Shown here: positions 1 to 64,000 of the stretch, in pieces | Numbering within the stretch: the first letter of the stretch is position 1 | Layout: every line of letters begins with the position of its first letter | DNA from: Macrostomum lignano | Taxonomy: Eukaryota | Length of the DNA stretch: 64,000 bases | NCBI GenBank assembly: GCA_002269645.1 | Contig: NIVC01003535.1 | Coordinates: 28,425-92,424, forward strand | Direction: 5' to 3' | Program-made: the position numbers and the translations under genes | Notes under the pieces: generated by a model | What the model was told of the DNA's origin: nothing | The model's database searches: none | What the model saw: the letters and a program-made list of their open reading frames with translations, nothing else

Positions 1-800
1 AGGAGAGACAAAGGGAGAGAGAAGTGAGTGGGGCGAGAGGAGACAAAAGAGAATGGAGGGGAGAGAGTAGAGAGGAGAATAAAGATGGGAGAGGAGAGAT
101 AAGAGAGAGGGGGGAAGCAGAGAGAGAGAGGGGAAGCAGAGAGAGAGAGAGGGGGAAAGCAGAGAGAGAGGGGGGAAGCAGAGAGAGAGGGGGGGAAGCA
201 GAGAGAGAGAGAGAGGGGGGAAGCAGAGAGAGAGAGAGGGGGAAGCAGAGAGAGAGAGGGGGGAAGCAGAGAGAGAGGGGGGAAGCAGAGAGAGAGGGGG
301 GAAGCAGAGAGAGAGGGGGGAAGCAGAGAGAGAGAGGGGGGAAGCAGAGAGAGAGAGGGGAAGCAGAGAGAGAGAGGGGGGAAGCAGAGAGAGAGAGGGG
401 AAGCAGAGAGAGAGGGGAGAAGCAGAGAGAGAGGGGGGGAAGCAGAGAGAAAGGGGGGGAAGCTGAGAGAGAGGGGGGAAGCAGAGAGAAATGAAAAGAG
501 ATAAAAGAGAAGAGAGAGAGAAGAGAAAGGAGAGATCAGGGAGCAAATAAAGACGTGAGAGAAGAGAGGTGAAGAAAAAGACGAGAGAAGAGTGGGAGGA
601 GAGGAAAGAGAAAAGAAAAGAAAAGAGATGAGATAAGAGAGATGAAAAAGAAGATAAATGAGGGAAGATACGAGAGAAGAGGGGAGAGAGGAAAGAGGAA
701 AAAGAGAAGAGAGGAGAGGAGAGAGAGCAGAGAGGAGAGACGAGAGAGAAGAGAGGAAACAGAAGAGAAGATAGAAGTTTCAAAGGATCGAAGAGACGTA
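1..800. repeat. GA-rich low-complexity tract with (ggggaagcagagagaga) sub-repeats
   Basis: Nearly pure purine sequence; the ORFs called here are repeat translations. Confidence 0.9.
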
Positions 801-2256
801 GGGAGAGTCAGAGGCAGAGGCCAGAGTTTGCCAATACATGTTTTAGAGTCAGACAGACATTAACTGCCTATTTAAAGTAAAAAGCACCCCAGCCAACAAG
901 ATCAATGTTTGCCTCAAATTCTAATTTTACACGAATGTACTCCATTTTATGTCTACCTCTATCCTACTAACTATTAACAAGTTTTTGTTTGAGTATGGCC
1001 TCAGATTTCAGAATACATGGAAAAATAGTTCCGGGATTGGAATTCCCCGGGTTCAAAATCCGCGGGTTTCAACAGCTTGTCTCTACATATAAAAATCAAA
1101 ACTCTGTCTGTGTGTCTGTGTGTGTGTCTGTCTGTGGACAATTTTGATCGCTATGGACTCCCAAACCGCTCAACCAAATTACACCAAACTTTACACCCAC
1201 CCTAAACTTACTACGGAGAATGTCTTAGGCTACCTTTAAATTTCCTAGACTCAAGTTTTCTTACCTAAAAGTACAAAAAACTGCTCAAAATACGCGATTT
1301 TTTCACTAAATCCTCCATAGCGCCGCTCCACTTTTACCGATTCTTTTCAAATTTGACACAGATAATCTTAAACTATTTTAGCACAATTATGTAAAATTTT
1401 AAGTCTCAAAGTTAATCCTGAGCGGTGCTGTGCACTTTTAAAATTAGGCTGTTTTTTTTCAGCGTAGCAACCACCCCAACCTCCGCCCGCCTCTCTTTCC
1501 CGATCTGGGCCCAGATGTGTAAAAGGGTTTCAAAATTGACTAACTTTCAGCTGCCATAAGTTTGCTCCACGTAAAGCGATTGACTTTACACAATTCTTTA
1601 TTGACTCATTATCTATCTAAATGTAAAGTTTCAACTCTGTAACTCAACCGAAAAAGAAACTGTAAGCATGTGAAGTTTGTCTGCTTTTTCTGTTGTTTGT
1701 GCCACTCACTCACTCATTCCCCCAGCCCAGACGAAGGGTCAGGCGATAGGGCTGAATGTACATAGCAAATGTACAGTGTTTTGGAATAACTTTTTAATAG
1801 CCTTCTCTGTACCCCCGCGCGTGGAGAGGCTACGTTTAGCCATGACAGTTTAGTGAGAAATTCTAACCACTGTCCTCTGTATTGGTACTATTGGCAAACT
1901 CTGCAGCAGTTTAACAGTGGATGGCAAATCGAGGGAATCCAGCATCCCCAGCATGGTTTGTAAAAGCGAAAGATTTATGAAAAGGCGATGCAATGCAATA
2001 CAACCCTACTAAATTAGTCACAGTCACACCATGGAAATTTAAGCTTTCTCTTAAAAATACTTTGAAATTTAATTGGCCTCCTAAGAAATGCGTATTTCCT
2101 TGGTTGTTAGACTGCTGCAGACTGTGGTTGTGGAGCTGGAGAATGGAGATACACAAATTCCTCTCAGGGCTGCTAATTGGCCAGAAAGATGACGTGATTA
2201 AAGCATGAGAAATGATAACCATGATAGTACTACGTCCCATGATAGTACTTTCGAAG

Positions 2257-3634
2257 CAGGGATCGGCAGATTTTTATCTCAAAGGCCAGATAAAGAATCC
2301 AGCTCATTGCTGCGGGCCAGATGAGAGTGAAAAGGAAAAGGAATAGACTATTAGAGAGGGAGAAGGGGCGAGAGGGGGATAAGAGAAAAGATAGAAGATA
2401 ACAGGAGAGACGAGGGGGTTGAGGAGAGAGCAGAGAATATGGGACGAAGAAGCGAGAGGAGGGGAGAGAGAAGGGAGAGGAAATAGTAGAGGTGAGAAGA
2501 TGGAGAGAGAAGAGAGGAGAGATGAGACAGGATCGATCAGAGAGGAGAAAGGAAGGAGAGATGATAGAGTAAAGGGAAGAGGAGGAGAGAGGAAAGAAAT
2601 GAGATTGTAGAGATGAGACAGATGAAAGGAGAGATGAGAGAGTAAAGATGAGAGATTAAAAAGGTGAGAGGAGAGTGCAGAGAGACGAGAGAAGATAATA
2701 GAGAGAGAGTATAGAAGAGGGAAGAGAAAAGAAGAGAGGAGTAAGGAAAGAGAGGAGTCAGAAGAGGGGAAAGAAAAGAGTACACAGGAAAGAGGAGAGT
2801 AAAAATGACAGAAGAGCGAGGGGGATGAGAGAGCAAAGATGAGAGTGAACAGACGAAGGAGAGATGAGAAGTGAGATAAGAGAGATAAAGGAGGAGAGAG
2901 TGGAGAGAGAAGAGAGAAGACAAGAGAGGGAGACAGTATAGAAGAGGGAAGAGAAGAGAAGAGAAGAGGAGAAAGGAGAAAGGAAAGAGAGGAGTCAGAA
3001 GAGGTGAAAGAGAAGAGTACAGGTGAGAGAACGTATAAGAGAGTAAAGATGACAGATGAGAGAGCAGAGATGAGGGTAAACAGACGAGAGATGGGAGAGT
3101 AGAGAGAACAGAGGAGAGATAAGAGAGAAGAGATTACAGAAACTAGAGGAGAGAGGAGAGACAGGGAGAGAGAAGTGAGTGAGGAGAGAGAAGAGGAAAG
3201 AGGAGAATGAAGAGGGCAGAGAGTAGAGAGGAGAAGAGAGATGGGAGAGGAGAGATGAAAGAGAGAGAGAGAGAGAGAGAGACCAGAGCAGAGCAGAGCA
3301 GAGAAAAACGAGAAGAGATAAGAGAGAAAAGATAAAAGAAGAGAAAGGAGAGATGAGAGAGCAGACGAGAGAGAAGAGAGGTGAGGGAAGAGACGAGAGA
3401 CGAGGGGAGAGAGGAGAGATAAAACAAGAAAAGAGATGAGAGGAAAGAGAGAGAGGAAAGAGTAGAGAGAAGGTAGAGACGAGAGAAAAGGGGGAGAGAG
3501 GAGAGGAGAAAGAGAAGAAAGGAGAGTCGAGGGACGAGAGAGAAGAGAGGAAACAGAAGAGAAGATACAAGTTGCAATCGATCCAAGGTACGTAGGGAGA
3601 GTCAGAGGCAGAGGCCAGAGTTTGCCAATGCATG
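2257..3634 (+). mobile_element. hAT/Charlie-like MITE with GA-rich low-complexity interior, nested in the Helitron-like unit
   Basis: Left end cagggatcggcagatttttatctcaaaggccagata...gcgggccaga; right end ggccagagtttgccaatgcatg (imperfect TIR CAGGGATCGGCA / CATGCATTGGCA), resembling MER58-type Charlie ends. 8-bp flanks match only partly (tttcgaag / ttttagag). Confidence 0.5.
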
Positions 3635-5020
3635 TTTTAGAGTCAGACAGACATTGCCCGACATTCTGCGCAGCATGTACCCCAGCCAACAATATCAAAT
3701 GTTTGCCTCAAATCCTAATTTTACACGAATGTACTCCATTTTATGTTTACTCTATCCTACTAACTATTAACAAGTTTTTGTTTGAGTATGACCTCAGATC
3801 TCAGAGCACATGCACAAATATTTCCGGGAATCGGAATTCCCCGGGTTCAAAATCCACGGGTTTCAACAGCTTGTCTCTAACTATAAAAATCAAAACTCTG
3901 TCTGTGTGTCTGTCTGTCTGTGGACAATTTTGATCGCTATGGACTCCCAAACCGCTCAACCAAATTACGCCAAACTTTACACCCACCCTAAACGTACTAC
4001 GGAGAATGTCTTAGGCTACCTTTAAATTTCCTAGACTCAAGTCTTCCTACCTAAAAGTACAAAAAACTGCTCAAAATGCGCGATTTTTTCACTTAATCCT
4101 CCATAGCGCCGCTCCACTTCTACCGATTCTCTTCAAATTTGACACAGAAAATCTTCAACTATTTTGACACAATCGTGTAAAATTTCGAATCTGAAAGTTA
4201 ATCCTGAACGGCGCTGTGCACGTTTAAAGTTTGGCTGTTTTTTTCAGCGAGGCAGCCACCCCAACCTCCACCCGCCTGGCTCTCTTTCCCGATTCCGATC
4301 TGGGCCCAGATGTGTAAAAGGGTTTCAAAATTGACTAACTTTCAGCTGCCATAAGTTTGCTCCACGTAAAGCGATTGACTTCAAACTTGACACAATTCTT
4401 CATTGACTCATTCTCTATCTAAATGTAAAGTTTCAACTCTGTAACTCAACCGAAAAAGAAACTGTAAGCATGTGAAGTTTGTCTGCTTTTTCTGTTGTTT
4501 GTGCCACTCACTCACTCATTCCCCCAGCCCAGACGAAGGGTCAGGCGATAGGGCTGAATGTACATAGCAAATGTACAGTGTTTTGGAATAACTTTTTAAT
4601 AGCCTTCTCTGTACCCCCGCGCGTGGAGAGGCTACGTTTAGCCATGACAGTTTAGTGAGAAATTCTAACCACTGTCCTCTGTATTGGCAAACTCTGCAGC
4701 AGTTTAACAGTGGATGGCAAATCGAGGGAATCCAGCATGGTTTGTAAAAGCGAAAGATTTATGAAAAGGCGATGCACTGCAATACAACCCTACTAAATTA
4801 GTCACACCATGGAAATTTTAGGTTTCTCTTAAAAGTACTTTAAATTTTAAATGTCCTCCTAAGAAATTCGTATTTCCTTGGTTGTTAGACTGATGCAGAC
4901 TGCAGTGGAGCTGAAAATACACAAATTCCTTTCAGGACTGCAAATTGGCAAGAAAGATGACATGATCAAAGCATGAGAACAGCCATGAGAGTACTACGTC
5001 CCACAAACTGGCTTTCCAAG

Positions 5021-5913
5021 CAGAAATGGGCAGATTTTTACTTCAAAAGCCAGATAAAGAATCCAGTATCCAGCTTATGTGCGGGCCAGATGAGAGTGGA
5101 AAGGAGAAGGAATAGACTATTAGAAGAGAGGAGAGGCGAGAGGGGGTATGAGAAAACATGGAATATAAGAGGAGAGACAAGTGGTGAGAAGAGAGCAGAG
5201 AAGAAGGGAGGAAGAAGCGAGATGAGGGGAGAAAGGAGGGAGAGGAAAGAGTAAAGGTGAGAAGAGGGGAGAGATGAGACAGAGGATCGATGAGAGGAGA
5301 GTAGAGAAGAGTGAGAAGAGAGTAGAGATGAGAGAGCAGAAAGAAGATGACAGAGGGTCAAGAGGAGAGGAGAGATTAGAGAGGAGAGAGTAGAAAGGAT
5401 AGAAAAGAGAGGAGATAAGAGGGGGAGAGAAGGGGTGAGAAGAAAAGAGATAGAGATAAGAGAGGGGTGTAAGAAGATGGGAGAAAGGAGAGATGAGAGA
5501 GTAAAAGGAAGAGGAGGAGAGAGGAAAAAGATGAAATGTAGAGATGAGACAGATGAAAGAAGAGATGAGAGATGAAAAAGGTGAGAGGAGAGTGCAGAGA
5601 GACGAGAGAAGATAATAGAGGAGAGAGAGAGTATAGAAGAGGGAAGAGAAAAGAAGAGAGGAGTAAGGAAAGAGAGGAGTCAGAAGAGGTGAAAGAGAAG
5701 AGTACAGAGGAGATAAGTGAGAGAACGTATAAGAGAGTAATGATGACAGATGAGAAAGCAGATGAACAGACGAGAGATGGGAGAGTACAGAGAACAGAGG
5801 AGAGATAAGAGAGAAGAGATTACAGAGACTAGAGGAGAGAGGAGAGACAGAGAGAGAGAAGAGGAAATAGGAGAATGAAGAGGGGAGAGAGTAGAGAGGA
5901 GAAGAGAGATTGG

Positions 5914-5982
<69 letters not shown>

Positions 5983-6472
5983 CAGAGCAGATAGAAACGA
6001 GAAGAGATAAGAGAGGCAAGATAAAAGAAGAGAAAGGAGAGATGAAAGAGCAGACGAGAGAGAAGAGAGGTGAGGGAAGAGACGAGCGACGAGGGGAGAG
6101 AGAAGATATAAAACAAGAAAAGAGATGAGAGGAAACAGAGAGAGGAAAGAGGTGAGGGAAGAGACGAGAGAAGAGGGGAGAGAGGAGAGAGAGAGGAGGG
6201 AGAAAACGAAAGAGTAGAGAGGAGAGAGGAGAGCAGAGAGAAAACGAAAAGTAGAAAGGAGAGTGGAGAGGAGAGAGAAAAGAATAGGGAAGAGAGATGA
6301 AACAGAAGAGAGATGAGGGAAGATACAAGAGAAGAGAGGAGAGAGGAGAGAAGAGAGAGGAGAGAGGAGAGACGAGGGATGGGAGAGAAGAAAGGAAAGA
6401 GACGATAGAAATTTTAAAGGATCCAAGGGACATAGGGAGAGTCAGGGAGAGGCCAGAGTTTGCCAATACATG
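5021..6472 (+). mobile_element. Second copy of the hAT/Charlie-like GA-rich MITE
   Basis: Same ends as 2257-3634 (cagaaatgggcagatttt... / ...agtttgccaatacatg) at the same position in the next 2.8-kb unit; a third right end lies at about 820-840. Confidence 0.5.
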
Positions 6473-6924
6473 TTTTAGAGTCAGACATTGCCTGGCATTC
6501 TGTGGAGTACCCCAGCAAACAATATCAACGTTTGCCTCAAACCCTAATTTTACACGAATGTGCTCCATTTTATGTCTACCTCTATCCTACTATTAATTTG
6601 TTTGTGTATGGCCTTAGATTTCAGAATACATGCAAAAGTAGTTCCGGGGATTAGAATTCCCCGGGTTCAAAATCCGCGGGTTTCAACAGCTTGTTTAATG
6701 TAAAAATAATTTTTACGTAAGAATAGTCTCATACTACTTTTAAAAATTGGAAAGTAGTCTGGGAGATGAAGTTTTCCAAGACTCCTCTGTTTAGTTGTAT
6801 TCATAAACACGGGCGAGAACTATGAAAATCTAATTATAAATTGAAACACATCTCAAAAAAATTGGTAAAACTTCTGAGTAACTTGAATCGAGCATTCTGT
6901 GTAGAGTTCTGTGGCTTGATTTGT

Positions 6925-7575
6925 AAGCCAAGTTTGATAGTTGAGCCAACCAAGTTGAGAATACTAATTTGGCAGTAGATCTGGTCTTGCCCATAGACAT
7001 AGACAGAAAATTGGCAATCAGTTTGATGATTCGGCCATAGACATCAGCGCAAAGGATGTCAGTAAAAATAAGAATGCAATGGTTTGCATAGGTGCTCGCA
7101 ACTTGTGCAAACCAGCTTTAGTGATCAGCCACCCCCTGCCTTTGTGCATCTGTGTGGGGCGGGCTGTACTTACGAGCGTAGCCCCGCCCCCCTCCGCTGG
7201 CTATTTAGCACGCCGTTTCAGCGTTGCGCTCATTGTTCTTGCTGCTATAATTTGTCTATGTCTATGTCTATGTCTATGTCTATGTCTATGTCTATGTCTA
7301 TGTCTATGTCTATGTCTATGTCTATGTCTATGTCTATGTCTATGTCTATGTCTATGTCTATGTCTATGTCTATGTCTATGTCTATGTCTATGTCTATGTC
7401 TATGTCTATGTCTATGTCTATGTCTATGTCTATGTCTATGTCTTTATCTATGTCTATGTCTTTATCTATGTCTATGTCCATCTCTATGTATATGTCTATG
7501 TCTATGGGCAAGACCAAGTCTACCGCTGCCAAATGGGGATTCTCCAACTTGGTTGGCTTAGCTTGGCTGACAAAA
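6925..7575. mobile_element. Fold-back/MITE-like element with ~80-bp imperfect inverted arms
   Basis: agccaaccaagttgagaat...tttggcagtagatctggtcttgcccatagacatagac (6944-7005) is the inverse of gtctatgtctatgggcaagaccaagtctaccgctgccaaat...ctccaacttggttggct (7495-7558). Confidence 0.55.
7254..7505. repeat. (GTCTAT)n hexanucleotide microsatellite, ~40 units
   Basis: Direct reading. Confidence 0.97.
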
Positions 7576-7718
7576 GCAATACTATATAGCTCGTAGTAAT
7601 TCGGCAAATGTAAAAGCCTCGCCCCCGGGCATGTTAGAGATTTTCTTCTTGTAGAGTACGGCTCACCTCCGTATTAACTCTGCTGCCGAGCCTCTGTCAG
7701 CCTCTCTTCTCTTCCCGC

Positions 7719-7723
<5 letters not shown>

Positions 7724-7812
<89 letters not shown>

Positions 7813-7813
7813 T
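7724..7813. repeat. (CT)n microsatellite
   Basis: Direct reading. Confidence 0.95.
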
Positions 7814-8599
7814 TCAATGTTAGTCCCGCTTGTATTCCCTAGAGGGAAGCCGATTTACAAGAATGCGCTGCCCCCCCCCCCCCCCTAGCTACAAGCCACT
7901 CTCTCGTCCATGTGTTGCTATAGAATGCCAATCCCATAGCCCAGAACACTACGCTTCGTCCAGTTTCGCTCAAGCTACATCGGTGTGTGTGTTGGTGCGC
8001 CCGTGTCATTAAAATTAATCCACATCGAATATTTGACAGCTGCGAGAGTCATAGAGAAGAGAATTTAGTTTTTAGTTAAATTATTTTTTTGGAGACAGGA
8101 GTATGGAGAAGTACATGTAGCAGTCCTCTGGCTCCCACAGCGTGCCATCCTGAGCTGCCCGACGTCATTTCACTAGAAGGTTCTGTCAATTATATATGCT
8201 GGTCTATAGTATTAGCACATTTCATATCTACAGGAAACTGTTCTCCTAATAATTTACACTATCTTGGATTTATTCGACATTACATCGGTTTATCACTACC
8301 AGTCCAAGTGTTTCAAACAGATGTCCATGGTGCACAAGAATCTGACGAGTACAAGCTCCATTCTGATTGGCTGTTGAAATGCTAGCATACGGTATTCGGT
8401 ATATATGTATATATACTCCTTTCGCTATTCCTCTCACCCAGATTAGCAATCCCGAATCACTCGCTCCCCGCTTCCTGGTACAGAGCTGCCTCAGGGAAAA
8501 ATTCCCCTCTTGAGCTACTCAACTGCATGGGATAAAATAATCCCACTCTGTCGCCTCAGATTTTATCCTGTCAATGGTTGTTCCGCATCCGGCTGCTGA

Positions 8600-9136
8600 T
8601 TAAAGGCCTTGAGGTGAGTAATTTGTCATCCATGTTCTGAACACTTTGCCATCATTGTATTCACAGCACAAAAATTCTCTCCCCAAGATTTTCACGAGTT
8701 CTTGTTGCCAAGCATTCGAATGCGGCTTCATCAATACACGAATAGCACACCGTTGGTAATAAATCAATTTATCTGCTGGGGTTTTTTGGCATTTTCCCCC
8801 AGCAAAGCATCGGGGAAAAACGCCCCCACGAGCGGGCTGGCCCCGACAGAAGGATGAAGGATAAGCCACAAGCAGTGCATTGTTTGGCAAATGGCGACAC
8901 GCTGTGTTTACTAAACCCGGCTAGCATGAGGCTAAGGAAATTGCTACAGGTTTTGCCCATCTGTGACTGCGCATCTGCATTGGCCGAACCCCTGAACTAA
9001 TGGACCGCAGTTGATTTTTATCTTTGAAGAATTTCTGCACTCGTTCAGCATAGCTGCGCCTTTTTGTATAGAAGTCTGACAAATTCACAGCTTCAAGCAA
9101 ATTACTTGGGCCTGCGCAAGTACCTGGAGAGTTCAT
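8600..9136 (-). mobile_element. Possible decayed non-LTR retrotransposon 3' fragment (R2/NeSL-like zinc knuckle region)
   Basis: Broken minus-strand frames include RCFAGGKCQKTPADKLIYYQRC...H...LVKIL, loosely like the CRAGC-ET-HILQ-C-RH knuckle of RLE-type LINEs. Weak; no RT motif seen. Confidence 0.2.
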
Positions 9137-9189
9137 TTCTTAGAAATAATTTCGTTAATGCTTTTGCTCCGACTTTCGTTAATGCTCTA

Positions 9190-9400
9190 TCTCCTCTATC
9201 TCTTATCTCTACCTCTCTTCTCCACCTCTCTCCTCCACCTCTCCTCCATCTATCTCTACCTCTCTTCTCCACACTCCCTCCTCTACCTCTCCTCCATCTA
9301 TCTCTACCTCTCTTCTCCACACTCCCTCCTCTACCTCTCCTCCACCTCTCCGCCACCTCTCATCTACCTCTCTCCTCGTCTCTTCCCAAATCTCTGCTCC
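9190..9400. repeat. CT-rich tandem repeat, ~48-bp unit
   Basis: ctcctccatctatctctacctctcttctccacactccctcctctacct recurs at 9241 and 9289, with degenerate flanks. Confidence 0.8.
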
Positions 9401-9889
9401 GACTCCTCTACTTCATTCTTTCACACCCAGCTCGGCTACTCCTGCCCTCTGTCGCCATCTATCTATCCATCTTAGGAGCGCACAGCTTCCATCAATTGCA
9501 GAAACCGCACTTCAGTACACAATAACTGAGAGCGCAGTCGCACACGCAAAACAACAATTCTTTTTGGACAGACAGAAAATAATTATGCTGCTACGAGTAT
9601 AATATCATTTCAGAATTTTAGTATTTGGCATTGGATCATGCATATATTCACACATCTATTCCAATTCCCAACTCCCACCCCATCGCCATTTCGCCTTTTT
9701 CTGCTTTTGGATTTTTCTAGCAGAAATTAACTGCCCATATATTCGGTGCACATGTGAAAGAGTCAACCACCGGCTGTTCTCGTACTCCATCGACTGAGCA
9801 CTTTGCCGAGTCAATCTCTTTTTCACTCGAGAGAAAGAGGGAGGGATCAGGGACCACTAGTACATACTATACATATAATATCTTAGTAG

Positions 9890-10097
9890 AGGTTGTAGCC
9901 TAGTGATTACAGCGTCGGACTCACGACTTGATGGTCGGGGGTTCGATTCCAGATTCCACTGCAACAATTTATGTCCTTGAGCAAGACACTCAACTCTGCA
10001 TTGCTTCAGTTCACCCAGCTGTAAAATGGGTGCCAGCATTAGCTGGGGTAATTGAGGCTGTGTGTGGCGACCCCCCAGTCCTTGGACCGAACAGCCG
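9890..10097 (+). mobile_element. tRNA-derived CORE-type SINE (family 1)
   Basis: tRNA-like head with A box (tagcctagtg) and B box (gggttcgattcc), followed by tgtccttgagcaagacactcaactctgcattgcttcagttcacccagctgtaaaatggg, which aligns to the MIR/CORE domain. Second copy at 19966-20170. Confidence 0.8.
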
Positions 10098-10473
10098 TTG
10101 GGTTGCATTTAAGCCAATAAACGATGAAGCCATCCATCCCAGCTTCATGTGATTGTCGTAAGAGCTAAGTTTTGATACAACGGTAACTTTTAGTAGTGGT
10201 CCTTGGGGATATAAGAGAGAGTGAGACAGATTTTGGGATAAAAAAGACGTGAAAAAACTTACACAAGAGTTGGACATCCCGTCCCATGATTTCCCATTGC
10301 ATTGCCCACAATAAGCTACTCAATATTGGTGAGCCCTGCCGCAACAGAAAAAGCAGAGCTGCTTTGTTAAAAGCAAAAAGCGCTTACGAAGAGTCGCATT
10401 GCTGATGTTATCCAGAAAAAATGTTGCAATTTAATTAAGCCAACCGCCCGCCGCTCCTAACCGTCGGTGACAT

Positions 10474-10516
<43 letters not shown>

Positions 10517-10940
10517 GCTGGTAGTTCTGGGTCGAGAATTTCACTAAGCACAAGTGCACAGTGTTTACTACTAAAATATAATTACAATTAATAAAGCAAT
10601 GGTTGGGATCCTTGATTGACAGGCCAGATGGCCTGGTGGGCTCTTCAATCGGACTCGTATTCATTAGCCTCGTATTATTCAGACGTTGAGACTGCTACAT
10701 TGGGGGGGTTCTAGAGAGAACTGCAGCCTCACTAAGCCTTGATGTAGGGGAACAGATGGTCTAGTTACTAAGGCGATCGTGCTCAGACAAGCTAATCAGG
10801 CTGCTCACTATTGTGAATTGCTCTACTAATCAATTAATGAATTAGAATCTAGCAGAATTCCCCAGATTCTCAGCAGAAACATTGCAAATCAGGAAATTTC
10901 TTACTTCTAAAATTTCTTTTAGACTCTTGATTGAATAGCG

Positions 10941-13900
10941 ATGAAGCTGGCAAAGTCCTTCATCTCTGTTGGATTCATCATCGGCTGCCTGTACTGCGGC
11001 AAGGGCTCTGGCGATAGAGTGTGAGTAGCTCCCAGTGTATTGGAGACTGGCTTCATTCAGTGATTGCTTTTTTATTTTATTGCACTCGCTCTTAACTGGA
11101 TGAAGCAAGCTTGTGCTGTAATGTTTACCAAGGCGGCAGTTGAGGAAGCAAGCAGTCGAACCCATACCGCTGGCCCCAGAGCATGTACACAGATGGGTAT
11201 GGAGACACACGCTCACTCAGGGTGCACAGCGGCCATCAGGCAGTGTTCATTGCTTTTGTCCGTCAACTTGACTATGAAGCCACTGCCACCTGATTCCACC
11301 CAACAGTTCCACAAAGGAGCTTTGTCTATGGTCCTGACCCCTTCTATTCCGATGTTTATTCCACCAAATAGTTCCACAAAGGAGCTTTGTCTATGGTCCT
11401 GACCCCTTCTATTCCGATGTTTATTCCACCCAACAGTTCCACAAAGGAGCTTTGTCTATGGTCCTGACCCCTTCTATTCCGATGTTTATTCCACCCAACA
11501 GTTCCACAAAGGAGCTTTGTCTATGGTCCTGACCCCTTCTATTCCGATGTTTATTCCACCCAACAGTTCCACAAAGGAGCTTTGTCTATGGTCCTGACCC
11601 CTTCTATTCTGATGTTTATTCCACCCAACAGTTCCACAAAGGAGCTTTGTCTATGGTCCTGACCCCTTCTATTCCGATGTTTATTCCACCCAACAGTTCC
11701 ACAAAGGAGCTTTGTCTATGGTCCTGACCCCTTCTATTCCGATGTTTATTCCACTCAACAGTTCCACAAAGGAGCTTTGTCTATGGTCCTGACCCCTTCT
11801 ATTCCGATGTTTATTCCACCCAACAGTTCCACAAAGGAGCTTTGTCTATGGTCCTGACCCCTTCTATTCCGATGTTTATTCCACCCAACAGTTCCACAAA
11901 GGAGCTTTGTCTATGGTCCTGACCCCTTCTATTCCGATGTTTATTCCACCCAACAGTTCACAAAGGAGCTTTGTCTATGGTCCTGACCCCTTCTATTCCG
12001 ATGTTTATTCCACCCAACAGTTCCACAAAGGAGCTTTGTCTATGGTCCTGACCCCTTCTATTCCGATGTTTATTCCACCCAACAGTTCCACAAAGGAGCT
12101 TTGTCTATGGTCCTGACCCCTTCTATTCCGATGTTTATTCCACCCAACAGTTCCACAAAGGAGCTTTGTCTATGGTCCTGACCCCTTCTATTCCGATGTT
12201 TATTCCACCCAACAGTTCCACAAAGGAGCTTTGTCTATGGTCCTGACCCCTTCTATTCCGATGTTTATTCCACCCAACAGTTCCACAAAGGAGCTTTGTC
12301 TATGGTCCTGGCCCCTTCTATTCCGATGTTTATTCCACCAAACAGTTCCACAAAGGAGCTTTGTCTATGGTCCTGACCCCTTCTATTCCGATGTTTATTC
12401 CACCAAACAGTTCCACAAAGGAGCTTTGTCTATGGTCCTGGCCCCTTCTATTCCGATGTTTATTCCACCTAACAGTTCCACAAAGGAGCTTTGTCTATGG
12501 TCCTGACCCCTTCTATTCCGATGTTTATTCCACCCAACAGTTTCACAAAGGAGCTTTGTCTATGGTCCTGACCCCTTCTATTCCGATGTTTATTCCACCC
12601 AACAGTTCCACAAAGGAGCTTTGTCTATGGTCCTGGCCCCTTCTATTCTGATGTTTATTCCACCTAACAGTTCCACAAAGGAGCTTTGTCTATGGTCCTG
12701 ACCCCTTCTATTCCGATGTTTATTCCACCCAACAGTTTCACAAAGGAGCTTTGTCTATGGTCCTGACCCCTTCTATTCCGATGTTTATTCCACCCAACAG
12801 TTCCACAAAGGAGCTTTGTCTATGGTCCTGACCCCTTCTATTCTGATGTTTATTCCACTCAACAGTTCCACAAAGGAGCTTTGTCTATGGTCCTGACCCC
12901 TTCTATTCCGATGTTTATTCCACCAAATAGTTCCACAAAGGAGCTTTGTCTATGGTCCTGACCCCTTCTATTCCGATGTTTATTCCACCCAACAGTTCCA
13001 CAAAGGAGCTTTGTCTATGGTCCTGACCCCTTCTATTCCGATGTTTATTCCACCAACAGTTCCACAAAGGAGCTTTGTCTATGGTCCTGACCCCTTCTAT
13101 TCCGATGTTTATTCCACCCAACAGTTCCACAAAGGAGCTTTGTCTATGGTCCTGACCCCTTCTATTCCGATGTTTATTCCACCCAACAGTTCCACAAAGG
13201 AGCTTTGTCTATGGTCCTGACCCCTTCTATTCCGATGTTTATTCCACCCAACAGTTCCACAAAGGAGCTTTGTCTATGGTCCTGACCCCTTCTATTCCGA
13301 TGTTTATTCCACCCAACAGTTTCACAAAGGAGCTTTGTCTATGGTCCTGACCCCTTCTATTCCGATGTTTATTCCACCCAACAGTTCCACAAAGGAGCTT
13401 TGTCTATGGTCCTGACCCCTTCTATTCCGATGTTTATTCCACCCAACAGTTCCACAAAGGAGCTTTGTCTATGGTCCTGACCCCTTCTATTCCGATGTTT
13501 ATTCCACCCAACAGTTCCACAAAGGAGCTTTGTCTATGGTCCTGACCCCTTCTATTCCGATGTTTATTCCACCCAACAGTTCCACAAAGGAGCTTTGTCT
13601 ATGGTCCTGACCCCTTCTATTCCGATGTTTATTCCACCAAATAGTTCCACAAAGGAGCTTTGTCTATGGTCCTGACCCCTTCTATTCCGATGTTTATTCC
13701 ACCCAACAGTTCCACAAAGGAGCTTTGTCTATGGTCCTGACCCCTTCTATTCCGATGTTTATTCCACCAAACAGTTCCACAAAGGAGCTTTGTCTATGGT
13801 CCTGACCCCTTCTATTCCGATGTTTATTCCACCCAACAGTTCCACAAAGGAGCTTTGTCTATGGTCCTGACCCCTTCTATTCCGATGTTTATTCCACCCA

Positions 13901-16900
13901 ACAGTTCCACAAAGGAGCTTTGTCTATGGTCCTGACCCCTTCTATTCCGATGTTTATTCCACCCAACAGTTCCACAAAGGAGCTTTGTCTATGGTCCTGA
14001 CCCCTTCTATTCCGATGTTTATTCCACCCAACAGTTCCACAAAGGAGCTTTGTCTATGGTCCTGACCCCTTCTATTCCGATGTTTATTCCACCCAACAGT
14101 TTCACAAAGGAGCTTTGTCTATGGTCCTGACCCCTTCTATTCCGATGTTTATTCCACCCAACAGTTCCACAAGGCATAATCTATCTAGTCGAAAATGTAG
14201 AAGATAATTTATAAAAGACAACGGATATCATGCAAACGAAAGAGTCTGTTGGAATTTTTTAACGCTTTCAGAAAAAGCAAAATGCATTGACACTCTTCTA
14301 TTTTTCTTTTATTTCTCACTGCAAACAATATTCGCAGTCTGCCATTTCTTGAGCACAACCACACCGACCATTTGGCTGCTGCTCGGAAGCAGTCGCTGAG
14401 AATGTAAGTTCGTCAAGATTATCGGCGCGATTGTTTAGCGTTTCATTGATTTGTTAGAGTTACGGTTGTATCAGGATGCAATACTGGCGCTCTACATTAT
14501 GGACAAATCATTTGAAAGGCCAGATTTTCGCTTAGAAGTTGATTTTTCCAGTGTCAATAACTTCTATGGTAAAACCCTATTTGATGTCATACATTCTGCA
14601 AGAGCGCGAATATTTAAATCCTGTTCTCATACAACGGTAATTTCTAATGAGGATCCATGATTTTACGAACTCGTTTTTAACTCGCTACTAACTACTGCAA
14701 GTAGGCGATGTGGTCATCGATAGATGACTAGAACCAAAGAAAGCTTATTGTTCGAACCATAATATCAGTAGATTGTTTTGATTTATAAAAGTCGTACAAA
14801 ACGAACCATTTTTTGTTTTGACTAATACATTACTGACGTCAGTACTTTATTCTCTTGCTAATAGCCTGCCATTAGTAGCTAGAATAAGAAGTGGTAGCAA
14901 AGCGCATCTGCTTACGATATATGTAGCATAAAGCATGAAAGTAGCTGTTATTTTTGTTGCTTGGCTTAGTAACAGCTCGATTTGAGAATGCTTTGTATCA
15001 TACGAGCTATGTTTATTTTTAATCTGCGGAGTAGCGCTAAGGCTGAGTGGCATTGGTCACTCGCAGTCAGATATCGGGGGGGGGGAGAGAAGCAAGGGTG
15101 GATATAAGGCTGAGCGGCATTGGTCACTCGCAGTCAGATATCGGGGGGGGGGAAGAAGCAAGGGTGGAGATAAGGCTGAGCGGCATTGGTCACTCGCAGT
15201 CAGATATCGGGGGGAGGGGAAGAAGCAAGGGTGGAGATAAGGCTGAGCATCATTGGTCACTCGCAGTCAGATATCGGGGGGGGGGAGAGAAGCAAGGGTG
15301 GAGATAAGGCTGAGCATCATTGGTCACTCGCAGTCAGATATCGGGGGGGGGAAGAAGCAAGGGTGGAGATAAGGCTGAGCGGCATTGGTCACTCGCAGTC
15401 AGATATCGGGGGGAGGGGAAGAAGCAAGGGTGGAGATAAGGCTGAGCATCATTGGTCACTCGCAGTCAGATATCGGGGGGAGGGGAAGAAGCAAGGGTGG
15501 AGATAAGGCTGAGCGGCATTGGTCACTCGCAGTCAGATATCGGGGGGGGGAAGAAGCAAGGGTGGAGATAAGGCTGAGCGGCATTGGTCACTCGCAGTCA
15601 GATATCGGGGGGGAGGGGAAGAAGCAAGGGTGGAGATAAGGCTGAGCATCATTGGTCACTCGCAGTCAGATATCGGGGGGGGGGGGAAGAAGCAAGGGTG
15701 GAGATAAGGCTGAGCGGCATTGGTCACTCGCAGTCAGATATCGGGGGGGGGAAGAAGCAAGGGTGGAGATAAGGCTGAGCGGCATTGGTCACTCGCAGTC
15801 AGATATCGGGGGGAGGGGAAGAAGCAAGGGTGGAGATAAGGCTGAGCGGCATTGGTCACTCGCAGTCAGATGTCGGAGGGGAAGAGAAGCACGAATAGAG
15901 CTAAGCCTCACATCCTACTAGTGGGAAAATAATTTTGCCATCAAACTTGCAGAAGTATCGTGACTCCACGTGTTAATCTCCTGATTTCAGGAAGAACATC
16001 ATCGATCGTTTGCTAATAAATTACACAAGGCAAAACAGTCCTCACGGAGGTAGGTCAAAATAACCATCTTTGAATCATGAAAACGCATAAATGATTGCCC
16101 ACGCAAACACTGGACATTCTGTATTCACTCTGCAGACAAGCCAACAACAGTACACTTGGGGATTTACATCAACAGCTTTTATTCAATAAGCGAACAAACC
16201 ATGGTAATGTACTTGTTGTCTAGCTAAATTAAACTAACCAGCTCCCAAAAACGCAACCTCATCTTGATGAACAAAATTTTTCAGGACTACTCCGTGAACA
16301 TCTACCTCAGACAGCAGTGGTACGATCCGAGACTCAGGTTCAATAGAAGCGAAGGTCTGGACACCAAGGACTGCGTCAAACTGGAGGACAAGATCTGGGA
16401 GAAACTCTGGGTCCCGGATGTCTTCTTTCGGTATTCTAGAAACTTCTGAGTTTCCCCGAAATCCAAACTGAGTTGAAGTTGAAGGCGCTTTTGCACGCTT
16501 ATTTACAGAAACGAGAAAAAGGCTGACTTTCACCACGTCACCATCCCGAATCGCTTCATCAACCTTTATCCCGATGGGAAGCTGTGGTACGTCATGAAGT
16601 AAGTTGGCGACTGAGCAATGTGGTGTCCACCATTGTACACTATCGGAGCTGTTTGTACTCATCTAAGTGCTAATGACCTCATCCAATCACCAGATAGTGA
16701 AAATCACTTGTCACGTTATTGGCGTTGTAATGGCTATAGCCCTCAAAAGGGCCGTTGACGAGAGTACTGACGTTATTAGTCCCAAAAGGATGGTGAACTC
16801 AACAATGGCAGAGTAGAGTTTGTAGCGGTAGCACTTGGCAATGGCGGTATATAACAAAAGACGCCAACTGGTTTATAATTATCAATGTTTAATGTTAATA

Positions 16901-19718
16901 CAGAAGCTTATGGCGTTATGGGGCACTGGCGGCTGCAACAATGGGTTGATGCAATTTAGTGGTATAGATGAAAGTTGAGTAGATGATGATACTTGGGATG
17001 AAGCCGAGTAGCAAGTGATGGCTGTGAGCACAGTGATGGCAGTGAGTAACAGGTAGGCAACAGACAAAGTGGCGAGATTGGGCGTCGGCCCGTGGCAGTA
17101 TACAGTGGAGCAAGAGTGCGTAGGCAGTCTGGCCCAGACAGAGTGGAGCCGTGGCGAGAGATAAGGAGAGAGAAGGAAAGGAAGGCACGCCAAGAAAGGC
17201 AAGGACAGAAGTGAAAAAACCCCCAGCCCGCCGCCAGGCGGGGTTAATAAAGGAGCGCAGGAGGGTTAACATAATATATGCGGAGAGTTATCATTGGCTG
17301 GCGCGGGAAAACAAGAAACAGAAATTATCGATCGCGCGAGACCCTACAGGCGTACGCAAAGCTTACAAAGTACGCAGTGATTTAGCAATTGCTACAGATT
17401 AGTTGCACGCTACTACAAGTAAACGTGAGAATACACAATTGGAAATTTTAAATGAGAAATTGTAACGAAAATTGTAGTCCAACGGCCCTTTTGCGGGACC
17501 ACCTTAAACTAGCAACGTCACATCACTCCAACCCACCTCATTCACACCCACCTCACTCACACCCACCTCACTCACACCCACCTCACTCACACCCACCTCA
17601 TTCACACCCACCTCACTTACACCCACCTCACTCTCACCCAACTCACTCTCACCCAACTCACTCTCACCCACCTCACTTACACCCACCTCACTCTCACCCA
17701 ACTCACTCTCACCCAACTCACTCTCAACCACCTCATTCCACACCTACTTCACTCACACCCATCTCATCCACACCTGGCTTCGGTAATGTACTTTAATGTA
17801 CTTTAATGAACTTACTTCGGTAATATACTGTACTTTAAAGTAATGTACTTTACTCACACTCACCTCACTCCGCATCCGCCTCACTTCCGCGTATCCTAGT
17901 CGGCCTCTACTTATGGCTAAATTATCTAGTGAATAAATGACTCCAATTTATAAACTGCCGGTCCAAATTAGCATTCAAATTCAATTAAATTTTCACTCTC
18001 TCCTAACCTTCTCCACCGGACAGGATCTCCGCTACTCTATCCTGCATGATGCAGCTACAGAAATACCCGCTGGACACTCAAATATGTCCAATGATGCTGG
18101 AGAGTTGTGAGCTGATTTTCACTGATATGCATGTACAGTTGCATTTGTTATTGCATAAGGCTTTCTAACCCGCTGTCACCTTTCAATATTTATCCTCCAG
18201 TCGGCCACACAATGCACACAGTGGTGTTCAAGTGGCTGCCAAACAAATCGGTCGAGGCCACTGATGATCTGAGCATGCCCCAGTTTATTCTGAAAGGCTA
18301 TCCGACTAAAGAATGCTCAAAGAACTATACTACGGGAAGTTATCCCTGTCTGCAGGTGGATTTCATTCTGCAGAGAGATATTGGATACTTTATCATTCAG
18401 GTAAAAAAAATTATTTAGCGCTCTAGTAATAATGTGTTCAATAATAATGAGTCATCGTCTCTTGCCGCCAGGTGTACATTCCCACGGTTCTGATCGTCAT
18501 TCTCAGCTGGGTGGCTTTCTGGATTAACACGGAAGCCATTCCGGCAAGAGTCAGTTTGGGTCTTCTGACAGGTATGGTCTGGTTACATTGCTAGTGGCTC
18601 AGTAATACTTCATCATTCCCTACAGCTACTCGAAATTAGAAGCACCTCATTTACCACCAATCTCACTGCCTACTTAACTCCGCACCCACTTCACTCCGCA
18701 TCCACCTCCACGCCGCAGTCACTTAACCCCGCACCCACCTCTCTCTGCACCCACCTCACTCCGCACCCACCCCACTCTGCACCCACCTCACTCCGCACCC
18801 ACCTCACTCCGCACCCACTTCACTCCGCACCCACATCACTCTGCACCCACCTCACTCCGCACCCACTTCACTCCGCACCCACATCACTCTGCACCCACCT
18901 CACTCCGCACCCACCTCACTCCGCACCCACTTCACTCCGCACCCACATCACTCTGCACCCACCTCACTCCGCACCCACTTCACTCCGCACCCACATCACT
19001 CTGCACCCACCTCACTCCGCACCCACTTCAATCCGCACCCACATCACTCTGCACCCACCTCACTCCAAACCTGTGTATGATTTGAAGCTCATTCTACACG
19101 TTAGGGAAAAATTATAGTGATTAAATTTATTTCAAACAGTAGTATTGAATATATATTTATAAAAAAATAAATTAAACACCCACGTGAAACCGAATAAAAA
19201 AAAAGTGCTCACCATGACAACGCAATCCTCCGGAGCCGGCCAGTCGCTGCCCCGGGTGTCCTACATCAAAGCTATTGACGTCTGGATGAGTGTCTGTCTG
19301 GTGTTTGTGTTCGCATCGCTGCTGGAATTCGCCGTGGTCAATGTTTACAGTCGGCGAGACATCGGGCCAAAGAAGGCGTCTACTCGAACGCGCAGTGGCT
19401 CGGTGCCGCGGCGTTCCTTCACTTCCACATCGGCAACGCTGATTGAGTCTGGTGGACCGACTGACCAAGAAGGCAGCGTGAGTTCGAATAGAGCTTTGTA
19501 GGATGCACTTTAAAATATACAACGCAAATCGAATCAAACTTATTAACGCTCCGTTTTTTTAGCCGTCAGTCTGTTTGTCGCCTGGCAACGAGCTGTTCCC
19601 ATTGCAGCAGATCAACAATACGGCTCGAAAGATTGATAAAATTTCGCGCAGACTTTTTCCACTCAGTTTTATAATATTCAATGTAGTTTACTGGGTTATG
19701 TACGGCGTTGTTAAGTGA
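10941..19718 (+). CDS. Cys-loop ligand-gated chloride channel subunit (glycine receptor/GluCl-like), 439 aa, 11 coding exons
   Basis: Exons 10941-11020, 14338-14403, 15991-16049, 16136-16203, 16285-16430, 16509-16598, 18024-18106, 18201-18400, 18472-18571, 19206-19477, 19563-19718; all GT-AG with matching phases, 1320 nt in total. Signal peptide [24 protein letters not shown]; IIDRLLINY helix; [11 protein letters not shown]; WVPDVFF; Cys loop [15 protein letters not shown]; loop C cysteine pair [12 protein letters not shown]; M2 [17 protein letters not shown] (anion-selective PAR); M3 [21 protein letters not shown]; M4 [21 protein letters not shown]. Exons 1-3 are slightly less certain than exons 4-11. 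Confidence 0.93.
11294..14172. repeat. 65-bp minisatellite, ~44 near-identical copies (channel intron 1)
   Basis: Unit ccacccaacagttccacaaaggagctttgtctatggtcctgaccccttctattccgatgtttatt; period 65 (11296 to 11361); no spacers. Confidence 0.97.
15038..15880. repeat. ~65-68-bp minisatellite with variable poly-G, ~13 copies (channel intron 2)
   Basis: Unit aaggctgagcggcattggtcactcgcagtcagatatc(g)n-aagaagcaagggtggagat. Confidence 0.95.
17520..17770. repeat. 15-bp repeat (cacacccacctcact)n (channel intron 6)
   Basis: Direct reading. Confidence 0.9.
18655..19070. repeat. 16-bp repeat (ccgcacccacctcact)n (channel intron 9), related to the 15-mer at 17520
   Basis: Direct reading. Confidence 0.9.
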
Positions 19719-19965
19719 CTAAGTTTTATCGACGTAATGCGATCTGGAGTGCATTTTGCAATGTTGCTGTAACTGAATTTTCAAAGTGTCTTATAGAGTT
19801 TTGTGACGCGACCAGTGACGAGTGTTTCACTCTTCTTTCACGAGGGGTGTCCGGAAAGCTCTGACACACCTGAATTGAATTGATTACACCTGCCCCAATG
19901 GCCAGATGTGCAACCGACAGCTCAGTCGCAGCTTTCTATTGCGCGGCGCATCTGAAGGCTGCGTA

Positions 19966-20170
19966 CGGCTGTTCAGTCCAAGGACTGGGGGGTCGTCACA
20001 CACAGCCTTAATTACCCCAGCTAATGCTGGAACCTATTTTACAGCTGGGTGAACTGAAGCAATGCAGAGTTAAGTGTCCTGCTCAAGGACTTAAATTGTT
20101 GCAGTGGGATGAATCGAACCCCAGACCTTCAAGTCGTGAGTCCGAGGCTCTAACCACTAGGCTACAACAC
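19966..20170 (-). mobile_element. tRNA-derived CORE-type SINE (family 1), second copy
   Basis: Reverse complement of 9890-10097 over head and core. Confidence 0.8.
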
Positions 20171-20404
20171 CCAACTTGGCTACAACCCTTCTTCTTTTTA
20201 ACAAATTAAATCTAGCATGTTTTGGTCATGCCATTCAAAGGTAATGCTTGAAGAAAACCATCGCAATACTGCAGATTTGTGGGAATATTCCGGCCACCCC
20301 TCGATCGCATCTCAGTGCTGGAATTGCAGTTTCAACAGCAGCTTAGAGACCTCTCTTCTACTGGATACTGGAAGGCAATAACGAGTCCCAACTTTATTTA
20401 TCGC

Positions 20405-20577
20405 TAGGCATGTACACTTCACTATGCCTGGCGGGTTGGTCCTCAAGGGCGTTAATTGCACGAGCAGAGCCAAGCTAAGATCCAATTTAGCCCCAAATTA
20501 GTGTGACTGCACTTGGAATCGAGCCTGGGCCGCTGGCATATCAGAGCGCCGCGCTGGACAACTGGGCTACGGCTCCC
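20405..20577 (-). mobile_element. tRNA-derived SINE (family 2)
   Basis: Minus strand starts gggagccgtagcccagttg...ccaggctcgattccaag (A/B boxes); second copy at 30202-30375. Confidence 0.75.
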
Positions 20578-21442
20578 ATTCTTGTACTGCTTTTTTGATA
20601 GTTTTGGTTGTGAAATCGCGTCCTGAAAACTCTGAGTTGCATATTTGGCTGCTATTTGAGGTTGTTTTAAATAAAAATGCGTTGCAAGACTTTATCCGTA
20701 AAAATGGTTATATAGTTTAATATCAATAGAGGTATATAATTTATCGATGTGACAATATCAACACGACTGTTTATTGCGTTAACCGTCTGAGGTTAGTATT
20801 TACTTGCTCGCGAGATCGCCCGTCTCACGGCCGCCTCTCCAGTGCTTGAGTTGTCCATGATTCGCGCTAGGCAGCCAGCGCTCTGGCGCAGCTTGTGCCT
20901 CAGAACGAATGTCCCCTCGCTGCTGTGCATTGTGAGGCTTCGCTGCTGCCGCTGCGCCATCCTGATTGGCTGTCCGACGCTCTGGCCAATCAGATTAGGG
21001 TAGATAATCCGGCTGAATGGGTAGCGACCGTTCACTGAAGCCGCTGTAGTTACCCGCTTAACTCCAACTTGCTGACCGACCTTATTGTTGCTGCTGTAGA
21101 ATTGGCTGGTCAGCTCCTGACTTGGACCGAGGACGAGGGGAGCCGTCTGGTTCAGGGGAGGGGTGGTGGTGCGTCAGTGGGACGCTCGGAACTTCATTCA
21201 GAACATTTTGACCTTTGAGAACTGAACTGCGATTCTTGATGATAGTTTTTGGTCTGAATTTTGAGTGTCACTCCGATTGCTGTGTTGTGAGTGTGGTGTA
21301 TTTGGAGAGTGTCACTCCGATTGCTGTGTCGCGAGTGTGGTGTATTTGGAGAGTGTCACTTCGAGTACTGTGGTCTACGCTCAAATGAGTAGTTGGAATG
21401 AGTCACTCCGTACTTTTACGTGACAATGTGTACTGCATAGTG

Positions 21443-22693
21443 TCATTGTCGATTTCTATGATGTGATAGTGTGCTACTTTTGTGGGCAGTAGGATTAGAT
21501 TGAATTACCAATTTTACTCTGATTTCAGAGCATGTGTAATCGCCACAAAGCCATCCGCCACTTACCTGACCTGCCGGTTCGTGACTCGACCGCAGGTCAA
21601 AAGACCTGTTCGCGGCTTGCCCGCGCACCCGTCCGTAATATCCGATGCCGGGACGAGAATGTCGAAGTTTTGGCAGCAGCTGAGCTGCCTCCATCATCAC
21701 CCGATTTGGTGCCAGCTTCTGCTGATCTTGCCGACCAGTCTTGCCACTTCGTTTCGACAACACGTAGCTGCGCAAAGGAGGCAGTTGCTTAGATTGTTGC
21801 CACGTTGGAGTTGAATCCGATTGTTCAAATTCATTGCACTTCTTCTCTTCCGAGTTGTCATCATCCTGAAAAGCTTCTCGGACCTCTACTTTCATTGTTG
21901 GTAGCTTTATGTCTTGCTCCTTTTTGTGCTCTAGCTGCTTTCTATTATCACTGTCTTCGTGGCGTTTCACAAACTCCGCTTCCCGGTGCTTCATATCGTC
22001 TTCTTCCTTGCGCTCCGCATTCTCTTCTTCATGGTGCTTTGAAGCCTCTTTTTCCAGATGCTCTGCATCCTCGTCTCCTTGGTGCTCCACGTCCTCGTCT
22101 CCCTGGAGCTCTGCATCCTCGTCTCCCTGGCGCTCTGCATCCTCGTCTCCCTGGCGCTCTGCATCCTCGTCTCCCTGATGCTCTGCATCTTCGTCTCCCT
22201 GATGCTCTGCATCCTCGTCTCCCTGATGCTCTGCATCCTCGTCTCCCTGATGCTCTGCATCCTCGTCTCCTTGGTGCTCCACGTCCTCGTCTCCCTGATG
22301 CTCTGCATCCTCGTCTCCCTGATGCTCTGCATCCTCGTCTCCCTGATGCTCTGCATCCTCGTCTCCTTGGTGCTCCACGTCCTCGTCTCCCTGGAGCTCT
22401 GCATCCTCGTCTCCCTGGCGCTCTGCATCCTCGTCTCCCTGATGCTCTGCATCTTCGTCTCCCTGATGCTCTGCATCCTCGTCTCCCTGATGCTCTGCAT
22501 CCTCGTCTCCCTGATGCTCTGCATCCTCGTCTCCTTGGTGCTCCACGTCCTCGTCTCCCTGATGCTCTGCATCCTCGTCTCCTTGGTGCTCCACGTCCTC
22601 GTCTCCCTGATGCTCTGATTTTTCTTCTCCTCGATGCATCGCTTTCGCTTCTTCGTCTTCACGATTCTGATTCTCAGCTTCTTGACTCGTCAT
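21443..22693 (-). CDS. 416-aa ORF with acidic 9-aa repeats (EDAEHQGDE) and a non-repetitive C-terminal half; unknown, possibly TE-derived or an exon
   Basis: Frame stays open about 190 codons beyond the 27-bp repeat; a candidate donor CAG|gtaagt lies near 21565; no recognisable domain. Confidence 0.35.
   Translation of the reverse strand: MTSQEAENQNREDEEAKAMHRGEEKSEHQGDEDVEHQGDEDAEHQGDEDVEHQGDEDAEHQGDEDAEHQGDEDAEHQGDEDAEHQGDEDAERQGDEDAELQGDEDVEHQGDEDAEHQGDEDAEHQGDEDAEHQGDEDVEHQGDEDAEHQGDEDAEHQGDEDAEHQGDEDAEHQGDEDAERQGDEDAERQGDEDAELQGDEDVEHQGDEDAEHLEKEASKHHEEENAERKEEDDMKHREAEFVKRHEDSDNRKQLEHKKEQDIKLPTMKVEVREAFQDDDNSEEKKCNEFEQSDSTPTWQQSKQLPPLRSYVLSKRSGKTGRQDQQKLAPNRVMMEAAQLLPKLRHSRPGIGYYGRVRGQAANRSFDLRSSHEPAGQVSGGWLCGDYTCSEIRVKLVIQSNPTAHKSSTLSHHRNRQ
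22055..22620. repeat. 27-bp tandem repeat (gctctgcatcctcgtctccctgat-type variants), ~21 copies
   Basis: Direct reading; encodes 9-aa repeats in several frames. Confidence 0.95.
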
Positions 22694-23530
22694 CTTGCCG
22701 TTTCGATCTTGATTTTCTACGCTCTGGTTGCTGGTCTGTTAATCTCTCTGCTTTTTTTCAGTGGAAATGTTGATTTGCTTTTTTAGCTTTTCTTTTCTGC
22801 ATAAATTACTTCAAAAAAGAGCCCGCGCAGGTGGCTCAGGTTGCTAAGGCTCGGGGCAAGGCGTTCTGGGGGTGGTCTTTACTTCAATTCACCTTGCGCA
22901 CCTAGGCAAGGGTTTTAAACGATGAAGAAAAAACGCGCGCAGCTGGCAGGGAGATGCTTCAATTAACCAGTTTATCGCAGTGGGGTAGACTCTGATCTGC
23001 CTTGCCCATTTCCAGTCTGTCTCAAATTACAGTATCTTTCGTCCAAGCGAAATGCCACAATGCCAAACTGTAGGGTCAGAGTCTGCCTTGCCCAGCGAGA
23101 GCTTTAATATTATTTAATACAATATAATTTGACAAGACCAAGCGGCAGACAATATGCTGTTTGGCGAATGCTCTACAGACGGGTGTCGCAGGATAAAAAA
23201 TTGTATGGAACCGTGAGAACTACGCTTGTTTAATTCCTTTCATCGCAGAAAGAACCCGAAGTTTCAGCAGAAAAATGTGTTGTGAGCGAACACCCTGCAA
23301 ACAAGAGTTTGATGATTGATCGTTAATCAATGCAATGTATTTTCTCCGGTTAGGGGTCGATATCAATGACGGGAAATGGAAAGTACGTGACCAGCACTTC
23401 CGTGTTGGTTAACTACGTAACTAATAAAGTTGTTTTCAGCATTTCGATTGGTAAAGTAATAAAACAATGTATATGAAATGCCCTTAATGCTACTTTCACT
23501 AGTCAATCGATCAGACCTACCGCATAGTAA

Positions 23531-23675
23531 TGGGGGAGCGCGACAATTGCACGACTGCTATAAATTAACTTGCCGAGAATTTAGGTTAGGGTTTAAAACA
23601 AATTTAGGATAGGGCTAGGTTCAGCAGTCAATTGATGACAATCAAATTATTGATGGTAAATTGTCGTAGGCCCCA
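23531..23675. mobile_element. 145-bp MITE with ~17-bp imperfect TIRs and GTAA target-site duplication
   Basis: gtaa|tgggggagcgcgacaatt ... aattgtcgtaggcccca|gtaa; interior has telomere-like ttaggttaggg. Confidence 0.6.
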
Positions 23676-24221
23676 GTAAGGTTAATCTTACCCTCCTAGA
23701 TGGCTATTATCAAAATATAGTTGCACCCCCCTTAACTCTTTCATCAAGAAGAGTTTAAGTAATTTTCTTTCATCCCAACGAAACTGCTTTACCTTTTTCT
23801 GCTGTGCTGCTACAGAGAGCTACCAGGACTGTATGTACCTTAAACATGAATTGAGCCCCAAGATCTAACCTAAATGCAAGTTTCAGTGATTTATTCAAAC
23901 TCACTGAAAGTTTGCGCGCATTTTTCGTCACCACCAAGTGTTGCAAGGTTGGCTGTTGAACCCTGGACAACGCGCTTGCAAGTAAGGGGTGGGGGTTGTT
24001 AAGTTTGTTTAATTGTAACTATCGAGCTATACCAAAGCCTGACTTGACCGACACCACGCCACCAACCGATTCTGCTGCGTATTAAACATAAACAAAAATT
24101 CAACTTTGTCAGGGCGCTTTCAAATAGCTAAAACGATACGCAATTTCTGGAGTCCTCGGGTCTTTCCTCACAATTGCTGTCTGTTGCCCAGTTAGTACTG
24201 CTTCAAGTTTCAGCCGCACAA

Positions 24222-26184
24222 ATGGGAAATACTGTGGACAAAATGCGTCAGCGAGAATTGGCTAAACGCGAGTCGAAACGCGAAGAGTTGGTGGCGTTTC
24301 TGGAGAGCAGCAAGCGACGGCACAGCCTACTGGAGGTTAACGGACAGCTTGGTGCTGATGAGGCTCAGCAAGCTTACTTTGCAGACGGTGACAGGTAGCC
24401 TATCCTCTTTCAGTGACTCATATGAAGTCAATTTTGGTTTCAAAAGTATGTTTCTGTTCATGTAAATTGTTATAGGTTTGGAAGCGTTGCAGATGCCGCA
24501 AACATCCCTCCTTGTCAAATTTTTTATAGTGCGGTGGTCAACTATTGATAATAATTGCATTAGGTGATACGCTCGTACTCAAATTCAAATTTCTTTCAGA
24601 CAAGCGGCCTTCGCTCGAGGCCAGCTAGCTGCGCAGGTTCTGGATGGGGACGATGATCACAGGCTGACTGACCGAGAGCGCGAAGCTTGGCTCTACCGAA
24701 TGGAAAACGAAGCGCTGGAAGTCATGAACGACAATATGGAGTTGCAGGAGGAGCGTCGGCGAGAGCGAGAGAGGCGCGAAGAACGACGCGAGGAGCTGGA
24801 GAACATGGGTGTGGATGGGATGGGCGATCCGGACCACGATGATGGCAATGCCAACCGAGGTTAGCTATCGAGATTTGATTTGATTTTTTGGATCAACCAA
24901 CCAAATAACCAACCAACCAACCAACCAACTAACCAACCAACCAACCAACCAACCAACCAACCAATCAACCAACCAACCAACCAATCAACCAACCAACCAA
25001 CCAACCAACCAATCAACCAACCAACCAACCAACCAACCAACCAAACAACCAACCAACCAACCAATCAACCAACCAACCAACCAACCAACCAATCAACCAA
25101 CCAACCAACCAACCAACCAACCAACCAACCAACCAACCAACCAACCAACCAACTAACCAACCAACCAACCAACCAACCAACCAACCAATCAACCAACCAA
25201 CCAACCAACCAACCAATCAACCAACCAACCAACCAACCAACCAACCAACCAACCAACCAACCAACCAACTAACCAACCAACCAACCAACCAACCAACCAA
25301 CCAACCAGCCAGCCAACCAACCAACCAACCAACCAACCAATCAACCAACCAACCAACCAATCAACCAACCAACCAACCAACCAACCAACCAACCAACCAA
25401 CCAACCAACCAACCAACCAACCAACCAACCAACCAACCAACCAACCAACCAACCAACCAACCAACCAACCAACCAACCAACCAATCAACCAACCAACCAA
25501 CCAACCAACCAACCAACCAACCAACCAACCAACCAACCAACCAACCAACCAACCAACCAACCAATCAACCAACCAACCAACTAACCAACCAATCAACCAA
25601 CCAACCAACCAACCAACCAACCAACCAACCAACCAACCAACCAATCAACCAACCAACCAACCAACCAACCAACCAACCAACCAACCAACCAACCAATCAA
25701 CCAACCAACCAACCAACCAACCAACCAACCAACCAACCAACCAACCAACCAACCAACCAACCAACCAACCAACCAACCAACCAACCAACCAGCCAGCCAA
25801 CCAACCAACCAACCAACCAACCAACCAATCAACCAACCAACCAACCAATCAACCAACCAACCAACCAACCAACCAACCAACCAACCAACCAACCAACCAA
25901 CCAACCAACCAACCAACCAACCAGACGAGCCACTGCAGGATGAGCGTTCCCCAGTCTCCTCTCGTCAAAGTAGCTTAGCGGTTTCCGACGACGACGATAC
26001 AGCCGATGACGATTTTGCAAGCGATGAGCCCGATGACGATGACTTCGAAGAAGAAGTGGACGCCGACGAGCCGGCTGATGAAGCATCAGTCGGAGCGGAG
26101 TCGGACCGTGACGAACCTGAGCCGATGATCGAAGAAACTGGAGGAGGAGACGATGAGGAGCAGCGTCGCGGAGAGTATGAGTAA
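24222..26184 (+). CDS. Orphan acidic / coiled-coil protein, 230 aa, 3 coding exons
   Basis: Exons 24222-24394, 24600-24859, 25925-26184; GT-AG, phases 2 and 1 match; 693 nt, ending in [20 protein letters not shown]..., an [15 protein letters not shown] helix and a D/E-rich tail. An acceptor at 24213 implies a further upstream exon. Confidence 0.75.
24893..25922. repeat. (CCAA)n tetranucleotide microsatellite, ~1 kb, filling intron 2 of the orphan gene
   Basis: Direct reading; occasional TCAA, CTAA and CCAG variants. Confidence 0.98.
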
Positions 26185-28569
26185 AACTTGCAGTGGTCAG
26201 TTTTTCACTTTGAGCTGCACAACGGTCAAATCGCCACGGACATTTCTTGTATTTCTCTTCCTTATGTACAGAAATGTATAAAGGACAAAACAAGTAATGA
26301 TCCCAAGATACGATTTCAATGAACGCCTACATGTACGAGTATTAAATAGTTGGCCACTATCTCCAGTTCTTTCTATGATTTCAATAAGCTTACACGTATG
26401 TTTGTAGAAGTACTTTCACTTTCCAGCATGTAAGATAGAAAGACTTTATATACTAAGGTAGAAAATAGATACTACAGCTACACGAAACTGTGAATAGATT
26501 CAACTATTCAGTTGAATTGCTTTTGACTCTTTCTGCCCTTCTAAGGGCCGGATGAAAGCATTATGCCGGCGCTTAAGATGACATCCCCATTCACCCCAGC
26601 AACTCAAAATGATTCGGAACTCAAAACATGGCAACATTGTGATTGGCTAATGATCGAGAGTTTAGTAATTTAACTTTTTTTCCAATATGCCAAAAATTAA
26701 GCGTTTCTTATCTACCATGTAGTATCGTATGTACGAGTAATTTGTAAGAAAGATCGGTAAATTACGCGGAGTTACTTAAAAAACTGGTAAAGCTTTACGT
26801 ACTACGGATATTACTCGTAATTTATTTTCACTGTCTGTATTTTTGCAAATAATAATGGGAGGTTAGCGAAATCTATTCTGTCAGAAATTTAAACAACACA
26901 CTATTGACTATATGTACATATAGTACTCGCTTTGCTGCAATGGCAATTAACGTCTTGGTTATTCTTATTTCTATTTCATTTGTCTATGAAACATACGGTA
27001 CATACAGTATGTATAATATGAACCACATGAACTACATGTAGATTACATTCAGATGGACAGATCATCTTCATCTAAACTGAGCGTGACGCGCTTGGGTTGA
27101 CGTCGACTATATGTAACGGAATAAGTGTGGGTGAGATTGCATGGCCTGGACGGGACATGGACAACCAGCAAAAACGGCTCACCTAGCGAAATGTTAATTG
27201 AGAGGGTAAGAAAATACACGTATCCATGTAAAAGAAAGAAGCAAGTGTGCCATTGTGCCTGCTAACCGCTTAGGGCGCCCCCAACAGGGTGTCTCTAAGG
27301 TGGCTCCCAGGGAAGTCGGGCCATTCCGAGGCCACGAGCTGGCCAATGGCCTGGCCGAGATTGCTCGACCAGTGATCGGGATCCTCATGGCTCCCTGCTC
27401 CCACCCATACCGCCGTTGTCACCCTGCACTTGGATTAACTGCCGTGGGTTACATCTAAGCATAGGGAAAGGGGCATGGGCTAACAGCCCACCTCCTGAGC
27501 TGCTGTTCCCTGTCACTCCCCCGCCCACCGCGGCTGATTGCATGGACTTAACAACTGCAGGGACATCTGCAGGGCGGTAACGGTAACCATGACCCTCTCA
27601 GTCATAGCTGCTTCACTGCTTTGCATTGTTACTTCCATGAAAAATCTGCAGTGATTCTGCATGCATAAAAAATCGTTGCATTTAATCATTTTCAGCAAAA
27701 TGCGTAGTTTTATTTGATCAAGACTTTATGGCCGGGCCCACTGAGTGGGCCCATCTTGTTGATATTTATCGTCTTTGATTTCGTTTTAGCCACTCTGTGG
27801 TGTGGGCCGACTTCATACTCGAAGAATTTGGTTATAGAGACAATCGGGATAAACTTCTACTCAAAATATTTATATTTGTAACATCGTTTTGACATCAGTC
27901 ATCGACAAGCACGATATTTAAAAAAGCGTGACTCAAATTGTCGCATTATATCAAAGTTTTTTTTATTGTTTTTGGTGTCAGTTTTGACTTAAAGTAAAAA
28001 CACAATTTTGTATAAGAGAAAAAATATGTTATAAATATTTATTTATTAATATCTACAGTTTACAAGCTTCTAAAGCCAGTCAATATTGCCAGTAAAATAA
28101 TAGAATATAATAATAGAATGATCAGACATCATTACCTGATGAACAATGAATATTAATAAATATATTTTTTCTGAGTAATCATTAAATGATATTTAAAATG
28201 TCTTAATTTTTAATCACGATATATTTATATAGGCCTACAGTAGACTAGTACTCGAAAATAGGCTTAGCCCTAGTTACTAATATAATTTTTTAAATAGCAA
28301 GAGATACAGACTGAATACTAATAAAAATACCCTTTACTTTCTGCATTCTTTGAGAAACATTAGTCCCCCTATTTTTTGCTGTCAAGTTGAACTTGAAGAA
28401 AGTTAGAGGTGTAGCAAGTCCTAGGCTACACTATACTAGCCTAGTAGTCTGATAATTCTTACTTAGTCTCAAATCATAAAATTGTGCTTTGATTGTCAAA
28501 ATTGTCATTTGACATGTTACTAGCATCAAACTATTACTGTTTAGCCCTACAAAGCATTTACTATCAATA

Positions 28570-31500
28570 ATGCTAGACTCTCTGCAATTTGCATTAAACC
28601 AAATAGAAAATTTGGTTGGTTCCCTTAACAAAAAGACTTTAAAGCAGTCAATTTCTGAAATTACTCAGGTAAGTTCTACTAAAATTAATAAGAGTAATAA
28701 TATGTCCTAAATTATCTAATGTCTTCATTAAGTTATATTTTATAAATATTTTAGGTTAAGGTAAAGAAAGTTTTATATTGAGTAAAGTTTATGCATGATG
28801 CATTAATAGAAAGTCAATATGAAATGATTTGTTAAAAAACATTTTTGCCAAGTTTATTTACCAAAAACCTTGCCAAAACATGATTTGTGTTTATATACAT
28901 GGTAGCCATCTACCTAATGTTTTAATTGCCTACATGGCAGTCTGCATCTTGTAAATAATATATTATATACTATTCTAATCATTGAAAATTAATATTCAAA
29001 TTAACAAAAAATAGCAATAAATTAAAATTATATAGGCCCTAATATTTAGCTAAAGGATAAAACAGGTAACAGCTTATTAATTAAATTAATAGCAATATGC
29101 AAATATGAAGGAAAGGGTCTAATTTGCTATAGGCCTATTGCCCTTTTGTCCCACTTTTGAATCTTAAATAAATACTAGAAAATTCTATCATATAATGGAC
29201 TTGAAAAATGGTTGGCATAAAGTATCTAGCGTATAAAACAATCCATTATAAAATTATGCCATAGAGCTAGTATATGGTATAGCTATTATTGGCATACAAT
29301 AGACCAAAAAATGTTATAATACAAAAAGGGTCTTATATTGTTGCAATACAAAAAGGTCTTTATTTGTCACAAAGCAAAGAAGGTTATTGTTGTTGCAATG
29401 CTTTTTTGATAATGTCCAGTATATAGATCACAAGTAAATTTGTTTTTTTTTTCTGTTATAAATTTAAATTTATAGTGTAGGGCAATGGTTCTCACAAGTG
29501 GAGTAAACTGCTGCTATGCCTATAAGCTCTCTGTTTATATGAATGTTTATAATAGAATATATGTAAATTTAGCAATAAACAAATTTAGTGATAGAAATGT
29601 AATATAGACAAATTTGGAAAAAAAGCAAATTTGGTAATAATCTAAACAAATTTAGCAATAAGTCTTTTATAAAACTAAAGTTAACATAGCTAAAGTTAAA
29701 ACAAATTATATATAAAGCTTTTTTAAATACTTGTGAAAAGTCTATTTTCTCGAAAATTTTGCTTTGCATTTCTGTCCAATTTCTTAAAGCCATTGTTTTA
29801 TTTAGATAGACTCAATGACAAGTCAAATGCCTATTATCTTATTTGATTATTAGTTTAACAGTCCTTTGCTATGTATAATCAATGTATATCATACCCAAGT
29901 GACTAATCAATTGACCTATTCAGTGATTTTATTTTACTAAACTAAAGCCCTTATGACCTTTGGTAGAAAAATACATTCAATCAAAATAAATTAGGTAGTC
30001 CCATATCTTTTTTTATTTTTTATTAGAGGCAGGGGGGTTGTGTGCACCCTGGTGCACTTTAAGCAACATAGGCACACAACCGGCGAGAGGCATTACTGCC
30101 CATTCCGCTGACTCCCTTAAGCAGGCATACAAGTGCGCAGATGCGTACGCAGGCACACAATCACACAGGAGTGTACAGCAGCCCTAACTTTATATTATCA
30201 TTAGGCATGTACACTTCATTGCGCCTTGGGGGGTTGGCTCTCAAGGTCATTAATTGCACAAGCAGAGCCAAGCCGAGATTCCAATCCAGCCCCAAATTAA
30301 TGTGACTGCACTTGGAATCAAGCCTGGGTTGCTGGCACACCAGAACAGCTGTGCTACTGCTGGGTTATGGCCCCCCTGTCCCACATCTTGAAAAATGAAT
30401 TAAAATTTCTTCAAAAGCATAAATGAAAAGCATTGTTTAGATAAAACAAACTCAATTTAAAGGGAAAGCTAGATTTGACTAATACTATTGTATCAAAATA
30501 ATTAGTAGCATTATGAGTGATACACATTTTTTTCTTTATTGTTGCCAAGTTTGACTAGGGGCCTAGATTGTTGCCAAGTTTGACTAGGGGCCTAGATTGT
30601 TGCCAAGTTTGACTAGGGGCCTAGATTGTTGCCAAGTTTGACTAGGGGCCTAGATTGTTGCCAAGTTTGACTAGGGGCCTAGATTGTTGCCAAATTTGTC
30701 CATAGTGAAACTCTTGCCAATGAAATGTATTTATTGCTAAATTGGTGAGCACCTATATAATATAGGACATGGATAGGGAAACAAGATCTTCATTTTAATG
30801 TTTTATATATTTTAACAATTTACATTTTAACATTTCAATGTTATTTGTTTTTTAGTTCATTTTTTTATTTATTCTCTTTGTCTATTATTGACTTTTGGCA
30901 TATTAACTGCTACCAATATGATGCATGACATATGGGCAATACCTTATTAGGTAATCTTTCTTTACCTAATTATAAATTCTATAATTCTTTTTTCATTTCC
31001 TATTTCAAAATCCTATCTCAAGTCATTAGATATTAGCCTTGGTAAATATAATTGAACATGAGCCAAAGAAATTTATTATAATAATAGTTGTATCCTGGTT
31101 GGCTATATTTCTTTTTCTACTAACTCAGTAGCATGCTTGGGTGCAACTTTGGGATTCACTTAGCCATTTCTATTGGCAACACACACACACACACACACAC
31201 ACGTAAGTTGCTATTGGATAGAATAGTAGTCACATGCTAATAGAAACTCTGGGTGATTCTCAAGGTTGTGCATGTATATTCAGTAGTATCATACATGTGC
31301 AATACCCATGTAGGGGCCTAGCCAAGGTAAGTTGCAAAAATGTTTACCCAAAAATAGACTTAATAGACTAAAAATTGAATTAATAAATTTACTAAACAAA
31401 AACTTTATGAATGAATGGACCCATTGTGATAGAACCAAGGGTAAGTTTTAATCATAGAATTAAACTATATTTTTATTAATTGTATTGAAAAATGAAAAAT

Positions 31501-34500
31501 GAATAAACACTTCTCTATATGCTTTGTTTATATCATATCACTCTATGTACTTTTTATCTTTGAAGAAAAAGTTATGTTATAAATTGAATATTCATTTACA
31601 TAAAATGCTATATGCATAAAGTAAAAGGGCCTTTGCAATAGACCTTATAGATAAGAATCGTATATTAAGACTGGGGCAAAATTTTTTATGCATTAGCCCT
31701 AATAAGTGTATGGCTATATGCAGAATCAAATGCAGGTACTTCAGTGATGATGCATTTCAGTTAATCTATTTAGGTAGATTATCCCTAGCTTAATGGATAA
31801 AATCCAATTGTTCACATCATCATTAACTATTCCTAGTTGGTGAACCAGCACGGATTTGAGGCGGAGCGCCATCTGTACAGATGCCTGTTCTCCAGCATAG
31901 ATTTCTCAGCTGCCAACAGCGGCTCCGGCGGCTACGACCGTCACAGCGGCATCAAAGACTTTCTGCAAATCCAGCTGCTCACCCAGGAGATCAACAGCCT
32001 ATTTGCTAAGCCCAATTTTGTCACTCTAATCTGCTACGCCATCGATCATCCGTTCTCAACACAGAAGACTCTCAGGCCCAACCAGAGTCTGCTGCCGCAG
32101 ATTAGCAGGACTCTGAAACTAACCCGAGCTCACGAGGTGACTCTGGGCTTAGCCCTGCTGTTCTCACTGCGTCAGGAGACTCGCGATGCTGCTCAAACCT
32201 GGCTACAGGCTAAACTGCCCGACCTGCTGAGATCCTACGTCGATGCCGACACTGGCAGTCACGACATCAGCGTCGGCGGCGGCATCGGCATTGGCACAGC
32301 CGGCCTGCAGGAGATGAGCATCGAGATGGTGCACCTCATACTGACTAAGCTGCGCGAAGAGCAGTTGGCTACAAAACGATTCGGCGCCAGTCCGGAACTT
32401 GTTGAAGCATTTCTACGCGTGTTGCGTAAAGATTTCCCTAAGCAGCGAGTGCCCGTAGTGCTGGCGCCGCTGCTCTACTCGGAGGCCGAAGATCTGCCCG
32501 TGTCTAAAACATTTAGAGAGCCGAGCTCGCTACAACAGATGGTTGTTAGCTCGAATTCCGCTTTGCAGGTGTGTGCGCGCGTGTTTACCTTTAGGGGGTG
32601 GGGGTAGAGAAATCACTAATCCAGACTAGGCTTTTACAAGAAGGCCCACAACACAAGAGTCTGGAGTGCCAACTCTTCCCCAAACCGCCTATTGTCAGAG
32701 AACTCAAGGACCACTATAGTATAACAGGACATGAAACTCAAAGATCGTGTAAATTTTTAGGATGCCGATTTCCTGGAAAACAATACACTTGCGTAGATAG
32801 GCAATAATCTTTTTCATAAAAAATCAATTATTGCATTTGATCTTAGTCAGTGAAGATTACCACAGTGTATATTTTCCAGGCAATAGGCCTCCATAAATAC
32901 ATTATATTTGAGTTTTATGTCCTGTTATACTACAACTGTGAGCTGTCTGCAGAGCCTCCAGTCTTGCCCGCAAAAGGTAGATTTTTAACAAATTTATAAT
33001 GAATAATTAGTTCACACATGTCAGCCTACTAATGTCTAAAAATGGAGTTGCTTGGCAAAGGCTTGGCTCTTCAGGCTCTGCTTCTTGGCCTCCTTGGCTT
33101 TAATCACAGCTCTTTTCACCATACTGTGCCGCACCCTTTGTTACTGAAGATAGAGCCACCTGCTTTGAAGCTAATAAAGGGGGCCGGGCAAAGATTGAAA
33201 TGTTATTCGATATCTAGCGAGCAAAAATAGAATTGAACACGTGTTTTTTAAACTTGATATTCGCTTGCTTAGTTGTGTTGTTTTATGGGTATCTTTTTTC
33301 CCTGCTCGATGTTAAGTAGCTACTCACAAGTAGTAAGCATAGTATACTGCATTTTATGTTCCATATTTTCTATAATTCATATTTCATTTGAAAAATCAAT
33401 AGTTTTATAGTAATTGAGATTCTTAGGTTTTCAAGGCTTCTATTATATAGGTTGTTTGACTACCAGCGACATTTGACTGTTAAAGACATTTGACTACCAG
33501 TGACATTTGACTGTCAGAGACATTTGACTACCAGTGACATTTGACTACCAGTGACATTTGACTGTCAGAGACATTTGACTACCAGTGACATTTGACTGTC
33601 AGAGACATTTGACTACCAGTGACATTTGACTACCAGTGACATTTGACTGTCAGAGACATTTGACTACCAGTGACATTTGACTACCAGTGACATTTGACTG
33701 TCAGAGACATTTGACTACCAGTGACATTTGACTACCAGTGACATTTGACTGTCAGAGACATTTGACTACCAGTGACATTTGACTACCAGTGACATTTGAC
33801 TACCAGTGACATTTGACTACCAGTGACATTTGACTGTCAGAGACATTTGACTACCAGTGACATTTGACTACCAGTGACATTTGACTGTCAGAGACATTTG
33901 ACTGTCAGTGACATTTGAATACCAGTGACATTTGACTGTCAGAGACATTTGACTACCAGTGACATTTGACTACCAGTGACATTTGACTGTCAGAGACATT
34001 TGACTACCAGTGACATTTGACTACCAGTGACATTTGACTGTCAGAGACATTTGACTACCAGTGACATTTGACTACCAGTGACATTTGACTACCAGTGACA
34101 TTTGACTACCAGTGACATTTGACTGTCAGAGACATTTGACTACCAGTGACATTTGACTACCAGTGACATTTGACTGTCAGAGACATTTGACTACCAGTGA
34201 CATTTGAATACCAGTGACATTTGACTGTCAGAGACATTTGACTACCAGTGACATTTGACTACCAGTGACATTTGACTGTCAGAGACATTTGACTACCAGT
34301 GACATTTGACTACCAGTGACATTTGACTGTCAGAGACATTTGACTATCAGTGACATTTGACTACCAGTGACATTTGACTGTCAGAGACATTTGACAACCA
34401 GTGACATTTGACTACCAGTGACATTTGACTACCAGTGACATTTGACTGTCAGAGACATTTGACAACCAGTGACATTTGACTGCCAGTGACATTTGAATAC

Positions 34501-37500
34501 CAGTGACATTTGACTACCAGTGACATTTGACTGTCAGAGACATTTGAATACCAGTGACATTTGACTACCAGTGACATTTGACTGTCAGTGACATTTGAAT
34601 ACCAGTGACATTTGACTACCAGTGACATTTGACTGTCAGAGACATTTGACTACCAGTGACATTTGACTGTCAGTGACATTTGACTACCAGTGACATTTGA
34701 CAACCAGTGACATTTGACTACCAGTGACATTTGACTACCAGTGACATTTGACTGTCAGAGACATTTGACAACCAGTGACATTTGACTACCAGTGACATTT
34801 GACTGCCAGTGACATTTGAATACCAGTGACATTTGACTACCAGTGACATTTGACTGTCAGTGACATTTGAATACCAGTGACATTTGACTACCAGTGACAT
34901 TTGACTGTCAGAGACATTTGACTACCAGTGACATTTGACTGTCAGTGACATTTGACTACCAGTGACATTTGACTACCAGTGACATTTGACTGTCAGAGAC
35001 ATTTGACAACCAGTGACATTTGACTACCAGTGACATTTGACTACCAGTGACATTTGACTGTCAGAGACATTTGACAACCAGTGACATTTGACTACCAGTG
35101 ACATTTGACTGCCAGTGACATTTGAATACCAGTGACATTTGACAACCAGTGACATTTGACTACCAGTGACATTTGACTACCAGTGACATTTGACTGTCAG
35201 AGACATTTGACAACCAGTGACATTTGACTACCAGTGACATTTGACTGTCAGAGACATTTGACTACCAGTGAAATTTGACTGTCACAGACATTTGAATACC
35301 AGTGACATTTGACTACCAGTGACATTTGACTGTCAGAGACATTTAACTACCAGTGCCATTTGACTACCAGTGACATTTGACTGCCAGAGACATTTAACTA
35401 CCAGTGACATTTGACTGTCAGAGACATTTGACTGTCAGTGACATTTGAATACCAGTGACATTTGACTGTCAGTGACATTTGACTGTCAGTGACATTTGAC
35501 TGTCAGTGACATTTGACTGTCAGTGACATTTGACTGTCAGTGACATTTGACTGTCAGAGACATTTAACTACCAGTGACATTTGACTGCCAGAGACATTTA
35601 ACTACCAGTGACATTTGACTGTCAGAGACATTTGACTGTCAGTGACATTTGAATACCAGTGACATTTGACTGTCAGTGACATTTGACTGTCAGTGACATT
35701 TGACTGTCAGTGACATTTGACTGTCAGTGACATTCGACTGTCAGTGACATTTGACTGTCAGTGACATTTGACTGTCAGTGACATTTGACTGTCAGTGATA
35801 TTTGACTACCAGTGACATTTGACTGTCAGAGACATTTGACTGTCAGAGACATTTGACTGTCAGAGACATTTGACTGTCAGAGACATTTAACTACCAGTGA
35901 CATTTGACTGTCAGTGACATTTGACTGTCAGTGACATTTGACTGTCAGTGACATTTGACTACCAGTGACATTTGACTGTCAGAGACATTTGACTGTCAGA
36001 GACATTTAACTACCAGTGACATTTAACTACCAGTGACATTTGACTGCCAGAGACATTTAACTACCAGTGACATTTGACTGTCAGAGACATTTGACTGTCA
36101 GTGACATTTGAATACCAGTGACATTTGACTGTCAGTGACATTTGACTGTCAGTGACATTTGACTGTCAGTGACATTTGACTGTCAGTGACATTTGACTGT
36201 CAGTGACATTTGACTGTCAGTGACATTTGACTGTCAGTGACATTTGACTGTCAGTGACATTTGACTGTCAGTGACATTTGACTACCAGTGACATTTGACT
36301 GTCAGAGACATTTGACTGTCAGAGACATTTAACTGTCAGTGACATTTGACTACCAGTGAAATTTGACTGGCATAAATTGACTGCCAATCCAGCCTAACAC
36401 TAAGCCTAACACTAATTGTTTTTAGCACCCTTGGCCTAAATCCCCGGCAGTCAAACATCAGTATCCCAGCAAGATCTCAAATCCCAATCAATCCAGTTTT
36501 TGTTTTCCCCTCCATCCATAGAATGCCAGTCAGAGTGACTGGGCTCTGGCGGAACTCCTAGAAGAACTGGGCTACTCCTGCATAGCAACTGCAGACTCTG
36601 CCAGACTCATCATCTCCGAGTTCGGTGTTCGAGAGCTTAGTCCGAGCGTTGTAGCTCGCTGCATTTCAATGTTTTTGCGCTCTTGCGACGGTCAGCTGAT
36701 CGATCGGCAGATCGGCCTTCACGGGCCCGGCCTGGCTGCCGATGTGCCTGCCGCCAGCGCTTGGTGTGTTGAAAATTTCTTAACGGCTGTCCGCGAACTG
36801 TGCCCCGGTTTGCAGTTTCGCAGCGTTGTTGCCGAACTTGATCACGACGGATTCGAGGTGAAATCGCCGCGGGCCTTTGAACTGCTCAGGGTCTGTCTGA
36901 TGAAGGGATTTCAGGTAGGGATGATGGGTTGTTTTCATTTGCCTTTGGGAGATCCTCAGTTGCTGGGGCCACTGCTCCCCTCCAAATCCTCAGGCTATGA
37001 TACCAGCCTCCCAAGATCCTCAGACTGATACCAGCCTCCCAAGATCCTCAGACTGTGATACCAGTCTCCCAAGATCCTCAGACTGTGATACCAGCCTCCC
37101 AGATCCTCAGTCTATAATACCAGTCTCCCAAGATCCTTAGACTGTGACACCAGTCTCCCAAGATCCTCAGACTGTGATACCAGCCTCCCAGATCCTCAGT
37201 CTATAATACCAGTCTCCCAAGATCCTCAGACTGTGACACCAGCCTCCCAAGATCCTCAGACTGTGACACCAGCCTCCCAAGATCCTCAGACTGATACCAG
37301 CCTCCCAAGATCCTCAGACTGTGATACCAGTCTCCCAAGATCCTCAGACTGTGATACCAGCCTCCCAGATCCTCAGTCTATAATACCAGCCTCCCAAGAT
37401 CCTCAGACTGTGACACCAGCCTCCCAAGATCCTCAGACTGTGACACCAGCCTCCCAAGATCCTCAGACTGTGACACCAGCCTCCCAAGATCCTCAGACTG

Positions 37501-40500
37501 TGATACCAGTCTCCCAAGATCCTCAGACTGTGATACCAGTCTCCCAAGATCCTCAGACTGTGATACCAGTCTCCCAAGATCCTCAGACTGTGATACCAGT
37601 CTCCCAAGATCCTCAGACTGTGATACCAGTCTCCCAAGATCCTCAGACTGTGATACCAGTCTCCCAAGATCCTCAGACTGTGACACCAGTCTCCCAAGAT
37701 CCTCAGACTGTGATACCAGTCTCCCAAGATCCTCAGACTGTGATACCAGTCTCCCAAGATCCTCAGACTGTGATACCAGTCTCCCAAGATCCTCAGACTG
37801 TGATACCAGCCTCCCAAGATCCTCAGACTGTGATACCAGTCTCCCAAGATCCTCAGACTGTGATACCAGCCTCCCAAGATCCTCAGACTGTGATACCAGT
37901 CTCCCAAGATCCTCAGACTGTGATACCAGCCTCCCAGATCCCCAGTCTATGATACCAGATCCTCAGACTGTGACACCAGCCTCCCAAGATCCTCAGACAT
38001 TGATACCAGTCTCCCAAGATCCTCAGACTGTGATACCAGTCTCCCAAGATCCTCAGACTGTGACACCAGCCTCCCAAGATCCTCAGACTGTGATACCAGT
38101 CTCCCAAGATCCTCAGACTGTGATACCAGTCTCCCAAGATCCTCAGACTGTGATACCAGTCTCTCAAGATCCTCAGACTGTGACACCAGCCTCCCAAGAT
38201 CCTCAGACTGTGATACCAGTCTCCCAAGATCCTCAGACTGTGATACCAGTCTCCCAAGATCCTCAGACTGTGATACCAGCCTCCCAAGATCCTCAGGCTG
38301 TGACACCAGCCTCCCAAGATCCTCAGACTGTGATACCAGTCTCCCAAGATCCTCAGACTGTGATACCAGTCTCCCAAGATCCTCAGACTGTGATACCAGT
38401 CTCCCAAGATCCTCAGACTGTGACACCAGCCTCCCAAGATCCTCAGACTGTGATACCAGCCTCCCAAGATCCTCAGTCTATAATACCAGCCTCCCAGATC
38501 CCCAGTCTATGATACCAGATCCTCAGACTGTGACACCAGCCTCCCAAGATCCTCAGACTGTGACACCAGCCTCCCAAGATCCTCAGACTGTGATACCAGT
38601 CTCCCAAGATCCTCAGACTGTGATACCAGTCTCCCAAGATCCTCAGACTGTGACACCAGTCTCCCAAGATCCTCAGACTGTGACACCAGCCTCCCAAGAT
38701 CCTCAGACTGTGATACCAGTCTCCCAAGATCCTCAGACTGTGATACCAGTCTCCCAAGATCCTCAGACTGTGATACCAGTCTCCCAAGATCCTCAGACTG
38801 TGATACCAGTCTCCCAGATCCTCAGTCTATAATACCAGCCTCCCAGATCCCCAGTCTATGATACCAGATCCTCATACTGTGATACCAGCCTCTCAGATCC
38901 TCAGACCCAAATACTCAAGACTGTCCCCAGATAACCCGAGTTTAAACGATGCCTTATTAGACCATTGATTTAGCATAATATGGTTATAGCAGACCAGAAC
39001 ATCAGTGCTGCACTCCCGCCCGCCCAAATCCCAGGGCCCGACCAGCGACCTGCCCATAGAGATATTCTACCGGCCTTGGCGCAACGCCCAGGGCCAGCTA
39101 TCGTTTCTGCGCCACTGCCTGCTCTATCCCGAAATTCTCTGCCTCGGCTATTGGCGCTTCCGCCAATCGGAATTGGGCCGGCTGAAGCTCAACGCATCGC
39201 TGGGTGCAGCTGGGGCTGATGACGAAGCAAGAGGCGCCCAGATGTGGCGCAATCTGGACCTGATCGACGCCCTGCTGTGCCTGTCCGAAAAGGTACTTTA
39301 GCGATTAACCTTCTACTGACATCGCTATAAAACCATCTCCTCACGCAATAAGCTCCCCCAATGTCCACTCATCCCAGGGATTCTATACCGAAGTTCGCGA
39401 GCTGCTCGACCAGCCAATCAAAGCCTGTCCCGAGCTGCTTATGCTTTCTCTGCTACAATCGCACGACTCAACTCCAACCGGTATGGGCATACTCAAACAG
39501 GAGCTACTCCAGCTGCTCACCTGTCTGTTGCTTAGCAACAGTCAGAACGTACACTCGGTGCTGGGCCATGCCTGGAATTACCCTCCTGTAAGGCCTGTAC
39601 TGCTGGCGGCCCTAGCTGATTGGACAGTGCACAACGGTAGCCAAGATAGCGACGACAAATTGGAATTGATTCGGGTTGCTAAAGCTTTAGAATTGATAGT
39701 TAATTATCTGCAAAGCAGCAATATGGAGGGTCTGGCTATGGCTTTGAAATCGTCGAATTATTTGTTCGCTTTGAGCATGGCCTGTTTTGCGGCTAAGCGG
39801 GACTTTCTAAATTTGGAAGTCTGGATTAACGAACGCTTGGGGAATGCGGCGACGGATTCGTTCAAGCGGCCGTGAAGTTTTTGACTACTCGAGCGGCCTC
39901 GCTGGTTGCTGGGGAGGAGGCGCCATTAGAGGTGCTCCAGAAGCCTGTAGCTCAGGTAAATGATTTTTTCATTGTTGTTATTAAAATATTGTTTATGAGC
40001 ACAAATTATGAATTGAAAATCGCTGAAATAAGACAGTAAATAAGTAACCGAAAATGTCCTTCAACAGACTAAACAATCCCAAAGAATCTCATAAACACCC
40101 CAAAGAATCTCCCATAAACATCCTAAATTATCTCTTATAAACACATCAAACAATCTCTTATAAACATAATGAAGAATCTCGCATAAACAACCTAAAAAAT
40201 CTCACATAAACACCCAAAATAGTGTCCCATAGACACCTTAAATATCCCATAAACACCCTGAAGTTTGGCGAATCTCCCATAAACCATTCTGAAGAGTCTG
40301 CCATTAACACATCAAACAATCTCCCAAAACCACCCTAAATAATCTCATCAACACCCAAAGTAATCTCCGATAAACACCCTTAAGAATCTTCCATAAATAC
40401 TCAAAATAATCTCCTATAAACATCCTAAAAATTTCTCCACTCTAAATGATATCCCATAAGCACAATAAAGAATATCGAATCAACACCCTGAATAATCTCC

Positions 40501-43500
40501 CATAAACACCTTAAATAATCTCCCATACCATAAGCATCCTAAATAATCTCCTATAAACGCCTTGAAGAATCTCCCATAAGCATCTTAAATAATCTTCCAT
40601 AAACACCCTGAAGAATCTCCCATCAACACACTAAAGAATCTCCCATAAACACACTAAAGAATCTCCCATAAACACACTAAAGAATCTCCCATAAACACAC
40701 TAAATAATCTCCCATAAACACACTAAAGAATCTCCTAAAAACACACTAAAGAGTCTCCCATATAAACACTAAATCCTTAGATTTCCAATTAAACACTAAA
40801 ATGCCGCCCGTTCCCGCTCCAGTACCTGGACAAGGCCGCAGTCCAGACCATACTCCGCTGCCTCGAGCGTCGCGCACCGCAGCCGGGCAGCTCGCTGCTG
40901 CCAGAAACCACAGCCGATGTGGCAACTCTGCTACTCAATTTTAATCGAAATTTGCATGGCCGATCTCAGACCCTGCCGCCTCATCAAATTATGCAACGTC
41001 AGCATAGCGGCGGAGATCATCTGACTGCGTCCAATTTGATGCCTCCGCCGCCGCCTCCGCCACCGCCACCGCCTCCACCGTCTGCGTTTAGCAAGCTGCC
41101 GGGGCCGCCTCCGCAATCGGTTGTGGGCGGATCATTCTCTAGTGGCTTGCAAACCGCATTCAGCTCACAGATGTCTAGTAAGTGGCTATTAGTTTTTAAC
41201 GCCACTGAGATGAACGTAGCAGTGTCTGAAGTGTGACCGTAGCGGTGTCTGAAGTGTGACCGTAGTGGTGTCTGAAGGGTGACCGTAGTGGTGTCTGAAG
41301 GGTGACCGTAGCGGTGTCTGAAGTGTGACCGTAGTGGTGTCTGAAGTGTGACCGTAGCGGTGTCTGAAGGGTGACCGTAGCGGTGTCTGAAGTGTGACCG
41401 TAGTGGTGTCTGAAGTGTGTCCGTAGCGGTGTCTGAAGGGTGACCGTAGCGGTGTCTCAAGGGTGACCGTAGCGGTGTCTGAAGGGTGACCGTAGCGGTG
41501 TCTGAAGGGTGACCGTAGCGGTGTCTGAAGTGTGACCGTAGTGGTGTCTGAAGTGTGTCCGTAGCGGTGTCTGAAGGGTGACCGTAGCGGTGTCTCAAGG
41601 GTGACCGTAGCGGTGTCTGAAGTGTGTCCGTAGCGTTGTCTGAAGGGTGACCGTAGCCTTGTCTGAAGGGTGACCGTAGCGGTGTCTCAAGGGTGACCGT
41701 AGCGCTGCCTGAAGAAACGGGTGTTTATCATTGCTAAAACATCCAACGGCAGTCTCTCGCGCGAGGCTCAAGCTTTGATCCGATTTTTAAAAAATCAATT
41801 TCAGACATGCCTCTCTCTCCGGTTCCGTCCGCTTCCATGCTGAAACCCGGCGCCAATCCCCTGGCCGGCCTGCTGCCGCCCCAGCAATTGACACCGAAGC
41901 ACAAGCTGCCGCCGCCATCAATGTCGGTGATGCCGCCACCCATCGGATCGCCGCATCCCGGAACGGGTCATCCGACGCCGCCGCCGCCGCACCTGGCTCC
42001 TCCACCCGGTCACATGGGCATGCCGCCGCCTCCGCCTCCGGGACCTCCTGGCAGTGCGCCGTCGCATTATCGCAGCCCGATGCTGGGCCTAGCGATGCCC
42101 CCGGAGCTGCTGACCCAGCCGCCATCTGCTGAACTAGACGAGCGAGTCAATCTAATCATGAAAAGTCTATTTAGCAGCGCAATCACCTCGGATGAAGTGT
42201 TCGCCGTGCTTCGCGATCCTAACGAGAAACAACTGTGCAATTATTTTCTCAGAGTATTGGCTGACGAGTTTGTCCACATTCCAACTAGTTTCCCGCCTAA
42301 GCAGCGCTCCATTATGGCCGAACTGTTTGGTCATGTGATTGCTCTGCGATTTCAATTGGCTTCGCACAGCGTGCTGACCTATTTCCTGCGCCTGCTGAAC
42401 TTCTGCCTCACTAGGCCGATTGAGACCGAGTCTGATCAGACTTTCTTCACCTTTGGCCTGGATATTCTTAATAAGTGAGTTTATAACTGTTTTTATGTAG
42501 CAGAGTTGTTTATTATGGTCCTCCATCTCCGTGTGCTCATGATCCCATCTCCGTGTGCTCATGATCCCATCTCCGTGTGCTCATGATCCCATCTCAGTGT
42601 GTTCATGATCCCCACATCCGTGTGCTCATGATCCCATCTCCGTGTGTTCATGATCCCCACATCCGTGTGCTCATGATCCCATCTCCGTGTGTTCATGATC
42701 CCATCTCAGTGTGTTCATGATCCCCACATCCGTGTGCTCGTGATCCCATCTCCGTGTGCTCATGATCCTATCTCCGTGTGCTCATGATCCCATCTCCGTG
42801 TGCTCATGATCCCATCTCAGTGTGCTCATGATCCCATCTCCGTGTGTTCATGATCCCATCTCCGTGTGCTCATGATCCTATCTCCGTGTGCTCATGATCC
42901 CATCTCCGTGTGCTCATGATCCCATCTCCGTGTGCTCATGATCCCATCTCCGTGTGCTCATGATCCCATCTCCGTGTGCTCATAATCCAATTTGTGTTCG
43001 TTATCTCATATCTCATTCATATAATCCCTTATCCCAGACTCATTTAATCCGATATTCATATAATCCCACATCCACCGCATTCATAACTCCAACCCGCCCT
43101 GCACAGGTGCAAGCCCAGCCTATCGGATTACCGCCAGGTAGCCAGCCACCTGCTGTCCTGCTCCAATTTCGCCAAGTTCCCCAAGGATCTGCAGATTGCA
43201 ATTCAAATTGCTGCGAACGGTGCCAGCAACACGGAGGCCGGTGCCGGGTCGCTGGTCACAGCCGGTCGCTCCGATGATCAGCAAGGCAGATCTGGCGATT
43301 CAGCTCCAGACTCGACAGTCGTTGAGGAGCCAGTTAGCCCTCCCGAGTCTGTACAGGATGCTGTATTCTTCATCTTTAACAATTTGAGCAAGATTAATAT
43401 TGGCACAAAAGCGGAAGAGCTGCTCCGAGCTGTGCCAGAGGATTACATACCCTGGCTGGGGCAGTACCTAGTGATGAAGCGGGTTACCACAGAGCCAAAC

Positions 43501-46500
43501 TTTCACCAGCTCTACATTGACTTGATGGACGCTTTGAATGTGCCTAAATTAAAAGAAGTTGTACTGCAGCAAACGTTTCGCAGTATTAGAGCACTGCTGC
43601 TCAATATGCGACCGGATCTGAACGATTATAATGACAGGGCTCTGCTCAAAAATATTGGCCGCTTTCTCGGACTGCTCACGCTGGCTAAGAACCGGCCTAT
43701 ACTATACGAAGACATGAATTTGAAAGGCCTGCTATTGGAGGCCTACTGCAAAGGTCAGGTAGAGATGCACTACGCTGTACCCTTTGTCTCTCGTACCCTG
43801 GAGGCTTGCAACGCTAGCACCGTGTTCCGGCCTCCAAATCCCTGGACAATGGGCATCATTCGCGTATTGAAAGAGCTGCACATGGACAAGGCGGTGAAAA
43901 ATTCGTTAAAATTTGAAGTGGAAATTTTGTGCAGAAATTTGAGCATCAATTTCGACGAATTGGAGCCGGCTTATTATCTGCGGGACAGCGAACGGGTCAG
44001 GCAGATCGAGATGGAGAGCTGCCAGATCCGCTCCAGCCAGACTGCCGGCGGGAGGCCTACCGAGCAGTCGGAGCTTCGGGTAGCTGCTGGCCTGCAGATG
44101 ACCGCACCGGCTGAGGAATTCGAGCCTGCAACTCATCCGCATCATTCCCAGCCTCCAATGCCGCCGTTGAGCTTTCAAGACGCGCCCTCAGCCTCCTCGG
44201 CTGCTTTTAATCGTCATCATCATCAGCAGCAGGTTTTCAGTGCGGTCTCATCATCCACTGCCGGTATGTTTCCAAACTGCCGATTCTGAAAACTTACATA
44301 CATGCAAAATGGCCCCTTGAAAACGTTGACGACCGTGCCAAGAGTTTAAAGAATTATTGCAAACAATTCAAAGTTGTTACAGATTCATACAGTGACGCAG
44401 ATGTGTGCTTTAGGCACAACTGCGACTCTTTGACGACTTGTGTTTTACCTCAAGGCCAGATAGGGAGCCTAGCGTGTGACTGCGGGCCAGAGGGGAGAGA
44501 TGAGAGGGAACCGAGTAGGGAGAGGAGAAATAGGAGTAAAGAGAGGAGACACGGAGGAGGAGAGAATTGGGAGGAGAAAAGACAGAAGAGAGGAGAGGAG
44601 AAAAGAGACTAGACTAGAGAGGAGAAAAGAGACTAGACTAGAGAGGAGAAAAGAGACTAGACTAGAGAGGAGAAAAGAGACTAGACTAGAGAGGAGAAAA
44701 GAGACTAGACTAGAGAGGAGAAAAGAGACTAGACTAGAGAGGAGAAAAGAGACTAGACTAGAGAGGAGAAAAGAGACTAGACTAGAGAGGAGAAAAGAGA
44801 CTAGACTAGAGAGGAGAAAAGAGACTAGACTAGAGAGGAGAAAAGAGACTAGACTAGAGAGGAAAAAAGAGACTAGACTAGAGAGGAGAAAAGAGACTAG
44901 ACTAGAGAGGAGAAAAGAGACTAGACTAGAGAGGAGAAAAGAGACTAGACTAGAGAGGAGAAAAGAGACTAGACTAGAGAGGAAAAAGAGACTAGACTAG
45001 AGAGGAAAAAGAGACTAGACTAGAGAGGAGAAAAGAGACTAGACTAGAGAGGAGAAAAGAGACTAGACTAGAGAGGAAAAAGAGACTAGACTAGAGAGGA
45101 AAAAGAGACTAGACTAGAGAGGAGAAAAGAGACTAGACTAGAGAGGAGAAAAGAGACTAGACTAGAGAGGAGAAAAGAGACTAGACTAGAGAGGAGAAAA
45201 GAGACTAGACTAGAGAGGAGAAAAGAGACTAGACTAGAGAGGAGAAAAGAGACTAGACTAGAGAGGAGAAAAGAGACTAGACTAGAGAGGAGAAAAGAGA
45301 CTAGACTAGAGAGGAGAAAAGAGACTAGACTAGAGAGGAGAAAAGAGACTAGACTAGAGAGGAGAAAAGAGACTAGACTAGAGAGGAGAAGAGACTAGAA
45401 TAGAGAGGAGAAAAAAGACTAGACTAGAGAGGAGAAAAGAGACTAGACTAGAGAGGAGAAAAGAGACTAGACTAGAGAGGAGAAAAGAGACTAGACTAGA
45501 GAGGAGAAAAGAGACTAGACTAGAGAGGAGAAAAGAGACTAGACTAGAGAGGAGAAGAGACTAGAATAGAGAGGAGAAAAGAGACTAGACTAGAGAGGAG
45601 AAAAGAGACTAGACTAGAGAGGAGAAGAGACTAGAATAGAGAGGAGAAAAGACAGAAGAAAGGAGAGGAGAAAAGAGACTAGACTAGAGAGGAGAAAAGA
45701 GACTAGACTAGAGAGGAGAAGAGACTAGAATAGAGAGGAGAAAATAAACTAGACTAGAGAGGAGAAAAGAGACTAGACTAGAGAGGAGAAAAGAGACTAG
45801 ACTAGAGAGGAGAAAAGAGACTAGACTAGAGAGGAGAAAAGAGACTAGACTAGAGAGGAGAAGAGACTAGAATAGAGAGGAGAAAATAAACTAGACTAGA
45901 GAGGAGAAAAGAGACTAGACTAGAGAGGAGAAAAGAGACTAGACTAGAGAGGAGAAAAGAGACTAGACTAGAGAGGAGAAAAGAGACTAGACTAGAGAGG
46001 AGAAAAGAGACTAGACTAGAGAGGAGAAAAGAGACTAGACTAGAGAGGAGAAAAGAGACTAGACTAGAGAGGAGAAGAGACTAAAATAGAGAGGAGAAAA
46101 GAGACTAGACTAGAGAGGAGAAAAGAGACTAGACTAGAGAGGAGAAGAGACTAGAATAGAGAGGAGAAAAGACAGACTAGACTAGAGAGGAGAAAAGAGA
46201 CTAGACTAGAGAGGAGAAAAGAGACTAGACTAGAGAGGAGAAAAGAGACTAGACTAGAGAGGAGAAAAGAGACTAGACTAGAGAGGAGAAAAGAGACTAG
46301 ACTAGAGAGGAGAAAAGAGACTAGACTAGAGAGGAGAAAAGAGACTAGACTAGAGAGGAGAAGAGACTAGAATAGAGAAGGAGAAAAGAGACTAGACTAG
46401 AGAGGAGAAGAGACTAGACTAGAGAGGAGAAGAGACTAGAATAGAGAGGAGAAAAGAACTAGACTAGAGAGGAGAAGAGACTAGAATAGAGAGGAGAAAA

Positions 46501-49500
46501 TAAACTAGAGAGGAGAAGAGACTAGAATAGAGAGGAGAAAATAAACTAGACTAGAGAGGAGAAGAGACTAGAATAGAGAGGAGAAAAGAGACTAGAGAGG
46601 AGAAAAGAGACTAGACTAGAGAGGAGAAGAGACTAGACTAGAGAGGAGAAAAGAGAGCAGGCCGAGCCCGTTGAAAACGAGACCGTGACATATTCTACCA
46701 CTATTAAAATACCCGCATAGGCTTGCCGCCGATCTCGATGCAGCAGCCGCCTCCGATGATGCCTCCGCCAATGACGCATCAGCAGCAGCATCTTCACCAA
46801 CAGTTGCAGCTCGCGATGCCGCCGCCGCAGCAGCCACCGTCAACTGCCGCGGCCGCTCTGACGCCGTCATCGACCACTTCGTCAAATGCTGGACCGTCGC
46901 AGCAGCCAGCTGCCTCTGCGCCGGTGCCGTATCCTCGGTTCAAATGGACCGACATTGACACCAGCCGGCCACTGAGCGCCTACTTCAGCATCAATACTGG
47001 CCTGCACCTGCTGCAGTCCCAGCCGCCGCTAGCTGGCCAGGCTCGCCAGACACTTGAGCACACTGTCAACGACCTGCTAGAACCCGTAGCCCAGCGCTGC
47101 GTTCGCATTGTTCTAGCCACCGTTGAAGGCATTGTACGCAAAGATTTTGCTCTGGACGACGATGAGAATCGATTGAGAGCCGCCGCGCACAATATGGCCA
47201 GATTTCTCACCGCCGGCATGGCTCTGATCACCTGCCGTGAAGCTCTAAGCGTCAATATGGAGACTAAATTAAAGCAGCAATTCTTAGCCGTGATTAGTTC
47301 GCCAACTCCGCATCAGAAAGAGATGATGGACGAGGCCGCTAAAATGATCGCTAGCGACAATTTGGAATTGGGCACCGCCTATATTCAAAAGGTGTGTTTT
47401 GCTATAGAGTAAAATGGCCCTACTTAGAGTAGCGAGCGCTGCTACTTACTAATTCAAAACAAAATATGCTAAAATGTCAGGGATTCAAATACTTCAGAAT
47501 GTGTGAATCTTGCCGTCAGGATGTGTGAATCTTGCCGTCAGGATGTGTGAAACTTGCAATCAGGATGTGTGGCTCTTGCAGTCAGGATGTGTGAATCTTG
47601 CAGTCTGGATGTGTGAATCTTGCAGTCTGGACGTGTGAATCTTGCAGTCAGGATGTGTGAATTTTGCAGTCAGGATGTGTGAATCTTGGATTCAGGATGC
47701 GTGAATCCGTCTGGATGTGTAAATCTTGCAGTCAGGATGTGTGAATTTTGCAGTCAGGATGTGTGAATCTTGGAGTCAGGATATGTGAATCTTGCAGTCG
47801 GGATACGTGAATCCGTCTGGATGTGTGAATCTTGAATTTAGAATGCGTGAATCCTTCATGATAAGGGAATATCACTGATGCCTGCTGCATGCTAGGCAAA
47901 GCTCATGCTGCCTGTTGCATAGAATGCCAATCGCAATCATTCTCACTCGTAAACGCGAGCTCGCTATCCCATCGCCCAGGTGTGCGTGGAGAAGGCACTA
48001 GCCCAGGTAGACGTGAGCCTTGAGATGGACTACCGCAGCAGGATTCTGGCCCGCCAGGAGGGCCGGCGCTACTACGACGCCCAGCAGTTGGCCTACCACA
48101 GCGGCGAGGCCATGCCTGCCCAGCTGCGCAAGACCATCGGCCAGCCGTCGCCGTTCAGCCTAGCAGTCTATGCCGAGTACGCTGACAGCGTGCCAGGCTT
48201 TGCTTCGCCTGCGCCTCCGGCTGCCGCCGCCGCTGCCGCCGCTGTTTCGTCGACAGCTTCATCAACAACCGCGGCGCCTAGTAGTTTAACTGCGACATCG
48301 GCAGCAGCTGCAGTCGCGCAGCCGGCGGTGCCGCCGCCGCAGCGGAATGAAGCCGCCCAGCTGTTCGACACGATCGCGGCCGAGGTGGAGCGTCAGTCGC
48401 AGTACATCGCCAACTCGCCTTCTATTGGCGGTTCGGCTGATAGCGCCGCCCAACTAGTCCAGCGGCTCCGGGTGCTGATTGACCGGGCCCAGGCCGCGCG
48501 ACAGACTGGCAACGATGCCAGCGTCCACGAATTGGTCAAAGCCGCCGTTGTCTCCCTATTCCAGACTTTCAAGCGTCAGTCTTTGCAGTCTTTGTACCCG
48601 AGAGAAGTGCTGGAGCGGTACAAAGACGCGCATACTGTTGTACTGCGGCTCATGTACCAGCCGAAGATCAGCGGACTCGGCTTCAACTCCGGCTGCATGA
48701 GTCACGTGGTCACGCTGATCTGGACCGAGCTGAACGAAATTCACAAATGGAATAGCGACGCGTTTATTGAACTGCTCAAAATACACATTGTGAGTCTGCA
48801 CTCGCTCGATTCTCACCTGGCCAAACAGGTTCGCAATAACAATTTGCGCGCTGTCCGGTTCGTATTGGACCTGTTTCATTCGCTAGTGCTGTCCGACAAT
48901 CGCGAGCAGACTGTGCTGAACGAGTGCGACCTGACTGGCACTATTGCCGTGCTGGCTCAGTGGCTTGACAAATCGCCCGCTGGCCAAGCGCCTGAGGATG
49001 CCGCAGTTGTGTGCCGGCAGATGCGCGGCCTACTGGATTTCGGCCTGCTAGAGGCTCACCAGATGCCCGCCACAGTGTATTTGTACAGCGGCTGCTCTCA
49101 GGCTAGGGAGTTCGACGATCCGCCCTGGCTGCAGGAGATCAGCGAGGGCCTCATGAAGAAATGGTACGCCTTGTACAGCACCACCCAGCGTATGGTGGAC
49201 CAGAGGAGTTTTAACGGATTTGTCAAGGAGATGACTATGCTTGGCATACTGAAGACTGACGATCTTATTACCAGGTGAAATATGTATTATTATTCCCATT
49301 GCTTAGATATTTAAGTTTAAGAGATATCAAGTTAGTAGAGATAGTAGCTTAATTAGTAGCCTTCTTGGTAGGCTAACTGGTGCAGTTGTTGAGAAGTCGG
49401 TTGGCTTGTTAGCTAAGTTAGTGGTTTAAGTAGACAAGTTAGTGAAGGCTTGATAGGGAAATTGGTAGACAAGTCGGTAGATAAGGCGGCAAACAAGTGC

Positions 49501-52500
49501 ATAGAAAAGTCTGTAGACAGGAGGGTAGAAACGTCGGTAGACAAGTCGGTAGATAGGTCGACAGACAGGACGGTCGACGATCTGGTAGACAAGTTGGAAG
49601 ACGAGTCGGTAGATGCGGTAGAAAAGGACGGTAGACAAGTCGGTGGACGAGTCTGTAGATAAGTCGGTAGATGCGGTAGACGAGTCTGTAGATAAGTCGG
49701 TAGATGCGGTAGACGAGTCTGTAGATAAGTCGGTAGATGCGGTAGACGAGTCTGTAGATAAGTCGGTAGATGCGGTAGACGAGTCTGTAGATAAGTCGGT
49801 AGATGCGGTAGACGATTCTGTAGATAAGTCGGTAGATGCGGTAGACGATTCTGTAGATAAGTCGGTAGATGCGGTAGACGAGTCTGTAGATAAGTCGGTA
49901 GATGCGGTAGACAAGTCGGTAAACAAATCGGTAGACAAGTCGGTAAACAAATCGGTAGACAAGTCGGTCGATCATCTACTAGACAATGTGGTTCAACAAA
50001 AAGTCATTAAACCCAACGCAACCCAACCGCAGGTTTTTCCGCCTAACAACCGACTACGTGATGGAGCACTGTTTCCGAGCCCTGCTCAAGTCCGGCCAGG
50101 AGTTGCTGAGCAATCGCATCAGCTGCTACCAGGAGCTGGACGCCTACATCCGCCTCATCGCCGTGATGGTGAAGCACAGCGGCGAGCAGGCTGGCGAAGC
50201 CAATCGTGAGGCCGCGGCCAACACTAAGCTCAATCTGCTGAACAAAATCCTCGGCATCATAGCCGGCACCCTGCTTCAAGAGCAGGACATCCGGTCGGAT
50301 AGATTCCACCCAATGCCGTTCCAGCGCATCTTTGTACTGCTATTCTCCGAGCTGCTCTGCCCAGCCGAGGCTGTTGGCCAGATCTCTCCTGCTCTGGCCA
50401 GCCTGACTGATCAAATGCTGGCCGCCTTTGCCAATGCCCTGCACATTGTCCGGCCCGCCAAGGCGCCCGCCTTTAGCTACAGCTGGGTAAGGATTGGAAT
50501 CCAATTGTAATTGGATTTAGACAAGATTGGACTTATCTAAATCTCTAATGACTCAACTGAATCTCAAATGACTCAACTGAATCTCTAATGACTCACCTGG
50601 ATCTCGAATGACTCACCTGAATCTCGAATGACTCACCCGAATCTCGAAAGTCTCACCTCAATCTCTAATGACTTATCTGACCCTCGAATGATTCACCTGA
50701 ATCCCAAATTACTCACAGAATCTCGAATGACTCACCTGAATCTCAAATGAATCGCCTGAATATCAAATTACTCACCTGAATCCCAAATGACTCACCTGGA
50801 TTCCAAATGACTCACCTGAATCCCAATGACTCATCTAAACCATAAATGACTCACCTGAATCCTAAATGACTCACCTGAATCCCAATGACTCACCTGAATC
50901 CTAAATGACTCACCTGAATCCTAAATGACTCACCTGAATCCCAAATGACTCACCTGAATCCTAAATGACTCACCTGAATCCTAAATGACTCACCTGAATC
51001 CCAATGACTCACCTGAATCCTAAATGACTCACCTGAATCCTAAATGACTCACCTGAATCCTAAATGACTCACCTGAATCCTAAATGACTCACCTGAATCC
51101 CAATGACTCATCTAAACCATAAATGACTCACCTGAATCCCAAATGACTCACATGAATCCTAAATGACTCACCTGAATCCTAAATGACTCACATGAATCCT
51201 AAATGACTCACCTGAATCCTAAATGACTCACCTGAATCCTAAATGACTCACATGAATCCTAAATGACTCACATGAATCCTAAATGACTCACATGAATCCT
51301 AAATGACTCACCTGAATCCTAAATGACTCACCTGAATCCCAATGACTCACCTGCATCCTAAATGACTCACCTGAATCCTAAATGACTCACCTGAATCCTA
51401 AATGACTCACCTGAATCCTAAATGACTCACCTGAATCCCAATGACTCATCTAAACCATAAATGACTCACCTGAATCCCAAATGACTCACATGAATCCTAA
51501 ATGACTCACCTGAATCCTAAATGACTCACATGAATCCTAAATGACTCACCTGAATCCTAAATGACTCACCTGAATCCTAAATGACTCACATGAATCCTAA
51601 ATGACTCACATGAATCCTAAATGACTCACATGAATCCTAAATGACTCACCTGAATCCTAAATGACTCACCTGAATCCTAAATGACTCACCTGAATCCTAA
51701 ATGACTCACCTGAATCCCAAATGACTCACCTGAAAGTGGCCTAACCCGCCTGAAACTAGTCTGATTCTCTAATATCACAATATTATCCAACACTTTGTCT
51801 CTATCATTTTCAAGTAAAATCCCAATGAACTTGTCAGACACCAGGTACAACAAATACTATTGATTAACTAAAAACCCTGCCACCCTCAGCTGGAGTGCAT
51901 CTGCCACCGCACTATGCTGTCAAAGTTCCTCTGCAGCCAGGCCGCTTGGCCAATGTACGCTCAGCTACTCATCGACCTGCTTAAATTCATTGCTCCATTC
52001 CTGGCCACGGCTAATTTCATCAAGACTGTGCAGGCCCTGTACAGAGGTGCCCTACGCCTGATCCTGGTGCTGTTGCACGATTTCCCCGACTTTGTTAGCG
52101 AGTATCATCACGCCCTGTGCGACGTGATACCGGCTAATTGTATCCAGCTGCGCAACCTGGTGCTGTCCGCCTTTCCCAAGGCTGTGCAACTGCTGGACCC
52201 GATCCAGAGTCCGGCAGCTCAGTGCTACGCCCTGCCAGAGATGCAGCTGGAGCCGAAGGGCAGCTTCGCCAGCTTGGAGGTCAGCATTCCCAGCCAACTG
52301 CGTCAAGAGGTTGACAGTTTTCTAGCGACTAGGAAGCCGGTGCTGTTCCTGACCGACTTGCAGAGCCGCATCCGGCTGCAGCAGGATGATGGCGGCCTGG
52401 TCAAGTACAACACCCAGCTGGTCAACGCTCTGGTGCTGTACATCGGCCGTAGGGCTGTGAAACGTATTAACGAGACCGGCAACTCTTTGCAGCCCTATAA

Positions 52501-52861
52501 TATGACTCATTGCGTTGCCACGGAGACGCTGCAGGCTCTGGTCATGTTCTGCTGCACTGAGGGTCGCTACCTGCTGCTCAATGCCATGGCTAATCAGCTG
52601 CGCTATCCGAACTCGCACACCTTCTATTTTAACCAGGTGTTGCTGTTCTTCTTCCGCGAGAGCAACAATGAACAGATTAAGGAGCAGATTACTAGGTGAG
52701 TTGGCTGTTGGTGTACTGGCCTGTCAGGGCGACTGGCAGACAGACTGTCAGCCAGAGACAGACAGACAGACACTAAGACAGACAGACAGACAGACGCAGA
52801 CAGACAGACCGACAGACAGGCAGGCAGACACTAATACAGACACTAAGACAGGCAGAGAGAT

Positions 52862-52907
<46 letters not shown>

Positions 52908-53386
52908 GCACGCAGGCAGACAGACAGACAAACAGAAAGACAGACAGACAGACACTAATACAGACCAAGGCAGACAGACCAGCATGTCTCAAACAGTATC
53001 GGCAATACGCACAGATGCAATACGCACCCCGCCCTAATCCGCAGAGTCCTACTCGAGCGCCTCATAGTGCTCCGGCCGCATCCGTGGGGCCTGCTGCTCA
53101 CCTTCACCGAGCTGCTGAAGAATCCCACCTATCGATTCTGGGATCACGAGTTCGTGCGCTTCTCGCCTCAAATTGAAAAGTGCGTCCATTGTTTTCTAAA
53201 TTCAATAACCATTATCTGGCCGGGATTAATTTAATTAAGTCTCTCTTCCCTCATCCACTCGGCAGGGTGCTCGAGTCCGTGGCCAGATCCTGCGTGCCCG
53301 GATTTCGCATGCCGCCGCCTCCGCCGCTGCCTCACTCGCTGCAGCAGCAGCAGCAGCAGCAGGATCCAGTTGACAATGGTCTCTGA
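28570..53386 (+). CDS. CNOT1: CCR4-NOT transcription complex subunit 1 (Not1), ~2574 aa, 14 coding exons, one 1-nt frameshift at ~39840
   Basis: Exons 28570-28668, 31837-32568, 36522-36914, 39035-39292, 39378-39955, 40823-41177, 41805-42474, 43107-44263, 46721-47391, 47980-49274, 50033-50486, 51890-52695, 53045-53179, 53266-53386; all GT-AG with matching phases. Not1 motifs: [60 protein letters not shown]4[10 protein letters not shown]...[24 protein letters not shown]3819 [26 protein letters not shown], and C-terminal [39 protein letters not shown]. The exon 2 donor could alternatively be 32541. Confidence 0.96.
30202..30375 (-). mobile_element. tRNA-derived SINE (family 2), CpG-decayed copy in CNOT1 intron 1
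   Basis: Aligns end to end with 20405-20577. Confidence 0.75.
30538..30696. repeat. 29-bp minisatellite, ~5 copies (CNOT1 intron 1)
   Basis: Unit ttgttgccaagtttgactaggggcctaga. Confidence 0.95.
33451..36459. repeat. 17-bp two-variant minisatellite (~170 units) inside a MITE-like shell (CNOT1 intron 2)
   Basis: Units gacatttgactaccagt / gacatttgactgtcag(a/t); bounded by inverted ends gttgtttgactacc (33451) and ggcagtcaaacatc (36446-36459), with cctaacactaagcctaac near the right end. Confidence 0.95.
36986..38905. repeat. 30-bp minisatellite, ~64 copies (CNOT1 intron 3)
   Basis: Unit gataccagtctcccaagatcctcagactgt. Confidence 0.97.
40075..40795. repeat. Degenerate 23-bp minisatellite (CNOT1 intron 5)
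   Basis: Unit gaatctcccataaacacactaaa; more homogeneous toward the 3' end. Confidence 0.9.
41216..41714. repeat. 23-bp minisatellite, ~21 copies (CNOT1 intron 6)
   Basis: Unit gtagcggtgtctgaagggtgacc. Confidence 0.95.
42524..42988. repeat. 22-bp minisatellite, ~21 copies (CNOT1 intron 7)
   Basis: Unit ccatctccgtgtgctcatgatc. Confidence 0.95.
44594..46656. repeat. 24-bp purine-rich minisatellite, ~85 copies (CNOT1 intron 8)
   Basis: Unit gagaggagaaaagagactagacta. Confidence 0.97.
47494..47854. repeat. 22-bp minisatellite (CNOT1 intron 9)
   Basis: Unit aggatgtgtgaatcttgcagtc. Confidence 0.92.
49470..49970. repeat. 33-bp minisatellite built from gtagacaagtcg-like sub-units (CNOT1 intron 10)
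   Basis: Unit gtcggtagatgcggtagacgagtctgtagataa. Confidence 0.9.
50540..51735. repeat. 20-bp minisatellite, each unit carrying TGACTCA (CNOT1 intron 11)
   Basis: Unit aatgactcacctgaatccta, ~55-60 copies. Confidence 0.96.
52735..52975. repeat. (GACA)n microsatellite (CNOT1 intron 12)
   Basis: Direct reading. Confidence 0.93.
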
Positions 53387-53630
53387 TGACTATCGCCGCA
53401 GCTCTCGTATGCGCTAATGATAACTATTAATATTACTAATAATAATAATTGCTATTTTGGGTGGCTGGAATTGACTTGAATCGACTGAATTTTTTTTTGA
53501 TCGCGTCCTCTCCACCTCCCCCATTCGCCCCCGTTTGTCTATTTGTCTGAGTTATTTTTAAAATCCGTATTGTTTTTTGCACCATTCAATTAGTTTTGTC
53601 TGAGATGTCCCCCTGGGAGCTTGGCGTTCG

Positions 53631-54441
53631 GATTTGAGTAGTGAGTAGATTTGAGCATTGGATTTGAGTAGTGAGTAGATTTGAGCATTGGATTTGAGTA
53701 GTGAGTAGATTTGAGCATTGGATTTGAGTAGTGAGTAGATTTGAGCATTGTATTTGAGTAGCGAGTAGATTGAGTAGCCAGTAGATTTGAGCATTGGATT
53801 TGAGTAGTGAGTAGATTTGAGTAAGTAGATTTGAGTAGCGAGTAGATTTGAGCATTGGATTTGAGTAGTGAGTAGATTTGAGTAGCGAGTAGATTTGAGC
53901 ATTGAATTTGAGTAGTGAGTAGATTTGAGTAGCGAGTAGATTTGAGCATTGAATTTGAGTAGTGAGTAGATTTGAGTAAGTAGATTTGAGTAGCGAGTAG
54001 ATTTGAGCATTGGATTTGAGTAGTGAGTAGATTTGAGCAGTGAATTTGAGTAGTGAGTAGATTTGAGCAGTGAATTTGAGTATTGAGTAGATTTGAGCAT
54101 TGGATTTGAGTAGTGAGTAGATTTGAGTCAGTAGATTTGAGTAGTGAGTAGATTTGAGCAGTGGATTTGAGTAGTGGGTAGATCTGAGTAAGTAGATTTT
54201 AGTAGTAAGTAGATTTGAGTAAGTAGATTTGAGTAAGTGGATTTGAGTAAGTGGATTTGAGTAAGTAGATTTGAGTAGTGAGTAGATTTGAGTAAGTAGA
54301 TTTGAGCAGTGGATTTGTGTAAGTAGATTTGAGCAGTGGATTTGTGTAAGTAGATTTGAGCAGTAAATTGAGTAGGAGATCGATTTGAGTATTAAGTAAT
54401 TAAATCTGAGTAGTAAGTAGATTTGAGTAGCAAATTTGAGC
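53631..54441. repeat. Composite repeat gatttgagtagtgagta / gatttgagcattg downstream of the CNOT1 stop
   Basis: 17+13-bp sub-units, degenerating toward 54441. Confidence 0.92.
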
Positions 54442-54974
54442 TTTTGACACATCATGAATGTCCAATGCGATAACTCACTCATATTTGGCAAGATCTGTAT
54501 CCAGCCTGTGCATAAAATATTCAGACGACTTTAGTAATTTGATATTATCATATTTATGCTGACTTATTATTTGTCTGTCTTGAACCCGTGTGATTTTCGT
54601 TTTATTCACTATTATTTATTTTGTCTGATACTCCATCATTCTATTGATATCTGTACTTTGTCCGACCAAACAAGATAAAACCGTACAGTGTTGTATTGCT
54701 GGTTTTGCTACCCATGTATTAGCAGTAATAAAGTTGACCTATTTTTGTGCTTTTGCGTTTTCTTTCAAGCACGTTCTATTTTAGTTGTGTATTTCTTCTT
54801 TTGCACTGTGTTACGCCTTTTCCATTTTTTATAATAATAACAACACATTTTGCTGCGTTTATATTTATCTGTTACACTTAACCCCGTGAAGACTCTGGCT
54901 TCTTTTAATGTCATGTACTATTGCTGTGTGTACTGTTTTTTGCCATGTGGTCCGGCTCTCTGATCTGTCTCGAT

Positions 54975-55400
54975 CTCATCTAACACTCTCCCTCTCTCAT
55001 CTGTCACTCTCCCTCTCTCATCTGTCACTCTCCCTCTCTCATCTGTCACTCTCCCTCTCTCATCTGTCACTCTCCCTCTCTCATCTGTCACTCTCCCTCT
55101 CTCATCTGTCACTCTCCCTCTCTCATCTGTCACTCTCCCTCTCTCATCTGTCACTCTCCCTCTCTCATCTGTCACTCTCCCTCTCTCATCTGTCACTCTC
55201 CCTCTCTCATCTGTCACTCCCTCTCTCATCTGTCACTCTCCCTCTCTCATCTGTCACTCTCCCTCTCTCATCTGTCACTCTCCCTCTCTCATCTGTCACT
55301 CTCCCTCTCTCATCTGTCACTCTCCCTCTCTCATCTGTCACTCTCCCTCTCTCATCTGTCACTCTCCCTTTCTCATCTGTCACTCTCCCTCTCTCATCTA
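54975..55400. repeat. 21-bp CT-rich minisatellite, ~20 copies
   Basis: Unit tcatctgtcactctccctctc. Confidence 0.95.
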
Positions 55401-56274
55401 TCACTCATCCTTTTTCATTTATTACTCTCCTACCAGTATCTATCACGCTCCCTCTCTATCTATCACTCTCCCCGTCTTCTATCACTCTCCCCTCTGATCC
55501 ATCACTCTCTAATCTATTCCCCCATCTAAGCCGGTCTCATCTTCCCCTGTCCAAGGTAGCAGTCATATCTAGCCAAAGAGCCCCAACAGATCTCTACAGA
55601 AGTTCTGCACTCAAATCGCATCATTCATATCGCGGCGAATCAAATCTAATTGGCATTTCGAGCAGAGATCTCTCACTGTGATGGGCTAACACTGCAGTGC
55701 CTGCCTATTAATTTGCTGAGAGATTGAAGTTGTTACAAGCGACAAATTTCATTCATGTCTGCTTTGGCGCGATCTGTCAATAAATAGTTTCTTTTTTAAA
55801 AGTCCTTTGCTATGAGATATTGATCGGTGTAGCTTTTTTAATATAATCCTAGTATTGATAGTTGTAACCCTGTAACCCTGCAATATTGTTATTAATATAT
55901 TAATTATTGTTACTGTGTCCGCGCCCCTGCCCGCTCTCTTTCGCTGTGTTCGAGATTCTGTTCTGAATTATATTGAAATACTCTGAATAAATCTGTTATA
56001 ATTGTAGCTTACCTGTGCGCGTTTTTCGGCAACATGCTCCATCTGTTTATTTAAGACCGTATTTATGAAAATTCTAACAATATGCTGTACTTTTCGGTTG
56101 TTTATCTATCGATTCATTTGGGGCTTGTGAGCACGAGAATTGGTCTGGAGGGGGTTGTTGTGCGACTCACAGCCATGGGCGTCGCCATGGATTTTATGGT
56201 GGGGGACAAAGCCAAGAATTCAACATGTACATGACTAAATTCCTACATTTCCATTATTTTGAGAATCATGTTGT

Positions 56275-57120
56275 CAGCGCTCATTTTGGCGCTGCGGGCA
56301 CTCATTTTAGCGCCGCAGGCACTCATTTTGGCGCCGCAGGCACTCATTTTGGCGCCGCAGGCACTCATTTTGGCGCCGCAGGCACTCATTTTGGCGCCGC
56401 AGGCACTCATTTTAGCGCCGCAGGCACTCATTTTGGCACCGCAGGCACTCATTTTGGCACCGCAGGCACTCATTTTGGCACCGCAGGCACTCATTTTGGT
56501 GCCACAGGCACTCATTTTGGTGCCACAGGCACTCATTTTGGTGCCACAGGCGCTCATTTTGGCGCCGCAGGCACTCATTTTGGTGCCACAGGCACTCATT
56601 TTGGTGCCACAGGCGCTCATTTTGGCGCCGCAGGCACTCATTTTGGTGCCACAGGCACTCATTTTGGTGCCACAGGCACTCATTTTGGTGCCACAGGCGC
56701 TCATTTTGGCGCCGCAGGCACTCATTTTGGTGCCACAGGCACTCATTTTGGCGCCGCAGGCACTCATTTTGGTGCCACGCACTCATTTTGGTGCCACAGG
56801 CACTCATTTTGGCGCCGCAGGCACTCATTTTGGTGCCACAGGCGCTCATTTTGGCGCCGCAGGCACTCATTTTGGTGCCACAGGCACTCATTTTGGCGCC
56901 GCAGGCACTCATTTTGGTGCCACAGGCACTCATTTTGGCGCCGCAGGCACTCATTTTGGTGCCACAGGCGCTCATTTTGGCGCCGCAGGCACTCATTTTG
57001 GTGCCACAGGCACTCATTTTGGCGCCGCAGGCACTCATTTTGGTGCCACAGGCGCTCATTTTGGCGCCGCAGGCACTCATTTTGGTGCCACAGGCACTCA
57101 TTTTGGCGCTGCAGGCACTC
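56275..57120. repeat. 21-bp minisatellite, ~40 copies
   Basis: Units ggcactcattttggcgccgca / ggcactcattttggtgccaca. Confidence 0.96.
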
Positions 57121-58055
57121 TGGTTTCGACGATTCCGCGCTAGCGACGAATCCATCGAAGATCAGCCACGATCGGGTAGGCCTTCCGAAGTTGATGACGA
57201 AGAAATCGGCGCCATAGTGGAAGCTGACCCGCATCTGACAATACGTGAAATAGCGGCCACCCTTGGGGCGTCTCATAGCTCGTACAACCGAATTCAACAA
57301 ACTGCGTGCCATTGACAAGGTTTCAAAACTCGACAAGTGGGTGCCCCACCACCTCAGCAACTTTGACCGTCAGCGGCGGGCGGAGGCGGCAACTTCATTG
57401 CTCTCGTTCCGGCGTACCACAGCTTGGCTGGAGTCGATTAAGACTTGAGATGAGAAATGGGTGCTCTGCGTCAACGAGAAGCGCCGACAATCTTGGGTCT
57501 CTGAGAATCAACCACCGCAGCATCATCCGAAACCGGAGTTGCACCGCGAAAGGTCATGCTGTCTGTATGGTGGGACAGCAAAGGTATCCTGTGCTTCCTC
57601 GCAACACCACTGTCACAGCCGAGGTCTACTGCCAACAACTGCAGAAGGTGGCTGAGAAAATCGACGAACTGCGCCCAGGGCACAGCAAAGTTCTTTTCCT
57701 TCACGACAACGCCCGACCGCATACGGCTAAGGTGACCCGCCAGATATTGCTGCAACTGGGGTGGGAGATTCTCCCAAACCCACCATATTCTCCCGACCTT
57801 GCACCATCCGATTACCACCTGTTTTCGGCCATGAGCAACAGCCTGCGCGGTCAGAGCTTCGTTGATGACGATGAAGTCAATCAATGGCTCATACAGTGAT
57901 GGTTTCTACAGTGATGTTATAAAAAGTCTGCCAGAAAAATGGCAGAAGGTCATTGACTCAGATGGGGACTATTTTGATATTTGATGCGATTCAGCATTTA
58001 AAAAACTCGAGTTGATGGAACATTCTAGAATTGCCAGGAACTTTCTTGACAACCT
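57121..58055 (+). pseudogene. Decayed, 5'-truncated mariner (DD34D) transposase with right TIR
   Basis: WFRRF...EDQPRSGRPSEVD, WVPHHL, T*DEKW (in-frame TGA at 57446-57448), KVMLSVWWD, HDNARPH, YSPDLAPSDYHLF; 34 residues between the 2nd and 3rd Asp; frameshifts near 57290 and 57590; TIR-like attgccaggaactttcttgacaacct at 58030-58055. Confidence 0.92.
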
Positions 58056-58974
58056 TGGCGTTCTTGGCGTCCTGAAGAAATGTTATTGATTACCACAACG
58101 GGTCACAAGGTGGGGTGGGGGGGGACAAAGCATTGGCATGTCCCCCATAGCTTTTACTGAGGGGGACATGTCCCCCCCCTGGTGGCGACGCACCTGATGG
58201 CCAGCTTTCAAGGCACAGAGAGAGTACATGCCAGACGATTAGAAAGTCTGGGCTGCTGTACACCCTGTGTGAGCGTGTGCATGAGCTCGTGCCTGAGTAC
58301 AGAATTGGCGCTCTTGAATGTGCTCAGAGTCAGCGGAATGAGCACAGCCCTCGTACGAAAATTTAAAGTTTTTCTCACCGGAGAAAAATCCAGTGCCCAG
58401 CGATCTAATTGTTATCAACGCGGAGAATCTGCTTTCTTAAAAACTGTTCCTATTGAATTCGCCTAGCATTGCGGATTTTGTATCTGATGCTTGCGGCTTT
58501 TGCCCAACTTACAGAACCGTAATTTGCATGAGCCTGCAGCAGTTGTTAAGCTTCACAATGCCTGGATTCCTAGGTCCTGTAATGACACAGTGAACCCTTG
58601 CTTTATTGTTCGAGAAGAAGTCTAGTGAATCTCTCCATTCCCTCACTCCCTTTTTTCCTATTAGTTCCCTCTGAGGATTATGCTCCCATCAATCTTCTGA
58701 CAAGTTCTGAAATAACTGACAAAGTTTTAAAGCACGGCTTTGAATTGCAGGAGTCCGAAGAGTTTTATTTCAGCTTGCCTGGCCGGTACAGATCTTGCTC
58801 TGTGACTTGACATTTTTATGGAGCTTTCGTAGCTTTGGGGAAAAGTTTTTTAGGGATAAATTAAATATAACCGTTGCCTTTGAATTTGATAGCGTTGTCG
58901 CTGTAGACTGAACTCGCTGCTGTGGCGTCTACTGATTGGCCTTCTCTGCTGCTGAGTCAATTAGCTGTCCTTGC

Positions 58975-61928
58975 TCATTCTTTGTCTTCTTCTGATCTGC
59001 CCGAACCTCCTAGCTTCTTCATGATCAGCGGGTCGAACTTCTTTCTCATGATCAGCGGGTCGAAGCGCTTCATGATCAGCGGGTCGAAGCGCTTCATGAT
59101 CAGCGGGTCGAAGCGCTTCATGATCAGCGGGTCGAAGCGCTTCATGATCAGCGGGTCGAAGCGCTTCATGATCAGCGGGTCAAACCTCTTTCTCATGATC
59201 AGCGGGTCGAACTTCTTTCTCATGATCAGCGGGTCGAACTTCTTTCTCATGATCAGCGGGTCGAAGCGCTTTATGATCAGCGGGTCGAAGCGCTTCATGA
59301 TCAGCGGTCAAAGCGCTTCATGATCAGCGGGTCGAAGCGCTTCATGATCAGCGGGTCAAACCTCTTTCTCATGATCAGCGGGTCGAACCTCTTTCTCATG
59401 ATCAGCGGGTCGAACCTCTTTCTCATGATCAGCGGGTCGAAGCGGCGCTCGACTTCAGCTTGAGAGTCGGCATCCTCGATTTGCTGCGGAATGAGAGAGG
59501 CGAATCAAATTTCTCTCTGTAGCGCCACGAAAAATTGAGTTAGTAAAGTAAAGTTGCTATAGAAGGACTGCCGAACTGGAATTAAGATTATGTTCTTAGC
59601 CAAGCCACCGGCTCAAGACAGATCAGGATAGTGCTGAGTGCGCGATTTTCGCTTTCTATAACACTCTTGGAGTTAATCAATTTTGTTTCGGAACGGCAGA
59701 AGCAATAACTCTTATTCGGGATTCTGGATTTTACTAACTGCACTGACTGAGCGGCTGACTTGATGGAAGCAGCTCCCGATGACACACCGTGCGAAAAATT
59801 TTTAGAGTCTTAATTTTCTTATTTTTTAGTCTGCCTTCTTCATGCTTTTAGTTCATTTAGCTGGGTAAGCTGATTGATCAGACTGAATTTTAACTGGTTA
59901 GCACTGCTGATATTCAGTTCTGTTAGCTAAGTTCAACTGTTTAGAAGCTGGCCATCAACACTTTGCACACCGCTGGGATCTGCTTAATGACTTTCATGCC
60001 ACTGATTTGATTAATTTGCTTTTTGACACCTTCGCCCCACCGGCCCCCTCTGACTCCCTCTCTGACCTCCCCTCTCTGACCTCCCCTCTCTAGCGGATTC
60101 CTGTCTGACCTCCCCTCTCTAGCGGATTCCTCTCTGACCTCCCCTCTCTAGCGGATTCCTGTCTGACCTCCCCTCTCTAGCGGATTCCTCTCTGACCTCC
60201 CCTCTCTAGCGGATTCCTCTCTGACCTCCCTCTCTAGCGGATTCCTGTCTGACCTCCCCTCTCTAGCGGATTCCTGTCTGACCTCCCCTCTCTGGCCTCC
60301 CCTCTCTAGCGGATTCCTGTCTGACCTCCCCTCTCTGGCCTCTCCTCTCTGACCTCCCCTTTCTGACCTCTCCTCTCTGACCTCCCTTCTCTAGCGGATT
60401 CCTATCTGACCTCCCCTCTCTGGCCTCCCCTCTCCAGCTGTCCCGTTCTCCAACTCCGTTTCAAAACTATCCACCGACCTCTCTTTGACCCCTGTAAATG
60501 TGCTGAACTTCAAGTTCAACATCGATACTCTCCATGTCTTTCCGAGCTCTGTGAACTGAGCTGTACAGAACGGTCACAATGTCTATTATCCACAATTGCC
60601 GGTTAAAAGCATTCTATTTTTGCTCATATTGTGTTGCTCTGATTGCCCGGCTTTTGCTAGATACGGGAGTTTCTTCCGAATTCTCTGCAGAAACGATTTT
60701 GTTTGTTCAGAATAGCGTCGTCTGGCAGGCAAAAAGTCGATCAGCCTAGATAAACCCGCGCCAAGGACGTCGATAAAGACCTGGACTAGAGTAAAACTTG
60801 TCCATAAATTGGATTGTTTTTTGGGGTTAAAGTCGAGAGAAGTCTGGCTTCTAGTCCAAGTGTTATGTAAAGAAGTCCTTGATACAAGCTGCATTGTTAA
60901 TCTCCTGTCTGCCGTGTGTTTCCAGGGCAAACAACTGCTGAGTTTAAAGCCCCAATTACGAGTAATGACACCCCGTTTTCTTCTTCTCTACAGGTGGATT
61001 AGAGTTATACTAATCCTCCTCCTACTGCAAACCTGCGGAAGCGATCGCCGTCTATGGCAGTCAATCGGGCCATCTCACCCTTCCCTCTCCCCTGTGTCAT
61101 CTCACCCCTTCTCTCTCCCCTGTGCCATCTCACCCTTCCCTCTCCCCTGTGCCATCTCACCCTTAATAACTCTCCCCTGTGCCATCTCACCCTTCACTCT
61201 CCCTGTGCCATCTCACCCCTCCTCTCTCCCTGTGCCATCTCACCCCTTCCTCTCCCCTGTGCCATCTCACCCCTCCTCTCTCCCCTGTGCCATCTCACCC
61301 CTTCCCTCTCCCCTGTGCCATCTCACCCTTCACTCTCCCCTGTGCCATCTCACCCCTTCCCTCTCCCCTGTGCCATCTCACCCCTTCTCTCTCCCTATGC
61401 CATCTCACCCCTGTCACTCCTGCCCTCCCTGTCACTCCTGCCCTCCCTCTCGCTCTCGCCCTCCCTCTCACTCCCGCCCTCCCTCTCACTCTCGCCCTCC
61501 CTCTCACTCCCGCCCTCCCTCTCACTCTCACCCTCCTCTCGCCCTCGCCCTCCCTCTCACTCCCGCCCTCCCTCTCACTCTCACCCTCCCTCTCGCCCTC
61601 CCTCTCACTCCCGCCCTCCCTCTCACTCCCGCCCTCCGTCTCGCTCTCGCCCTCCTCTCACTCCCGCCCTCCCTCTCGCTCTCACCCTCCCTCTCACTCT
61701 CGCCCTCCTCTCACTCTCGCCCTCCCTCTCACTCTCGCCCTCTCTCTCGCTCTCGCCCTCCCTCTCACTCCCGCCCTCCCTCTCGCTCCCGCCCTCCCTC
61801 TCGCTCTCGCCCTCCTTCTCGCTCTCGCCCTCCCTCTCGTCTCGCCATTCTCACCTTGAGGCTGGCAGGTGCACCAGACAGAGGGCGAGCACAGCCCACC
61901 AGATGGGCAGCTTGGTGCAGTGCTTCAT
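58975..61928 (-). CDS. Neuropeptide precursor with 17 FDPLI(M/I) peptides; 1-nt frameshift at ~59306
   Basis: Exon 61928-61855 encodes signal peptide MKHCTKLPIWWAVLALCLVHLPAS with donor AG|gtgaga. Last exon 59483-58975 follows a strong acceptor ctctctcattccgcag and reads QIEDADSQAEVERR-FDPLIM-RKR-FDPLIM-...-KK-LGGSGRSEEDKE*. The phases need a linking exon; candidate 61032-61011 (RFAVGGGL; acceptor cgcttccgcag, weak donor gtataa) is less certain. Confidence 0.8.
60050..60435. repeat. 29-bp minisatellite (neuropeptide gene intron)
   Basis: Unit ctgacctcccctctctagcggattcctgt. Confidence 0.92.
61070..61845. repeat. Two adjacent CT-rich arrays (~27-bp ccatctcacccct...cccctgtg, then ~18-bp ctctcactcccgccctcc) in neuropeptide gene intron 1
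   Basis: Direct reading; the unit changes near 61410. Confidence 0.9.
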
Positions 61929-62474
61929 GTCTCCTCAAAGCGGCAAGCAGGTTCTCCACAATGGGCTGCTCAGCTATGCAGTGGCGCGGCGCGTGTCTGC
62001 AAGATGGGAACAAAAGCGAGCGAGTAGTTGCGTCCTAGTTTTTTTTTCCTCGCCAATTAGGGTCCTAAAATTTTCCTCCCCATAAGTGTATTTAACTTCC
62101 CAATTCCCCTTCCCAATTAGTTCTATTCAAACTGTCGCTCCAGTAGTGCTTGAGTTGCACCCGAGTCTCGTAAGCCCGCTCTCATTGTCTGACACGCTTC
62201 TACTCAATTTGATGAGGCAGCTCATGAATTATTCAGCAATTCCTCGCTAAATGCTGCAGCACTTTCTTTGTCTCATCATTGCAGTTTCTTTTCATGGTGC
62301 ATTGTTCTGCCCAGAGCTGTCAACTGCGCCACAGCCTAGCCTTAGCCGTAGCCCTTTAAATAATGATAGCTCATAGAAATCTTCCCGTTGCCCTCAACTT
62401 TTGTTTTCCACTAATTTTCAAGCTCAATTCACGTCTATCACAAAAATATTTTGTTAATTTTCAACTTGCTTTTC

Positions 62475-64000
62475 CTTGAGCTCATCTTCATCTCCCCATT
62501 TTCATCTCAGTCTCTTCCCATCTTCATCTCAGTCTCTTCCCATCTTCGTCTCAGTCTCTCCCCATCTTCATCTCCCCATCTTCATCTCAGTCTCTTCCCA
62601 TCTTCATCTCAGTCTCTTCCCATCTTCATCTCCCGCATCTTCATCTCAGTCTCTTCCCATCTTCATCTCAGTCTCTCCCCATCTTCATCTCCCCATCTTC
62701 ATCTCAGTCTCTCCCCATCTTCATCTCCCCATCTTCCATCTTCGTCTCAGTCTCTTCCCATCTTCGTCTCAGTCTCTCCCATCTTCATCTCCCTCTCCCC
62801 ATCTTCATCTCCCTCTCTTCCTATCTTCATCTCAGTCTCTTCCCATCTTCATCTCCCTCTCTTCCTATCTTCATCTCAGTCTCTTCCCATCTTCATCTCC
62901 CTCTCTTCCTATCTTCATCTCAGTCTCTTCCATCCTCATCTCCCTCTTCCTATCTTCATCTCAGTCTCTTCCCATCTTCATCTCCCTCTCTTCCTATCTT
63001 CATCCCAGTCTCTTCCCATCTTCATCTCCGCTCTCTCCTATATTCATCTCAGTCTCTTCCCATCTTCATCTCCTCTCTTCCTATCTTCATCTCAGTCTCT
63101 TCCCATCTTCATCTCCTCTCTTCCTATCTTCATCTCAGTCTCTTCCCATCTTCATCTCCCTCTCTTCCTATCTTCATCTCAGTCTCTTCCCATCTTCATC
63201 TCCCTCTCTTCTATCTTCATCTCAGTCTCTTCGCCATCTTCATCTCGCCTCTCTTCCTATCTCATCTCAGTCTCTTCCCATCTTCATCTTAGTCTCTTCT
63301 TAATCTTCATCTCAGTCTCTTCCATCTTCATCTCAGTCCTCTTCCCATCTTCGTCTCAGTCTCTCCCCCATCTTCATCTCAGTCTCTTCCCCATCTTCAT
63401 CTCCTCTCTTCCTATCTTTCATCTCAGTCTCTTCCATCTTCATCTCAGTCTCTTCCTATCTTCATCTCAGTCTCTTCCCATCTTCATCTCCCTCTCTTCC
63501 TATCTTCATCCCAGTCTCTTCCCATCTTCATCTCCCTCTCTTCCTATCTTCATCTCAGTCTCTTCCCATCTTCATCTCCCTCTCTTCCTATCTTCATCTC
63601 AGTCTCTTCCCATCTTCATCTCAGTCTCTTCCTATCTTCATCTCAGTCTCTTCCCATCTTCATCTCCGCTCTCTTCTATCTTCATCCCAGTCTCTTCCAT
63701 CTTCATCTCCCTCTCTTCCTATCTTCATCTCAGTCTCTTCCCATCTTCATCTCAGTCTCTTCCCATCTTCATCTCAGTCTCTTCCCATCTTCATCTCCCT
63801 CTCTTCCTATCTTCATCTCAGTCTCGTTCCCATCTTCATCTCCCTCTCTTCCTATCTTCATGCTCAGTCTCTCCCCCATCTTCACTTAGTCTCTTCTCAT
63901 CTTCATCTCAGTCTCTCCCCATCTTCAATCTCCCTCTCTTCCTAATCTTCATCTCAGTCTCTCTCCCATCTTTATCTCCCTCTCTTCCTATCTTCATCTC
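62475..64000. repeat. CT-rich degenerate ~22-bp repeat (catcttcatctcagtctcttcc), running to the window end
   Basis: Direct reading. Confidence 0.93.

What the first reader, a model, noticed from the sequence alone, without database searches (positions are those of the whole stretch)
58975..61928. Hidden neuropeptide precursor: 17 copies of the hexapeptide FDPLIM disguised as a minisatellite
Seen: the 24/27-bp repeat at 59020-59445 reads on the minus strand as FDPLI(M/I) x17, each copy flanked by KR, RR, RKR, RKK or KK. The exon starts at a strong acceptor, has an acidic pro-region (QIEDADSQAEVE) and an acidic tail, and a signal-peptide exon with a canonical donor lies 2.4 kb upstream. Variation between units is almost confined to the basic linker and synonymous sites (TTC/TTT), as expected under selection on the peptide. 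Established: signal peptide + acidic spacer + repeated peptides between dibasic sites is the prohormone-convertase precursor architecture; with no Gly before the basic residues the peptides should be non-amidated. Inference: the FDPL core recalls pedal-peptide/orcokinin-type and some flatworm DP-containing peptides, but I cannot assign a family; it may be undescribed. Automatic pipelines would probably mask or miss it.
Basis: partly seen in the sequence, partly recalled or inferred. Interest (0 to 1): 0.85.

Follow-up and report, generated by a model that had tools for sequence, protein, structure and literature searches.

The report
Flatworm FDPLIM neuropeptide precursor gene
The "minisatellite" is the peptide-coding exon of a Macrostomum lignano neuropeptide precursor from a flatworm family already known in planarians (spp-15) and schistosomes (npp-26), but this copy has a one-base frameshift and the proposed splice is out of frame as written.

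Summary
The repeat is real. It has 17 units of 24 or 27 bp at 59441-59020 on the minus strand, reading FDPLI(M/I) between purely basic linkers. An acidic pro-region precedes the array and a short tail follows it. Two problems were missed. Unit 6 lacks one base, so the frame breaks after five copies. The proposed junction 61855 to 59483 is out of frame, because the exon is 74 nt (phase 2 joined to phase 0).

The window is Macrostomum lignano. Two paralogues exist: FDPLMM x16 beside a second CNOT1 copy, with an uninterrupted two-exon gene, and FDPLYGM. In the FDPLMM array every within-peptide nucleotide variant is synonymous. Only the peptide exon aligns between the two loci (82%).

The family is not undescribed. 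Planarian spp-15 yields FDPIQF-amide and FDPIMF-amide, confirmed by mass spectrometry. Schistosome npp-26 yields non-amidated NFDPILF and SYFDPIIY, also confirmed, and marks one neuron cluster. Both have the same architecture and F-D-P-[IL] core.

Verdict: a real gene, wrongly modelled in public protein sets, and a new member of a known flatworm peptide family. Its 5' end is unresolved, and this copy is either mis-assembled or recently damaged. No expression evidence for this locus could be obtained. Interest is moderate to low.

The parts
61855..61928 (-). Upstream exon, 74 nt from the ATG at 61928. In the ATG frame it reads MKHCTKLPIWWAVLALCLVHLPAS plus 2 nt, which looks like a signal peptide. 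The +1 frame (…AEQPIVENLLAALRRHEALHQAAHLVGCARPLSGAPASLK) is also open and ends in phase 0.
   Evidence: It is the only signal-like ATG ORF within 4.5 kb upstream on this strand.
61849..61854 (-). Strong donor AAG|GTGAGA. It is phase 2 in the ATG frame and phase 0 in the +1 frame.
61894..61899 (-). Alternative donor CTG|GTGGGC, used by the UniProt model A0A1I8HH48 (…HQAAHL|QIEDAD).
61869..61874 (-). Weak donor CTG|GTGCAC. Of the two donors that are phase 0 in the ATG frame as assembled, it is the only one that keeps most of the hydrophobic core; the other, GCT|GTGCTC at 61893, cuts the core after 12 residues. It would give MKHCTKLPIWWAVLALCL|QIEDAD.
59484..61854 (-). Intron of 2371 nt, largely filled by three minisatellite blocks (61846-61409, 61412-61069, 60434-60044).
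59484..59510 (-). Acceptor: pyrimidine-rich tract plus CAG. It is the only AG that opens the FDPLIM frame, and it is phase 0.
59442..59483 (-). Acidic pro-region QIEDADSQAEVE followed by RR.
   Evidence: It aligns with the start of exon 2 of the paralogue.
59020..59441 (-). 17 units encoding FDPLIM (15 units), FDPLII (1 unit) and one frameshifted unit. Linkers are RKR, KR, RKK or KK.
59290..59312 (-). Unit 6, 23 nt. One C is missing from GACCCG (around 59305-59307), causing a frameshift and a stop. The unit is intact in A0A1I8HH48.
58975..59019 (-). KK, then the C-terminal tail LGGSGRSEEDKE, then TGA.
58764..58769 (-). First AATAAA downstream of the stop, about 205 nt away. It is a candidate poly(A) signal; a second lies at 58607-58602.
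   Evidence: Consensus match only.

Best explanation
This is a Macrostomum lignano gene for a secreted multi-copy peptide precursor of the flatworm F-D-P-[IL]-x-x family (planarian spp-15, schistosome npp-26).

Inferred mechanism, from established prohormone processing and from the mass-spectrometry results for the homologues:
- The precursor enters the secretory pathway.
- Prohormone convertases cut after the KR, RKR, RKK and KK linkers.
- A carboxypeptidase removes the basic residues.
- Up to 17 copies of the free-acid hexapeptide FDPLIM are released (MH+ 735.37), plus one FDPLII. They are not amidated because no Gly precedes the linkers.
- By analogy with spp-15 and npp-26, the gene would be expressed in a subset of neurons.

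As assembled, the window copy is not an intact ORF. Unit 6 has a one-base deletion. The 5' exon cannot be joined in frame from its ATG through the strong donor. Three routes to an in-frame start remain open:
1. One base is missing in the 5' exon. For example TGT[G]CTGG gives …ALCAGAPASLK|QIEDAD, which has an A-x-A site and the LCAG motif of the paralogue.
2. The weak phase-0 donor at 61875 is used.
3. The start lies in a further upstream exon, as in the UniProt model.

The deletions are either assembly errors or very recent lesions in one copy of a neopolyploid genome.
For: Shown here:
- The species and an intact version of unit 6 come from A0A1I8HH48. It has the same order of units, including FDPLII at unit 7.
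- The paralogue PAA57848.1 lies on NIVC01002440.1 beside a CNOT1 copy. Its structure is an 81-nt signal exon (phase 0), a 320-nt intron, then an acidic spacer and 16 uninterrupted FDPLMM units. Its within-peptide variants are GAT x2 and CCA x2, all synonymous. Its linker variants are K or R only.
- The window also carries CNOT1.
- Only the peptide exon aligns between the two loci, at 82%. Introns, UTRs and exon 1 do not align.
- The linkers AAGCGC and AGAAAGAGG differ by a 3-nt indel and a two-step Arg-to-Arg change, yet stay basic.
- A third paralogue, A0A1I8FZM5, has a signal peptide followed by repeated KR-FDPLYGM.
- A phmmer scan of 1.84 billion proteins recovers schistosome npp-26 orthologues (E 9.6e-9 and 3e-5) and other precursors with a signal peptide and KR-xFDPIxY units.
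- BLASTP gives 6e-24 against Smed-spp-15 and 2e-9 against Sma-npp-26. The true residue order ranks 9th and 11th of 720 permutations.

From the literature:
- spp-15 is a signal peptide plus (KR-FDPIQFG) x8. The peptides were confirmed by mass spectrometry, and the gene is expressed in cephalic ganglia and nerve cords (PMC2953531).
- Sm-npp-26 peptides are non-amidated by LC-MS/MS (PMC9495596).
- NPP-26 marks the neuron-3 cluster of the miracidium (PMC11349301).
Against: - The ORF in the window is interrupted, and the ATG frame is out of phase with the peptide exon at the strong donor.
- No transcript, junction or peptide evidence could be obtained for this locus.
- No NCBI protein for an FDPLIM gene turned up.
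- Signal-like ORFs and open frames in minisatellites are common in this window.
- E-values for repeat proteins are inflated. Many unrelated repeat proteins scored better than the npp-26 orthologues.
- The peptide ends in Met, whereas known family members end in Phe or Tyr.
- About 3.5 kb of long CNOT1 exons show no frameshift, so a general assembly error rate does not easily explain two deletions in about 600 nt.
Confidence: 0.8

Rival explanations
1. The window copy is a dead or dying duplicate. A real precursor gene was disabled by true one-base deletions in one of the three recent subgenome copies, and an intact copy (A0A1I8HH48-like) does the work.
For: - There are two frame problems within about 600 nt, while about 3.5 kb of neighbouring CNOT1 exons are clean.
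- The genome has three paralogous subgenomes with roughly 2% divergence (PMC10733133).
- No annotated NCBI protein was found for this locus.
Against: - The 107 residues comparable with A0A1I8HH48 (25 of the upstream exon read in the +1 frame, 82 of the peptide exon) are otherwise identical, which looks like the same locus.
- Two indels with no substitutions is more typical of long-read error in or near tandem repeats than of decay.
- The array shows no other damage.
Confidence: 0.25
2. The array is a non-coding minisatellite whose peptide-like reading is a coincidence.
For: - 40% of the window is tandem repeat and many arrays have open frames. Another array even has one dibasic pair per unit.
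- The antisense frame of this array is also open and reads KR-FMISGS.
- The sense frame is broken.
Against: - The paralogous array keeps the frame over 16 units, with only synonymous or K/R changes.
- The array is the only alignable part of the two loci.
- The antisense KR reading is lost in the 27-nt units and in the paralogue.
- The motif, linkers and architecture match peptide precursors confirmed by mass spectrometry in two other flatworm orders.
Confidence: 0.03
3. It is a genuine secreted peptide precursor, but its product is not a neuronal signal. It could be a gland, adhesive, antimicrobial or reproductive secretion.
For: - No expression data exist for the M. lignano genes.
- spp-15 also labels unidentified sub-epidermal cells and the pharynx.
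- The synthetic npp-26 peptide was too hydrophobic to assay, so no bioactivity is known.
Against: Both characterised homologues are predominantly neural: cephalic ganglia and nerve cords for spp-15, and a neuron cluster co-expressing complexin and 7B2 for NPP-26.
Confidence: 0.1

Closest known systems
Schmidtea mediterranea secreted peptide prohormone 15 (Smed-spp-15, GenBank BK007013; Collins et al. 2010, PMC2953531)
   Same: - Signal peptide, then a short spacer, then head-to-tail short peptides between KR sites.
- Core F-D-P-[I/L]-x-x.
- The 9-residue unit FDPIQF-GKR lines up with FDPLIM-RKR.
   Different: - Planarian units carry Gly and are amidated (FDPIQF-amide). The M. lignano units have Arg at that position or lack it, so the peptide is a free acid.
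- The planarian peptide ends in Phe, the M. lignano peptide in Met.
- 9 copies against 17.
Schistosoma npp-26 (Smp_071050 and orthologues)
   Same: - Non-amidated peptides NFDPILF, SYFDPIIY and SYFDPILF between KR sites, confirmed by LC-MS/MS.
- Recovered by phmmer from the window ORF.
   Different: - Schistosome peptides have 1-2 extra N-terminal residues and end in Phe or Tyr.
- They have fewer and more varied copies.
- They have a long non-repetitive N-terminal pro-region.
M. lignano paralogues PAA57848.1 (FDPLMM x16 in the genome) and A0A1I8FZM5 (FDPLYGM)
   Same: - Same species and same architecture.
- The FDPLMM gene sits next to a CNOT1 paralogue, as the window gene does.
- The arrays are 82% identical.
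   Different: - The FDPLMM gene has an intact ORF, a 320-nt intron and only 24-nt units.
- It has the opposite orientation relative to CNOT1.
- Its tail is unrelated (RFLRKLHRLHE).
Pedal peptide / orcokinin precursors
   Same: Multi-copy, non-amidated peptides with F-D near the N-terminus.
   Different: - From my own knowledge, those peptides are roughly 13-15 residues long and have a conserved C-terminal part.
- Collins et al. list spp-15 under 'miscellaneous amidated peptides'.
- No sequence search here linked the two.
Caenorhabditis angaria CAI5456649.1
   Same: Signal peptide plus 11 short peptides starting FDP between KR or KK sites.
   Different: - It is a nematode protein, and the residues after FDP are variable (Y, L, M, T, F).
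- Whether it is a homologue or a convergent form was not tested.

Membership tests
Flatworm spp-15 / npp-26 FDP[IL]-peptide precursors | Several copies of a short peptide with the core F-D-P-[I/L]-x-x | tested here: met
   There are 16 readable FDPLI[MI] units. The residue order ranks 9th and 11th of 720 permutations against spp-15 and npp-26.
Flatworm spp-15 / npp-26 FDP[IL]-peptide precursors | Every copy bounded by dibasic cleavage sites | tested here: met
   RR, RKR, KR, RKK or KK flank all 17 units.
Flatworm spp-15 / npp-26 FDP[IL]-peptide precursors | N-terminal signal peptide in frame with the peptides | tested here: inconclusive
   A signal-like ORF exists at 61928 but is out of phase at the strong donor. 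The paralogue has an in-frame signal exon. No SignalP was available.
Flatworm spp-15 / npp-26 FDP[IL]-peptide precursors | Detectable sequence similarity to named members | tested here: met
   phmmer gives E 9.6e-9 to the S. turkestanicum orthologue and 3e-5 to the S. curassoni orthologue. BLASTP gives 6e-24 and 2e-9. E-values for repeat proteins are inflated.
Flatworm spp-15 / npp-26 FDP[IL]-peptide precursors | Aromatic C-terminal residue (Phe or Tyr) in the mature peptide | tested here: not met
   FDPLIM ends in Met, as do FDPLMM and FDPLYGM. I treat this as lineage variation, not as grounds for exclusion.
Flatworm spp-15 / npp-26 FDP[IL]-peptide precursors | Expression in neurons and processed peptides detectable by mass spectrometry | not testable with these tools
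   No transcript or peptidome data for M. lignano could be reached.
Functional (intact) protein-coding gene | Uninterrupted ORF from start codon to stop codon | tested here: not met
   There is a one-base deletion in unit 6 and a phase mismatch at 61855/59483.
Pedal peptide / orcokinin family | Peptides of about 13-15 residues with conserved N- and C-terminal parts (my own knowledge of the family) | tested here: not met
   The peptides are 6 residues long.
Non-coding minisatellite | Unit length and substitutions indifferent to reading frame, with no conservation between old paralogues | tested here: not met
   Length variants come in steps of 3 nt, apart from the one deletion. The paralogue's variants are synonymous or K/R. 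The array is the only conserved segment between the loci.

The most novel reading that the evidence does not exclude
The FDP-peptides form a family wider than parasitic and planarian flatworms. It would reach the early-branching Macrostomorpha, with three paralogues in M. lignano, and possibly nematodes (the C. angaria precursor). The M. lignano 9-residue unit FDPLIM-RKR would then be a de-amidated derivative of an ancestral FDPIxF-GKR unit through a Gly-to-Arg change. The family's receptor is unknown, so M. lignano, which can be made transgenic, would become a tractable system for finding it.
Probability: 0.15. Interest if true: 0.5.

Novelty: new member of a known kind. Interest (0 to 1): 0.35.

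Why it matters
- It corrects the annotation of a model flatworm. One public model of this gene reads the 5' exon in the wrong frame and carries a spurious domain name. The paralogue's model shows 5 of its 16 peptide copies.
- It places the spp-15/npp-26 peptide family in Macrostomorpha, so the family predates the split between planarians and parasitic flatworms.
- It gives exact masses for a peptidomics search.
- It is a caution for genome scans. In a genome where 40% of a window is minisatellite, repeat masking can hide multi-copy peptide genes. Equally, open frames, dibasic sites and signal-like ORFs appear by chance.
- It does not reveal a new kind of system.

Tried and rejected
- A literature search for FDPLIM, FDPLYGM and KRFDPL found nothing relevant.
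- Exact-protein look-ups for A0A1I8HH48, A0A1I8FZM5, the 107-aa window ORF and the 416-aa ORF at 21443-22693 found no contigs. No transcript or second genomic copy of this locus could be read.
- A word-indexed search with the FDPLYGM paralogue found only the two M. lignano proteins.
- The last protein search, with a CNOT1 exon, was meant to retrieve the window's own annotated contig and its called genes. It returned nothing at E <= 1e-50 and was wasted.
- McVeigh et al. 2009 is not held under the id I tried.
- I looked for another in-phase signal exon within 4.5 kb upstream and found none.
- I looked for the first 34 residues of A0A1I8HH48 in the window and in the paralogous locus. They are absent from both.
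- Global alignment of the two signal exons places a 1-nt gap after TCTGT. Protein alignment scores do not discriminate between the corrected and uncorrected readings (68 against 70), so the position of any missing base is a hypothesis only.
- The antisense reading (KR-FMISGS) was rejected. It fails in the 27-nt units and in the paralogue.
Full report
**What is in the sequence**

TRF reports a 24-bp array at 59017-59444 with 17.0 copies and a 176-bp higher-order period. On the minus strand I split it at each TTY-GAC. This gives 17 units starting at 59441, ten of 24 nt, six of 27 nt and one of 23 nt (the last counted with its KK linker). They read FDPLIM followed by KR, RKR, RKK or KK. RR precedes unit 1 and unit 7 is FDPLII.

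Two things were overlooked:
- Unit 6 is 23 nt, GACCCG having become GACCG. The minus-strand frame stops at FDR* after five copies, and the other eleven copies sit in a different frame.
- The 5' exon is 74 nt, so it ends in phase 2. The only AG that opens the FDPLIM frame is phase 0. The stated junction therefore yields a 42-residue product with no FDPLIM.

**Is it more than chance?**

- 40% of the window is tandem repeat (44 arrays). Many arrays have two to six open frames, and another 24-bp array at 22057-22617 also has one dibasic pair per unit in one open frame.
- The antisense strand of the FDPLIM array is itself open and reads KR-FMISGS.
- ATG ORFs that look like signal peptides occur at 0.1-0.2 per kb per strand, so one within 2.4 kb is unremarkable.

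**Related sequences settle the coding question**

The best database hit is Macrostomum lignano A0A1I8HH48. It has the same pro-region and the same order of units, including FDPLII at position 7, and its unit 6 is intact.

A second M. lignano protein, A0A1I8FZM5, has a clear signal peptide followed by repeated KR-FDPLYGM.

A full HMMER scan of 1.84 billion representatives found a third, PAA57848.1, encoding FDPLMM. Its genomic locus is NIVC01002440.1 in the Mlig_3_7 assembly, and it lies next to a CNOT1 gene. The window gene also lies next to CNOT1, which occupies 31.8-53.2 kb on the plus strand (the 3' end). In that locus the gene is uninterrupted:
- an 81-nt signal exon (MRHNSTCRIGLACLMAFLLCAGVTHCE) with donor GAG|GTGCGT in phase 0;
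- a 320-nt intron;
- an acidic spacer, then 16 units of FDPLMM.

Among those 16 units the only variants inside the peptide are GAC/GAT in two units and CCG/CCA in two units, all synonymous. The linker variants are Lys or Arg only.

Between the two loci only the peptide exon aligns, at 82% identity. Introns, UTRs and the signal exon do not align. A neighbouring CNOT1 exon is 85.5% identical. The array is therefore conserved about as well as an ordinary coding exon.

Within the window, the two linker types AAGCGC and AGAAAGAGG differ by a codon-sized indel and a two-step Arg-to-Arg change.

The Mlig_3_7 annotation was built from RNA-seq-based transcript assemblies (PMC5730564). The paralogue's exon junction is therefore probably transcript-supported, although its annotated protein collapses 16 copies to 5.

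**The family is already known**

- Collins et al. 2010 (PMC2953531) describe planarian Smed-spp-15. It has a signal peptide, a short spacer and (KR-FDPIQFG) x8 plus FDPIMFG. FDPIQF-amide and FDPIMF-amide were confirmed by tandem MS. The gene is expressed in the cephalic ganglia, ventral nerve cords, sub-epidermal cells and pharynx.
- The same paper equates spp-15 with Schistosoma npp-26 (Smp_071050), which encodes NFDPILF, SYFDPIIY and SYFDPILF between KR sites.
- Those schistosome peptides were later detected by LC-MS/MS as free acids (PMC9495596).
- NPP-26 is the unique marker of one neuron cluster in the miracidium (PMC11349301).

Sequence comparisons support the link:
- The HMMER scan with the window ORF recovered npp-26 orthologues from S. 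turkestanicum (E 9.6e-9) and S. curassoni (E 3e-5). It also recovered an unnamed environmental protein with ten KR-YFDPIMY units.
- BLASTP of the frame-corrected exon gives 6e-24 against spp-15 and 2e-9 against Sma-npp-26.
- Repeats inflate such values, so I permuted the six residues. The true order ranks 9th and 11th of 720, and the better-scoring orders are ones even closer to xDPIxF.
- The 9-residue units align as FDPIQF-GKR against FDPLIM-RKR. The amidation Gly of the planarian corresponds to an Arg in M. lignano.

I found no support for a pedal-peptide or orcokinin relationship.

**How it most likely works**

Shown: the architecture, the frame conservation and the family resemblance.

Inferred from established prohormone processing and from the MS-confirmed homologues:
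- entry into the secretory pathway;
- convertase cleavage after the basic linkers;
- carboxypeptidase trimming;
- release of many copies of non-amidated FDPLIM from neurons.

Neuronal expression in M. lignano is an analogy and has not been observed.

**The 5' end is unresolved**

Four readings remain.
1. One base is missing in the 5' exon.
   - Alignment with the paralogue puts a gap after TCTGT.
   - Restoring a G there gives MKHCTKLPIWWAVLALCAGAPASLK, 75 nt, phase 0 at the strong donor.
   - That reading has an A-P-A site and the LCAG motif of the paralogue.
   - Against it, about 3.5 kb of CNOT1 exons in the same window show no frameshift, so random assembly error is not frequent here.
2. 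The weak phase-0 donor CTG|GTGCAC at 61875 is used, giving an 18-residue leader.
3. The exon is internal and is read in its other open frame, which is in phase at 61855. The start then lies in an exon outside the window.
   - This is what A0A1I8HH48 implies, although that model uses the donor at 61900.
   - Its first 34 residues, which include a hydrophobic stretch, are found neither in the window nor in the paralogous locus.
   - The sister model A0A1I8FZM5 carries 52 residues of start-less sequence upstream of its obvious signal peptide. That suggests these models simply translate 5' UTR.
4. The copy is recently dead, and the frame lesions are real.

My rough weights are 35%, 20%, 25% and 20%.

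**Verdict**

The array is a coding exon for a multi-copy peptide precursor that annotation handles badly. The gene model is wrong in detail, the ORF in this window is broken, and the family is not new. I classify it as a new member of a known flatworm neuropeptide family. It extends that family to Macrostomorpha, with three paralogues and an unusually high copy number.

Noticed in passing
window 31837-53186 (+): A CNOT1 (CCR4-NOT subunit 1) gene. All Pfam CNOT1 domains appear in order across long exons, and its introns are packed with minisatellites. A second CNOT1 copy neighbours the FDPLMM paralogue on NIVC01002440.1, but the peptide gene there has the opposite relative orientation.
   Followed up: partly
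whole window: 44 non-overlapping tandem-repeat arrays cover 40% of the 64 kb. The published genome-wide figure for simple and tandem repeats is about 15%. Many arrays give long ORFs in several frames.
   Followed up: partly
window 57306-57899 (+): A remnant of a mariner/Tc1-type DDE transposase, with partial matches to Pfam Transposase_1 and DDE_3. It lies just downstream of the peptide gene's 3' end.
   Followed up: partly
window 21443-22693 (-): A 416-aa ATG ORF whose centre is a 24-bp repeat reading HQGDEDAE about 23 times, with non-repetitive ends. It has no Pfam match and no exact record in the collection. Five of the six frames of the array are open, so its coding status is unknown.
   Followed up: partly
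window 58922-59463 (+): The antisense strand of the FDPLIM array is open throughout and reads KR-FMISGS in the 24-nt units. This is a by-product of the near-palindromic AAGCGC linker and is not conserved in the paralogue.
   Followed up: yes
L001 10001-10872 (NIVC01002440.1): The NCBI protein PAA57848.1 has 5 FDPLMM copies, but the genome encodes 16 in one uninterrupted exon. The annotation must contain a spurious gap inside the repeat, probably from a collapsed transcript assembly.
   Followed up: yes
protein P0003 (Caenorhabditis angaria CAI5456649.1): A nematode precursor with a signal peptide and 11 short peptides starting FDP between KR or KK sites. Whether it is related to the flatworm family or convergent is unknown.
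   Followed up: no
window 61765-62013 (-): The frame +1 to the ATG at 61928 is open for 82 codons. It runs through the whole 5' exon and on into the intronic minisatellite, and it is in phase with the peptide exon at the strong donor.
   Followed up: partly
window 28001-30000: A sharp drop in G+C to 26.5%, against 43-54% elsewhere in the window. There are no N runs. The cause was not examined.
   Followed up: no
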